A DNA stretch of 64,000 nucleotides from Squalus acanthias (Eukaryota). The stretch is from positions 51,832,001 to 51,896,000 of the forward strand of contig CM059444.1 of assembly GCA_030390025.1 (NCBI GenBank), read 5' to 3'. A program made the position numbers and the translations under genes. Of the stretch, positions 1 through 64,000 are shown piece by piece. The notes beneath the pieces are model-generated. The model saw only the letters and a program-made list of their open reading frames with translations, searched no databases and was not told the origin of the DNA. How positions within the stretch are numbered: position 1 is the first letter of the stretch; each line of letters opens with the position of its first letter.

Positions 1-2614
1 TGCTGCTGTGCGTCTGTTCCAGACTCTAGACCGAAGATTATTGTGCCAATATCCATGATCCTCCTCATCTGTAGGAGGAAGTGATGACAGTTCTCATTTG
101 TTATATACTGAAAGGTTTGGACAGAATTGTTACCAACCCGCCAATCAACTTTTTAAAAATGCTTATGATCAAAATTACAAACACTTAACTGATTGATCCC
201 TTGGTTCAGAGGTGAATGCATGTAATAAAAATATCCTAAAGAATCATACCTATTTAAGTGCAGTCCTGAGCACTAATTTGTAATAAAGGTGCAACAAATA
301 TAGAACTAACAAGCAATATCAAGAAATGGCCTCTTATGGCAAGATTGTCATCTGATACCACAATATAATTAGTTAATCTTTTCTTTTGAATTTCTTGTTT
401 CAAGGAAGTAGCATAAACCAAGATAGTAAATGTCATCACCTGGACCAGTGCATTAGCCAAGTCTGAATGCAAAGCTGCCCTTCAAGATATACTATATAGT
501 GAATTCAAATTTGTTTGCAGTTTCACTTCAAGAAAAAGGTCAATACTGGGCTATATTGTGTCATTTCTTGTCCTTGTAGCTAGTTTCAAACCAGACTTAC
601 ATTATTTCCTGTCCCTGTGTTGCACCTAGTCCAACAAGAACCTGTAACAATGATAATATGCACTAGCATGTCTAGGAAACGGTACTGGTAGTTCTTATCA
701 GTAGCACATCAAACATCCAAATCAGATGGACAGGGGTTCAAAATTCCAGTTATATACATATTCAATCATATCTCCCTTCATTGAGTGAGCTTCCCTAGCA
801 CTCATTGGGCAGGCTTTCATGGTGTTCAACACCATCTCCAATTGCTAAGTTTCCAAATTCTTGAGTTTCATTGTTGCTTTATCAGATCTCAGCTGGACCG
901 CAAGATGTTCCAATGTTGGGGGAGTGGGGAAGCAGTAGGGACAGCTGTCGTGAACAGTCTCATCCAGTGCGAGTGCTGTGCCTACTGGCCCATTGTAGGG
1001 CATAAGCTGACCATCAATAAGTCCGTGATCTGGGCCATCCTGTTCTGCAGGCTAAAGGTTGACATACGGCTGGAGGTACTCTCATTGGCCAATCTGTCCT
1101 GTTCCTCCTTGCTGAAAGATAAAGTGTAGCTATAAGAGACTTCACTGCTCAGGCTTTCTTGTATATCCCAACTGAAGGAACAAATATGGCAGCAGGAAAG
1201 CCTAATCCCCAGACCTTTCTAACCTCTCTGCCAAAGAAGGAAAGATAGAAACTGGAGGACCCATCGGCCAGGTCATCCTGGCTCTCTAAACTCAAGAAGA
1301 AAACAGAGAGACTAGAAGCCCCATTGCCCAGACCATTCAATCAGTGGTAACTGAAGGAGTAAGTGTAGTGTTAGAAAGTCACTCTGGCCCAACCATCATG
1401 CCCTTCCTGGTTGAAGGAGCAAGTGCTGAGGCAGAAAGGACTTTGGTGACCATTCCACATTGCAAGATACCATTACAAGGTTGAAACGAGTAGAAAAGAA
1501 AACCAGGTAAACAAAGAAATTCTGGTTAAGTGAAACACTGCCTCTCGAGTGATAGGGAGTGGCAGTGTGTATGACCCAGGAGGAGAATGTAATTATTTTT
1601 TTTTAAGTATCAGAGGGTTATCCAAACTCGTTCCTATTCAGAAGCCCCACCAACCAAGCAGAACCAGGTTTTCAGACTTGGTCAGGATAAGATATCACTA
1701 GAGTGGCCCTCATATTCTGGCTTCCATTTGGGCCCTTTTTATAGCATAACATTGATTGTAAATATTGATTAATCAAATCAATAATTGATTACAACTGATC
1801 AATTCTCTTAACGAGATAATAGTCACACATTATCAAAGAATCTGTGACTCCAGTGTTCGGAACGATTGAGCCCTCTGATTAACCAGTCATTTGACTAAAT
1901 GTTTATTACGACTTCCTCTTGATACTGGGTAAAGCTGTAAATCTCTTGGTTTTTTTTAACCACAGTTACTGTGCTGTATCTGAAAATAAGTCTGTAGTTT
2001 AAAAAACAAATCTATATGTACGACAGTTTTTGATCATTTCAGGAAAAATATTGTGTCATTAATTCAAGCAAATTTTCATCTTTTAGGTATATTAGTTTAA
2101 CTAAATAATGTTAAATATAAGCGATGCAATTTTTAGCTTCTGTGTAGTTGGAATGATGTTAAAATAAAGATACCACTTCATACCACGAGGAGACAAAAAG
2201 CGTTTTGATTACTTTCTTTACCCAATTACCCCTCCTCGTCACTCCCTCTCTTGCTTATTTCCTCTTACAGGAGCAACTCGAGTCTCATTTAGCCAGGACG
2301 GCTATCCAATTGACTGCAGGCAACATCTCTCTCAAACAACCCATATTAATATTTACCCATCATCTTCATATTTCTCCTTCCCCAGCTAAGATGGAATCCT
2401 GCCTTCCCTACTCTGCTGGAATCAGAAAATGACCTCCTTTTGTGTAGTAATGCAATAGAATGAGAAAAGCCCAGGGTCCTTATTAATTTATAATAATTTT
2501 ACATTTTAATGTTTCTCCTATCTGGAAATAAGTCAATTTCTTTATGTCACCACTGAATGTTAATATCATGAGACTGGCCTTCCCTCTTTTTAAACGTGTT
2601 GCCTAAAATGCGAT

Positions 2615-2890
2615 GGATTTGTTATTCTTGGGATGGGATGGGGAACGCAGTATTTACTGCCCATCCCTAGCTGCCCCTGAGAGCATTAAGGGTCAACCAC
2701 ATAATGTGGGACTGGAGTCACATGGAGGCTACACTGAGTGGCAGGTTTCATTCCCTGAATGTCGTTTCTTTCCCCCTGGTGCTAACCCACAAATTATCAG
2801 GTTTATTGAACTCAATTTCACAACTTGCCATAGTGGGATTTGAACCCACTGGGTTGCTGGTCTAGTTCCGTAACTACTACATGACCAAAA
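2615..2890 (-). mobile_element. Degraded tRNA-headed SINE (same family as 27460-27885)
   Basis: Colinear similarity to 27460-27885 (atttactgcccatccctag, gtgggactggagtcacat, gtgggatttgaacc). Confidence 0.55.
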
Positions 2891-2983
2891 TCAACATTTC
2901 TTTCCCTTGTTTCTTTCATACTGCGTCTTTCTGTCTCTATCAATTTCTCCTGACAATTCTCTCTCCATTGTTTTCTTTCCATT

Positions 2984-3013
2984 TCTCTCTCACACACACA
3001 CACACACACACAC
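2984..3013. repeat. (TC)n(AC)n microsatellite
   Basis: Seen directly. Confidence 0.95.
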
Positions 3014-3299
3014 GAGGACTGCCATATAACCAGGATGTCTTGACCGGTGGGTAACGCTTTGGAGCTGATTGCAGTCTCCGTCCATTGCCTGCCCACAATT
3101 GCTGAGCAGCTCTCAGTTTAGCCACAATGCTCACTTTGCATTTATTACGTGATCCTTACATCACAAAGAATAAATGGAATTTCAAACTACATATCGAAAT
3201 ATCTGAGGATATTTTAAAATGATTCTAAAAAGATTCTTGGGGAAAGACCTCAGCTAGCTGAGCTTATAACGAGCCACTGAGTAGAATCAGTGACCTGTG

Positions 3300-3560
3300 T
3301 AACAGCGACACAATCGGCCCGACTGCCTGCCTCTCTTCCGCTGCCATGTTCGCGCCCGGGTGTCCCTGGAGAGGGAGCACGCGGTGTCCGCCGGCACGCT
3401 CGAGGCCTTCCGCGACCGGTGGCACCGCAGGGACTGGAGCGCATCGTCACCCCCGGCAACCAAATTTTAATTGAATTTGTTAAGTTTCCTTTGAAGTCTT
3501 TTGTTAAGTTAAAGTTTATTGTTTGCATAAAAGAGGACAGCTACACAACACATTTAAAAA
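3300..3560 (+). mobile_element. Tx1/L1-clade LINE 3' fragment
   Basis: Translates to PDCLPLFRCHVRARVSLEREHAVSAGTLEAFRDRW, resembling Tx1 ORF2 C-termini; similar to 4790-4960. Confidence 0.7.
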
Positions 3561-4539
3561 GGGACACTGCAAGTTTTATGGAGGCACTGCTACCTTCAAG
3601 AAGTCAAAAGAGTTGCCTTGCCTACCAAGTGGAGGCCTATCAATACAAATTGGAAGCCAGACTACCATCTCGTATGCTCAAGTGAACTCGCTTTTCTCGT
3701 TACAGATGCTGACTGACCTGCTGCATATTTCCAACATCTTCTGTTTTTATTTCAGATTTCCAGCATTTGCAGGTTATTTTTCTTTTTATCTCATATCACC
3801 ACCATCAGTATTTCTCCTTCACTTACTGCGGCTGCTTCCTCCGTAACTTGTGCATTGAAACAAAAACAGTGGGAGAAAGTTCAAAAGAAAAACTGTGTTT
3901 GCACAAACGTGCTTTTAAATTGTTTTTATATTTTAGCGCAGTGGTACTGGAAGTGGCCATTGTGGTAGGAGAAGCAGGGAACTTGCTGGAGGCAAGAGGG
4001 TGAACAAGGTAGGGACGAGCCTGAACTTTTCCTAATGGAGTTTATCATTAGGTCACTTATTGTCTGTGCCTTGGTTTACTAGCCCAGTGAAATGGTTTGC
4101 AAGAGGCCCTTTACCAGATGACACCGCCCTTTAATAGTGCGGTGATAAATATTTCTACAGAATTACCAACTGGTCTCATCCAGCCACGTGAACTCAAGAG
4201 GCAGGGTTCCAGCATCTGCCCCCACTTCTCAGTGGCTGAAAAGCTCAAAGCCCCTGGTGTTCCTCCCCGAAATGAGGGTGAGGTTATATCAAAGCAAGCA
4301 AATCAGTGCAATACCCACGCTAAGTCACATTTCAGAACCACTGCTGTAAGGAGCCATCTTCCACTGCTGCACACTGAACATTATCCGTAACGCAAGTAGC
4401 AACCGCTGGAAACACTCAGCAGGTCGGGCAGCATTTGTGGAGAGAACAGATGAGTTAATGCTTCAGGTGTGGAGACTTTGTCTGAATTAGAGGATATTAC
4501 AAATTAACGACTTTGAAAAAGGAACAGAACAAAGGGAAG

Positions 4540-5000
4540 GGGAGTCCGTGTTCCATATATACAGTGAGTGTGAGAGGTTGCAGCCCCTCTTCCACTACTT
4601 GAAGGGGCTGCTCCTCAATTTCATGTTGCACTTCAGTCCCACGCTCCAGATCTTTGATCACCTGGTGCGGGGGGGGTGCGGGGCGGGCAAGTCGGAGGAC
4701 CTCCTCATAGGACTGCTCCTGGGCCTGGCCAAGGTGGCCATCCATAGGTCCAGGCAGCGGGCGGTCGAGGGGGTCGTTCAGCCCAACTGCCTGGATTCAT
4801 GCCCGGGAGTCCCAGGAGATGGAGCACGTGGTGTCCACCGGCACGCTTGAGGCCTTCCGCGACTGGTGGACACTGGAGGGACTGAAGCGCATCATCACCC
4901 CGGGGAATAGAATTCTGATTTAATTTTTTTAAGTTTCCTTTTAATTTTGGTTAAGTTACAGTTTTTATTGGTTGTGGCCCTTTAAGAAGGGGGCACATGC
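4540..5000 (+). mobile_element. Tx1/L1-clade LINE 3' fragment
   Basis: ESVFHIYSECERLQPLF...LLGLAKVAIHRSR (ORF2 C-terminal zinc-knuckle region), then the same 3' end as 3300-3560. Confidence 0.75.
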
Positions 5001-5494
5001 TTAACTCTAAATCGGTGATGGCAATTGAAAAAGCGAAGGGGGAAACATACACACATACACCAATTAGATGGTGAAAATTTTATTGAAGAAAATAATTCCT
5101 CTCAAATGTGCAGATTTGCCATCTCATTTTACAATGAAGTGCTCACTTCTCCCCCCAGCAATTTACACTTCTCGGATCACTTGTCACATATGCCTTTAAT
5201 TGTTAGACCATTAACAAGTATTCAGTGAGGGAAAATACATTTGCAAAACACTAATAGTGTCAGTGAAGAAGATAATTGTTCTTTTAGGCGTCCTGTTTTC
5301 CCCTTGTCATTTGGAATCAGACCTTTTCTGCCGAATCACATAGCTTGCCACAGGCGTCTTGAAAATGTATTGCCACAATATCACAAAATTAAATTACTAC
5401 CAGGAAAATGTAATTCATATACAAGAGCAAACTCAATATATCATTACAAAGAGTCCTCCTCCCTACTTCATTCAATTCTATAATGTTTCCTACA

Positions 5495-5797
5495 TCTTTC
5501 GGATGAGACGTTAAACCGACCCTCTCAGTTGGACGTAAAAGATCCCGTTGCACTATTTCGAAGAAGAGCAGGGGAGTTATCCCCAGTGTCCTGGGCCAAT
5601 ATTTATCCGTCACTCAACATCACTGAAAGCAGTTTATCTGGTCATTATCACATTGCTGTTTGTGGGAGCTTGCTGTGCACAAATTGGCTGCCGCGTTACA
5701 ACAGTGACTGCACCGCAAAAGTACTTCATTGGCTGTAAAGCGCTTTGGGACGTCCTGAGGTTGTGAAATGCGCTATATAAATGCAAGTCTTTCTTTT
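5495..5797 (+). mobile_element. Deu-domain SINE (SacSINE1/AmnSINE-like), 5' truncated
   Basis: gacgtaaaagatcccgttgcactatttcgaagaagagcagggg core and L2-like tail gcgctatataaatgcaagtctttc; highly similar to 59247-59618. Confidence 0.8.
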
Positions 5798-6289
5798 GTT
5801 TCTATTCTGATACAAACCTCCCTTTATGCAATAAAGTAGACAATGTTGTAGCATGAGCACCGAATAGAGGCCTCACTGGTACTAAACTGGGTAAATTGGG
5901 AAAATGTGCACTACTGTCACAATTTGTTTTCAAAAACCTCCGAACCTTCCTGTTGTGTTTTCAAATTAAGAATCTAAAATGATTTCAGTTTTACTGACAA
6001 TGAATCCTCTGGTGCCCTTGTCACTACTGCTTCCCAGCCACCCAAACACCGAGTGGCGGGAAGTGTATCAACAGCTGATAAAGAACCAAAGAAGGTCGTC
6101 AGTCAGCCAGGAAGCAATAGTGCTTGTCACTTGATGTTGGGTGGCTGGGAGTGGTGTCATTCCAGGTCGGGTGGTCAGAAAGCAAGACAGCAGATTGGGT
6201 TGGGTGGATCACAGAGGCCGGATGTGGCAGAGCAGGGCAGAGAGAGACTAAAAAAAAGGGAAGAGAGCTAAAAAAATAGAAGTAGAAAA

Positions 6290-6520
6290 TAGGGCTGGCA
6301 AATAAATGCACTGCCTGAAAGGTAGGTGGAGGCAGACTCAATCGAGGCTTTCAAATGGGAATTGTGTAAGTACATGAGGGGAAAAAAATCGCAGGGCTAC
6401 GGGGAAAGGGCAGGGGTGTGGGACTAGTTTAAGTGCTCTTGCAGAGAGATGGCACAGGCTCAACGGGCTGAATAGCCTCCTTCTGTGCTGTAACCATTCT
6501 ATGATTCTATGATTCTATGA
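6290..6520 (+). mobile_element. CR1 LINE 3' end
   Basis: Ends in (ATTCTATG)x3, the CR1 terminal octamer. Confidence 0.85.
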
Positions 6521-7381
6521 AATGAATCATGGTTAACATGGACTAATATTCAACAGAAAACAATCAGAAAAGAAAAAAGGTAAACTAAAGCACTATGGAG
6601 CAAAGCACTAAAAGTGAAGGGCTTGTGAATGGTAATTTTTTTTTAACTGTCTGACAATTCATTGGATAGAAAGATAGTTGCTTGTATTTACCGTCAAACT
6701 AAGTTCCAGCATCACAGAAATACTCTTCACAATAATTGTCTAGAATTTTCGGTGAGGCTAATGGCGTTCGCCGTTGTAATATATGTGGGCAGAACAAATG
6801 AAGGACAGAAACAACAACAGAAAATGCTGGAAAAACTCAGCAGGCCAGGCAACATCCGTGGAGAGAGAAACAGAGTCAACGTTTCAGGTCGAAGACCCTT
6901 CGTCAGAACTGAGAAAAAAGCAGGAAATGAAACAGATAAAAAAGCAAGGGGGAGGCTGGGGGGAGGAATAAAAGAACAAAAGGGGTGGTCAATGGTAAGT
7001 AGAGACGTTAAGAGATGCTCAAGGCAAGACGAGATGGTAATAGGACAGGTTAAGAAACAAAAGGTGGCTCAGAAGTGTGAAGTGTGAAATGCTGGCAGAA
7101 TGAAAGACAGCTGCCGTGGGGGAGAGAGAGAAAAAAAAGGGAAAAGGCACAAACCAATAGGGTGGATAAAATATATATATATATATATATATATCTAAGT
7201 GGTAGGGGCTGAGGTTATGATCTGAAATTGTTGAACTCGATATTGAGTCCGGAAGGTTGTAAAGTGCCTAATCGGAAGATGAGGTGCTGTTCCTCGAGCT
7301 TACACTGAGCTTCCGTGGAACAATGCAAGAGGCCGAGGACGGTGAGGTCTGAGTGGGCGTGGAGCGGTGAATTAAAATGAC

Positions 7382-8842
7382 TTATCCAGTCTCTTCCCAC
7401 CTACATCCGCGACTCCTCTGACGCCCTCCGCCACTTTAACAGTTTCCAGTTTCCTTGCCCCAACCGCCTCCTTTTCACCATGGACGTACAATCCCTCTAC
7501 ACCTCCATCCCCCACCAGGATGGCCTGAGGGCGCTTCGCTTCTTCCTTGAACAGAGGCCCAACCAGTCCCCATCCACCGCCACCCTCCTCCGCCTGGCTG
7601 AACTTGTTCTCACATTGAACAACTTCTGCTTTGACTCCACTCATTTCCTCCAAATCAAAGGTGTTGCTATGGGTACCCGCATGGGTCCTAGCTATGCCTG
7701 CCTTTTCGTGGGATATGTGGAACACTCTTTGTTCCAGTCCTACTCAGGTCCCCTCCCTCACCTCTTTTTCCGGTACATTGATGACTGTATCGGTGCCGTC
7801 TCCTGCTCTCGCCCTGAACTAGACAATTTCATTCACTTTGCCTCCAATTTCCACCCTTCCCTCACCTTCACATGGTCTATCTCCGACTCTTCCCTTCCCT
7901 TCCTCGACTTCTCCGTCTCCATCTCTGGGGATAGGTTATTGACCAACATTCACTACAAGCCCACTGACTCCCACAGCTACCTGGACTACACTTCCTCCCA
8001 CCCCACCTCCTGTAAGGACTCTATTCCCTTCTCCCAGTTTCTCCGTCTCCACCGCATCTGCTCTGACGATGCCACCTTCCATACCAGTGCTTCCGACATG
8101 TCTTCCTTTTTCCTCTACCGAGGATTCCCCTCTACCGTGGTCGACACGGCCCTCGACCGTGTCCGTTCTATCTCCCGCACTTCTGCCCTCACCCCGGCCC
8201 CTCCCTCCCGGAACCACGATAGAGTTCCCCTTGTCCTCACCTTTCACCCCACCAGCCTCCACATTCAACGGATCATCCTCCGCCATTTCCGCCACCTCCA
8301 ACGTGATCCCACCACCAAATGTATCTTCCCCTCACCTCCCCTTTCAGCATTCCGTAGGGACCGCTCCCTCCGAGACACCCTAGTCCACTCCTCTATCACC
8401 CCCAGCACCCCTTCCCCCTCGCCCGGCACCTTCCCGTGCAAGCGCAGGAGATGCAACACCTGCCCTTATACATCCCCCCTTCCCACTCTCCAGGGCCCCA
8501 AACACCCCTTCCAGGTGAAACAGCGATTTACTTGTACTTCTTGCAATTTAGTATACTGTATTCGCTGCTCACGATGTGGTCTCCTCTACATTGGGGAGAC
8601 CAAACGCAGATTGGGTGACCGCTTTGCGGAACACCTCTGTTCAGTCCGTAAGCGAAACCCCGAGCTCCGGTCGCCTGTCATTTTAATTCACCGCTCCACG
8701 CCCACTCAGACCTCACTGTCCTCGGCCTCTTGCATTGTTCCACGGAAGCTCAGCGTAAGCTCGAGGAACAGCACCTCATCTTCCGATTAGGCACTTTACA
8801 ACCTTCCGGACTCAATATCGAGTTCAACAATTTCAGATCATA
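7382..8842 (+). pseudogene. Penelope RT plus GIY-YIG endonuclease (N-truncated, frameshift near 8670)
   Basis: DVQSLYTSIP, GVAMGTRMGPSYA, RYIDD, CKRRRCNTC, VYCIRCSRCGLLYIGET. Confidence 0.93.
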
Positions 8843-9140
8843 ACCTCGGCCCCTACCACTTAGATATATATATATATATATATTATCCACCCTATTGGTT
8901 TGTGCCTTTTCCCTTTTTTTTCTCTCTCTCCCCCACAGCAGCTGTCTCTCATTCTGCCAGCATTTCACACTTCACACTTCTGAGCCATCTTTTGTTTCTT
9001 AACCTGTCCTATTACCATCTCGTCTTGCCTTGAGCATCTCTTAATGTCTCTACTTACCATAGACCACCCCTTTTGTTCTTTTATTCCTCCCCCCAGCCTC
9101 CCACTTGCTTTTTTATCTGTTTCATTTCCTGCTTTTTTCT

Positions 9141-9179
9141 CAGTTCTGACGAAGGGTCTTCGACCTGAAACGTTAACTC
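9141..9179 (+). ncRNA. Minimal type I hammerhead ribozyme motif in the Penelope pLTR
   Basis: AGTT-CTGACGA-A-GGGTC TTC GACCT-GAAA-CGTT-AACT; mirror copy on the - strand at 6873-6911. Confidence 0.75.
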
Positions 9180-9929
9180 TGTTTCTCTCTCCACGGATGT
9201 TGCCTGGCCTGCTGAGTTTTTCCAGCATTTTCTGTTGTTGTTTCAATTTTCCAGCATCCGCAGTATTTTGCTATCGTATAAATGAAGGACAGAGACAGGA
9301 TGAGTTGCTAGTCAAGGCCAGAGCGAATTGAGCATGCTCATACTAAACCATGTGACAATGCATTACACTGCTTTCCCCTTAAGATAAAGTGTATGTATTC
9401 CCCTCTCAAATACAACAATACTATGGTCCCACCTTTCCCAGCATTACATGTACCACATAACAAAAACTCCTGGCTTTTTTTCTTTTAAATCAACTACAAA
9501 TGAACTACAAATCCAGTTTAATAACAGGTTTGTGGAGCCTTCCTGATCTTCTTATAAAAGGTGTTGGTGTTGAACCAAATTTCGGGCTGTTTTGTATTGG
9601 TTCCGAACTCAAAGAAGTAGGTACCACCACTCTCTTTCCCCACTTGATACAATCTTGCTCACAAGACAATTCAGTACGACGGCTATGAAATGGTTTCAAC
9701 TCTGTGTCCAGACACTGATCAGTCCATCCATTCAAGCTGTTTTCAGTACTGAGTCCTTTTGAGTCTCAGTTGCATTCACAGGAAAGTCTTTGTCAACGGC
9801 ACCTAGCGTGAAAATCGCACCTTCACTCCCAACACGAGTCTTCATGTGGCAACCTGGACAAGGCATCTGCGATTGCGTTTTGCTTTGAAGTGCGATATTG
9901 AATCATGTCATATTGTGACAACAACACTG

Positions 9930-12458
9930 CCAACGTTGCATTCTTGATGCGGCCATTGCAGGGATGGCAGATTTGGGCCCCAAAATTGCTAGGAGCGGTT
10001 TGTGATCGGTTATCAGGGTAAAGTTTCTGCCGATCAGGAACTGTTGGAATTTCTTGATTCCAAACACTATGGCGAGTGCTTCCTTTTCAATTTGCGCGTA
10101 GTTTCTTTCGCTCTTTGTGAGGGTTCATGATGCGAACGCGATTGGTTTCTCTTGGCTGTCATCCATTACGTGGCTCCCACACCATATCTAGAAGCATCAC
10201 ACACTAACTTAAGCTCACACTCTGTGTCATAGTGCACAAGTAGAGCATCGCTAGAGAGACTTCTCTTACATGCGTCGTGAGCTTCCTGTTGCGCTTTTGT
10301 CCACTTCCACTGGACATCTTTCTTGAGGAGCTCGTGCAATGGAGCTAAGATGGTCGCTAACTCAGGTAAGAAACGTACGTAGTACTGGACCATTCCAAGG
10401 AAAGATCTTAACTCAGACATGTTCTGTGGCTTTGGAGCATTGATGACAGCATCAACATTTTCCTTAACTGGTTGCAAGCCATTTGCATCAATTTTCAGAC
10501 CAAGGTACACAATCTCGGGCTGCACAAAAGAACATTTGCTCCTTTTTAATTCTCATTGTGAGAATTCAACCTTTGAAGCACTAAATTTAACAATTCTAGA
10601 TTTTCTTACTCGTTACTTGTTGCGATCAGCACATCGTCTTGATTACATAAGCAATTTGGAATTCCTTGCAAAATCTTATTCATCATAGCCTGGGAGATTT
10701 TGGGGGAGGACTTTACACCATATGGCAGCTTGGTGTATGAGTACAGTCCCTTGTGTGTGTTGATCGTGAGATACTGTTGACTCTCTTTGTAAGCGTGCAA
10801 CAGGTCGAGCTTGGAGAAAGCCTTTGACCCAGAGAGTGCTGCATACAAATCTTGTGATGTAGGTAACGGGTACTGCTCATCGTCAACTGCTTGGTTGATA
10901 GTAACTTTGTAGTCACTGCACAAGCGTACAGTTTTGTCTGCTTTGGGCACTACCACAATCGGGGTAGCCCATTCACTTTTGTCAGTTTTTACTAGCACTC
11001 CGTTCTCTCTTCGCTAGCTCTTCCTCCACCTGACTTTTCAACGTATAGGGGACCGGCCTTGCCTTACAATAGACAGGCTTCGCATTGGACTTGACGTGGA
11101 TACGCGCGTCATACCCAGTGATACCCTCATAACTGTCTGTGAACATGCTTTTGTGCTTGTTCAGCATTGTGTCAAGTTGCTTCTTTGAAGTATCTACACT
11201 GAAGATGTTATTCCAGTCTAGTTTTAACTTTCTCAACCAGTCTTTGCCCATGAGAGGTGGCCTGTTGTTGTAGCTCGCTACAATAATAGGCAGCTTTACT
11301 GACTGGCCACTGTGCTGAACTGTACATTCCATTTGTCCACATGTCTTTAGGATTTCACCAGAGTAGGTTTTTAACTCTACGGTACTCTTTGTAAGTGGTA
11401 CTTGATTAAACTTACTCTCATTTGTGCCCTTACACATGATAGAGCAGTCCACCGCCGTGTCAATACACATATCAATATACTGGTCATTGATCAAAAGTTT
11501 TGTACAGTAGTCTTTTTCACGACTGCTAGCATTGCCGCTAGTGGCATAGATTCTGTAGATGCCTAGTTCTTCAACATCTGGTGAGTTCACTTCAATATTG
11601 TGAATTCCTCCCTTTTGTTGTCGCTGCTTTGCATTGCCACTAGAATGGTTCTTACTTCCTGCTTTCGATCTAGCTCTGCAAGCTGTTGAAATATGGCCTT
11701 GTTTCTGGCAGTGAAAACACTTTGCATTTCTGTATTGGCAGGACTGTGGTGAGTGATTTCCATTGCAGCGATAACAATTCACTGAACTGCTCTCACCGAC
11801 ATGTTTTTGACTTGGTCTCACAGCTTTAGGTTTGGTGGTGGCTTTGTGACTGTAGACCTCAGCTGCACTAGTCACTTAATTTGGACGGAGCTCCCGAGCA
11901 TTCTTAGACACCATCTCCATAGATAGGGCAATTTTGCCTGCTAAGTCAAATGTTAGGTTCGGAGTGTTCAGTAATTTGGACTGTGTGCGCTCATCCACCA
12001 CACACAAACTTATCTCACAACGCACGATCCAAAAATGTGCCGAAGTTACAATGCAAAGACAGGTTTTTAAGAGCTACAATGCACTCACTGATGGTTTCAC
12101 TTTGTTTTGGGATTGTGTTACCAAACTTACAGCTCTCTGCTATTTCTAACGGCTTTGGGTCGAAATGGTCCTCGAGTTTCTCGACAGTGTCTTCAAACGA
12201 CACATCCTTCGCTTTCCCTGGCGCGAGTAGGTTTGTCAGAGATCCGTAGACATCTGGCCAGATCTCCGTTAGAAAAATTGCTTTCTTACATTCACAAATT
12301 ACTTTATTTTGAGCTTGAACATTCTCATCTGCACCTTCGGTCTCAAGAATGTTTATGGCCTTTAAAAACAGCTCCATCCGCTCAATGTAAGAACTGAATG
12401 GTTCGCGAGCTCGGTCATACATGCCGAGGCTTCCGATGAATCCCGTAGGCACGGCCAT
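9930..12458 (-). pseudogene. Mag-type gag-pol (frameshifted; integrase core largely deleted)
   Basis: Gag SYIERMELF; knuckles CYRCNGNHSPQSC and CFHCQKQGHISTAC; protease IDTAV; RT SEWATPIVVVPK...KLPYGVKSSP...NQDD; RNase H CDASRYGVGA. Confidence 0.9.
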
Positions 12459-13689
12459 GATTGTCCCGATCCCGTTGAACAGTGACTCAGCACGCTACCT
12501 GTGTGCCTGTGAGAATCAACACCGCTGTTGCTGTGTATACACACACGCGAAGGTGAAGCACCGACAATTCTGCATGAGCATTAACGGTAAAACATTGCAA
12601 AAATTCAGTTTAGGTGTCACAAATTCACCTTAAACTTTTCCACTCGAAGGTTGAACATTGTGTCCCTCCATAATCTTTAAAAATAGCTTTGGGATCCGAT
12701 CCTCGTCGCCAAAAATGTAATATATGTGGGTAGAACAAATGAAGGACAGAGACACGATGAGTTACTAGTCAAGGTGCTTATTTACTCAGCCAGAGCGAAC
12801 TGAGCATGCTCATACTAAACCATGTGGCAAACCATGTGATAATACATTACAGCCGTTATTAATGCACAAATGGCACAGCAACTTCAGGCGAGGGGCAGAT
12901 GCGAGGTTAAACATGAATATCCAGAAGTTGTCCAATTTGCACCGCTTTGCCGTTAGCTTTGCAAAAACGGCATCTCGTTGTCTGGCTCACCATTGAAGGC
13001 GTGAAGTTGCTGTATTTGCGCAGTAGATGCGAACTAAACTCACCACAGAAAGTTAAGCCTTGTCATTTCACAGCTAAGTACCCTTTTGACGATGCGATAA
13101 GTGTTAATTACTGCCAAACAAACTCTCTGGCAGTGAAAAATAACTATTACAAGTTCAGGTTTTAATTGTTGGAGATTTAAAAAAAGTAAAATTTAGATTT
13201 TTTTTTACTTTTCCTTTCTGTCTCTTTTCTTGCTCTCTCTTAATCCAATCCTACTTTCTCACTCTTTATTTCTCTTTCTGTACCTGAGTTGACATTGAAT
13301 CACTCTAATTTGCACTTCCTTCTCAGTCCTTGCGCTGTTAATTTCACAATCCTTCAATCTGATTGGTTAAGGAGATACACAGTTGCTTGTCCTGTTCTCT
13401 CAGGTCCCAGATGCCCTGCATCCCCCTTCGGTGCGACGTTATCAGCTCGCACGTTCAGCAACTTGCCACGCAAAAAATTAAAAAACCTAAACGTGCAAGG
13501 GCAAGTCTAACTAACACCATACGCCATTAGATGGACTGCCACAGCAAAATCTGGGCCGAGTTCAATTTATGAGTTTTTCTATCTACTTCACTGTAAAAAT
13601 AATAATATAATCATTAATAAAACAAACTTGAATGAGATGGATGCAGTAATTGTATCTATTAAATATGCAATTAGAACCAAAATTAACAG

Positions 13690-13749
13690 ATCAAGATTTT
13701 TAATCGAGAGATTAATCGTGATTATTTTTTTAATCGTTTGACAGCCCTA
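13690..13749. mobile_element. hAT-like DNA transposon terminus
   Basis: Reverse complement reads TAGGGCTGTCAAACGATTAAAAAAAATAATCACGATTAATC; the other end was not found. Confidence 0.45.
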
Positions 13750-14323
13750 ATAGAGATTCATCGAGCTTCGCAAATTGCTAAATAAAATGGATTAATAAAG
13801 AACTGCGTGAAGGAGCCCCATAAATAAAGATTACCAATGAAGTAAAACTGGAAGCAAACGATCAGAGTTGAGGAAGGAATGAACTTGGTAAATTTCCGCT
13901 TTCATCATCTGCTAATTCTCACCGCTTATTTCTCTCGGGTTTTTAATTCTGCAAATAGGTTTTAAGTCATTTACCTGATGGTTTACATATTGAATACATA
14001 AGTAGCTGTTAGTGATGGTGCCAACCCATCACGCTACCAGCCCGTTAAAAATAGATGTGAGCAACATGTTGCTCATCTGGAGAAGAGTAAACCAACTGAC
14101 CGAGGCATCGACACAGGAAATATTGACCAGCAAAAATAGCCCAGGCGTTGCTGTACGACAAGGAGCATGAAACATTTATAAATCAAACATAGAGCAAAAT
14201 TAAACATTTTATATATATAATTATCTATCTATATGTAAGTTTGTGGGTAATTTAAACCACAACTGCTTAAAATGAATACCCGGGTGTAACAGAAAGAACG
14301 TGATATGATCGCCTTGTAAACGC

Positions 14324-14965
14324 AGAGGCTCCAAAATTCCTCGCCATTTTTGGCATATCTGCAGCCTACAATTGGCGCAACTGTATTTTTGAGACCTGGA
14401 AAATTGGCTGGAAGTCATTTCTGCTGGTTTTCCGCCTCCAAAATCAATACACCCGAGTTTGTAATTACAATTTGGCCCTTCCTGCAATCCACCCACTGAG
14501 CCCCCACAGAGCTGATTTATATAAATTAAAATGAAGGTCATTGACGCTGTAGTTGCAGAAGTTACGCTCCCAATCCATGGTGAGTAACTCAGAACAGGAT
14601 TCATCAGGAGGACCTGTGACAGCTGAGACTGCCAGAAATGAGGGACTTTTGAGCCTGAAGAATGCAGAAACTTCGACTATTTGTTACTGGGACCGAGAAA
14701 ATTTGAGAGCAATTTTCATTTTGCTTTTCACCTAGACATCCCGAGACTTGCTTCTGACTGCACGTGGGACTGTGAGACCCTGAGATATTTTTACCCCCAC
14801 CAACTAGATGGCTGAATGTTTTCCCCTCTCTTATGTAGCTGCTGATAATTTGCGACTCGTTCGCAGGCCAGTAGCGCAGTACCCCGCCCCATCTGTTCTG
14901 GCAGCAGAATTTCTACATGCCAATTGTACTTTTCCACCAGAATTCGGGTAGAAATTTGAACCTCA
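14324..14965. mobile_element. Harbinger-like MITE
   Basis: Imperfect TIRs gaggctccaaaattcc / gaaatttgaacctc. Confidence 0.45.
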
Positions 14966-15099
14966 CTCTATTTCCGTGCAGCCTCTGTGCAGTGGTTTCT
15001 CACTCGTGTTAATAGCTGTGGCTCCAGGAGGTCCCCAGTAGCCGTAAAAAACTGCTGGCACTGGATAATGGCGCTAAATGAAGGCATTGTACCTGCTTC

Positions 15100-15480
15100 C
15101 AGCATATTCACCTGCATTGTGGTCTGTCACCACCTTAACATTGATGGAATGAAAACCTTTTCTATTGATTTATGGTATGGGGTTATTGTTAGGGGCCTTG
15201 ATGGCTTCATCTGTGCCATCATTGAGGCACTGCACTTTAGGGAAGCTTGACACCGAGTAAAAGTACTATACTCTCTCATACTATCATCTCCCTTCCATTG
15301 GGAAAAGGACAAAAGTGTTTCGCCAAGCAAACAAAGCTTCTCTAACCTGCTTGATGCATCAACAGATCAAAGTTTGACTATTGCAGTAAATGTCACCGGT
15401 GTTGTCTTGAAAGGATCTGGTTGTGTAAAATTTCAATGCTGTGGTCACCTTCACAGCAACAGGCCGAGCTGTCCCTGTAC
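15100..15480 (-). pseudogene. Harbinger (HARBI1-like) transposase relic, not called in the ORF track
   Basis: Manual translation: PVAVKVTTALKFYTTRSFQDNTGDI...CIKQVREALF; VQCLNDGTDEAIKAP; INRKGFHSINVKVVTD; contains stops. Confidence 0.85.
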
Positions 15481-16319
15481 TAGATCTGGTCTACAATTTG
15501 GGACTGGGTGATAGACCCTCTCATGAATCAACGATGGAAAAGGGAAGCCTGCTCAAACATGGCCAAGTAGGCTGTGGCCTAAGTCTGAATCCCTGTTTCT
15601 TGGGCCAAGTATAAGTTGGCCCCAAACGTGTAACATGCAAGGATACCTGCTTTGTTTTCTCTGTCTGAACTCCTCCAAATCTAAAATGGCCATTGGAAGA
15701 CCCAATGGAACATCTATGCTGAGCAGCGCGGTTATAGCTAAGGTTTGCCGCTTTCAGTCCCACTGCCAACCTCTCTCACTTTGGTGAGCACAAAAATTCA
15801 TCAAAACCTTCTTCTTTTAAAGAAACATTCACTGCTCTCAGTCATTTTACTATTTTATCTTTGGATTCTGATGCACTCTCAGTAAGGGTCTTTATCAAGC
15901 ATGAAACCTAATTAGATTCTAAAGGTTAATTTAAATTGTTTCACACAGATGACTGTTTAAATTTGCCTAACTAGGAAGACGAGCATATTTTTTGAAGCAT
16001 TAACATTTAATTATACAAACATTGACATTTTCCATGAAAGGGACTTTAAGGCTTTCTGAGAATTATTTGTTTGTTATAGTACGCATGGACCATAACTCAC
16101 GGAGTAATACTATCTCAGTGCAGTTTAGCACGACACAACTTTAGTACTTCACAGTGCATGACAATTATCAAAATCAGTGGGAGGAAAAGGCCAGTAGCTA
16201 TAACACAAGAGCGAGCAACCAGAAGGCTACCACTCCAGAGTAGAGCAATCAGCAGAACTGGATGGCCTGGTAGTTAAAATGCAACTGCCAAATGGTCCAA
16301 TAACTACAACCCAAAATAT

Positions 16320-16870
16320 GGTAGCTCAGCATTCAGCTCCCCGAGCCTATCCGCCACTCTATTAGCTCATGGCTGACCTTTACCCGCCTTTTTTCCGTAT
16401 CCCTTGATATCCTTACCTAACAAAAATCTAGCGATATCAATCTTGAAAATTTCAACTGATTTTGGAGAGAGATTTCCAGATTTCCACTACCCTTTGTGCA
16501 AAGAAATGCTTCCTGATTTCACTCGTGTATGACCTAGGTCTCATTTTTAAGATTCTGCCCCCTTTGTTCTGTATTCCCCTAACAGAGAAAATAGTTTCTC
16601 TGTATCTCCACTCTCGAATATCTTTATCATATTGAACACCTTGATTAAATCACCTTCTAAACTGAAAGAAATACAAACCAAGTTTATGCAACCTTGCACC
16701 TGCTCTAGCTTTTAGCAATTTGTGTACCTAGACACCCAAATCCCTTTGCTCCTCCACACCTGCTAGAGTCTCCCCATTAATAAAATATTCCAATTTGTCT
16801 TTCTTGGATCCAAAGTAGATGTCCTCACTCTTCCCCACATTAAACTCCATCCGGCATCTGCCCACTCACT
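16320..16870 (-). mobile_element. Old CR1 3' fragment
   Basis: Similar to 51772-52200 and 36290-37730. Confidence 0.7.
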
Positions 16871-17001
16871 TAGTCTGGTAAACATGTAGCTACAACCATT
16901 CAATGCTGGGACCTAGGTTTGAATCTTCAACAGAGGAAGAAAGAATCATAGAATGTTACAGCACAGAAACAGGCCAATCAGTCATCAAAGTGTATAACTT
17001 T

Positions 17002-17734
17002 GGGCCGGATATTCTGATCCCTACCGGTGTGTACGAGCTGTGTACACACCCGTAGGGACTTCAGAAATGCCGGTTTCAGGCATGCGAAGCGCATGCGCTG
17101 AAAACCGGCATTTCCGATATGTCAAGAATGCCCTGGAGAAGGGCCTCTGCAGGTGGAGAGTTCCACTTTCTGGAGACCCTCCGCCCGCAGAAAACCCTTA
17201 GAAATCTTATGCCTGGTAAAAGCAGGTACAAGGCCTGCTTTTACCAGGATAAGAGTTGAAAAAAGTTTTTAAAAAGGTTTTCACTCATTATCATTTAAAA
17301 ATACTTTAAAAAAAGGTAAGTTTATTTTTAGCCCCGTAAAAAACTTTAATTATTCTTTTCAAAAAATTAATTTTGTTTAAAATATTTAATTTATTGTAAT
17401 TTCAAATAATTTTTAAAATGTGATTTTTAAAAAATTTTATTTAATGTTTTAAAGTGCTTTTGGGGTGAGCTCCATTCATATATTTGACAGGTCTATCTGT
17501 CAAGTGTATGAAGGGAGATTCTCTTCTTTGATTGGCTCCCCATGGCCCACGTGATCCCAGGGATGCTTGCGAACCACATGCGCCTCTGGGATACCTGGGC
17601 CCTGCGCACTTGGAGTTGGAGAGGCCCAGGAGCGGAAGTGTCTGGACCTCGGGAGCCCTCAGGTAAGTGCGTAGATTTTTTTCCAGATTGGAGGCTTCCG
17701 CACGCAGGAAGCCTCCGATCGGAAAATACGGGCC
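17002..17734. mobile_element. Harbinger-like MITE
   Basis: TIRs gggccggatattctgatc / gatcggaaaatacgggcc (14/18 match); GC-rich ends, AT-rich core. Confidence 0.65.
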
Positions 17735-17759
17735 AATGTTTTTCTGAGCTTAAGTCAGC

Positions 17760-18370
17760 TAGTCTAATCCCACTGTCCAGCTTTTAATAGTCCTCTTTTT
17801 CAAGCAACTGCCTTAATTTTCTTTTAAATTCATATGTCAATTTTGCTTCAACATTTAGTGACATTTAGTGAGAATTTCACATTACAACCATCCTTTGAGT
17901 AAAGACATTTTTTTTAACCTCCCTTTAATTTTTTGGTGATTATTTTAAATTTGCGCCTCCTTATTACTGTCTCACCAACCAATAGAAAAAAATCTATCAT
18001 TAATTACCTTAACATAACCTTTCATGATCTTGAAGACCTCTATCTGGTCACCCCTTAACCTTCTCAACGCTAGTGAAAAAAGCACGAGGTCCTCAGATCT
18101 CTCTTCATAACGGTGACCCCTTATCTCTGACAATGTCCACACCTTTTCCATTGCTTTTATATCCTTCTCATAACAGAGTGTCTTGTACAAGTTTAATATC
18201 ACCCTCCATGCTTTTGCATTCTATGCCTCTAGATACAAAGCCAAGGTTTCTGTTTCCCTTTTCATGGCCTTATCTATTTATGCTGCCACCTTTAATGACC
18301 ATTGAAGGTGTATTTCCTATCCCTACTCATACTTCCAAAATGCACTCACATTTTCTACATTGAACTGCAA
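17760..18370 (-). mobile_element. Old CR1 fragment
   Basis: RRLRGDQIEVFKIMKG. Confidence 0.75.
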
Positions 18371-18752
18371 TGTAATAATCAGTGTAGTATTATTATATAA
18401 ATGCAAGTTCTTTCTTTCTAGTAATATCCTAAATCGAATGATTTAGATAGTTTAATTCATGATAATAAGAGAGAGAATGTATTATCTACATTAACAATGA
18501 ACATCAAGCCAGTCAGGTTCCAGATTCAGGCTAACCCTACAACCTCAGTTTGTCAATCAAGTGATTCACCAAAACCTCTCGAAAATGGGTAAGCATGGAT
18601 TCCTAGCAACTCTGTGGCACCACAGGCCGATGTGCCAGTAAGATATGGATTTGTGACAGCGATGCACCACATGGTAAGGTCCCAATTTTGTCCAGGTCAT
18701 GGGGAGGGGGGAGGAAGCAGCTCAGTCGAGCTTGTTTCCTTATCCACAAGGA

Positions 18753-19164
18753 TGTGGAGATGCCGGTGTTGGACTGGGGTGGACAAATGTGAGAAGTCGC
18801 ACAACACCAGGTTATAGTCCAACAGCTTTATTTGAAATCACAAGCTTTCGGAGCGCTGCTCCTTCGTCAGGTGAAGTGAAGAGATGCATATAGGCACAGC
18901 ATATATAGTCAGAGAACACTGCCAGATGATTACAGTTAATCTTTCCAACTGCCCTTTATCACACCTCGGCAGAGAGATAATCACGGCAATCAAAGGTGTG
19001 GATGGTGTCCCAACAGGTCAGTCAGGAAAACATTACATGACTATATATGCTGTGCCTATATGCATCTCTTCACTTCACCTGACGAAGGAGCAGCGCTCCG
19101 AAAGCTTGTGATTTCAAATAAAGCTGTTGGACTATAACCTGGTGTTGTGCGACTTCTCACATTT
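18753..19164. mobile_element. Fold-back Penelope mini-element, pLTR family B
   Basis: 127-bp inverted arms 18785-18911 / 19038-19164; TSD tatccacaagga (18741-18752, 19164-19175). Confidence 0.9.
19074..19112 (+). ncRNA. Minimal hammerhead ribozyme motif
   Basis: TCAC-CTGACGA-A-GGAGC AGC GCTCC-GAAA-GCTT-GTGA; mirror copy on the - strand at about 18837-18875. Confidence 0.8.
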
Positions 19165-20136
19165 ATCCACAAGGAAGGAGAGAAAAATCAGTAAGTGAGG
19201 CGCCATGAGCCTCTGTCCAGCAGGCAGCAGGTGCCTACATGTCCTCTCGGCTGGATGGTGCTGTGTGGGCCAAAAGGAAGGGAAGCGATTAAAGAAAGAC
19301 AATAAGGATGCTTACCGACTTGGCAATTAACTGTTGCTTCAGGTAGCAATAGTCCAAGAGACCAGATCAATGCATCCTGAAATAATCATATTTCAATAGC
19401 ACAATAGAGATAAGAAACAAAATATTGAAATAATGGACAAAATAAAACTTACACCAGATAAAGGTAAAACCTCAAAACCGTAACATAGATAAATAAATAT
19501 GTAATTGATAGGCTATAGTAAAGACTAATTAAGCAAAAGATTAATTTTAAAAGTAACATGCTGGCTGTGGATTTTATTGGTAGCACAATGTTTAATTCAA
19601 GTTTAGCTGATTTCAAGCTTCGCTGATCTAGCCGGTAATGTAATTTTAAACATAATTTTTGCACATCATTTCATTCACTAGAATTAGCCAATTACAGCTA
19701 ATTAATCCCATTTGCTCAGACATATCACTAAGCTAGCATTCAGACTGTGGTGGGAGCACAAAGGATGACTTCTGGTTGGTAATGGCTTTCTTCCTTGTTT
19801 TCGTGAGACAGTGCATGATGCTGCGTGCTTCGAAAAGGTGTACTCAAAAGTTCATCACATTCACAGAGTTGTCTTACAGTGTTCCCTACCTGATGTCATC
19901 AAAAGTTGTGCACATTCACAGCAAGGTGATGGAGCTTAAGAGATACAGACCGTTTTGTAAAGACTGACTGTTAAGCCAGGCAGAGGAACAACATTATTGG
20001 TAAAGGAAGACATAACAGCTCTTAAAAAGGTGACCATCAGTGAAGGAGATGGCAGAAGCAATATGTGTGGTAAGTAGTAATGGTAAGGGAAACAAAGTCA
20101 TATTTTAATTGTCAGTTGCTATTAACTTTCAGCATA

Positions 20137-20700
20137 AACAACAACAACTTGCATTTATATAGCGCCTTTAACGTAGTAAAATGTCCCACAGCGCTTCACA
20201 GGAGCGTTATAAAACAATATTTGACACCGAGCCACATAAGGAGATATTTGGGCAGATGACTTGGTCATAGAGGTAGGTTTTAAGGAGCATCTTAAAGGAG
20301 GAAAGAGGGGTAGAGAGGCGGAGAGATTCAGGGAGGGAATTTCAGAGCTTAGGGCCTAGGCAGCTGAAGGTACGGCCACCAATGGTTGAGTGATTAAAAT
20401 CAGGGATGCGCAAGAGGCCAGAATTAGAGGAGCGCAGATATCTCAGGGGGTTGTGGGGCTGGCGGAGATTACAGAGATAGGGAGGGGCGAGGCCATGGAG
20501 GGATTTGAAAACAAGGATGAGAATTTTAAAATCGAGGCATTGCTTAACCGGGAGTTAATGTAGGTCAGCGAGCACAGGGGTGATGGGTGAACGGGACTTG
20601 GTGCGAGTTAGGACACGGGCAGCCGAGTTTTGGATGACCTCAAGTTTACATAGGGTAGAACGTGGGAGTGCGTTGGAATAGTCAAGACTAGAGGTAATGA
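20137..20700 (-). mobile_element. L2 LINE 3' fragment
   Basis: (AAC)n tail; translation KLEVIQNSAARVLTRTKSRSPITPVLADLH. Confidence 0.88.
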
Positions 20701-20717
20701 ATGAACACGTAAAGAGG

Positions 20718-21232
20718 GACAATAGCAAAATACTGCGGATGCTGGAAAACTGAAATAACAACAGAAAGCGCTGGAAAAACTCAGCAGGCCAGGCAACATC
20801 CGTGGAGAGAGAAACAGAGTTAATGTTTCAGGTCGAAGACCCTTCATCAGAACTGAGAAAGAAGCAGGAAATGAAACAGATGAAGTTGGAGGCTGGGGGA
20901 AGGAATAAAAGAACAAAAGGGGAGGTCCCCTGAGATATCTGCGCTCCTCTAATTCTGGCCTCTTGAACATCCCTGATTTGAATCGCTCCACCATCGGTGG
21001 CCGTACCTTCAGCTGCCTCGGCCCTAAGCTCTGGAATTCCCTCCCTAAACCTCTCCGCCTCTCTACCCCTCTTTCCTCCTTTAAGATGCTCCTTAAAACC
21101 TCCCCTTTTGTTCTTTTATTCCTTCCCCCAGCCTCCAACTTCACCTGTTTCATTTCCTGCTTTTTTCTCAGTTCTGACGAAGGATCTTCGACCTGAAATG
21201 TTAACTCTGTTTCTCTCTCCACGGATGTTGCC
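20718..21232. mobile_element. Fold-back Penelope mini-element, family A, with an L2-derived spacer
   Basis: Inverted arms about 20791-20926 / 21098-21232; TSD a(c/t)gtaaagagg; hammerhead cores at about 20820-20855 (-) and 21170-21207 (+). Confidence 0.85.
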
Positions 21233-21323
21233 ATGTAAAGAGGCAAAATGGGTTAGGACACTATCCTTTCACCCCTGGGTTCTTGGTCTGTCTAAAAGTC
21301 AAATTTAACCTACCACAGGACTT

Positions 21324-24300
21324 TGTGGCGGATCGCCACCTAAACGGGCGCAATCCACTTTTCCGTCCGTGGACAATAAATCGGGCACCTTGCCTTTAAG
21401 GCACCTTGCCTTTAAGGCAGGAGAAAAGGAGTGGGCGGGGCCTCTGGGTTTTTGTGAGAGAAATGTGGCTGCAGCCATTTTGACCAGAGTTGTGATTAAA
21501 AGCTATGTGTTTCACATGTTGACTCGGCCTCAATTTGTGCTCTGCAGCAGCCACAACATTGGTGACCCCGCCGCTCAGAACGTATTCCGAGCACTGCAAT
21601 GGCGGACACGAACGCAGTTTCCGTGAAACTGCCGGAGTTTTGGGAAAACCAGCCCGAAGCCTGATTTCTCCAAGCCGAGTCCCGATTCCGGCTGCAACAA
21701 ATCACCACAGATGGGACGAAGTACGACTACCTCGTCACATCACTCAGTAGCTCCACAGTTACGAAGGTCTGGACAGCGCTGCAGAACCCACCAGAGGGGG
21801 GCAAGTATGCACATCTTAAGGCCGCGTTCCTTAAAAATTTACGGCCTTGACATACCAGCGAAACTGCCACCTCCTCGACCTTCCAGGCCTCGGTGATGCC
21901 TCACCGTCAGACCTCCTCTCCCACATGCTCTCCCTCACCGACGAGAGCCCACCCGGATCCCTCTTCCACACGCTGTTCATCCGCCAGCTACCTCTCAGCA
22001 TCCGCCCAGCGATCGTGGCGTCTGGCCTCACGGACCTGGAAGCCCTGGCCGATGAGGCCGACAAGCTGCTGTCCGCTCACTCCAGCCGCGACGTCACTCC
22101 GGACCTGGCAGTCACTGCCTGGGCGCGCCCCTCACCGGCCACCACGCGGCCACAAGGCCCAGCCACCGGGCTCACGGGGCCTTCGCGCCCCACTAACCCG
22201 GGCCACTGTTACTACCACGCACGGTTCGGCGCCAGGGCACAACGGTGCACACCTCCCTGCTCTTTCAAGCCCGCCCCCGTACCAGCTCCCGCGATGGCCG
22301 TGGGCCACGCGGGCTCCCTGCTGTACGTCACGGATGACAAAATCGGCCGCCGGTTCCTGTGCGACACTGGGGCTCAGCACAGCATCATCCCGGCCTCCTC
22401 CCTCGACATCCAAAAGGGCGAACGAGGACCGGCGCTGGCTGCTGCTAACGGCTCGGACATCCCGACGTACGGCACCCGCACAGTCACCCTCGACCTCGCT
22501 GGTCGCCGCTACCGATGGGAGTTCATCACTGTCAAGGTGCTCTCCCCTCTCATCGGCGCGGATTTCCTGTGCGCCCACGGCCTACTGGTAGACATCCCTC
22601 GTCACCGCCTCGTGGACATGAACACCATGTCCCCCATCCTGGGCGCCATGGCCCCCCGTCAACCCGCCGACATGGCGTCACAGTGCCACGCCCAGGCCAC
22701 GGATGACTACTCGGCACTCCTGGCCGAATTCCCGGCCCTTACCAATCTGACCTTCTCCGCGGAGGCCGCCAAACACGGGGTGGAACACTTCATCCCCACC
22801 ACAGGCCCCCCAGTGTACGCCCACGCCCGCAGGCTGGACCCGGCCAAACTGGAGATCGCGCGGACCGAGTTTGCCACCATGGAACAGCTCGGCATCATCC
22901 GCCGCTCCAACAGTCCCTGGGCCTCCCCACTCCACATCGCCCCCAAACCAGGCGGGGGTTGGCGCCCCTGCGGGGATTACCACCGCCTCAACGACGCCAC
23001 CACCCCTGATCGGTACCCCGTGCCGCACATCCAGGACTGGTCGGCCGCTCAGTCTTTTCCAAGGTCGACCTGGTGCGCGGCTACCACCAAGTCCCCGTCC
23101 ACCCCGCGGACATCCCCAAGACGGCCGTAATCACCCCCTTCGGCCTGTTCGAGTTCCTGCGGATGCCCTTCGGCCTCAAAAACGTGGCCCAGGCATTCCA
23201 ATGGCTCATGGACTCGGTCCTTCGGGACCTGAAGTTCCTGTTCGTCTACCTGGACGACATCCTGGTAGCCAGTTCCTCCAAGCAGGAACACCTCGAACAC
23301 CTTCGCATCCTGTTCGGGCGCCTCAGCGACCATGGGCTCATCCTCAGCCCAGCCAAATGCCAGTTCGGCCTGGACAAGATCGACTTCCTCGGCCACCACA
23401 TCACCCATGCTGGGGCCATTCCCCTGCCCACCAAGGTGCAGGCCGTCCAACAATTTCCCCGCCCCACCACCATCAAAGGCCTCCAGGAGTTCCTCGGGAT
23501 GGTGAATTTCTATAACCGCTTCATCCCCAAAGCGGTGTCCCTCATGAGGCCCCTGTATGAAGCCCTCCGGGGCAGGAGCGGCAAGATGGCGGTCGAATGG
23601 ACGGCAGACGCGTCAGCCGCCTTCGACTCCACCAAGACCGCGCTCGCCAACGCCACCCTGCTCGCGCACCCACGGCCCAATGCCAGGGTAGCGCTCACCA
23701 CGGACGCCTCCGACCATGCGGTCGGCGCCGTGTATGAGCAGTGGGTCGACGGCGCCTGGCAACCACTTGCCTTCTTCAGCCGCCAACTACGCCCCCCGGA
23801 GGTCAAGTACTGCACCTTCAACCGCGAGCTCCTCGCGCTGTTCCTGGCGGTCCGCCATTTTCGGTTTTTGCTGGAGGGCCACCCCTTCACTGCGTTTGTC
23901 GACCACAAACCCCTGACATTCGCAATGGCAAAGACAACCGACCCCTGGTCCGCCAGGCAGCAGCGCCAGCTCGCGGCAGTGTCCGAGTTCACCACGAACA
24001 TCCAACACGTCTCCTGCCGAGACAATGTGGTAGCCGACTGCCTCTCCCGCCCCGCCATCCACGCTGCACACCTGGCAGTCGACTACGCTCAACTCGCAGC
24101 AGACCAGATCACCGACCCTGATCTGCTCTCCGCACCTACCAACCTACCAGGGCTACGCCTGGCCGACGTCGCCTGGGGCCCGACCGCAGTCACGGTCAAG
24201 TGCGACATATCCCTATGTCAACCTCGGCCCGTCGTCCCAGCGTCCTGGCGCCGCCGGGTATTCGAGATTCTTCACAACCTCTCCCACCCCGGCGCCCGCG

Positions 24301-25652
24301 CATCCATCAAATTGGTAGCCAACCGCTTTGTCTGGCGCGGCCTTCGCAAGGATGTGCGTACTTGGGCCAACCCCTGCCTAGCCTGCCAACGGGCCAAGGT
24401 GCAGCAACACACGAAAGCACCCCTCGAGGAGTTTACCGTCCCTTCGCGTAGATTCGACCACATCCACGTGGACATCGTCGGGCCCCTGCTGCCGTCGCAA
24501 GGCCACACGCACTTGCTGACGATCGTTGACCGCACCACGCGCTGGCCCAAGGCAATTCCACTGACCTCTACCACCACCGCCGACATCGCCAGAGCCTTCG
24601 TCAGCACCTGGGTCGCATGGTTCGGCGTCCCCTCCGACATGACGTCGGACAGAGGTCCGCAATTTACCTCTGAACTCTGGACCGCCGTCGCATGCAATCT
24701 CGGGGTGACCATTCACCGCACCACAGCGTACCACCCCCAAGCCAACGGACTGTGTGAGCGGTTCCACAGATCCTTGAAGGCATCTCTTCGAGCCAGCCTC
24801 CAGGACGGCATCTGGACCGACCGACTCCCGTGGGTCCTCCGCGGCCTGCGTACCGCGGTTAAAGAAGACATCCACGCATCGGCAGCAGAGCTCGTGTACG
24901 GCCAGCCGCTGCGCATACCCAGCGAGTTCCTGCCCACCGCCACGACACCCTGGTCAGCCGACCAGCAACGCCACGACTTCGCCTCACCGGCGCTACAGTT
25001 CGCCCCAATGCCCATTGCCCGACACGGCGAATCCACCTCACACGTCCCACTAAGCCTGCACCAGGCACGGTTCATTTTCGTCCGGCACGACGACCACCGC
25101 GGACCCCTTCAACCCCCGTACGACGGGCCCTACAAGGTGCTACAGGCTGGGGACAAATTTTTCACCCTGCAAGTGGGCGACAGGACCGAAAAAGTGTCGG
25201 TTGATCGACTCAAGCCAGCACACTCGGAGCCCGGTGAGCAGGTCCTTGTAGCTCGTCCACCGCCACGCGGCCGACCTGCCCTCAAGCCGGTTCACCCGGC
25301 TGCTCCACGCCCGGCCGTTCCACGTCCACTGGCGTCCTACAAGAGCCACTCCGGCCGGCCCATCAGACCGCCGCACCGTCTCGTCCACACCTCCTAAGCG
25401 GATTCTGGGGGGAGCTGTGTGGCGGATCGCCACCTAAACGGGCGCAATCCATTTTTCCGTCCGTGGACAATAAATCGGGCACCTTGCCTTTAAGGCACCT
25501 TGCCTTTAAGGCAGGAGAAAAGGAGTGGGCGGGGCCTCTGGGTTTTTGTGAGAGAAATTTGGCTGCAGCCATTTTGACCAGAGTTGTGATTAAAAGCTAT
25601 GTGTTTCACATGTTGACTCGGCCTCAATTCGTGCTCCGCGGCAGCCACAACA
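21324..25652 (+). mobile_element. Gypsy LTR retrotransposon, CsRn1/Kabuki-like, near full length
   Basis: 235-bp LTRs 21324-21558 / 25418-25652 (about 5 mismatches); 4-bp TSD ACTT; PBS TGGTGACCCCG (tRNA-Trp); G-rich PPT. Confidence 0.95.
21599..25397 (+). pseudogene. gag-pol with a few frameshifts and stops
   Basis: AVSVKLPEFW; CHCC motif CYYHARFGARAQRCTPPC; CDTGA; YLDD; [10 protein letters not shown]; HHCC plus DDE integrase; GPY/F (YDGPYKV). Confidence 0.93.
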
Positions 25653-26671
25653 ACTTCAAACTTTAACTTCAGACTCTCTCATATCATCTCCTCCCTGTTC
25701 TCTGTTTATGACAAGGGCATATCTCTCCTAATCTCTGCCATGCTTATGTAACCTGAATTCCCTCTGTGTCCATTTGTGTGCACGTTTTGGCTGCCCCTCT
25801 GAGCTTATTACTTCTAATTTCCTTTTTTTCCCTTGGCTGCCTTGTTTCCCTATAGTACACGTCAAAAGTACTTCATTGGCTTTAAAGTGCTTTGGAACAT
25901 CCTGAGGTTGTGAAATGGAAGTCCGTTCCTTTTCTTTCATATTGCTTAATTAAATATATTGTGTAAAGGAATTTTCTCCAATGTCAGGTTGAGATGTTAC
26001 AGGGCATACACTCCCAGAAGACCTTAAAACACTCCCTACCAGGGCTGCCCTGCCATAAGCGCAAACCACTTAAGAATTTTAGATGCAGAACTGATCATCC
26101 AGCAAGTCAGGCAATTAGACTGTGAAACTAGGGCTTGATGTAATGATTGGGACTTCTTCAACAAGGGATCCGACTGAAATTCAGTTTAAGTAAAGACATA
26201 TTAATGCACTGTAAACATCTCCTGTACTGTGGCCAGCTCCCCGATCAGGCTAGAATATGCAACAAAGACTGAGGCAGTGGATAATTTTTCACCATTTTTA
26301 CTGTTACCCAGAGGGAGATGAAGATTTTTCTTTGACTGAGTTGTAAATATGAACTGAGCGAAAATTATTGGGATGGTTTTTAATCGATTACTTTAATTGA
26401 ATTGATTTATGATTGTAATTGTTGATTATCTATACTTTTATAGTTTTCTAAATTTCTAATCAATAAATCTCTGTGTTTTATTAGGTCATTGCTTGTCTAC
26501 CCGTGTATCGATAATTATCAGAGGATTTTATATTTTACTGTTTCTGACTGAGATGGGCCCCTCTGTTTTTTTCAACTCCGCTGGTTTCTGCAGGCTAAAT
26601 AGGATCTGTGGTTGAGTGGGCTGGTGGCAAGCTGTATGCAGGCCTCTGCTAATGTCACCCTCAGTCCTCCT

Positions 26672-26782
26672 ACACTACAACAGTGACTACACTTCAAAAA
26701 GTACTTCATTGGCTGTAAAGCGCTTTGGGCCGTCCTGAGGTAATGAAAGGCGCTATATAAATGCAAGTCTTCCTTTTCTTTC
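26672..26782 (+). mobile_element. Deu-SINE 3' tail
   Basis: Matches 5700-5797. Confidence 0.75.
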
Positions 26783-27079
26783 AGTCAGTCCCTATGAAGG
26801 GTGGGAGTGTGGCCCGTGAACAACAATCACATCATTGCATACGGGTAGGATTTCTGCTCTTCATCGCTATTCAGCAACCCCCCCATTGGAAGTCCCTATA
26901 TGTGGACGTCAGGTGAAGGGTCAGCTGTGATGTCCCCATAGTTGAATAGCCTGTAGACACTCGCTTTTGAGGCTTGCTTAATTGAGCGAGGAACCAAAGA
27001 CTGACCAATGCCTGTGGAACGGTATCCCAGCACGGAGTCAGTGCTTTCATAAAAGTGGGCAGGAAACTTTGGAAGAAAA

Positions 27080-27220
27080 ACAGATAGAATCCATGAGGCT
27101 GCACTGCAGAATGGTAGAGATACTGTGATACTCCATTATCAGCGCTCACAATCTCAGCAAGGCTTTCAAGAGGAGGTGCTGAGCAGCCAACTAGATGTTC
27201 CCCACCTGAAAGCAGGGTGA
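27080..27220 (+). repeat. Old dispersed repeat shared with 33645-33790
   Basis: gaggctgcactgcagaatg...ctcacaatctcagca...cccacctgaa in both places; family not identified. Confidence 0.6.
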
Positions 27221-27459
27221 GTCATTCCTGACTGTCCTCTAGTACTTCCATAATCACGACAGAGAGGATCTTGTGAGCAAGTCAGGGAATAGTGGGCAGT
27301 GTGTTTAAAGCAATACAATAATGAAAGTTGGAGGTGCCTGGGACCTCTAAGCCAGTATCTTTGCCATTTGAACTCTTGCTTGTAGGTGCTAATTACAGGA
27401 TAGAGAAAAATGTTACATCGTTAAGTCTGATGAAGTGCAAGGTGCAGATTTTTTTTTAA

Positions 27460-27885
27460 TGTATTCGTTCATGGGACGTGGGCATCACAGGCAAGGCCAG
27501 CATTTATTGCCCAACCCTAATTGCCCTTGGGAAGGTGGTGGTGAGCCACCTTATACAACTGAGTGACTTGCTAGGCCATTTCAGAGGGGCAGTTAATGAG
27601 TCAATCACATTGCAGTGGGTCTGGAGTCACATATAGGCCAGACCGGGTAAGGGCGGCAGATTTCCTTCCCTAAAGGACATTAGTGAACCAGATGGAGTTT
27701 TATGACAATCCAGTAGTTTCATGGTCACCATTACTGCTACTAGCTTTCTATTCCAGAGTTTTTTTAAAATTTAATTAACTGAATTTAAATTCCGTGGGAT
27801 TTGAACTCATGTTCCAAACCAGATCATTAGTCCAGGCCTCTAGGCTTACTAGTCCAGTAACATAACCACTATGCTACCGTACCCG
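27460..27885 (-). mobile_element. tRNA-headed SINE, near full length
   Basis: A box TAGCATAGTGG, B box GAGTTCAAATCCC and an A-rich tail on the - strand; related copies at 47375-47695 and 58403-58652. Confidence 0.8.
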
Positions 27886-29105
27886 AGATTTTATAATCTA
27901 CAATACAAATGTTGTGATCACATCACTGCCTTCTCTGTTATACTGGTAATTTCACTAAAACTAATGCTGACAAACATTATAAGCTCCTTTGAAAAAGCTT
28001 CTTTAAGGCACTTGAATACAAGGCAATTCCACACAATGAGAATCTGCCACAGCGTGACTGAAATCCAACCATAAAAATCTATCTTGGATCTTCTGCCTAT
28101 TTTGCATACATTTAAAATTATTTACTTAGCTTATGATAAAGCACAAGGAAAATAGCAAATAGGCTTCAGTCACATACCAGTGAACTCATTATCCAGCTGG
28201 TGCCACTTTCAGCTGGAAAAGGATTGATAGAAACATTCCTTCACATTGACCACTAGAGGGAGGTACGAGTAACAACAACAACAACAACTTGTATTTATAT
28301 AGCGCCTTTAACGTAGTAAAACGTCCCAAGGTGCTTCACAGGAGTATTATAAGACAAAAAAATTGGCACCGAGCCACATAAGCAGAAACTAGAGCAGGTG
28401 ACCAAAAGCTTGGTCAAAGAAGTAGGTTTTAAGGAGCATCTTAAAGGAGGAAAGAGAGGTAGAGAGGCGAAGCGGTTTAGGCAGGGAATTCCAGAGCTTA
28501 GGGCCTAGGCAACAGAAGGCACGGCCACCAATGTTTGAGCGATTATAATCAGGGATGCGCAAGAGGGCAGAATTAGAGGAGTGCAGATATCTCGGGGGGG
28601 TTGTGGGGCTGGAGGAGATTACAGAGATAGGAAGGGGCGAGGCCATGGAGGGATTGAAAACAAGGATGCGAATTTTGAAATTGAGGCGTTGCTTAACCGG
28701 GAGCCAATGTAAGTCAGCGAGCACAGGGATGATGGACGAAGTTTTCGATGACCTCAAGTTTACGTAGGGTAGAATATGGGAGGCCAGCCAGGAGCGCATT
28801 GGAATAGTCAAGTCTAGAGGTAACAAAGGCATGGATGAGGGTTTCAGCAGCGGGTGAGTTGAGGCAAGGGTGGATCGGGCAATGTTATGGAGCTGGAAAT
28901 AGGCGGTCTTAGTTATGCAGTGAATATGTGGTCAGAAGCTCATTTCAGGGCCAAATATGACACCAAGGTTGCGAACAGTGTGGTTCAGCCTCAGACAGAT
29001 GTTGGGAGAGGGATGGAGTCAGTGGCTAGGGAACGGAGTTTGTGGTGGGAACAGAAAACAATGGCTTCGATTCTCCCAATATTTAATTGAAGAAAATTTC
29101 TGCTA

Positions 29106-32100
29106 ACATAGAAACATAGAAGATAGGAGCAGGAGTAGGCCATTCGGCCCCTCGAGCCTGCTCCGCCATTCGATGAGATCATGGCTGATCATCCAAACTC
29201 AGTACCCTGTACCTGCCTTCTCCCCATATCCCTTGATACCTTTAGCTTTAAGAAATATATCTAACTCATTCTTGAATATATTTAATGACTTGGCCTCAAC
29301 TACCTTCTGTGGTAGAGAATTCCACAGGTTCACCACTCTCTGGGTGAAGAAATTCTTCCTCATTTCTGTCCTAAATGGCTTACCCCTTAGCCTTAGATTA
29401 TGACCCCTGCTTCTGGACTCTCCGACCATCGGGAACATTCTTCCTGCATCTAGTTTGTCCAGACCTGTCAGAATTTTATATGTTTCGATGAGATCCCCTC
29501 TCATTCTTCTATACTCCAGCGAGTACAAGCCCAATCGACCCAATCTCTCCTCATATGTCATTCCTGCCATCCCAGGTATCAGCCTTGTGAATCTTCGCTG
29601 AACTCCCTCCATGGCAAGAACATCCTTCCTCAGATAAGGTGACCAAAACTGCACACAATACTCAAGGTGTGGTCTCACCAAGGCCCTGTACAACTGCAGC
29701 AGGACATCCCTGTTCCTATACTCAAACCCTTTCGCTATGAAGGCCAACATACCATTTGCCTTCTTCACCGCCTGCTGCACCTGAATGCTTACCTTCAGCA
29801 ACTGGTGCACAAGGACACCCAGGTCTCGTTGCACTTCCCCTTCTCCCAATCTATTGCCATTCAGATAATAGTCTGCCTTTCTGTTTTTGACACCAAAGTG
29901 GATAACCTCGCATTTATCCACGTTATATTGCATCTGCCACGCTTCTGCCCACTCACCCAACCTGTCCAAATCATCTTGGAGTTTCTCGGTATCCTCCTCG
30001 CAGCACACACTCCCACCAAGCTTTGTGTCATCTGCAAACTTGGAGATATTACATTTAGTTCCCTTATCTAGATCATTAATGTATATTGTGAATAGCTGGG
30101 GTCCAAGGACCGATCCCTGCGGTACCCCACTAGTCACTGCTTGCCACTCGGAAAAAGACCCATTAATTCCTACTCTTTGCTTTCTGTCCGCCAACCAGTT
30201 CTCTATCCAAGTCAATACCTTGCCCCCAATCCCATGTGCCTTAACTTTACACGCTAATCTCTTATGCGGGACCTTATCGAAAGCCTTTTGAAAGTCCAAA
30301 TACACCACATCTACTGGTTCTCCCTTATCTATTTTCCCAGTTACATCCTCAAAAAATTCCAGTAGATTAGTCAAGCACGATTTACCTTTTGTAAATCCAT
30401 GTTGACTTTGTCCGATCCTGTCACTGTTTTTCAAGTGCTCAGATATTACATCCTTTATAATGGACTCTAGCATTTTCCCCACTACCAATGTCAGGCTTAC
30501 CGGTCTGTAATTCCCCGCTTTCTCTCTACCACCCTTTTTGAATAGTGGGGTAACATTAGCTACCCTCCAATCCATGGGTACAGTTCCAGATTCAATCGAA
30601 TGTTGGAAGATGATCAGCAATGCATCTACTATTTCTAGGGCCACTTCCTTAAGTACCCTAGGATGTAGATTATCAGGCCCTGGGGATTTATCAGCCTTCA
30701 ATCCCATCAATTTCCCTAACATCATTTCCCTGCAAATACTGATTTCTTTCAGTTCCTCCCTTTCATCAGACCCTATGTTCTCCAACATCTCTGGGAGGTT
30801 ATTTGTGTCCTCCTTTGTGAAGACAGAACCAAAATATGCATTTAATTGGTCTGCCATTTCTTTGTTCCCCATTATAACTTCCCCCGCTTCTGACTGCAAG
30901 GGACCTACACTTGATTTCACTAATCTTTTTCTCTTCACATATCTATAAAAACTCTTACAGTCAGTTTTTATGTTCCCTGCAAGCTTACTTTCATATTCTA
31001 TTTTCCCCTTCTTAATTAATCCCTTTGTCCTCCTTTGTTGAATCCTAAACTGCTCCCAATCCTCAGGGTTACCGCTTTTTCTGGCCAATTTATATGCCCT
31101 CTCCTTGGATCTTATGCTATCCCTAATTTCCCTTGTTAGCCACGGTTGAGTCACCCTTTTTGTTTTATTCTTATGCCACACTGGGATGAACAAATTCTGT
31201 AGTTCATCCATGCAGTCTTTGAATGTTTGCCATTGCCTATCCACCGTCAACCCTTTGAGTGACATTCCCCAATCAATCCTACCCAATTCACGCCTCATAC
31301 CATTGTAGTTTCCTTTATTTAAATTCAGGACCCTAGTCTTTGATTCAACTACTTCACTCTCCATCCTAATGAAAAATTCTATCATATTATGATCACTCTG
31401 ACCCAAGGGGCCTCGTACAACAAGATTGCTAATTAATCCTTTCTTGTTACATAATACCCAGTCTAAGATGGCCTGATCTCTGGTTGGTTCCTCGACATAT
31501 TGTTCCAGGAATTCCTCCTCCACAGTATTTTTACTAATTTGGTTAGCCCAATTATATGTAAATTAAAGTCACCCATGATGACTGCTGTGTCTTACTGCAT
31601 GCTTCTCTAATTTCCCTTTTAATGCCATCCCCAACCTCCGTATTACTGTTTGGAGGTCTATATACCACTCCCACTAACGTTTTCTGCCCCTTGTTATTTC
31701 TCAGTTCTACCCATACAGATTCCGCATCATCAGAGCTAATATCCTTCCTTTCAATTGTGTTAATTCCCTCTTTAACCAGCAATGCTACCCCACCTCCCTT
31801 TCTTTTTTGCCTATCTTTCCTAAATATTGAATACCCCTGGATGTTGAGTTCCCAGCCTTGGCCACCCTGGAGCCATGTTTCTGTAATCCCAATCAAATCG
31901 TATTCATTAACCTCTATTTGCGCAGCTAATTCATCCACCTTGTTCCGAATGCTCCTTGCATTAAGACACAAAGCCTTCAGGCTTGTTTTTTTAACGCTCT
32001 CAGACCTATATGAATTATTATTTACTGTGACCATGTTTGATTTAAACCGTTGAGTTCTTTGCCTTCTACTTTTGTTTTTCTCCTTCCTGTCTTTTGCTTT

Positions 32101-32364
32101 TATCCTTGTTTCCCTTTCCTCTGTCTCCCTGCTCAGGTTCCCAACCCCCTGCCACTTTAGTTTAAACCCTCCCCAACAGCACTAGCAAACACTCCCCCTA
32201 GGACATCGGTCCCGGCCCTGCCCAGGTGCAGACCGTCCCGTTTGTACTGGTCCCACCTCCCTCAGAACCGGTTCCAATGTCCAAGGAATTTGAATCCCTC
32301 CCCCTTGCACCATTCCTCTAGCCACGTATTCATTTGAAATATCCTCCTATTTCTACTCTGACTA
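29106..32364 (-). mobile_element. CR1 LINE, 5' truncated in ORF1
   Basis: (TTTCTATG)n tail; ORF1 esterase end 32160-32364; APE start LCLNARSIRNK...GITETW. Confidence 0.95.
29199..31523 (-). CDS. CR1 ORF2 open segment (endonuclease C-terminus plus RT), 774 aa; upstream APE part 31552-32034 is out of frame
   Basis: [36 protein letters not shown]. Confidence 0.85.
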   Translation of the reverse strand: MEEEFLEQYVEEPTRDQAILDWVLCNKKGLISNLVVRGPLGQSDHNMIEFFIRMESEVVESKTRVLNLNKGNYNGMRRELGRIDWGMSLKGLTVDRQWQTFKDCMDELQNLFIPVWHKNKTKRVTQPWLTREIRDSIRSKERAYKLARKSGNPEDWEQFRIQQRRTKGLIKKGKIEYESKLAGNIKTDCKSFYRYVKRKRLVKSSVGPLQSEAGEVIMGNKEMADQLNAYFGSVFTKEDTNNLPEMLENIGSDEREELKEISICREMMLGKLMGLKADKSPGPDNLHPRVLKEVALEIVDALLIIFQHSIESGTVPMDWRVANVTPLFKKGGREKAGNYRPVSLTLVVGKMLESIIKDVISEHLKNSDRIGQSQHGFTKGKSCLTNLLEFFEDVTGKIDKGEPVDVVYLDFQKAFDKVPHKRLACKVKAHGIGGKVLTWIENWLADRKQRVGINGSFSEWQAVTSGVPQGSVLGPQLFTIYINDLDKGTKCNISKFADDTKLGGSVCCEEDTEKLQDDLDRLGEWAEAWQMQYNVDKCEVIHFGVKNRKADYYLNGNRLGEGEVQRDLGVLVHQLLKVSIQVQQAVKKANGMLAFIAKGFEYRNRDVLLQLYRALVRPHLEYCVQFWSPYLRKDVLAMEGVQRRFTRLIPGMAGMTYEERLGRLGLYSLEYRRMRGDLIETYKILTGLDKLDAGRMFPMVGESRSRGHNLRLRGKPFRTEMRKNFFTQRVVNLWNSLPQKVVEAKSLNIFKNELDIFLKAKGIKGYGEKAGTGY

Positions 32365-33079
32365 GAACTGGATGTCGGACAAGCAGTCTGACAATTTAGA
32401 GACCGTGGAGGGATTGAGAGAAATGGCAGTGTGGTAGAGCTGGGTGTCATCAGCGTACATGTGGAAACTGACGCTGTGTTTTCAGATGATGTTGCCAAGG
32501 GGCAGCATGTAGGTGAGAAATAGGACGGGGCCAAGGATAGATCCTTGGGGGACACCAGAGGTAACGATGTGGGAGTGGGAAGAGAAGCCATTGCAGGTGA
32601 TTCTCTGGCTACGATTAGATAGATAAGAATGGAACCAGGCGAGTGCAGTCCCACCCTGCTGGACGACGGTGGAGAGGCGTTGGAGAAGGATGGAGTGGTC
32701 AACCATGTCAAAGGCTGCAGACAAGTCAAGAAGGATGAGGAGGGATAGTTTACCTTTGTCACAGTCACAAAGGATGTCATTTGTGACTTTGATGAGAGCC
32801 GTTTCGGTACTGTGGCAGGGGTGGAAACCTGATTGGAGGGATTCAAGCATGGAGTTGCGGGAAAGATGGGCATGGATTTGGGAGGCGACAACACGTTCAA
32901 GGACTTTGGAGACCAACAACAACAACAACAACTTGTATTTATATAGCACCTTTAACGTAGTAAAATTTGACACTGTTAGCAGCCCGTCATAGTTGGAGCT
33001 GGCATTATTGGGTGCCAGGCAACTCCTAAGAATGAAGCCTGCCGGCTCTGGGTTATAATATCATGTGACATGGATACCC

Positions 33080-33520
33080 AGAAAGATCCTAAAGGCTCCC
33101 CATTTCTGTATCCAGTTGTTTCTTAAGGAATTCCAGCGTTTTCGCGCCCATTGCTCCAACTGTGTCTATTCCACGTGTTGATCACGTTTTGTATGAAGAA
33201 GAATTTCCTGACATCAGCCCTATATTTACCTTTTACCACTTTGAATCTATGCCCGTTCGTCCTACCCCTGCTATTTAACTTAGAGTAATATTCCGGATTA
33301 ACTTTTTCCTCCTTTAATTATCTTATACACCTTATGTAAGATCTCCTCTCAGATACCTCTTTTCCTAGTTGGAACGTTTCTCCACTCTTTCCTCATAACT
33401 CAGATCGTTGATGCTAGGAATCAGCCTCTTAGCTGTTCCCTGCACTTACTCCAGTATTTGAATATCTCCCTTGTGTCTCGACAACCAGAGATGGACACAA
33501 TACTCAAGGTACAGTTTGTC
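33080..33520 (-). mobile_element. Old CR1 3' fragment
   Basis: Degenerate match to the CR1 ORF2 C-terminus. Confidence 0.55.
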
Positions 33521-34631
33521 CTCTGAATCAATACTGGCCAATTGGGCGAGGTACCAAAGGCTGACCGGTATCTGTGCAACCATAACCTAGCGAGGAGTCA
33601 ATGCTTTCATGGAAGAGGGAAGGTGAGAAACTTGGCAAGAAAAAAAGACATATTCCGTGAGGCTGCACTGCAGAATGATAACTGGTGGTCCACCCCTGTG
33701 ATACTCTACATCAACACTCACAATCTCAGCACGGCTATCATGAGGAGTTGCTGAGCAACGGGCTAGATACTTCCCACCTGAAGGCAGGGTATCCATGCCA
33801 TGTGGTATTTCTGGCTGTGTAGTTCAACATTCTGTTAGCTTTGTTGACTGTTGTTCAGCATAGGTTGGACATTTTGAACATCGAGTCTAAGACTCCTAAG
33901 TGTCTTTCAACTTAATCCTTAGCTATTTCAACACCAATCAAGGAGTATGTGCATTGCTTATTTCTTTTCTTCCCGTGTGCAGTACTTTACATTTGTTTGC
34001 ATTAAATTTCAACCGCCATTTTGCTGTGCACTTTCATATTTTATCCAACTCGTTTTGCAATATTTCAGCTGCCTCCTCCGATTCCACTGCCTCTCCTGGT
34101 GACCATCATGCAAACTGGTCAAATTTGCAGTGTCATCTGGGATTTGGGATTTACTGATCATTTTTTCACAGAAAGGATTCAAAAAGGGCTGGGTTTAAAT
34201 ATTGGATTTTAAAGCAAAATGAATTGACACGACACAAGCTTTAAAAAAAGCAATGAGATGAAAGGTGGTTAAGAAGCTTTTGAGGTAGGCACTGAAGTTG
34301 TTTCTCAAAAGACCGTAAGCAATAAGCAATCCATTGGGCTATTTTGGTAATTGATAAATATCTCACACCCATTGTGTTGGGAAAGCCCTGGTCCCGGGCA
34401 CTCGGCAGGGGTTATCTTGTGTAAACTTCCCCTCTGATTGTGAGCACAGGGACATTAACAGTAAGGACGGATACACATTGACAGGTTTTTAAACAGAAAG
34501 TTCCTAGAGCAAGCTTTTGCCAGACTCAAAAGGTTAGCATATAGCAGGCTAATTAGAAATGGTTTTGTTGAAGCCAAACAAGACGGCCCACGAATGTGGG
34601 GAAGCATGGCGTGTTCATTATTTTTGTATTA

Positions 34632-34712
34632 CAACAACAACAACAACAACTTGCATTTATATAGCTCCTTTAACATAGTAAAACGTCCCAGGGCGCTGCA
34701 CAGGAGCGTTAT
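34632..34712 (-). mobile_element. L2 tail
   Basis: (AAC)n-ttgcatttatatagc; another copy at 52510-52595. Confidence 0.8.
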
Positions 34713-36289
34713 CATTATGCAAAGACACATTGTATTGGTTGAATTTTGTGCATCTGTTCACAACTGTTGCATCATTTGTTCACTTGCTGTTAAAGAAATT
34801 AATCAGTTTAACGATTTGTATCTGACCTCGTTAATCAAGTGTTTTCTTGGTCCAGCTTTGAAAAGGTTGGCGAGGTGCACTGGGGGGGAGCATGTGCAAA
34901 AGATGCAAATATCTAGTTCCGACCTCAAAGGGGTCCTATTGTTATACTCTTTGATTATGCTATTTTATAGTTAGATATTGGGCAATACTGGGACACCCCT
35001 GGCACTGCTATAGGCACAGAAATATCTAAGGCAAGACCATACTTGTAACACCTCCCTTCCTTGTAAGGAATCAATGGCTTGTACTTACCCTCATAAAGCC
35101 AAGATCAAGAACTCGTTATGTGGAGGAATTACAGGCATAAACCCTGTCCCCCGACTGTACTATAAGGAGCATTGGTACAGAAACCTAATTTATAACTGTT
35201 CTGTAACAAAGCATTTCCCTCAAGAAGGCAGAGGATTGGAGTTTCCCACTAGAGGGTGATCTTTTCCAATAGCTCTTCAATGCTGCTTAATCATTGTCTT
35301 TCAATTTTATGTGAAATGCAAAAAGAAAAATGAAAGACAAATCAATAATCAAATGCTATATAAATAGGTCAGTCTCCTCAGATCTGCTGGGTAAAACGAT
35401 AAATTAAATGTCTTTGTAAAAAATAACAACCCCGAAGGTTGGCAAAAAAAAATCTTTACCTTGATAAATATTGTTTTAAAAAAAAGCAAAGGGCATAAAA
35501 TAATCTAACAATCGCCTACGCGTCAACTCAGCTCCCAAAAATGTATAAATAATAAATTCGACCAGAGGGCACTCGTTTACAAGTTTTCCTCAACCCTGTG
35601 CACTTCTCTCTCTCTCTCGATACATATAAAAATGTTTTAGTCCTTCACACTTCAAATATCACACTTTGCACACAAAGAGAAAGATGGGCTTTCAAATCAT
35701 GCTGATTTCTTCTGACCCGCAGCCAAGAATTTTGAAGTCCCTACCAGTCTGCAAACTTTTTGTTCTCGCCAGCAATCTTAATGACATTTGCTGCCATTTT
35801 TCAGCGCCCACCACTTCCACCAGAACTTTCTTACCCGTCCTCAATTTTTCATTGAGAATTTATCGTTTTTTAAATCTTTCACATATACTTGAAGGGCAGT
35901 GGGCAAAAATGTTTTTCTCAATGAGTAATGTCACAGAAGATTAACTAGTTATTTTACAGCACTTGGATATATTGTCACAGACACATGTGAGACTCCAGCT
36001 ACTAGAGAATACTGCTTCAAGTCCTTTATCACCATTGTAATATGTAATTTTCCCAATTATTTCCATTTAGTGTATAAACATTTAGATAATTATGGGTGCT
36101 TTGTAACTATCCAGCTGGATTTTTTTCTTACCAAGATAAAACATGTCAGTGCTGAGGGAATATAATGTTTTCCCACTTTTTGCACTCATGACAACATCAA
36201 GTATTCCCAGGACAGGTACAGCATGAGGTAGTGGAGAAATAATGCTACCTCTCCACTGCTTATCAAGTACTCCATCATCAGGTATTGCA

Positions 36290-37731
36290 AAGACTTGGGG
36301 GGTCCAGGTACATAGATCATTAAAATGTCATGGACAGGTAAAGAAAATAATCAAAAAGCCTAATGGAATGCTGGCCTTTATATCTAGAGGACTAGAATAC
36401 AAGGGGGTAGAAGTTATGCTACAGCTATACAAAGCCCTGGTTAGACCACACCTGGAGTACCGTGAGCAGTTCTGGGCACCACACCTTAGGAAGGATATAT
36501 TGGCCTTGGATGGTTTACCAGAATGATACCCGGACTCTAAGGGTTAAATTACAAGGAGAGATTACACAAATTAGGGTTGTATTCCCTGGAGTTTAAAAGG
36601 TTAAGGGGTGATTTGATCGAAGTTTTCAAGATATTAAGGGGAACTGATAGGGTAAGTAGAGAGAAACTATTTCCGCTGGTTGGGGAGTCTAGGGGCTGGA
36701 TTTTACCAGCCCTGAGGAGGTGGGTCTGGAGGCGGGACTGCTGGGAGAATCCCCAAAAATGGGAGCGGGTCCCAAACCCGCTCCCAACAGGTAGTTAACA
36801 GGCAGTTAAGAGGCTTTTTCCAATTTTTCGACTGCTGCTGCGGGCTTCCCGATGTTGGGGAACCCCGCCAGGGTAAGTGAGGCGTGCTGTGGGTCTGTTG
36901 TTATGTTGGTGTTTGGATGACAGCTGCGGAAGTGGTGTGAAGGATGCAATGGGACACTGGTTAGTATCAGAGGTAAGGAAATGTTGAGAAAGTAAATTTT
37001 AATGTGGTTAGATGTTTCTGCAGGTGACAAGCTGTGAAGTGTTTGTGTAGCCTCATCTCATCGGGAGAAGTGACAGACGGCTTCTGCAATCTCAGCTGCA
37101 GCTGCCATCTGTTTTATTCTAAGGAGAGAGTAATTGGAGAGCCTGGGTGCAAGGGCTCACCTTTGTACAGTGATTGTCAGTGTTTGACAGCACCTCAATG
37201 CTGTCAAACACTGCCAAATCATCTGTCAAACAAGTGTGGTGCATATGCCTTTAAGAAAACTGGCAGATAAAACGTCATCAACTGACGTCATCTGACACCG
37301 GCTTTCCCTTAATTGGCCGGCAAGCCCGCAGGACGGGCTTAACAAGGCCAATATGGACAAAATAGCATCTGTTCGTCGCTGGGAGCATGACTAGAACCCG
37401 GAAGGCAGCTGTCCCGCCCCCAACGCGTCGCAGTGAGTAAAATCCAGCCCTAGGATTAGGGGGCATAGTTTAAAAATTAGAGCCCGACCTTTCAGGAGTG
37501 AAGTTAGGAAACACTTCTACACGCAAAGGGTGGTAGAAGTTTGGAACTCTCTTCCGCAAACGGCAGTTGATGCTAGATCAATTGTTAATTTTAAACCTGA
37601 GAATGATAGATTTTTGTTAAGAGATATGGCCCAAAGGTGGGTATATGGAGTTAGATCACAGATCAGCCATGATCTCATTGAATGGTGGAACAGGCTAAGG
37701 GCCTAAATGGCCTACTCCTGTTCCTATGTTC
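36290..37731 (+). mobile_element. CR1 3' fragment split by a MITE
   Basis: LYKALVRPHLEY, LRGDLIEVFKIL; resumes at 37451. Confidence 0.88.
36693..37450. mobile_element. PIF/Harbinger MITE
   Basis: Perfect 14-bp TIR gggctggattttac / gtaaaatccagccc; 3-bp TSD TAG. Confidence 0.9.
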
Positions 37732-38692
37732 CCAAAAGGCTATACCTGTGATGTAAAGCTTATCAATTCAATGATTCTAGTTAGCAAATATTTTCAGAAT
37801 ATATCAATGTTGTGTAAGGAGTTAAAGAGTGTAATTTAATGGATTGGTTCTGCCCCATTTATAAACCACATGACCTCTGCTGTCATGGCTTTTGACCAAT
37901 CAATGCCCTTCGATTGAATTACAGCCACTGCAGTATCCATTAATGAAGCTTACAGCACAAAGGAGGCTGTTCATCTCATTTAGTCTGTGCTGGCTCTTTG
38001 CTAGTACAATCCAAAACTATTCACACTGCTCTGCTCGGCTCTCTTCCCCATAGTCCTATATCTTCCTCTGCTTCAAATATTTATCCACTTTTCCCTTAAA
38101 AGATGCAATGGCCTCTGCCTCAGTTGCTCTCTGTGCTAAAGTATTCCTTGCCCCAACAACTCCACACAAAGAAAAATTCTTCTAACCTCTCTCTTCATTC
38201 TCTTAGAGAATTGATGACCCCTCCTCACTGACTCTCCAACCACAGAAAATAGCCTTTCCCTAGTCCCTCTATCAAAACGCTTCAGATTTTGAAAAACCTC
38301 TAGCAAATCTGCTTTTAGCGTCAGTATCCGAAATCTCTACTCCTAACTATAGTTTCTCATCCCTGGTACCTGTTGAATCAGTGCTGCGCTCGCTCTTTGG
38401 CTTTAAAGGCCTTCCTATAATCAAATGCCCAAAAATTCTTCGCAGTTCTCCAACTGTTGCCCATCATGGCCATGTACAAATTTAACATTGCCATGAAGCC
38501 AATGAAAAGGAAAATCAGAAATTTCACCCTCAGCGCATCTGAATGGTCAGCCTCCTCCTAAATGGCGTGAGAGTCTGGGCACTGATGTAGATGATCACAA
38601 GGATCCCAAGATGGTTATGGATTTATGAAGGTCATTCGGCACAACTTAACTCATCAATTAAAAAAATACACTGCAGTCCCTCATCACAGCAA

Positions 38693-39316
38693 TAAGAACA
38701 TAAGAACATAAGAAATAGGAGCAGGAGAAGACCAATCGGCCCCTCGAGCCTGCTCCGCCATTCAATGAGATCATGGCTGATCTGATCCAACCTCAACTCT
38801 AAAGAACACAAGAAGCAGGAGCAGGACCAGGCCACTCGGCCCCTGGGCCCGCTCCGCCACCCACAGGGCCTCGACCGATCCGAACTCAAACTCATGTCCA
38901 ATTTCCAGCCCGCTCCCCGTAACCCCTGATTCCCTTTACTTCTAGGAAACGGTCTATTTCTGTTTTAAATTTATTTAATGAAGTAGCTTCCACAGCTTCC
39001 TGGGGTAGCAAATTCCACAGACCCACTACCCTCTGAGTGAAAAAGTTTCTCCTCATCTCAGTTTTGAAAGAGGAGCCCCTTATTCTAAGATTATGTCCCC
39101 TAGTTCTAGTTTCACCCATCATTGGGAACATCCTCACCGCGTCCACCCGATCAAGCCCCTTCACAATCTTATATGTTTCAATAAGATCGCCTCTCATTCT
39201 TCTGAACTCCAATGAGTAGAGTCCCAATCTACTCAACCTCTCCTCGTATGTCCACCCCCTCATCCCCGGAATTAACCGATTGAACCTTCTTTGTACTGCC
39301 TCGAGAGCAAGTATGT
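38693..39316 (-). mobile_element. CR1 3' fragment with a doubled 3' tail
   Basis: ORF 38892-39329 encodes the CR1 C-terminus; two tandem hairpin-tail units. Confidence 0.9.
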
Positions 39317-40014
39317 GGCAAGCAAGCAACTGGCCGTCTCTTAGATAACACCAAGGTTTTTGTCTCCACTACTCCACCCGAAAGTCCATTCCAAGCACCA
39401 TTTCACAGCCTCTTTCTGGACAGTGCTACAGTCCAGGCAGCCAACCCCTCCCAGCTGGGCCACCAGTGCTGTGCTGTGGTGGGCCAGCAGGGGGCATCAT
39501 TAGATTAGAATGAGCGGGATATTGTCAGCTTTCCTTTGCCCTCTAACGTGGGATGTCTTACTTCCCTGCATCACTCCATCCAGTAGTATGACCCTGACTT
39601 TCTCTTTCGTAAAAATAAAGAAAGTTCCCACTTGTGAAAACAAACAAACACAAAACCGGAGTTGTGCCCCTGTTATTAATAAAAGCCAGTGTTCAGAACA
39701 GTGGTAAGAGCTGATTGGAGCTGGTTTCACATCACTGCGGTACCAACAAAAATGAAGAACAGGTGAGAGTTACCACAGACCCATATCTGCAATTTACATT
39801 AATGCCTGCAAGACAGTTGACCAACAGGAGCTGGCCTGCAGACACTGGTTTACCCTGCAGTCTTAAATGAACAGTAAGCTTAGAAGCCAGAAGAACATAG
39901 GTCCCATAGTCAATAACCAAGAATATTTCAGAAATTCCATTTTTTTTTGTTATTATAACTGTGACATTCATTAACTCAGCTCCCTCACAGGGTACAGGTT
40001 GGAAATACAAGGAA

Positions 40015-40291
40015 AATGTGTGGGTTAGGTTGATTTGGCTATGATAAATTGACCCTTAGTGTTAGGGGGGATTAAATATGTGGGGTTATGGGGATAGGAT
40101 GGGATATGTTAGGGGGAATTAAATACGTGGGGTTACGGGGGTAGGGTGGGATATGTGTACTGTGGGGATTAAAGCAGGGACAGGGTACTGGATTTGGATG
40201 ATCAGCCATGATCGTATTGAATGGCGGAGCAGGCTCGACGGGCCGAATGGCCTACTCCTGCTCCTAGATTCTATGTTTCTATGTTTCTATG
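40015..40291 (+). mobile_element. HE1/V-SINE-like 3' part with CR1 tail
   Basis: gtgggttaggttgatttggctatgataaattgaccctt; internal duplication of about 47 bp; CR1 hairpin plus (TTTCTATG)n. Confidence 0.7.
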
Positions 40292-41274
40292 AAAGCATTT
40301 ATTAAAACTGTTTCTGACCATATGATCTAATCTGGTTAATTTATATTGAGTATACGAAAGAAGGCAGGATTGGAGAGGCCATTTAGGAATGTTACCAAGT
40401 AACCAATAGCACTGCTGGGCTATTTCTTGGTACTTTAGTACTAAACGGATCCTTGGATGTTACTCACCGTTCTGTCGCCCCGATCAGCTCTGCTCTGTAT
40501 CCATTCATATTATATGATCATTGCATGCCCCCTAGTGTTCACCTCTAGCTTTACAGCTGCAAATAGCAGTTCCTGCATTGATTCTAATAGCCCAGATATT
40601 GGGCAAGTTTAATGCTCACGTTGTTATTAATGTGTAAATTGTCCAACAACTTGTGGCGAGGAAGAGATACCCCGTGAATAAGAACATAAGAATTAGGAGC
40701 AGGAGCAGGCCATAGGGCCCCTCAAGCCTGCTCCGCCATTCAATAAGATCATGGCTGATCTTCGACGTCAACTCCACTTTCCCGCCCGATCCCATAGCCC
40801 TCGATTCCCTTAGAGTCCAAAAATGTATCTATCTCAGCCTTGAATATACTCAACGACTGAGCATCCACAGCACTTTGGGGTAGAGAATTCCAAAGATTCA
40901 CAAACCTCTGAGTGAAGAAATTCCTCCTCATCTCATTCTTAGAGTGAACTGCACAGAGTGGTATTAAATGGAGTGCACTTAACGGAGTGTCAGCTGTGGC
41001 TCAGTGGGTAGCACACATGCCTCTGAATCAGAAGGTTGTGGTTTCTTCTTCTTTAAACAGATTGTTTTATTTGGGAATTTGGAGAGAGTGAGAATTCAGA
41101 GAAGGGGGGAAGGAGTTGCTGCGTTTTGCCTCCACTACTTGTAGTGCTTTGTGTTACAGGGAGATATTTAATTTCATTTACCCATAACTTAATTTAGATC
41201 AAATAAGTAGTCAAGAAACTAAACTGTAAACTAAGTTACTTAAATACAAATTTAATTAAATAAAACAAGTTCAT

Positions 41275-42233
41275 ATGGGGATGGCAATGCAGGTGGTGTG
41301 CCGCAACTGCAGCATGTGGGAGTTTGTGGAGAGCATTGTGATCCCGGACAAACACATTTGCAGTAAGTGCCTGCATCTTGAGGAACTTCAGCTTAGAGTT
41401 GTGGAGTCTGAGGTGCAGACATTGCGGGGCATCAGGGAGGGGGAGAGTTACCTGGACACTTTGATCCAGGAGGCAGTCACACCCCTTAGTTTAGGTAGTG
41501 GTACAGGTCTGGTTAGTGGTCAGGGACAGGAGGGTGTGCCTGTAACTCAGGCAGGTAAGGGGACCCCAGGTGCAGTGCTGGAGGAGCCTCAGCCTTTGAC
41601 TTGTCCAACAGGTATGAGGTTCTTGCTGCCTGTGTGGATGAGGGAAAAGCCTGCAGGATGGATGAGCAAGCTGACCATGGCACCATGGTGCAGGTGGCCA
41701 TTCAAGTGGGGGGAGTGAAAGGGAATGTAGTTGTGGTAGGGAACAGTATAGTCAGATGGATAGATACTGTTCTCTGCAGCCACGACCGGGAATTCTGAAG
41801 GTTGTGTTGCCTGCCCAGTGCCAGGGTTAAAGACATCTCCTCACGGCTGGAGAAGAACTTGGAGTGGGAAGGGGAGGATCCAGTTGTCGTGGTCCACGTA
41901 GGAACCAATGACATAGGTAGAACTAGGAATGAGGTTCTGCTGAGAGAGTTTGAGGAGTTGGGGTCCAAATTAAAAAGCAGAACCTCAAAGGTAATAATCT
42001 CTGGATTGTTACCTGAACCACTCGCCAATTGGCACAGGGATCAGCAGATTAGAAGGTTAAATGCGTGGCTGAAAGAGTGGTGTGGAAGGAAGGGGTTTCG
42101 GTTCATGGGGCACTGGCACCAGTACTGGGGAAAGAGGGAGCTGTTCCGTTGGGATGGGCTCCACTTAAACTGGGCTGGAACCAGTGTCCTGGCGAATCGA
42201 ATAACTAGGGCATTAGACAGGGCTTTAAACTAA
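41275..42233 (+). pseudogene. CR1 ORF1 (zinc finger/coiled coil plus SGNH esterase)
   Basis: CRNCSMWE...CSKC; VVVGNSIVR; HVGTND; DGLHLN; one frameshift and one stop. Confidence 0.9.
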
Positions 42234-43295
42234 TGAAGGGGGAGTGGGAGGATTCCGGAAAGAGTAAATTTAAAAGCAGCAAGAGCAATGTCAAGGCTCT
42301 AGAGCAGAGTAGAGTTTTGGGTAACAATAAGCAGAGTGGGTCAGGAAGGGACAGAGAGAGTAACAAAGGTAATAAGGTATCAGTGACTAAGTGACATCAG
42401 GGAAAAATAGAAAAAAGTCAAAGCTAAAGGCACTGAAGTAAGCCCCCAAAGTGCGGACCAAGTGATATACAAGGTCGACGCTACTGGCTTGTTGAAAGAA
42501 AGACAGACCAAGTAACTGAAGTCACAACGGTTTATTCAGGCCTGGGGAGAACCTCTTACATCGCTGTGTAAGTCCAACTCCACCAAGCTAATCAAAGCAC
42601 ACATATTTATACAAACATTTCTGCCTTACCCTTACGGAGATCCAATTAATTTTAAAAGTTACACATTTACTCATTATCCGAGGGTGGCGGTTTATACAAA
42701 GATAACACATAATTTACACACAATGCTGTGCTAGCCCATGATGTGGTTTCCAGAACTGTGCTAGCCGTTTTCTGTTAATCTCGTTATAGGCCTGCTTCTG
42801 TTAATCTCGTTTTAGGCCTGCTTTTCTGCAAATGAGTCATGCCTGTCTTGCCCTTGTTATGTCCAATTTTTTAATATCTTACTTCAGTCCCCCCTTTTGA
42901 CCTATTGGACAACTGTTCCAATACAGGTCAACATGTATTCCTGTTGCCTGGTGTTTGCCCGAGCGTGCACTCTCTGGCCTTCTACCAGTCTAGGTTATAC
43001 ATGGGTATGACATAAACCAACTTATGAGCCGGTTTCACCCCACGCGGTATATGTGGTCTTTTTTGTCTTTGTTCTTATGTTGCCATTCCCGGGGCCCCAG
43101 AGCCCTGCATCAATGGTTTGAGCTTCTGGTTCGAGCTCGTCCTCCATTCCCCCGGTGGGTGCGTGACGTGTCCTTTCGAGACTGTCATCACTCATCAATC
43201 CTGTTTCTGCCACTCCCATCTTACGGTTGGCCGGCCTGGTTATTAATTACCGTGTCCAATTCATTCCTTGTAATGTTAGGGCTATAGATCGGGTC

Positions 43296-45068
43296 TTACA
43301 CCATTCTCATAAGAGTGGCTGAGGGATCTCCTGTGAGAAGCTCCTCATCCTCCTTTCTTTCATGGTTTGCCACGGCGCCAATCTTGGCTTTACCTAATCT
43401 AGTGCAGAGGCATTTGAGCAGCAAGAGTACACAGTATATTGTAATAACAATCACGAGGAATATCATTATGCCTTGTACCACTGAGGCGCCCAACGTCCCC
43501 AACCATCCTGATCCCCAATCACCAAAATAGGAAGAGGTGGGGGAGTTTCTAGTTTTTCTTGCCTGTTCTTGTATGTGGGTTGCAAGGTTCTCAATCTCTT
43601 CTGAATCATCTGGAATGTAAGTGCAGCATGTTGGTCCTATTATGGCACACGTCCCTCCTTCCTTTGCTAATAGATAATCTAGGGCTATCCGGTTCTGCAT
43701 TGCGACAGTACGTACAGCTACCAATTCTTCATTTATTGATCTGGCCATCCCGACCATATCATTGGCTACTTGTTCCAATAATGTATTTAATTGGTCCGTT
43801 TCTAAAATGGTTCTATGTACCCCATAGAAAGGCCACATTATGGCCATAACCTTTTCCCAGGTTTGCACCGCCCGTTTGCTCCTGCCCATTGGAACCCCTT
43901 GTTGGGCGTCGGTTAGGGTTTTGTGGTGGGTTACATATGGCTGTACATTGCCGAGGTAACATGATCCTCTCCAGTTGGATGGCAGCCAGGGGTACGCCCT
44001 TTCACCGCATATAAAATACGTGCCATTATAGGCACATGTCCGGGATTCGTCCGTTACCCACAGTATGATAGTGTTCCCTTCCGTGCCATTATCAAGGGGA
44101 CAAAAATGAGAAGTCGCACAACACCAGGTTATAGTCCAACAGTTTTATTTGAAATTACGAGCTTTTGGAGCTCTGCTCCTTCGTCAGGTACAGTGAGGGA
44201 ATACAAATCGGTTACAAAGTATATATAGACAGAGAACAATGTGTCTGCGTTTGACACGTTGGACCCCCTGTGACCCACCTCATTGTCTTAGCTGTACTCT
44301 GCTGTGTCTTTGATGTAATGCCTCCCTGACGGATTGTATCTCTGCAGACACATTGTTCTCTGTCTAAATATACTTTGTAACCGATTTGTATTCCCTCACT
44401 GTACCTGATGAAGGAGCAGAGCTCCAAAAGCTCGTAATTTCAAATAAAACTGTTGGACTATAACCTGGTGTTGTGCGACTTCTCATTTTTGTCCACCCCA
44501 GTCCAACACCGGCATCTCCGCATTATTATCAAGGGGGACAGTTAGATACGTTGCGGTGAACACTGGCCCGTCTTGGGCTCGTGTCATACTGACATTTTGG
44601 CAACATTTACTGCGTCCCATATCCCTTCCCGCTCCTTCCCTTGTTATACAAATTATTCCTTCCACTTTTTCCTTGAGGGTCAAAAATGGAGGTTCCTGTG
44701 TGTTAGTGTACTTGGGAAGATACCACCCTCTGAACCGATCTGGGTCATACCCTGCTGCCTCCCATTGCTTCTTCACCTGGCTTGTATCCTCCCCCTTGCT
44801 ATTGATACCGTTATCATTTCCGGTGTTATTTTGATTAAGAAACCAGGATGCCATTTCCGAGTAATTAAAAGGCACGGGTTTCACCGGAATTCCTTCCTCG
44901 GAATTTGTCGGGGCTCCGGAGCAGACCCAACAGCTAGAGAGGTTCAGCTGACTCGCATATTTCCATGACATATACAAGTAACTATTTCCTGTAGTTTTAG
45001 GCATCCTTTCTACATTATGGAGTACGCCTAGGCCTATAAGGCCATATGTAAGCAGATACTTGATCATC
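43296..45068 (-). pseudogene. env: Gamma-type retroviral envelope interrupted by the Penelope hairpin at 44103-44524
   Basis: Signal peptide MIKYLLTYGLIGLG; CWVC; YFICG...WRGSCYLG; furin site RSKR; ISD MQNRIALDYLLAKEGG; CX6CC; TM helix. Confidence 0.92.
44103..44524. mobile_element. Fold-back Penelope mini-element, family B
   Basis: Inverted arms about 44098-44248 / 44344-44494; TSD attatcaagggg(g)aca; termini match 18753-19164. Confidence 0.9.
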
Positions 45069-45457
45069 TTGTTCCTTGTTGTCGGCCGTCCCTTCTTCCG
45101 TCGTTCTTCTAATTTGTCCTGTGGAAATACAAGGCTGGTCGTCACCAGCAGTTAATTATTCCATTCTTACGACTTCTACTATCTCGGGCCTTGGGTTACC
45201 CCGTACCCGGATACACACTCCTTGATAGACGCATACAGAACCTACAATTATTCAGGCCATGCAGATACATCCAATTAAATTAGTAGAATGCCTTCCACTT
45301 CCTCATCTTGTAACCTTTGTTTGTTAGCAGGCATTGGTTTCATTAAGTGTTCCGTTTTCTGTAATTTTTTAGAGAGTTGTGTGATTAGTTTATTTTAGTT
45401 CATCCTTATTGACTCAATCCTGTTCCAGTCTCTTCTCTCCTGGCCAGTTTCCTAGAT

Positions 45458-46246
45458 CTATTGAAACATACAGACCACGAAGAATATTTTGTGTTCTGGT
45501 TTTAAACCGTTAAAGATAGTAGCTGGGCTTGCTACAATTGGATATTCCTTTGGGGTCACTTTATTTAAGGCTGTGTAATCGATTGTAAGTCGATATGACG
45601 CATCAGGTTTCTTTACGGGCCATACTGGAGAATTAGTGCCAGACACTTTTTCTCGCAAAATTCCTTGTTTAACTAGTTCCAATACTATACTCCGTACGGC
45701 TGTCTGGGCCTCCATTTTTAGGGGATACTGTTTATGGGGTCGATGGGTTGGCCCGGGGACTCTGACTGGGTTTATCTTGACCAGTCCGCAGTCCTGCTTG
45801 TGTTTGGTCCATAGTTCAGGGAATCGGTGGCAAATTTCCCCCCATCCTCCCTTTTTGTCCCATTTGGGGTCTATTATTCGGAGAGCGCTGATGGCGCATG
45901 CTGCCTTGTATCCCTTTGATTTATGTCTCTCTTCCTTATGGTTATCGGGCCATAGCAACTTATCCTGCTTGGGGTCTATTAAAACTCCTACTTCCCTTAG
46001 TATGGCTATACCCAGGATGGTCCCCTCAGTATTTTCACAGATCCAGAAACATGTAGGTATAATGATTTTTCCTAATTCTAGTAATACTGTCTCACTTTTC
46101 CATGCTTTAATTTTTACTCCCCCTATCCCGGATATAAAAATATTTTTCTTGGTTCGCGGCAAGGGTACGTTTGTTAGAGATATTGCTGCCCCGGTGTCTA
46201 TGAGCATTCTGCACTGTCGGCCTCCTACCAGTGCCTCAATAAACAT
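45458..46246 (-). pseudogene. pol: ERV protease plus RT N-terminus (remainder deleted)
   Basis: LIDTGA; KQYPLK; NSPVWPVKKPDASYRLTIDY. Confidence 0.9.
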
Positions 46247-46247
46247 T

Positions 46248-46850
46248 CTAGGGTCTCCCTTTGCCGGGTCTCCGAGGGCCGCTACCTGTCAGGCATTGCC
46301 CTTTTTTATTTGTTTGACCAGTTTTTCCATTTTCCTTGTCAGCCCCACTATGTTTCCTCGTCGGAGGTGTCTGAGGAATCGTCTCTCTTATACTTCCTAC
46401 TCTTTCTCCTCTTCCTTTCTTCTCTTTCCCTGCCATCCTCCCAGTCTTGCATTCCCTTCTTGATCAGTTTCGCCACGTTTCCTCGTTATTCTCTGACCTT
46501 CCAATACTTGACCCCGGTTTTCCTCCCTGTCTAGGTCCCTGACCTTCCCTTCCTCCTCCTTTATTCCAACATTGTTGTTTCCTATGCCCTGGTTTTCCAC
46601 AGTTATGACAGGAAGCCTTTTGCTGAGATGTCTGATTACCCCCCTTGTTCTGTTGCCTCGGGCAATCCCTTTTCATGTGGCCCTCCTGTCCGCAACCGAA
46701 GCATGCCGCCACACTTAATGCATCTTCATTGTCGCTATCCGTCCTTAGAGCAGCTATTTTAGGTTTGGCTTGTTCTTGGGCCTGATTATCTACTTCGCAC
46801 GCCCACTGTATTAAATCATCCCAATTATTGTGGACCCGTCTTAGGTTATC
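46248..46850 (-). pseudogene. gag: ERV gag C-terminal remnant (nucleocapsid)
   Basis: Two CCHC knuckles, CFGCGQEGHMKRDC and CHNCGKPGHRKQQC. Confidence 0.88.
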
Positions 46851-47374
46851 GCTGTCCGAGAGTTTTTGTTCAGATCGCGTATCCCATCCTCGTCGCCAAT
46901 TGAAGCCCCCAAAGTGCGGACCAAGTGATATACAAGGTCGACGCTACTGGCTTGTTGAAAGAAAGACAGACCAAGTAATTGAAGTCACAACGGTTTATTC
47001 AGGCCTGGGGAGAACCTCTTACATCGCTGCGTAAGTCCAACTCCACCAAGCTAATGAAAGCACACATATTTATACAAACATTTCTGCCTTACCCTTACGG
47101 AGATCCAATTAATTTTAAAAGTTACACATTTACTCATTATCCGAGGGTGGCGGTTTATACAAAGATAACACATAATTTACACACAATGCTGTGCTAGCCC
47201 ATGATGTGGTTTCCAGAACTGTGCTAGCCGTTTTCTGTTAATCTCGTTGTAGGCCTGCTTCTGTTAATCTCATTATAGGTCTGCTTTTCTGCAAATGAGT
47301 CATGCCCGTCTTGCCCTTGTTATGTCCAATTTTTTAATATCTTACTTCAGGCACTATATCTGAATGTGCAAATT

Positions 47375-47695
47375 TGGGGAATTTAAATTCAGTTAATAAA
47401 TAAATCTGGAATAGAAAGCTAGTATGACCATGAAACTACCGGATTATCGTAAAAACCCATCTGGTTCACTAAAGTCCTTTAGGGAAGGAAATCTGCCGTC
47501 CTTACCTGGTCTGGCCTGTATGTGACTCCAGACCCACAACAATGTGGTTGACTCTTAACTGCCCTCTGAAATGGCCTAGCAAACCACTCAGTTGTATAAG
47601 GTGGCTCACCACCACCTTCTCAAGGGCATTTAGGAATGGGCAATAAATGCCGGCCTTGTCAGCGACACCCACATCCCATGAACGAATACATTTTT
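47375..47695 (+). mobile_element. SINE, 5' truncated (family of 27460-27885)
   Basis: Reverse complement of about 27460-27790. Confidence 0.8.
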
Positions 47696-48283
47696 TACAA
47701 ATCCTAGGGTTTTAAGAGATAGCTGCAGAGATAGTGGATGCACTAGTATTAATCTTCCAGAATTCCCTAGATTCTAGAACAGTTCCCAAGGATTGGAAGG
47801 TAGCAAACATAACCCCGCTATTTAAAAAGGAGGAAGAGAAAAAATGGAAAACTATAGGCCAGTTAGCCTGACATCAGTAGTAGGCAAAATGCTAGAATCT
47901 ATTATTAGGGACGTGGTAACAGAGCACTTAGAAAATCATAATATGATTAGGCAGAGTCAACATGGATTTATGAAAGGGAAATCGTGTTTGACAAATCTGT
48001 TAGCATTTTTTGAAGATGTAACTAGTATGATGGATAAGGGGAACCAGTGGATGTAGTGTATTTGGATTTTCAAAAAGCATTCAATAAGGTGCCACACAAG
48101 AGGTTATTACACAAAATTAGGACTCATGGGATTTGGGGTAATATACTGGCATGGATTGAGGATTGGTTAATGGACAGAAAACAGAGAGTAGGAATAAACG
48201 GGACTTTTTCGGGTTGGCAGGCTGTAACTAGTGGGGTACCGCAAGGATCAGTGCTTGGGCCTCAGCTAGTAACAATCTATATT

Positions 48284-48327
48284 AATGACTTAGATGAAGG
48301 GACTGAATGACTTAGATGAAGGGACTG
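48284..48327 (+). repeat. 22-bp tandem duplication frameshifting the CR1 RT
   Basis: aatgacttagatgaagggactg x2. Confidence 0.9.
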
Positions 48328-49509
48328 AGTGTAACATATCCAAGTTTGATGATGATACAAAGTTAGGTGGGAAAGTAAGCTGTGAGGAGGACGCAAAGAG
48401 GCTGCTGAGAGATATAGACTGGTTGACTGAGTGGGCAAGAATATGGCAAATGGAATACAATGTGGGGAAGTGTGAAGTTATCCACTTTGGTAGGAAAAAC
48501 AAAAAAGCAGAATATTTTTTGAATGGTGAGAGACTGGGAAATGTTTGCATTCAGAGGGACCTGGGTGTCCTTGTACATGAATCACAGCAAGTTAACATGC
48601 AGGTACAGCAAGCAATTAAGAAAGCAAATGGTATGTTAGCTTTTGTTACAAAAGGGTTAGAGTATAAGAGTAAAGAAGCCTTACTACAATTATACAGGGC
48701 ATTGGTGAAGCCACACCTGGAGTAGTGTGTACAGTTCTGGTCTCCTTACCTAAGGAAAGACATACTTGCCTTAGAGGGAGTGCAACAAAGGTTTACTAGA
48801 CTGGTTCCCGGGATGAGGGGATTGCCCTTTGAGGAGAGATTGAGTAGACTAGGTCTATATTTCCTAGAGTTTAGAAGAATGAGAGGTGATCTAATTGAAA
48901 CATATAACATTCTTAAGGGGCCTGATAGGGTTAATGCTGGGAAAATGTTTCCCCTGGCTGGGGAATCTAGAACATGGGGTCACAGTCTCAGAATAAAGGG
49001 TCGGCCATTTAGGACTGAGATGAGGAGAAATTTCTTCACTCAAAGGGTCATGAATCTTTGGAATTCTCTACCCCAGAGAGCTGTGGATGCTCAGTCGTTG
49101 AGTATATTCAAGACAGAGATCGATAAATTTTTGGGAACTAAGGGAATGAAGGGATATGAGGATAGTGCGGGAATGTGGAGTTGAGGTAGAAGATCAGCCA
49201 TGATCTTGTTGAATGGCGGAGCAGGCTCAAAGGGCCAAATGGCCAACTCCAGCTCTTATTTCTTATGTTCTTATCTTCTTATTAAATAGCCGACCCCTTA
49301 TCCTGAGACTATGCCCCCGAGTTCTAGACTCTCCAGCCAGGGGAAACAACCTCTCAGCATGCAAATCTCCACAAGTTGCTGGACGATTTGTGCCGTTCCA
49401 TCGTTAGCCTTGCAAAAACAGCAACTCACCCGCAACCTCCCTGTGAGTTTCATGAAATTGCTGCATTTGCACATTAATTACCAATTAAACTCACCATAGA
49501 TAGTTAGGG

Positions 49510-49588
49510 AAATAACAACAGAAAACGCTGGAAAAACAGCGTTTTCTGTTGTTATTTCGGATTTCCAGCATCTGCAGTATTTTGCTAT
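49510..49588. mobile_element. 79-bp fold-back Penelope micro-element
   Basis: 15-bp TSD catagatagttaggg (49495-49509, 49589-49603); hairpin plus family A tail. Confidence 0.9.
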
Positions 49589-50384
49589 CATAGATAGTTA
49601 GGGCTTCTGCTTAACAGCTTTTTAATGAAGAGATTTATGTTCCTGCAATGCCAATCAACCTCTCCGGCCCAGAAAGGGACCAAGTTAAACTGTGGAGTCT
49701 GTACAGGTGGTAAATTGTTGTTGGAGATTTTTAAAATGTAAAGTTTAACATTTTTACATTTCTTCTTACTTTTTCCTTATCTCTCTTAATGCAATCTTCC
49801 TTTCCCTCTCTTTATTTCTCTTTCTGTACCTGATTTGACTCTAATTCATCCTATTTAATTTTCTGTCACTCCTCTGTTTTTTTCCTCACTCCCTAAATCT
49901 CATTAATTGAGGAGATACAATGTTGGTCGTGTTGTTCACTCAGGTCCCCCGTTGCCCTTGCTGTGCTGTTATCAGTTCACACTTCCAGCAACTTGCAGGG
50001 CAAAAAATCTCAAGCTGAAGGGTGGGGGGAAAAGTGTAACTAACAGGGCACGCCACGAGATGTCCCACTCCAGCAAAATCTGGGCAACTTAAATGAAAGA
50101 ATTGCATTTATATAGCATCCCATGACATCTCAGAAATGCCTCAAAACACTTCACATACAAGGAACTACTTCGAAGTGCAGCTATTTTGTTATGTAGGCAA
50201 TCACAGAAACCATTTTTCATGCAGAAAAATTCCTACAAATGACCCATCAGGTTTGATGTCATTTCGGGGCAGAAATTTCAAATAAACCAGGAGAGCTCTC
50301 TGCTGTTTCTCAAAAACATTCTACTCCTGATAATTTAAAATCATTTTTTTGCTCCTAAATATTCTGAATTAACCAATAATTTGC

Positions 50385-50885
50385 CATAGACTATGCAGCA
50401 CAGAAACAGGCCATTCGGCCCAACTAGTCTGTGCTGTTGTTTATACTCCACACGAGTCTCCTCCCATTCCATCTGCCTCATCTCAGTCTTTCAGCATATC
50501 TTTCTATTCCCTTTTCTCTCATGTACTCGTCTAGTTTCGTATTGAAAGCATCTAAGCTATTTGCCTCAACCACTTCCTGTGGTAGTGAGTTCCACATTCG
50601 AACCACTCTCTGAGTAAAGAAATTGCTCCTTATTTCCCTATTGGATTCATGAGTAACTATCCTGTATTCATAGCCCCTAGTTTTGGATTCTCCCACAAGT
50701 GGAAGCATTCTCTCCACATCTACCCTGTCCAACCCATTCATCATTTTAAAGACCTCTATCAGGTCTCCTGAAGTCATCTCTTTTCTAAAGAAAAAAGCTA
50801 CAACCTGGTTAATCTTTCCTGATAGCTATAATCTCTCAGTTCTGGTACCACCCTTGTAAATCTTTTTTGCACTTTCTCCAGTGAT
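50385..50885 (-). mobile_element. CR1 3' fragment
   Basis: GDLIEVFKMMNG...FFTQRVVRMWNSLP. Confidence 0.85.
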
Positions 50886-51771
50886 TCTCCAAATAACAAA
50901 AATAACACAGCAAAGTGGAATTTCAGGATTGAATTAAATGATCAGATATTTGTATTAAGCAACTTTAAATGAAGAAGCGCAGACTGTATGTCCACCTGAA
51001 CCAGCAGACGAGTCAGACAGGACCTTGGCTTAACATCTTATCCATAGGACAATCTCACCAGCACTCCATCAGCTGTAGTGTGTCGCTGCTCTAGACTGGC
51101 AGACATTTGCGATTCCTGTTAGTCAACTTGACTGGCCCTTAGGGTAGCTGTACATTCCCAGAGCTTTCTGCAATGCAAAATGGTCTTTCACTGAGACATC
51201 ACTAAAGAGTCTGGAATGTTCTGTGGTCGCAACGGCCTGGACATTATTAATACCCTCTGCTGTTTTTGTCCACTAAATACAAAGCTGCTTTTCAACTAGT
51301 GGGATGTTTCTGGCCAGTTGACAGGAAGTGATTGTGTTTGGGTGGGGGGGGGCACAGATTTAGTCATTAAAGAAAGCACTAGAATAGAGAGAGAAAATCT
51401 TTTTTGAAATACTTTAAAGGAGTTATTGGCTCTCTAATTAATGAAACTGTCTTTATAGGACTGTCAGTATTGTAAATTACATTTTTAACATTTACTTTTT
51501 TCATCTAGTCTTACACAAATATCTTTATTGCTTGTCAATGCATAATCATAGATGTGGAATTTGGAATTTATCCCATGGTTATGAGAACCAATCCAACCAG
51601 CGCAACTATCCCATGAGCTATTGCTTATTAGTATTAAATAAAATGCAGACACATATGAACAGCAGCCATGACAACCCACTCACCATGACTACGCATAAGC
51701 ATTCCAAAATATCAACCCACAAATAACTTATACAAAAAGAAAATAAGTGGACCAGAAAAACCCACTCGTAA

Positions 51772-52200
51772 CAGAACATAGGAACGTAGGAACAGGCCCT
51801 TCGAGCCATTCAATGAGATCATGGCTGATCTGCGACCTAACTCCATGTACCTGCCCCATATCCCTTAATACTTTTGGTTAACAAAAAGCTATCAATCTCA
51901 GATTTAAAATTAACAATTGACCCAGCATCAATTGCCGTTTGCGGAAGAGTGTTCCAAACTTCTACCACCCTTTGTGTGTAGAAGTGTTTCCTAATTTCAC
52001 TCCTGAAAGGTCTGGTTCTAATTTTTAGACTATGCCCCCTGGACCTAGAATCCCCAACCAGCGGAAATAGTTTCTCTCTATCTACCCTATCTGTTCCCCT
52101 TAATATCTTGAAAACTTCAATCAAATCACCCCTTAACCTTCTAAATTCCAGGGAATACAACCCTAATTTGTGTAATCTCTCCTCGTAACTTAACCCCTGG
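51772..52200 (-). mobile_element. CR1 3' fragment
   Basis: ORF 51837-52160 encodes the CR1 C-terminus. Confidence 0.88.
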
Positions 52201-54819
52201 AGAAAATGTATTTTTTACTTTGTAACGACACAACACAGGAGTTGAGCGCATTTGTCATTTAAGTCGAATGCTGCACATGCAATGGTTGAATAGTTGAGGT
52301 CGATGATCAGCCATGATCTTATTGAATGGTGGAGCAGGCTCAAGGAGCCATATGGCCGACTCCTGCTCCTAATTCTTATGTTCTTATAGCATAGTACAGG
52401 TAAAAGGAAAGACACTGGAAAAAAAGGCCGAACATGCTGGAGAGCAGGGCATGACTTTCCGCAGCTGGGCGAGGAAAGGCAAGTTACTGTTTGGGGTGGA
52501 GACCCTTCATCAACAACAACAACAACAAAAACAACGTGTATTTATATAGCGCCTTTAACGTAGTAAAACGCCCCAAGGCGCTGCACAGGAGTATTAGGTC
52601 TCTCTGTAGGTTAAAAAAAACTGTGACGGCTAGAAATTTGAAATAAAAACAGCAATGGAAAAATGCAGCAGGATCTGTGCCCACTTGAAAAGAGACAAAT
52701 GAGATTAACACCTTGGGTGTAGATCCTTGGCCAGAATTGTTCTGATGGAAGAGTCTGCACCTAAAGCATTGAGCTATACATTATTTTCTCCTTGTAGATG
52801 CTGAAAAAAACTTGCTGTGTACTTCTATTTTTAAAAAAAAAACTTTTATTGAATACCGTGTTTATATTCTGCTGGTGATGGAACTCGGTGTAACTCACTC
52901 GTCTCATTCATTCATCAAATCAGCTTTGAGCTGAACATCTTCAGACACAGCGCCCTCGGTGGGCACAGTGACGAGGGGCGCGCACTTTGTTCCATGCGCT
53001 CACAAGCCACAAGCCAGTGAACTGACGAGCGAGTTTTGAAGACCTTACTCATGAGTGTGATTCACTCCCTTTCCAAATCTTCCCTGTTGTCTCCTTCCAA
53101 TCCCACAGTGTTTGCGACCGCGTACGTGCAATAAAAGTCTTTCAAAAGTCAACAGCACCTCCACAGCGAGGACTGGAGTGAAGTCTATTTGAATGATCGT
53201 CTTTTCTATTAAAGCAACACCCTGATTATGAGTCAGTGGAATGAAGCCGACTGGAAATGTTTCTAATTTTGTCCTTTTTTTTAGGGGGAAAACAACCTCT
53301 TGGAAAGCGAGATGACCTTTGCAAGCAGAAATAGTTGGGATTTTTGTGGCTCCCTGCTTCTGTTTATTTTGTCTGTGTGTGAAACAGCACAGACTGTTCC
53401 TGTTCTCTCATCCTGTGGCCGGTAGGAGGATGTCTGAGTGTTTTCAGTGAGAAGCAAGACAGGCGTTTTACCAGCGTGCGCTGTGCAGGAATGCGGCCAC
53501 TTCCAGTGCTTACCTGTCTGCCCTCCTGATCAAGGTCCACCACCGTGCAATACAAACACTTGCTCTATTTGAAATGAAACGTTTCCTGGACAATTAGTGA
53601 AATTATCCTGCTGGCCTTTATCTGTTCTCAATGACATTTAACAACTTCTACAATTTTACATTTCACCTTTCAGGTGCCCACCTGATACCCCAACCTGAAG
53701 GTCAGAAGGTCAAGTTCCAGGACCGCTTATCACTCGGTCTCATTGAATATTTTGATTCAGTCTTGGGAAAAAAGGGAAATACGTATTTATATAAAGACTT
53801 CCCTAAGACTTGGCTGGTGGCAGAATGGAAGTAAAGTCCCTCCACAGAACGGAAAACAGGGAATATTGGAAGAAAAGTCTCCCTGGATGGCTCCACTCAA
53901 ACATTGCCTAGTAGCTGGCTCAACCAGCATAAGCAAGTCCTACCTGCCTGATGTCTTGTCTGCATCAAGGGAAGGGGGGAATAACTAAAAATGGAAGTAA
54001 ATATATATAAATTAAAACCTGTCCAAATAATTACACTGCTTCAAATGTTTGGTTTTTTGTGTGTGGTCAGCTGGGCGAGTAACAATGAAGAAAAACCCAT
54101 CTGCATGTTTAGCAGTCCCCAAATCAAGCTCGTGAGAAATCGACACAGGCACAATACTGTTTGCCTGATATGGAGTGCACACTCTCACTTTAGGTATATA
54201 ACCTACTTGGCTAAATCCAGAGAGTCAGGGGCAAGTTAGCAAGAGTTGAGGTTTAGGGATCCTTAAGTGAATGCAGGGGCACTTACAGAGTTTAACCAGC
54301 TAAAGCCAGCAACGACCACTGATAAGCTCTCCATTGCTTGTCCACTGCTTAATTCACATTCTCATGTAAGGAGCTTTGGCGAAGAGACATTTCCACAATG
54401 TGACTGTCTTCCTTGTCAGAGTGCTTAGTGACAGGTTGGTTTTGGCCAGAGCCGTCCTTCCCATCAATCATTTCCCCCCTTTTTCACAAATTTTCTTCAC
54501 AGCCTAGTCCTGGATTTTGCACATGGGCCAAAGGAGGGCCTTTGTTGCATGACTAGGAGTTTTGAACCATGATAATTAATGGAACTTGTGGAAAGTGTTA
54601 CAAACAGCCTGCAAAGAATGACAGCTGCTGTGGAGGAGTACACCAGCTGCATCTGTGCAATGCTGTCTGACTGCTTCACAAAACGGCAGTCTAATGAGGA
54701 ACATCTGACAAAGGGTCTAAATGCAGCTGTGGGTTCCCTTCGGAACATTAGGAAATGGAGGGTGAAAAGTCATGAAGAAAAATAAACGCAATCTTCAAAT
54801 GATGGTTCAGCCAAAGTTG

Positions 54820-55352
54820 GAGTATTGCACACAGTTTTAGTCACCGCATTCTGGGAAGGATATTAAAACTATGGAAAGGATACAGTGAAAATGTACTGGA
54901 ATCATATCAAGAGTGAGAGTTTGTAATTGTGAAGGCTTGAAAAATTGGAGATTTTTTCACTGGAATATAAGTAGTTAAGGGGGAATGTAATTGATGTTTT
55001 CAAAATGATGAAAGGTTTTGAGAGGATAAATAGTGGAAGGTTATTTCCACTGGTTGGCAAATCACGAACAAGGGGGCATTATTACTAGAAGGATAAAGGG
55101 TGAAATTCGAAGAATTTGTTCACACAAAGGGTTACTAGAACATGGAATATTTTACCACAAGTGGCTCTTGAGGCAGAGACTATAACATTATTTAAAAGGA
55201 AGTTGAATAAGTATTTGAAAAGGAGGAATATAAAAAGGTAGGGGGAAAGGGTAAGGAAATGGCATTAGACTAGGTAGCTCCAGTTGAAGTGATAGGGCTG
55301 TCACAGATGGCACAAATAGCCTTCTTCCATGCAGTAATTTCTATGATTCTGT
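54820..55352 (+). mobile_element. Old CR1 3' fragment
   Basis: Degenerate ORF2 C-terminus ending in tttctatgattctgtg. Confidence 0.7.
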
Positions 55353-56164
55353 GTAATACAGGCATTTTAAAATGTTAATATACTACATTCTGTTGGGGTT
55401 TGTGGAATGCAGGTATTATAATGTAATTTGTTCAAACACCCCATTGTTCTTTCCAGATTCTCTTTCCTTTCCATATTCATTCATCATCTTGAGATTGGGC
55501 AATATGATAATTTTTTCCATGCCTGTAGCATTAACCATTTGACCAATAATTGTGTTACACTAAGGACTCAGATCATACCTGGGGAAGATGACATCCCTCA
55601 AATTGCAATACTGGGCTTCAATAACACGCTTGTCTTAGTAATCTTGATGCTTCCTCATTCAAAATTATTTTATGATCTTGTGACAAAGAATTAAAGCAGC
55701 CCTCTATAGGCATGAAAGAAAAAGGCATACAATATTGTGCTGCAGGATTCAAAATAGTGTGTCTGAGAAACCCACCGCCATCAACATGAGGAAAGAATGC
55801 AGAAACTGGAACTTTTCAGCCTTAAAAGGAGGAGGGTAAGAGGACACACAGAGGTATATAAGATAGTAAATGGTGTACAAAACCTACATCTGGAACACTA
55901 CTTCAAGTTCAACTGTGACGGGAAGACAAGGGAACATAAGTCAAACTGGTGAAAGACAGATTTAGGCTACTCAGGCCATTTTTCGTACTGAGTAACCAAC
56001 ATGAGGAATGGACTCCCACATGGGAAGTTCTAGATCCAGTGAAGAAATTGTTGGTAGCTGTGATTGAGAGAGACCACATGTTTGTTCTAGATGGATGAGC
56101 CAAATGTCCACCCTCATCTGTATCCAGCTAGTGACTCTGAATCCTTCAGAAACCCCATTACATA

Positions 56165-57897
56165 CAAAATTCTATAGATTATGGAACAGTTCCTGCACAT
56201 TGGAGGGTGGCAAATGTAACCACACTATTTAAAAAAGGAGGGAGAGAGAAAACAGGGAACTACAGACCGGTTAGCCTAACATCAGTAGTAGGGAAAATGC
56301 TAGAGTCTATTATAAAGGCTGTGATAACAGGGCACTTAGAAAATATCAACGGGATTGGACAAAGTCAACATGGATTTATGAAAGGGAAATCGTGTTTGAC
56401 AAACCTACTGGAGTTTTTTGAGGATGTAACTGGTAGAATAGATAAGGGAGAACCAGTGGATGTGGTGTATTTGGATTTTCAGAAAGCCTTTGATAAAGTC
56501 CCAAATAAGAGGTTAGTGTGCAAAATTAAAGCACATGGGATTGGGGGTAATATACTGGCATGGATTGAAAATTGGTTAACAGACAGGAAACAGAGAGTAG
56601 GAATAAATGGGTCTATTTCGGGGTGGCAGGCGGTGACTAGTGGGGTATCGCAGGGATCAGTGCTTGGGCCCCAGCTATTCACAATATATATCAATGATTT
56701 GGATGAGGCAACCAAATGTAATATTTCCAAGTTTGCTGACAACACGAAACTAGGTGGGATTGTAAGTTGTGAGGAGGATGCAAAGAGGCTTCAAGGTGAT
56801 TTAGACAAGTTGAGTGAGTGGGAAAATACATGGCAGATGCAGTATAACGTGGATAAATGTGAAGTTATCCACTTCGGTAGAAAAAACAGAAAGGCAGAGT
56901 ATTATTTAAATGGTGATAGATTGGGAAATGTTGATGTATAGAGGGACCTGGGTGTCCTTGTACACCAGTCACTGAAAGCAAACATGCAGGTGCAGCAAGC
57001 AGTTAGGAAGGCAAATGGTATACAAAAGCAAAATACTGCGGATGCTGGAAATCTGAAATTAAAACAGAAAATGCTGGAAATACTCAGCAGGTCAGGCAGC
57101 ATCTGTGGAGAGAGAAATAGAGTTAACATTTCAGGTTGATGTTCTGACGAACAGTCATCGACCTGAAATGTTAACTCTGTTTCTCTCTCCACAGATGCTG
57201 CCTGACCTGCTGAGTATTTCCAGCATTTTCTGTTTTTATGGCAAATGGTATGTTGACCTTCATTGCAAGAGGATTTGAGTACAGGAGCAAGGATGTCTTA
57301 CTACAGTTATACAGAGCCTTGGTGAGACCACACCTGGAGTACTGTGTGCAGTTTTGGTCTCCTTACCTAAGAAAGGATATACTTGCCATAGAGGGAGTGC
57401 AGCGAAGGTTCACCAGACTGATTCCTGGGATGGCAGGACTGTCGTATGAGGAGAGATTGGGTCGACTAGGCCTGAATTCATTAGAGTTTAGAAGAATGAG
57501 AGGAGATCTCATTGAAACGTATAAAATTCTGACAAGGCTAGACAGACTGGATGCAGGGAGGATGTTTCCCCTGGCTGGGGGGGGGGGGGTCTAGAACAAG
57601 GGGTCACAGTCTCAGGATACGGGGTAGGACATTTAGGACTGAGATGAGGAGAAATTTCTTCACTCAGAGGGTGGTGAACCTGTGAAATTCTCTACCACAG
57701 AAGGCTGTGGAAGCCAAGTCACTGAATATATTTAAGAAGGAGATAGATAGATTTCTGGACACAAATGGCATCAAGGGGTGTGGGGAGAGAGCGGGAATAT
57801 GGTATTGAGATAGAGGATCAGCCATGATCATATTGAATGGTGGAGCAGGCTCGAAGGGCCGAATGGCCTACTCCTGCTCCTATTTTTCTATGTTTCT
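56165..57897 (+). mobile_element. CR1 RT and 3' end, split by a Penelope hairpin
   Basis: ORFs 56207-56941 and 57238-57594; tail ttctatgtttcta. Confidence 0.93.
57022..57239. mobile_element. Fold-back Penelope mini-element, family A
   Basis: 12-bp TSD ggcaaatggtat (57010-57021, 57240-57251); one hammerhead core CTGACGA...GAAA at 57144-57168. Confidence 0.9.
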
Positions 57898-58402
57898 AAC
57901 TGTGTCAGAATGGAAATGAAGGATCAACACCAATAGTACAAGGAATCAGTAATAGTGAATTGGCAAGAATGAGATAGAGGAAGAGATAATTTATGCAATT
58001 ATTCCCTTGACACTGGAACATTCTAATGGGACTTACCAACGTCTGTGAAAGGTAGTATTGATGCTCCTCTAATCAGTCCAGAGGATCCACCACTTCTTTA
58101 GGATCACCCCTCAGTAACATCCAGCATTGTGCTGCACGTCTCTGTAATACTATCCCATTCCCCACCCCACATACAGCACTACACTGCCGGTCTCTGAGTC
58201 CCTCGATAGACCACCCTCCTCTGTATTAGCAATTGAGTAAATTAACCCAAAGTGGAGCCAAATAGAAATGGCTTTTCCAGTTACTAAAGTCATCATCTGT
58301 GAGTCAGCAGAGAAAGGTTCAATTAAGGTTCATACGTGGGTGCAGCAATTATATCTGAGGGCTGTGTACCGATCCTGGAACTTAATTATTCATCTTGGAG
58401 TT

Positions 58403-58652
58403 GGGGTGGTAGCCTAGTGGTTATGGTACTGGGCTAGCAAGCCAAAGGTTATTAGTTCAAATCACAATAGAGCAGGTCTGGTACCTTGGGCTTGCACCAG
58501 AAAACGACTATGAAAGCTGCAGCATTATTGTAATAACCCAATTGGATCACTAATGCCCTTGAGGGAAGGGAACCTGCCACCTTTCTCTGGTCGGGCCTAC
58601 ATGTGACTCCAATCCCACACTATGTGATTGCCTCTTATTGCTCTGAGATAGC
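58403..58652 (+). mobile_element. Old tRNA-headed SINE
   Basis: A box TAGCCTAGTGG, B box AGTTCAAATC; body similar to 27460-27885. Confidence 0.65.
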
Positions 58653-58679
58653 CAAATAAATGATGCTCACATTACACAA

Positions 58680-59210
58680 ACTTTGTCCTGGATGGTGTCG
58701 AGCTTCTTGAGTGTTGTTGGAGCTGCACTCATCCAGGCAAGTGGAGAGTATTCCAATATACTCCTGACTTTTGCCTTGTAGATGGTGGAAAGGCTTTGGG
58801 GAGTCAGGAGGTGAGACACTCGCTGTAGAATACCCTGCCTCTGACCTGCTCTTGTTGCCACAGTATTTATGCGGCTGGTCCAGTTAAGTTTCTGGTCAAT
58901 GGTGACCCCCAGGATGTTGATGGTGGGGATTCGGCGATGGTAATGCCGTTGAACGTCAAGAGGCGGTGGTTAGACTCTCGCTTGTTGGAGATAGTCATTG
59001 CCTGGCACTTGTGTGGCATGAATGTTACTTGCCACTTATCAGTGCAAACCTGAATGTCATCCAGGTCTTGCTGCATTCGGGCATGGACTGCTTCATTATC
59101 TGAGGAGTTGCGAATGGCATTGAACACTGTGCAATCATCAGCGAACATCCCCACTTCTGACCTTATGATGGAGGGAAGGTCATTGATGAAGCAGCTGAAG
59201 ATGGTTGGTC
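58680..59210 (-). mobile_element. LINE RT fragment (CR1/L2 group, distinct family)
   Basis: GPTIFSCFINDLP...MFADDCTVF; YKAKVRSILEYSPLAW. Confidence 0.85.
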
Positions 59211-59246
59211 CTGCAGGCACCTAGATGTCATAGTAATCAGACTTGA

Positions 59247-59618
59247 ACACAAAAATGTAGACTGACACTCCAGTGCAGTACTGAGGGAGTGCTGCACTGT
59301 CGGAGGTGCCGTCTTTCGGAAGAGACGTTAAACCTCAGGTGGACGTAAAAGATCCCACGGCATTATTTCAAAGAAGAGCAGAGGAGATATCCCTGGTGTC
59401 CTGGGCCAATATTTATTCCTCAATCAACAGCACTAAAAAAAAAGATGATCTGGTCATTATCACATTGCTGTTTGTGGGAGCTTGCTGTGCGCAAATTGGC
59501 TGCCGCGTTTCCTACATTACAACAGTGACTACACTCCAAAAAAAGTAATTAATTGGCTGTAAGAGCGTTGGGACGTCTGGTGGTCGTGAAAGGCGCTATA
59601 TAAATGCAAGTCTTTCTT
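59247..59618 (+). mobile_element. Deu-domain SINE
   Basis: Same core and tail as 5495-5797. Confidence 0.82.
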
Positions 59619-59639
59619 GGAGGTCCCTGGATTCCACTT

Positions 59640-60026
59640 GCTGCTCCTGATGCAGAGAAGGGGCGGGGCTTGCACTGTTGTCATGGAACGCGGACCTTGC
59701 CCCGGTTGCCATGGAGGCGGCGACGCTCCTGGGGGAGGAAATGTCAGAGATTCCGGGCGCGCCGACGCGAGTGAATCAATATTTGAGACGGTGGTTTTTG
59801 GGGGCTGGCGCTCTGCCGGGGGACAGACAGCCGCAGGTTGGGGCGTGTTTTTGCAATCTGATCAAAGCAGCCAGTGCGAGCTCCAGCAAAAGCCACCAGG
59901 GGGGGGAATGACTTTCCTGGCAGCAAGAGATCCGAGTACCTGCGGGCTCCAGGTGCCTCTATATAAAGCCCGGCGCGCTGCGCTGCTACTCAGTCCGGGC
60001 TGAAACTCCCTCTCTCTGACACCGCG
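59640..60026 (+). promoter_or_regulatory. CpG-rich Pol II promoter and 5' UTR
   Basis: GC box ggggcggggc about 59660; TGAATCA about 59772; TTTTGCAAT about 59849; GACTTTCC about 59910; TATATAAA about 59960; Kozak-like accgcgATGG. Confidence 0.75.
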
Positions 60027-60138
60027 ATGGCTCCAGGCTGTTCTTGGCGTCGGCTGTCCGTCTTTGCAGCGCTGTGCTTGGGTTTGATCCTGCTCTGGCA
60101 GTCGAGCCTCTCCGAGGCAGCGGTTTACTCCGGTCTAG
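60027..60138 (+). CDS. Host gene coding exon 1: signal peptide of a secreted or membrane protein
   Basis: MAPGCSWRRLSVFAALCLGLILLWQSSLSEAAVYSGL followed by the phase-1 donor AG|GTAAGA; follows a TATA box. Confidence 0.75.
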
Positions 60139-60735
60139 GTAAGAAGGAAAGTGTGGCGAGGAGCCCTGGCGGAGAAGCTGCCAGGTGTACATATTGCAGC
60201 CAATGCAACAGGAGACAAGAGCTGAGTCTGTACATTACAAGGGGGAGTCAATGTGTTGACTTGGGTAAAGGGTTTGAATGCTGCTGAACTAGAAAGTGGC
60301 AGGAATAGATCAAGGTTGTGATGGGAAGACTCCAAGATTTGTTCAGGGGAGTGAGTCCCTGTCGTTGCGTCAATGTTGATCTTCTAGTCGATCCTATCTC
60401 CTGCAATGGATGTTCTCGGTTTCTGGGTTTCCTTATCACCCTTATGGTCATTTTTTTAAACTAGTAAATGGTCAAGGATTGACGATGAGGTTTGTCATAA
60501 ATACACATGTACATGTTTTTGCTCCCAGTTCTTTTTAAAATAAACTAACCCCTGGTCCTTTAGATGGTCAATTTATTTCAGTGTTCACAGTCGACATTTT
60601 TGTAAATATGAAATTTACTACTTGGTAAAACTTATTTTCTAAAAGTATCTTGAGGCTAATGCACAATCTTCGAGTCAGTACATCGGTTATAGCGCCCGCT
60701 ATTCTCAAAGGAGTTGGGGGCTAGCTACACATTCA

Positions 60736-62810
60736 GGGCTAAAAATTCAGGGGTTTTACGTCAGCCGTTACCGGCAAAAAGTTGTGAAGAGGGCGGCCAC
60801 TGCTCTTTCGCCAGTTGGTGGCTGGTCCCGTGCCATCCGCCATTTTCCGAGGTCTGGCAACGACGACTTAATGTCACTTTGGCGAACTTGGACCTTAGAG
60901 CTGAAAACACAGCGTACAGCAGACTCCGAGGCGCTGTCAGCACCTCTTAAAGGGACACAGACATCTTTCAGGTAAGTTTGCATTTAAGCTTTTGGACTGG
61001 AATTTTTTGATTTTATTGAAGTAGGTGCTTGCTGCAATACATAAAAATCTTTTAACAAGTGTGTAGGGAGTGCTGCTGGATGCTTGCAAGGCCTCAGATG
61101 GTAAAGGAAGTTCTCCGAGAAGACAGAAAATGCTGCAAATACTCAGCAGGTCAGACAACATCTGTGAGCGAGAAACAGAGTTCACGTCTTGGGTCGAGAT
61201 GCTGCCTGACCAGCTGAGTATTTCCAGCATTTTATGCTGTCATTTCAGATTTACAGCATCTGCTCGCAGAGGGAAGAGGAAGACACAGAAGAGGAGGAGG
61301 AGGAGGCCACAGAGGATGACGAAGCAGAAGGATGCAATCCAGACAGCCCCTTTCTGGCCGAGATATCCAGGATGGAATCATCCGCCTGCAGTCCCAGTGA
61401 CCACAACCCCAATTCCCCTTTCAAAATTTGTCCCACACCTTACCTTCCCTCTGTTACTGACCATCACAGCGTCCTCTTGGCCATGATGCTGAAATAAAAG
61501 TCACCACAAAGCAAACTTTCCAATCCTACTTTAAACATCTATCCATCCAATATGACATCAAGAAATCAACTCATCACCCATATGCATTCTCTTAGTGACT
61601 GTCTTGTGTGTGCCTTTGCCTATCCTACTGATGTCACGCAGTGCTACTCCAGTGGCTGCAGCATGGCTGGTGGAAGGCTGCTGACTTTCAGTGGGGGACA
61701 CGTCTTGGGTCGAGATGGAGCTTGAGGAGCTGGTGGCTGAGAGTGTGAAATCGAGTGATGGTGTTTCTTCTTCTTCACTCTCCTCTCCCTCTTCTTGGTC
61801 AACCACTGGCTGGGCAGGCTGCATTTCTTGGGTGTGTGAAATGAGGAAGGCACAAGGGTGGAGTTGTGGTGAGGGGAGGGTGGGAAAGCAAGAGGTGCAT
61901 GTGAGAAGGAGGATAACGCATGAGGATACCAGCATCTTGTATCCTTTCTGCCCCACCAGTGGCTCAGCTATGCCCCTGCCAAGAATGGTTTGCACCGTCT
62001 CCTCCAAGAGGGTGAGGTAAGGCTAGGAATGGGAGGTGTGCCTCATGATTGGTACAGATTGCTGGTAGGTCAGTGATTGGTGGTGTGGTGGGGGGGGGGG
62101 GGGGGGGGGGGAAGTCGTGCATTGAGCAGTGTGTGAGGCTAGTGATACAGCTGGTAGGAGACGGCTTTTGAAGATGCATTCACTGACCTTGACCAGTGGA
62201 GCCAGGTGGTGGGGGCGACACTGCTGGCAGTGACGGCCTCGGTGATGTATTCCCACATCGTTCTTTCTGGAGGGCTTTCTGGCTGCTGTGGGTAGAGGAC
62301 CTCTCCTGTAGCGTTGACCCCCTGCACAAAGCTGAAGAGCTGCGTGCAAGACCCTGGGTGCACCTTCCTTGGCTTTCTGAGCCATTTGTGTTGGTGCTGA
62401 AGCACTTTTCCCATTTTTTGAGGCGCAGAAGACCCCCATTTGGGACTTTTTAACAATTTTTTAAAAAAGGCAGTAAGGGCTGAAAACTGCATTTTTTTTT
62501 TACTTTATTTTAATTTTTATCAGTTCAGAAGGGATTGCCCGCTTACTGTCCCACAATGCCTTGTGAACTCATTGCCTCGCTTCCAGAGGCTGTTGGAAGA
62601 TGGAACGCCGTTTCTGGACGCCAACTTCGCTACCGATGCCTGCAATAACACCACCACGAGGGCATTAGACAGTGAGTTAGCACTGGGCTAAAAATCTTTT
62701 GTCCCCAGTGCAAATTCTTCTCTTCTACCACTTCGACCATTTTCAGCGGCCATTAATCCTAGGCCGTCGTGACACCCGCTACTTTCGTGGCTGTCACGAA
62801 TTTCTCGGCC
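60736..62810. mobile_element. Deleted Harbinger transposon in the presumed intron 1
   Basis: TIRs gggctaaaaattc / gaatttctcggcc, flanks TCA/TTA; contains a decayed Penelope hairpin at about 61122-61262. Confidence 0.75.
62180..62385 (-). pseudogene. Harbinger Myb/SANT-like DNA-binding protein relic
   Basis: MAQKAKEGAPR...EVLYPQ...RTMWEYITEAVTASSVAPTTWL across frameshifts. Confidence 0.7.
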
Positions 62811-63829
62811 TTAGAGTCTACCAGTATTGCATGAGGAGAGATGCTGTACACAATTAATACAAAAAAAATTCAATTATATTGACCATGTAAATTTTGGGAA
62901 TAAAATGAATATTCGATGCAAGGGCTTTGGAAAGTAATGAGAATACTACCGATATAAATTTCAGGGTTTTTTTTTCCCCCAAAATAAGGAAGTATAATAC
63001 AGAAAATGCAGCAAGTCAGTCACCAAAGACAAGTTATCTGTTTTAAGTGTGGATGCCTTAAATATTAACTTGCCTTTTTACAGATGCTGTGTATTTCAGC
63101 AGTTTGTGTTTGAGATTTGTAGTGATTTCTTTCTTTCTCTGACTATTTCTCCTGACACTCTTGAGCTTCATATGTTGGAATAAAATATTTGTGCAGACTG
63201 GGTCCAGCTCTATTTTAATCATGCCATTTTAGAAAATCATGTAGTTTTTTTTGGGGGGGGGGGGCTGGCATTGGACGGGACAGAAGAGGGTGAATGGCAA
63301 GACATTTTTTAAAATTCCAATAATATGAAAGAAAACAGAAATTAGACGCGGGCTTCTGGTTTGAACTGTATGTTCGGCGCTTACAAGAGTCTGAGATTGT
63401 TCTGTTTTTATTCTGGTGCCAATTCAGATTGGCCAAGTTCACTGTTGACACAGATTGGATGTTGGGAAGCATCCAACTCTCACTTAATGATGAGGTGCAA
63501 CTGAAAAATGGCCCTTGCAGGAGGTGTAGCATTTCACTCAGGGTGGGGAATAATGGCATGGCTGATTGAAACCATGTCAAATTTGCAAATGTGAATACAG
63601 TGTGCCTTACTAACAAATGTTCTGTTCTACAGATGGCAAGCATTTTTAAGGTCAATAATGCAATAACATTACAAACTTTTGATGAATGATAGTCCAACTT
63701 ATGTAAATGTAGGTGATGTAAACTCCTCACACAGAGTGCGATGATGTAATCCCTTCCTTGACTGCTCCAGCCGACTTTCCACACGTTCTCGGTCAACACA
63801 GCCATCTCTGGTGAAGAAGGCATCATTAG

Positions 63830-64000
63830 CACAGTCCTTGTGGAGACGAAATCCCGTCTTCACACTGAGGACACCCTCCATCGTGTTGTGTGGCACTACC
63901 ACCGTGCTAAATGGGATAAATTCAGAATGGGTCTAGCAGCTCAAAACTGGGCATCCATGAAGCGCTGTGGGCCATCAGCAGCAGCAGAATTGTATTCCAC
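63830..64000 (+). mobile_element. LINE ORF2 fragment (post-endonuclease region)
   Basis: TVLVETKSRLHTEDTLHRVVWHYHRAKWDKFR. Confidence 0.65.

Follow-up and report, generated by a model that had tools for sequence, protein, structure and literature searches.

A hammerhead-bearing hairpin in Squalus acanthias is most probably a one-off, head-to-head insertion of Penelope-like element ends

Introduction

The window analysed here is a 64,000-nt stretch of the Squalus acanthias genome (assembly GCA_030390025.1, contig CM059444.1, positions 51,832,001 to 51,896,000), and it contains a non-coding fold-back element with a hammerhead motif on each strand. Such an element raises the question of whether it belongs to a non-autonomous family that spreads as a ribozyme hairpin, or is one of the repeated products of inversion by a Penelope-like element (PLE), the two alternatives offered in the original prediction from the letters alone. 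Our answer, to which we give a probability of about 0.9, is that it is a one-off non-coding PLE insertion, in which two truncated ends lie head to head within a TSD, likely made by reverse transcription primed from both cut strands.

Results

Structure of the fold-back element

The element spans positions 18753-19164 of the window. By direct sequence comparison, its two arms (18785-18911 and 19038-19164) are complementary at 127 of 127 nt; they are separated by a spacer of 126 nt (18912-19037), and the left arm alone is extended by 32 nt (18753-18784), dimensions that had all been predicted correctly. The longest direct repeat at the flanks is 13 bp (18740-18752 and 19163-19175 on the + strand), and since 1-2 bases at either end fit the element too, the TSD is 12-13 bp long, a range that includes the 12 bp first proposed. 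The predicted RNA fold of the element reached -281 kcal/mol (z -27), and none of 100 shuffled sequences was equally stable.

The motif CTGACGA-A-GGAGC-AGC-GCTCC-GAAA-GCTT is present at 19079 (+) and 18870 (-), which agrees with the predicted core on each strand with AAGCTT in place of stem III. On the + strand, the minimal type I hammerhead covers 19075-19111, with stem I TCAC/GTGA, the core from 19079 with an extra A, stem II at 19087-19099, GAAA and the palindromic AGCT; its predicted cut lies between 19107 and 19108, after U rather than C or A. The hammerhead of the tailed arm (18838-18874, - strand, core from 18870) is its mirror. The motif has the CUGANGA and GAAA core, stems I and II and the palindromic helix III remnant of minimal type I hammerheads. 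Stems I and II form in the fold of the monomer, and stem I changes from C-G to U-A between subfamilies (among 316 fetched arms whose core is complete, a non-independent sample, 214 have TCAC/GTGA and 63 xTAC/GTAA), which, as judged from sequence and predicted folding, identifies the motif as a real minimal hammerhead of the parental element described below. An Rfam search at E up to 1 did not report the hammerheads of this element, and a PDB search returned no match.

Parent element

The element matches the 3′ end of an intact copy, L255, with 98.6% identity over 286 nt, and its tail-less arm with 99.2% over 127 nt. A genome search with the element found many copies that match its positions 1-286 and then diverge in their continuation, the arms are 96-99% identical to ordinary family members, and in two copies, L017 and L031, RT and GIY-YIG are encoded upstream of the same end. 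Since copies reaching further lead into an RT/GIY-YIG ORF and L255 is nearly identical, the element consists of two joined parental ends with an overlap of 1-3 nt. The first comprises the final 288 nt of the parent on the - strand (18753-19040; d288..d1 counted from the parental end; 3′ UTR/pseudo-LTR), 97% identical to L031, and the second repeats nt 159-33 from the end in inverted orientation (19038-19164, + strand, 127 nt); both are 5′-truncated, and they meet head to head at 19038-19040. The spacer is therefore merely the extra length of the longer arm, that is, more of the parental 3′ region, lying upstream of the start of the shorter arm on the - strand. The 32-nt tail, found on the longer copy only, reaches the ATG of the ORF in tandem copies: it adjoins the ATG in 11 of 30 loci with the 5′ end of the ORF, and a twelfth has an insertion after the tail.

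L255 consists of an inverted pseudo-LTR (pLTR), a direct pLTR, an intact 891-aa ORF and a tailed 3′ pLTR. Its ORF matches Pfam RVT_1 at E 1e-8. GIY-YIG was found on L017 at E 0.005, under Pfam's cut-off, and was not reported by Pfam for L255; the motif VVY..WYIGET is present in the sequence, and the Atlas neighbours are RT/GIY-YIG clusters at 0.98. Between RT and EN, L017 and L255 both have the linker CHGNLCKTC, which is of the CX2-5CxxC type given as a Neptune feature in the accessible part of PMC8557442. The Nematis linker is similar, and the linker sequence here fits the Neptune/Nematis type. With a single ORF of RT and C-terminal GIY-YIG, direct and inverted pLTRs, an optional tail of 30-40 bp and a pLTR hammerhead, the parent has the features of EN+ PLEs, and we conclude that it is an RT + GIY-YIG PLE. 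The link first drawn to the minimal hammerheads of Penelope pLTRs was thus right, as the parent carries such hammerheads.

Head-to-head copies and their junctions

Exact matches to the 32-mer of the hammerhead occur at 14,765 places in the genome, and those to a 30-nt anchor downstream of the cut site at 70,956. In contrast, the 25-mer over the junction of the element had 1 match at up to 1 mismatch in the whole 3.7-Gb genome, and among the 30 best-matching loci the junction coordinates of all 29 others differ from those of the element (L005 and L006, two of these loci, represent a single duplicated locus). Around the first 100 anchor places (contig C1, 0-5.5 Mb) we found 119 arms, of which 3 were removed as local duplications. 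Of the remaining 116, 88 form 44 head-to-head pairs, exactly one arm is tailed in 42 of the 44, and the commonest TSD length is 12 bp. Two hammerhead cores lie head to head within 30 nt at 3,632 places genome-wide, and much longer copies, L031 and L014, have the same layout with tailed arms of ~2,650 nt and 1,521 nt. The head-to-head layout with one tailed arm is the standard product of this family, and together with the parent and the unique junction it supports the second of the original alternatives, repeated products of Penelope inversion. The almost complete head-to-head copy L031 (G000:C3334:133531-136280) is itself located within a long tandem array with a period of ~29 bp.

Some junctions are shared in the family. 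One 10-nt junction is found in 529 dispersed copies genome-wide and marks a breakpoint hotspot. It was rejected as the mark of one hairpin family, because the copies carry mixed subfamily markers (30 copies compared), and an apparent plus-strand bias of the same junction was gone genome-wide (265 forward, 264 reverse). Polishing artefact was likewise rejected as the source of the short hotspot junctions, since contigs of two public runs (X1 and X5) carry such joints. The depth of the joints in the X1 contigs ranged from some hundreds to 1,600, against ~14 for the flanks, although X1 may be the sample of the assembly itself and library chimeras are a possible source of this depth. X1 contigs cover both flanks of 18753-19164 into the arms, and none of the contig pieces listed for the public runs bridges the whole hairpin. 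Two public runs guessed to be RNA had zero depth on the flanks of the hairpin, which has no firm bearing on expression.

Formation of the hairpin

The parent, the coordinates of both arms within it, the TSD, the unique junction and the layout as the normal product of the family are direct observations, from which we infer the following course. The protein of the element would prime reverse transcription from both cut target strands, with one cDNA starting at the tail site and the other ~32 nt further in; these would stop after 288 and 127 nt, respectively, and then join at their 3′ ends via 1-3 nt of microhomology. A PLE protein from anole cuts and extends both target strands in vitro, and two RT start sites bound the tail (PMC11167929, in the part available). 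Comparison of the arms gives no demonstration that both derive from one RNA molecule, as the two arms of a locus resembled each other more than they did the best other locus in only 12 of 30 pairs, whereas 4 pairs were tied and 14 did not show this.

The second arm could also arise by snap-back, with the first cDNA folding on itself, self-priming and being copied back, so that the second priming only closes the far end. Self-priming was proposed for PLEs, and snap-back after full-length cDNA was reported for R2 proteins (accessible parts of PMC3846280 and PMC11371274, respectively). The junction of the 529 dispersed copies could be primed by a terminal extra C, and in 30 copies of the commonest junction the tail is on the full-length (G-ACTTCAC) arm in 24, on the other arm in 5 and on neither in 1, a bias that fits snap-back at least as well as two cDNAs. 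However, the end of the tail-less arm is narrowly confined, falling 0-12 nt beyond the anchor in 63 of 116 arms, as expected for a defined second RT start, some junctions have the extra base on both arms (L284), and the element itself would need a 126-nt loop held by pairing of 1-3 nt. We consider snap-back a serious though less probable origin of the second arm, and prefer priming from both cut strands.

Breakpoints at a predicted capped RNA start

In the sample of 116 arms, 12 start 7 nt upstream of the hammerhead core, compared to 0.63 per position nearby (P 4e-12); the breakpoints were placed by extension alignment against 42 long arms, and microhomology may move them by a few bases. The base at this peak is the A of an Inr-like TCACTTC, and in the subfamily of the element a TATA-like box begins 30 nt before it; such a box is present in 41 of 45 long arms, 37-43 nt ahead of the core. 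In the tail-less arm of our element, the predicted promoter comprises TATATAT at 19042-19048 (+) and TCACTTC at 19070-19076 (+) with the putative transcription start at A 19072, where the family has its breakpoint peak, and in the tailed arm it comprises a TATA-like box at 18901-18907 (-) and the Inr A at 18877. According to the text available for PMC3846280, the rotifer Pen2a pLTR has a TATA box and an Inr-like TCACT, while the D. virilis Penelope promoter is TATA-less and internal (PMC2377424, also in part).

Where the base before the peak A is not the templated C, it was G in 56, T in 29 and A in 15 of the first 100 of 4,648 matches (hand count), whereas one base further in G made up 20 of the first 100 of 2,713 (Fisher P 2e-7). 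T was templated by another subfamily in 8 of 12 T cases inspected, with three T loci lying outside these 12. The partner arm could supply the extra G in many junctions, but not at L176, L284 and L285. For L1, a cap-derived extra G at full-length 5′ ends is described in the accessible part of PMC11702581. None of 12 upstream pLTRs of long copies started at -7, a weak result as ~1 was expected.

These patterns suggest that an uncleaved, capped RNA is likely copied to its end, and the peak and the extra G together point to a sense, capped template, contrary to the antisense template proposed by Arkhipova 2013 (PMC3846280, as far as its available text goes). Since the tail adjoins the ATG in tandem copies, the stretch from start to ATG is probably a 5′ leader, and the parental end would probably be promoter plus leader, in the order TATA, Inr, hammerhead, tail and ATG. 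The capped RNA would start 7 nt before the hammerhead; the many short relatives, with the smallest hairpins among them, would be run-off copies of the uncleaved leader carrying a cap-derived G. Both arms of our element extend past the predicted start, so its template would be a longer read-through RNA, and each arm keeps a predicted promoter facing outward.

The interval +27..+31, which takes in 2 nt to either side of the predicted cut site, contains the start of a single arm among the 116, where 3.1 were expected, and because of this we conclude that the copied RNA was mostly uncleaved. The hammerheads would thus be passengers of the pLTR, copied from uncleaved RNA; hammerhead cleavage was dispensable for the anole PLE (PMC11167929, in part).

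The sibling and local sharing of junctions

A second fold-back in the window, at 44100-44524 (+), consists of a tail-less arm (d180..d30, - strand) and a tailed arm (d277..d1, + strand), with 12-bp TSDs at 44088-44099 and 44525-44536. It has the termini of 18753-19164 in opposite orientation, as had been noted before, and its arms of 151 nt are 99% identical to each other; compared with the arms of 18753-19164 they show 83-85%, and so belong to another subfamily. The hammerheads that had also been ascribed to its two strands are not both intact, since both of its cores read AAAA for GAAA; among the tailed arms of its subfamily, 24 of 29 have retained GAAA. This change is of the CpG type and is found in 2 of 21 family copies. 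Its presence in both arms suggests homogenisation between the arms or a mutant source.

The exact junction of the sibling, with arms at 277 and 180 nt from the end and a base absent in 21 family copies, recurs in L043 (G000:C20:56473882-56474306), 4.6 Mb away on the same contig, with a different TSD and the tail on the opposite arm; it was not seen in other loci among 318 fetched. Two other junctions were counted across the whole genome. One, missing most of one hammerhead core, has 4 copies (L221-L224), all at C1:12.2-14.6 Mb and thus no more than 2.4 Mb apart, which differ in their TSDs and subfamily markers; the other has 3 copies, all at C1:3.43-3.98 Mb, two of which are one local duplication. 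A further same-junction pair 100 kb apart has its tails on opposite arms. By chance, a second copy would be placed within 5 Mb 0.27% of the time. Among 31 sampled hairpins there were 6 identical-junction pairs, 4 of them near the hotspot, compared to 1.05 in shuffles (P 0.001).

We give about even odds to ectopic templated copying of hairpin centres as the cause of this local sharing. The centre of a hairpin would be copied at the DNA level into a neighbour 0.1-5 Mb away on the same chromosome, either when a new insertion uses a resident copy close by for its completion or during repair of a broken palindrome centre, and the sibling and L043 would be one such pair. An assembly artefact is a less probable explanation; the sibling and L043 differ by 8 substitutions and 2 indels over ~395 columns, two of these in the spacer, which speaks against simple duplication by the assembly. 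Re-insertion of a hairpin RNA nearby is less probable still. The arms of L043, and likewise those of C1:3966875, carry unlike subfamily markers, and this favours centre copying at the DNA level over retrotransposition of a hairpin RNA, though weakly, as 6 of 27 sampled pairs show such differences too. Taken jointly, a pLTR TATA/Inr promoter giving run-off hairpins with a cap-derived G, and copying of hairpin centres between neighbours at the DNA level, form a tentative picture that we hold at somewhat below even odds.

Propagation as a hairpin and function in the host

The original prediction took identical spacer junctions as the sign of propagation as a hairpin. By this measure our element stands alone, while elsewhere in the family identical junctions do recur, in the hotspot and in local clusters, and neither kind of recurrence shows descent from one hairpin master. 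Membership of the element in a non-autonomous family whose entire hairpin is transcribed and retrotransposed is therefore very unlikely. The 529 copies of one junction, the excess of identical-junction pairs over shuffles and the sharing between the sibling and L043 despite different TSDs would be in line with such a family, and the swap of the tail between the latter two would be possible if a hairpin RNA were copied from two start sites. However, the common junction sits in mixed subfamily backgrounds, the shared junctions outside the hotspot are local and not dispersed, and the unlike arms of L043 and C1:3966875 are unexpected for a copy of one hairpin RNA. For the element itself, the unique junction 25-mer refutes this origin in this assembly, and the spacer is parental, so that the first of the original alternatives fails. 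A MITE-like family, with many dispersed copies of one junction and shared descent, was not what we found.

Pairing of the ribozyme with the antisense arm is predicted at -88.8 kcal/mol, compared to -11.6 for its own fold. In read-through RNA, whichever strand is transcribed, the antisense arm precedes the ribozyme and is predicted to trap it, and cleavage would not be expected in such a hairpin RNA. The earlier statement that RNA from either strand carries one ribozyme plus its antisense copy thus applies to read-through RNA only, with the ribozyme there predicted to be sequestered. If read through, the 127-bp perfect duplex would be a substrate for Dicer or ADAR. Retention of the hairpin as a functional host RNA, be it a ribozyme switch, a small-RNA precursor or an editing substrate, would suit this duplex and the covariation of stem I, but is highly improbable, as the covariation belongs to the mobile parent, neither arm of the sibling has an intact core, the ribozyme is predicted to pair with the antisense arm, and arms so close to ordinary family members give no sign of locus-specific constraint.

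Other repeats in the window

A second hammerhead-bearing PLE family is present as a 2.4-kb head-to-head insertion at 6808-9244. Its arms measure ~570 nt, its cores lie at 6906 (-) and 9146 (+), and the fragment of RT/EN that it contains (7363-8816) shares 34% identity with the L255 protein. Shorter fold-backs of this family lie at 20719-21232, interrupted by another repeat, and at 57040-57260, with cores at 20850, 21174 and 57144. Positions 57104-57193 in the latter hairpin gave weak Rfam miRNA matches, and a miRNA was rejected there because the scores were below gathering and the sequence comes from another PLE hairpin. GC content is 58-65% at 22001-26000 against a background of 40-48%, possibly a CpG island, and a direct repeat of 238 nt occurs at 21321 and 25415.

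Discussion

The element is an ordinary Penelope insertion of the published pattern. In the accessible parts of PMC8557442 and PMC3846280, EN+ PLE insertions consist of a 5′-truncated copy with an inverted 5′-truncated copy at its 5′ end, and a tail of 30-40 bp is present on one end only. The inverted-pLTR insertions of Craig et al. 2021 and Arkhipova et al. 2013 share truncation, one-sided tail and TSD with those described here, and differ, as far as these texts were available, in that both copies here retain just the non-coding ends, with arms in the tens of thousands. PMC4209133 describes pairs of minimal hammerheads, one on each strand and 100-700 bp from each other, and its available text gives the same extra base between 9 and 10.1, a palindromic 15.2-16.2 and no helix III. 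The subfamily of our element has U at the cleavage position where other subfamilies have C, and its activity is predicted.

The closest experimental system is Poseidon of Anolis (Frangieh et al. 2024, PMC11167929, in part), in which, as proposed here, both strands are cut and extended, RT has two starts and the main template is uncleaved. In contrast, the Poseidon ORF starts inside the hammerhead, while here the ATG follows the core by ~120 nt and comes directly behind the tail; the protein here has a Cys linker of the Neptune/Nematis type. Non-LTR retrozymes (Li et al. 2026, bioRxiv 10.64898/2026.07.22.740005, in excerpt) are also non-coding, derived from PLE pLTRs and equipped with a type I hammerhead; they are head-to-tail tandems of at least 2 consecutive units with a ribozyme each, whereas our element is a single head-to-head pair. 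The 5′ inversion of L1 by twin priming (PMC11702581, in part) shares two primings, a retained TSD and inner microhomology with our proposal, but L1 inversions copy adjacent parts of the RNA, and both arms here copy the same part. In the literature searched, which held few subscription papers and no Repbase Reports or supplements, we found no description of a cap-derived G or of junction sharing in PLEs, and a prior description is possible.

The element alone matters little, as dead Penelope stumps of this kind number in the tens of thousands. The origin of head-to-head pLTRs and the cutting of PLE hammerheads in vivo are open questions in the available parts of PMC8557442, PMC4209133 and PMC11167929, and this family supplies thousands of junctions for them. 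If the local sharing of junctions is true, palindromes of retroelements would swap their centres with neighbours, and identical junctions would be no proof of a non-autonomous family.
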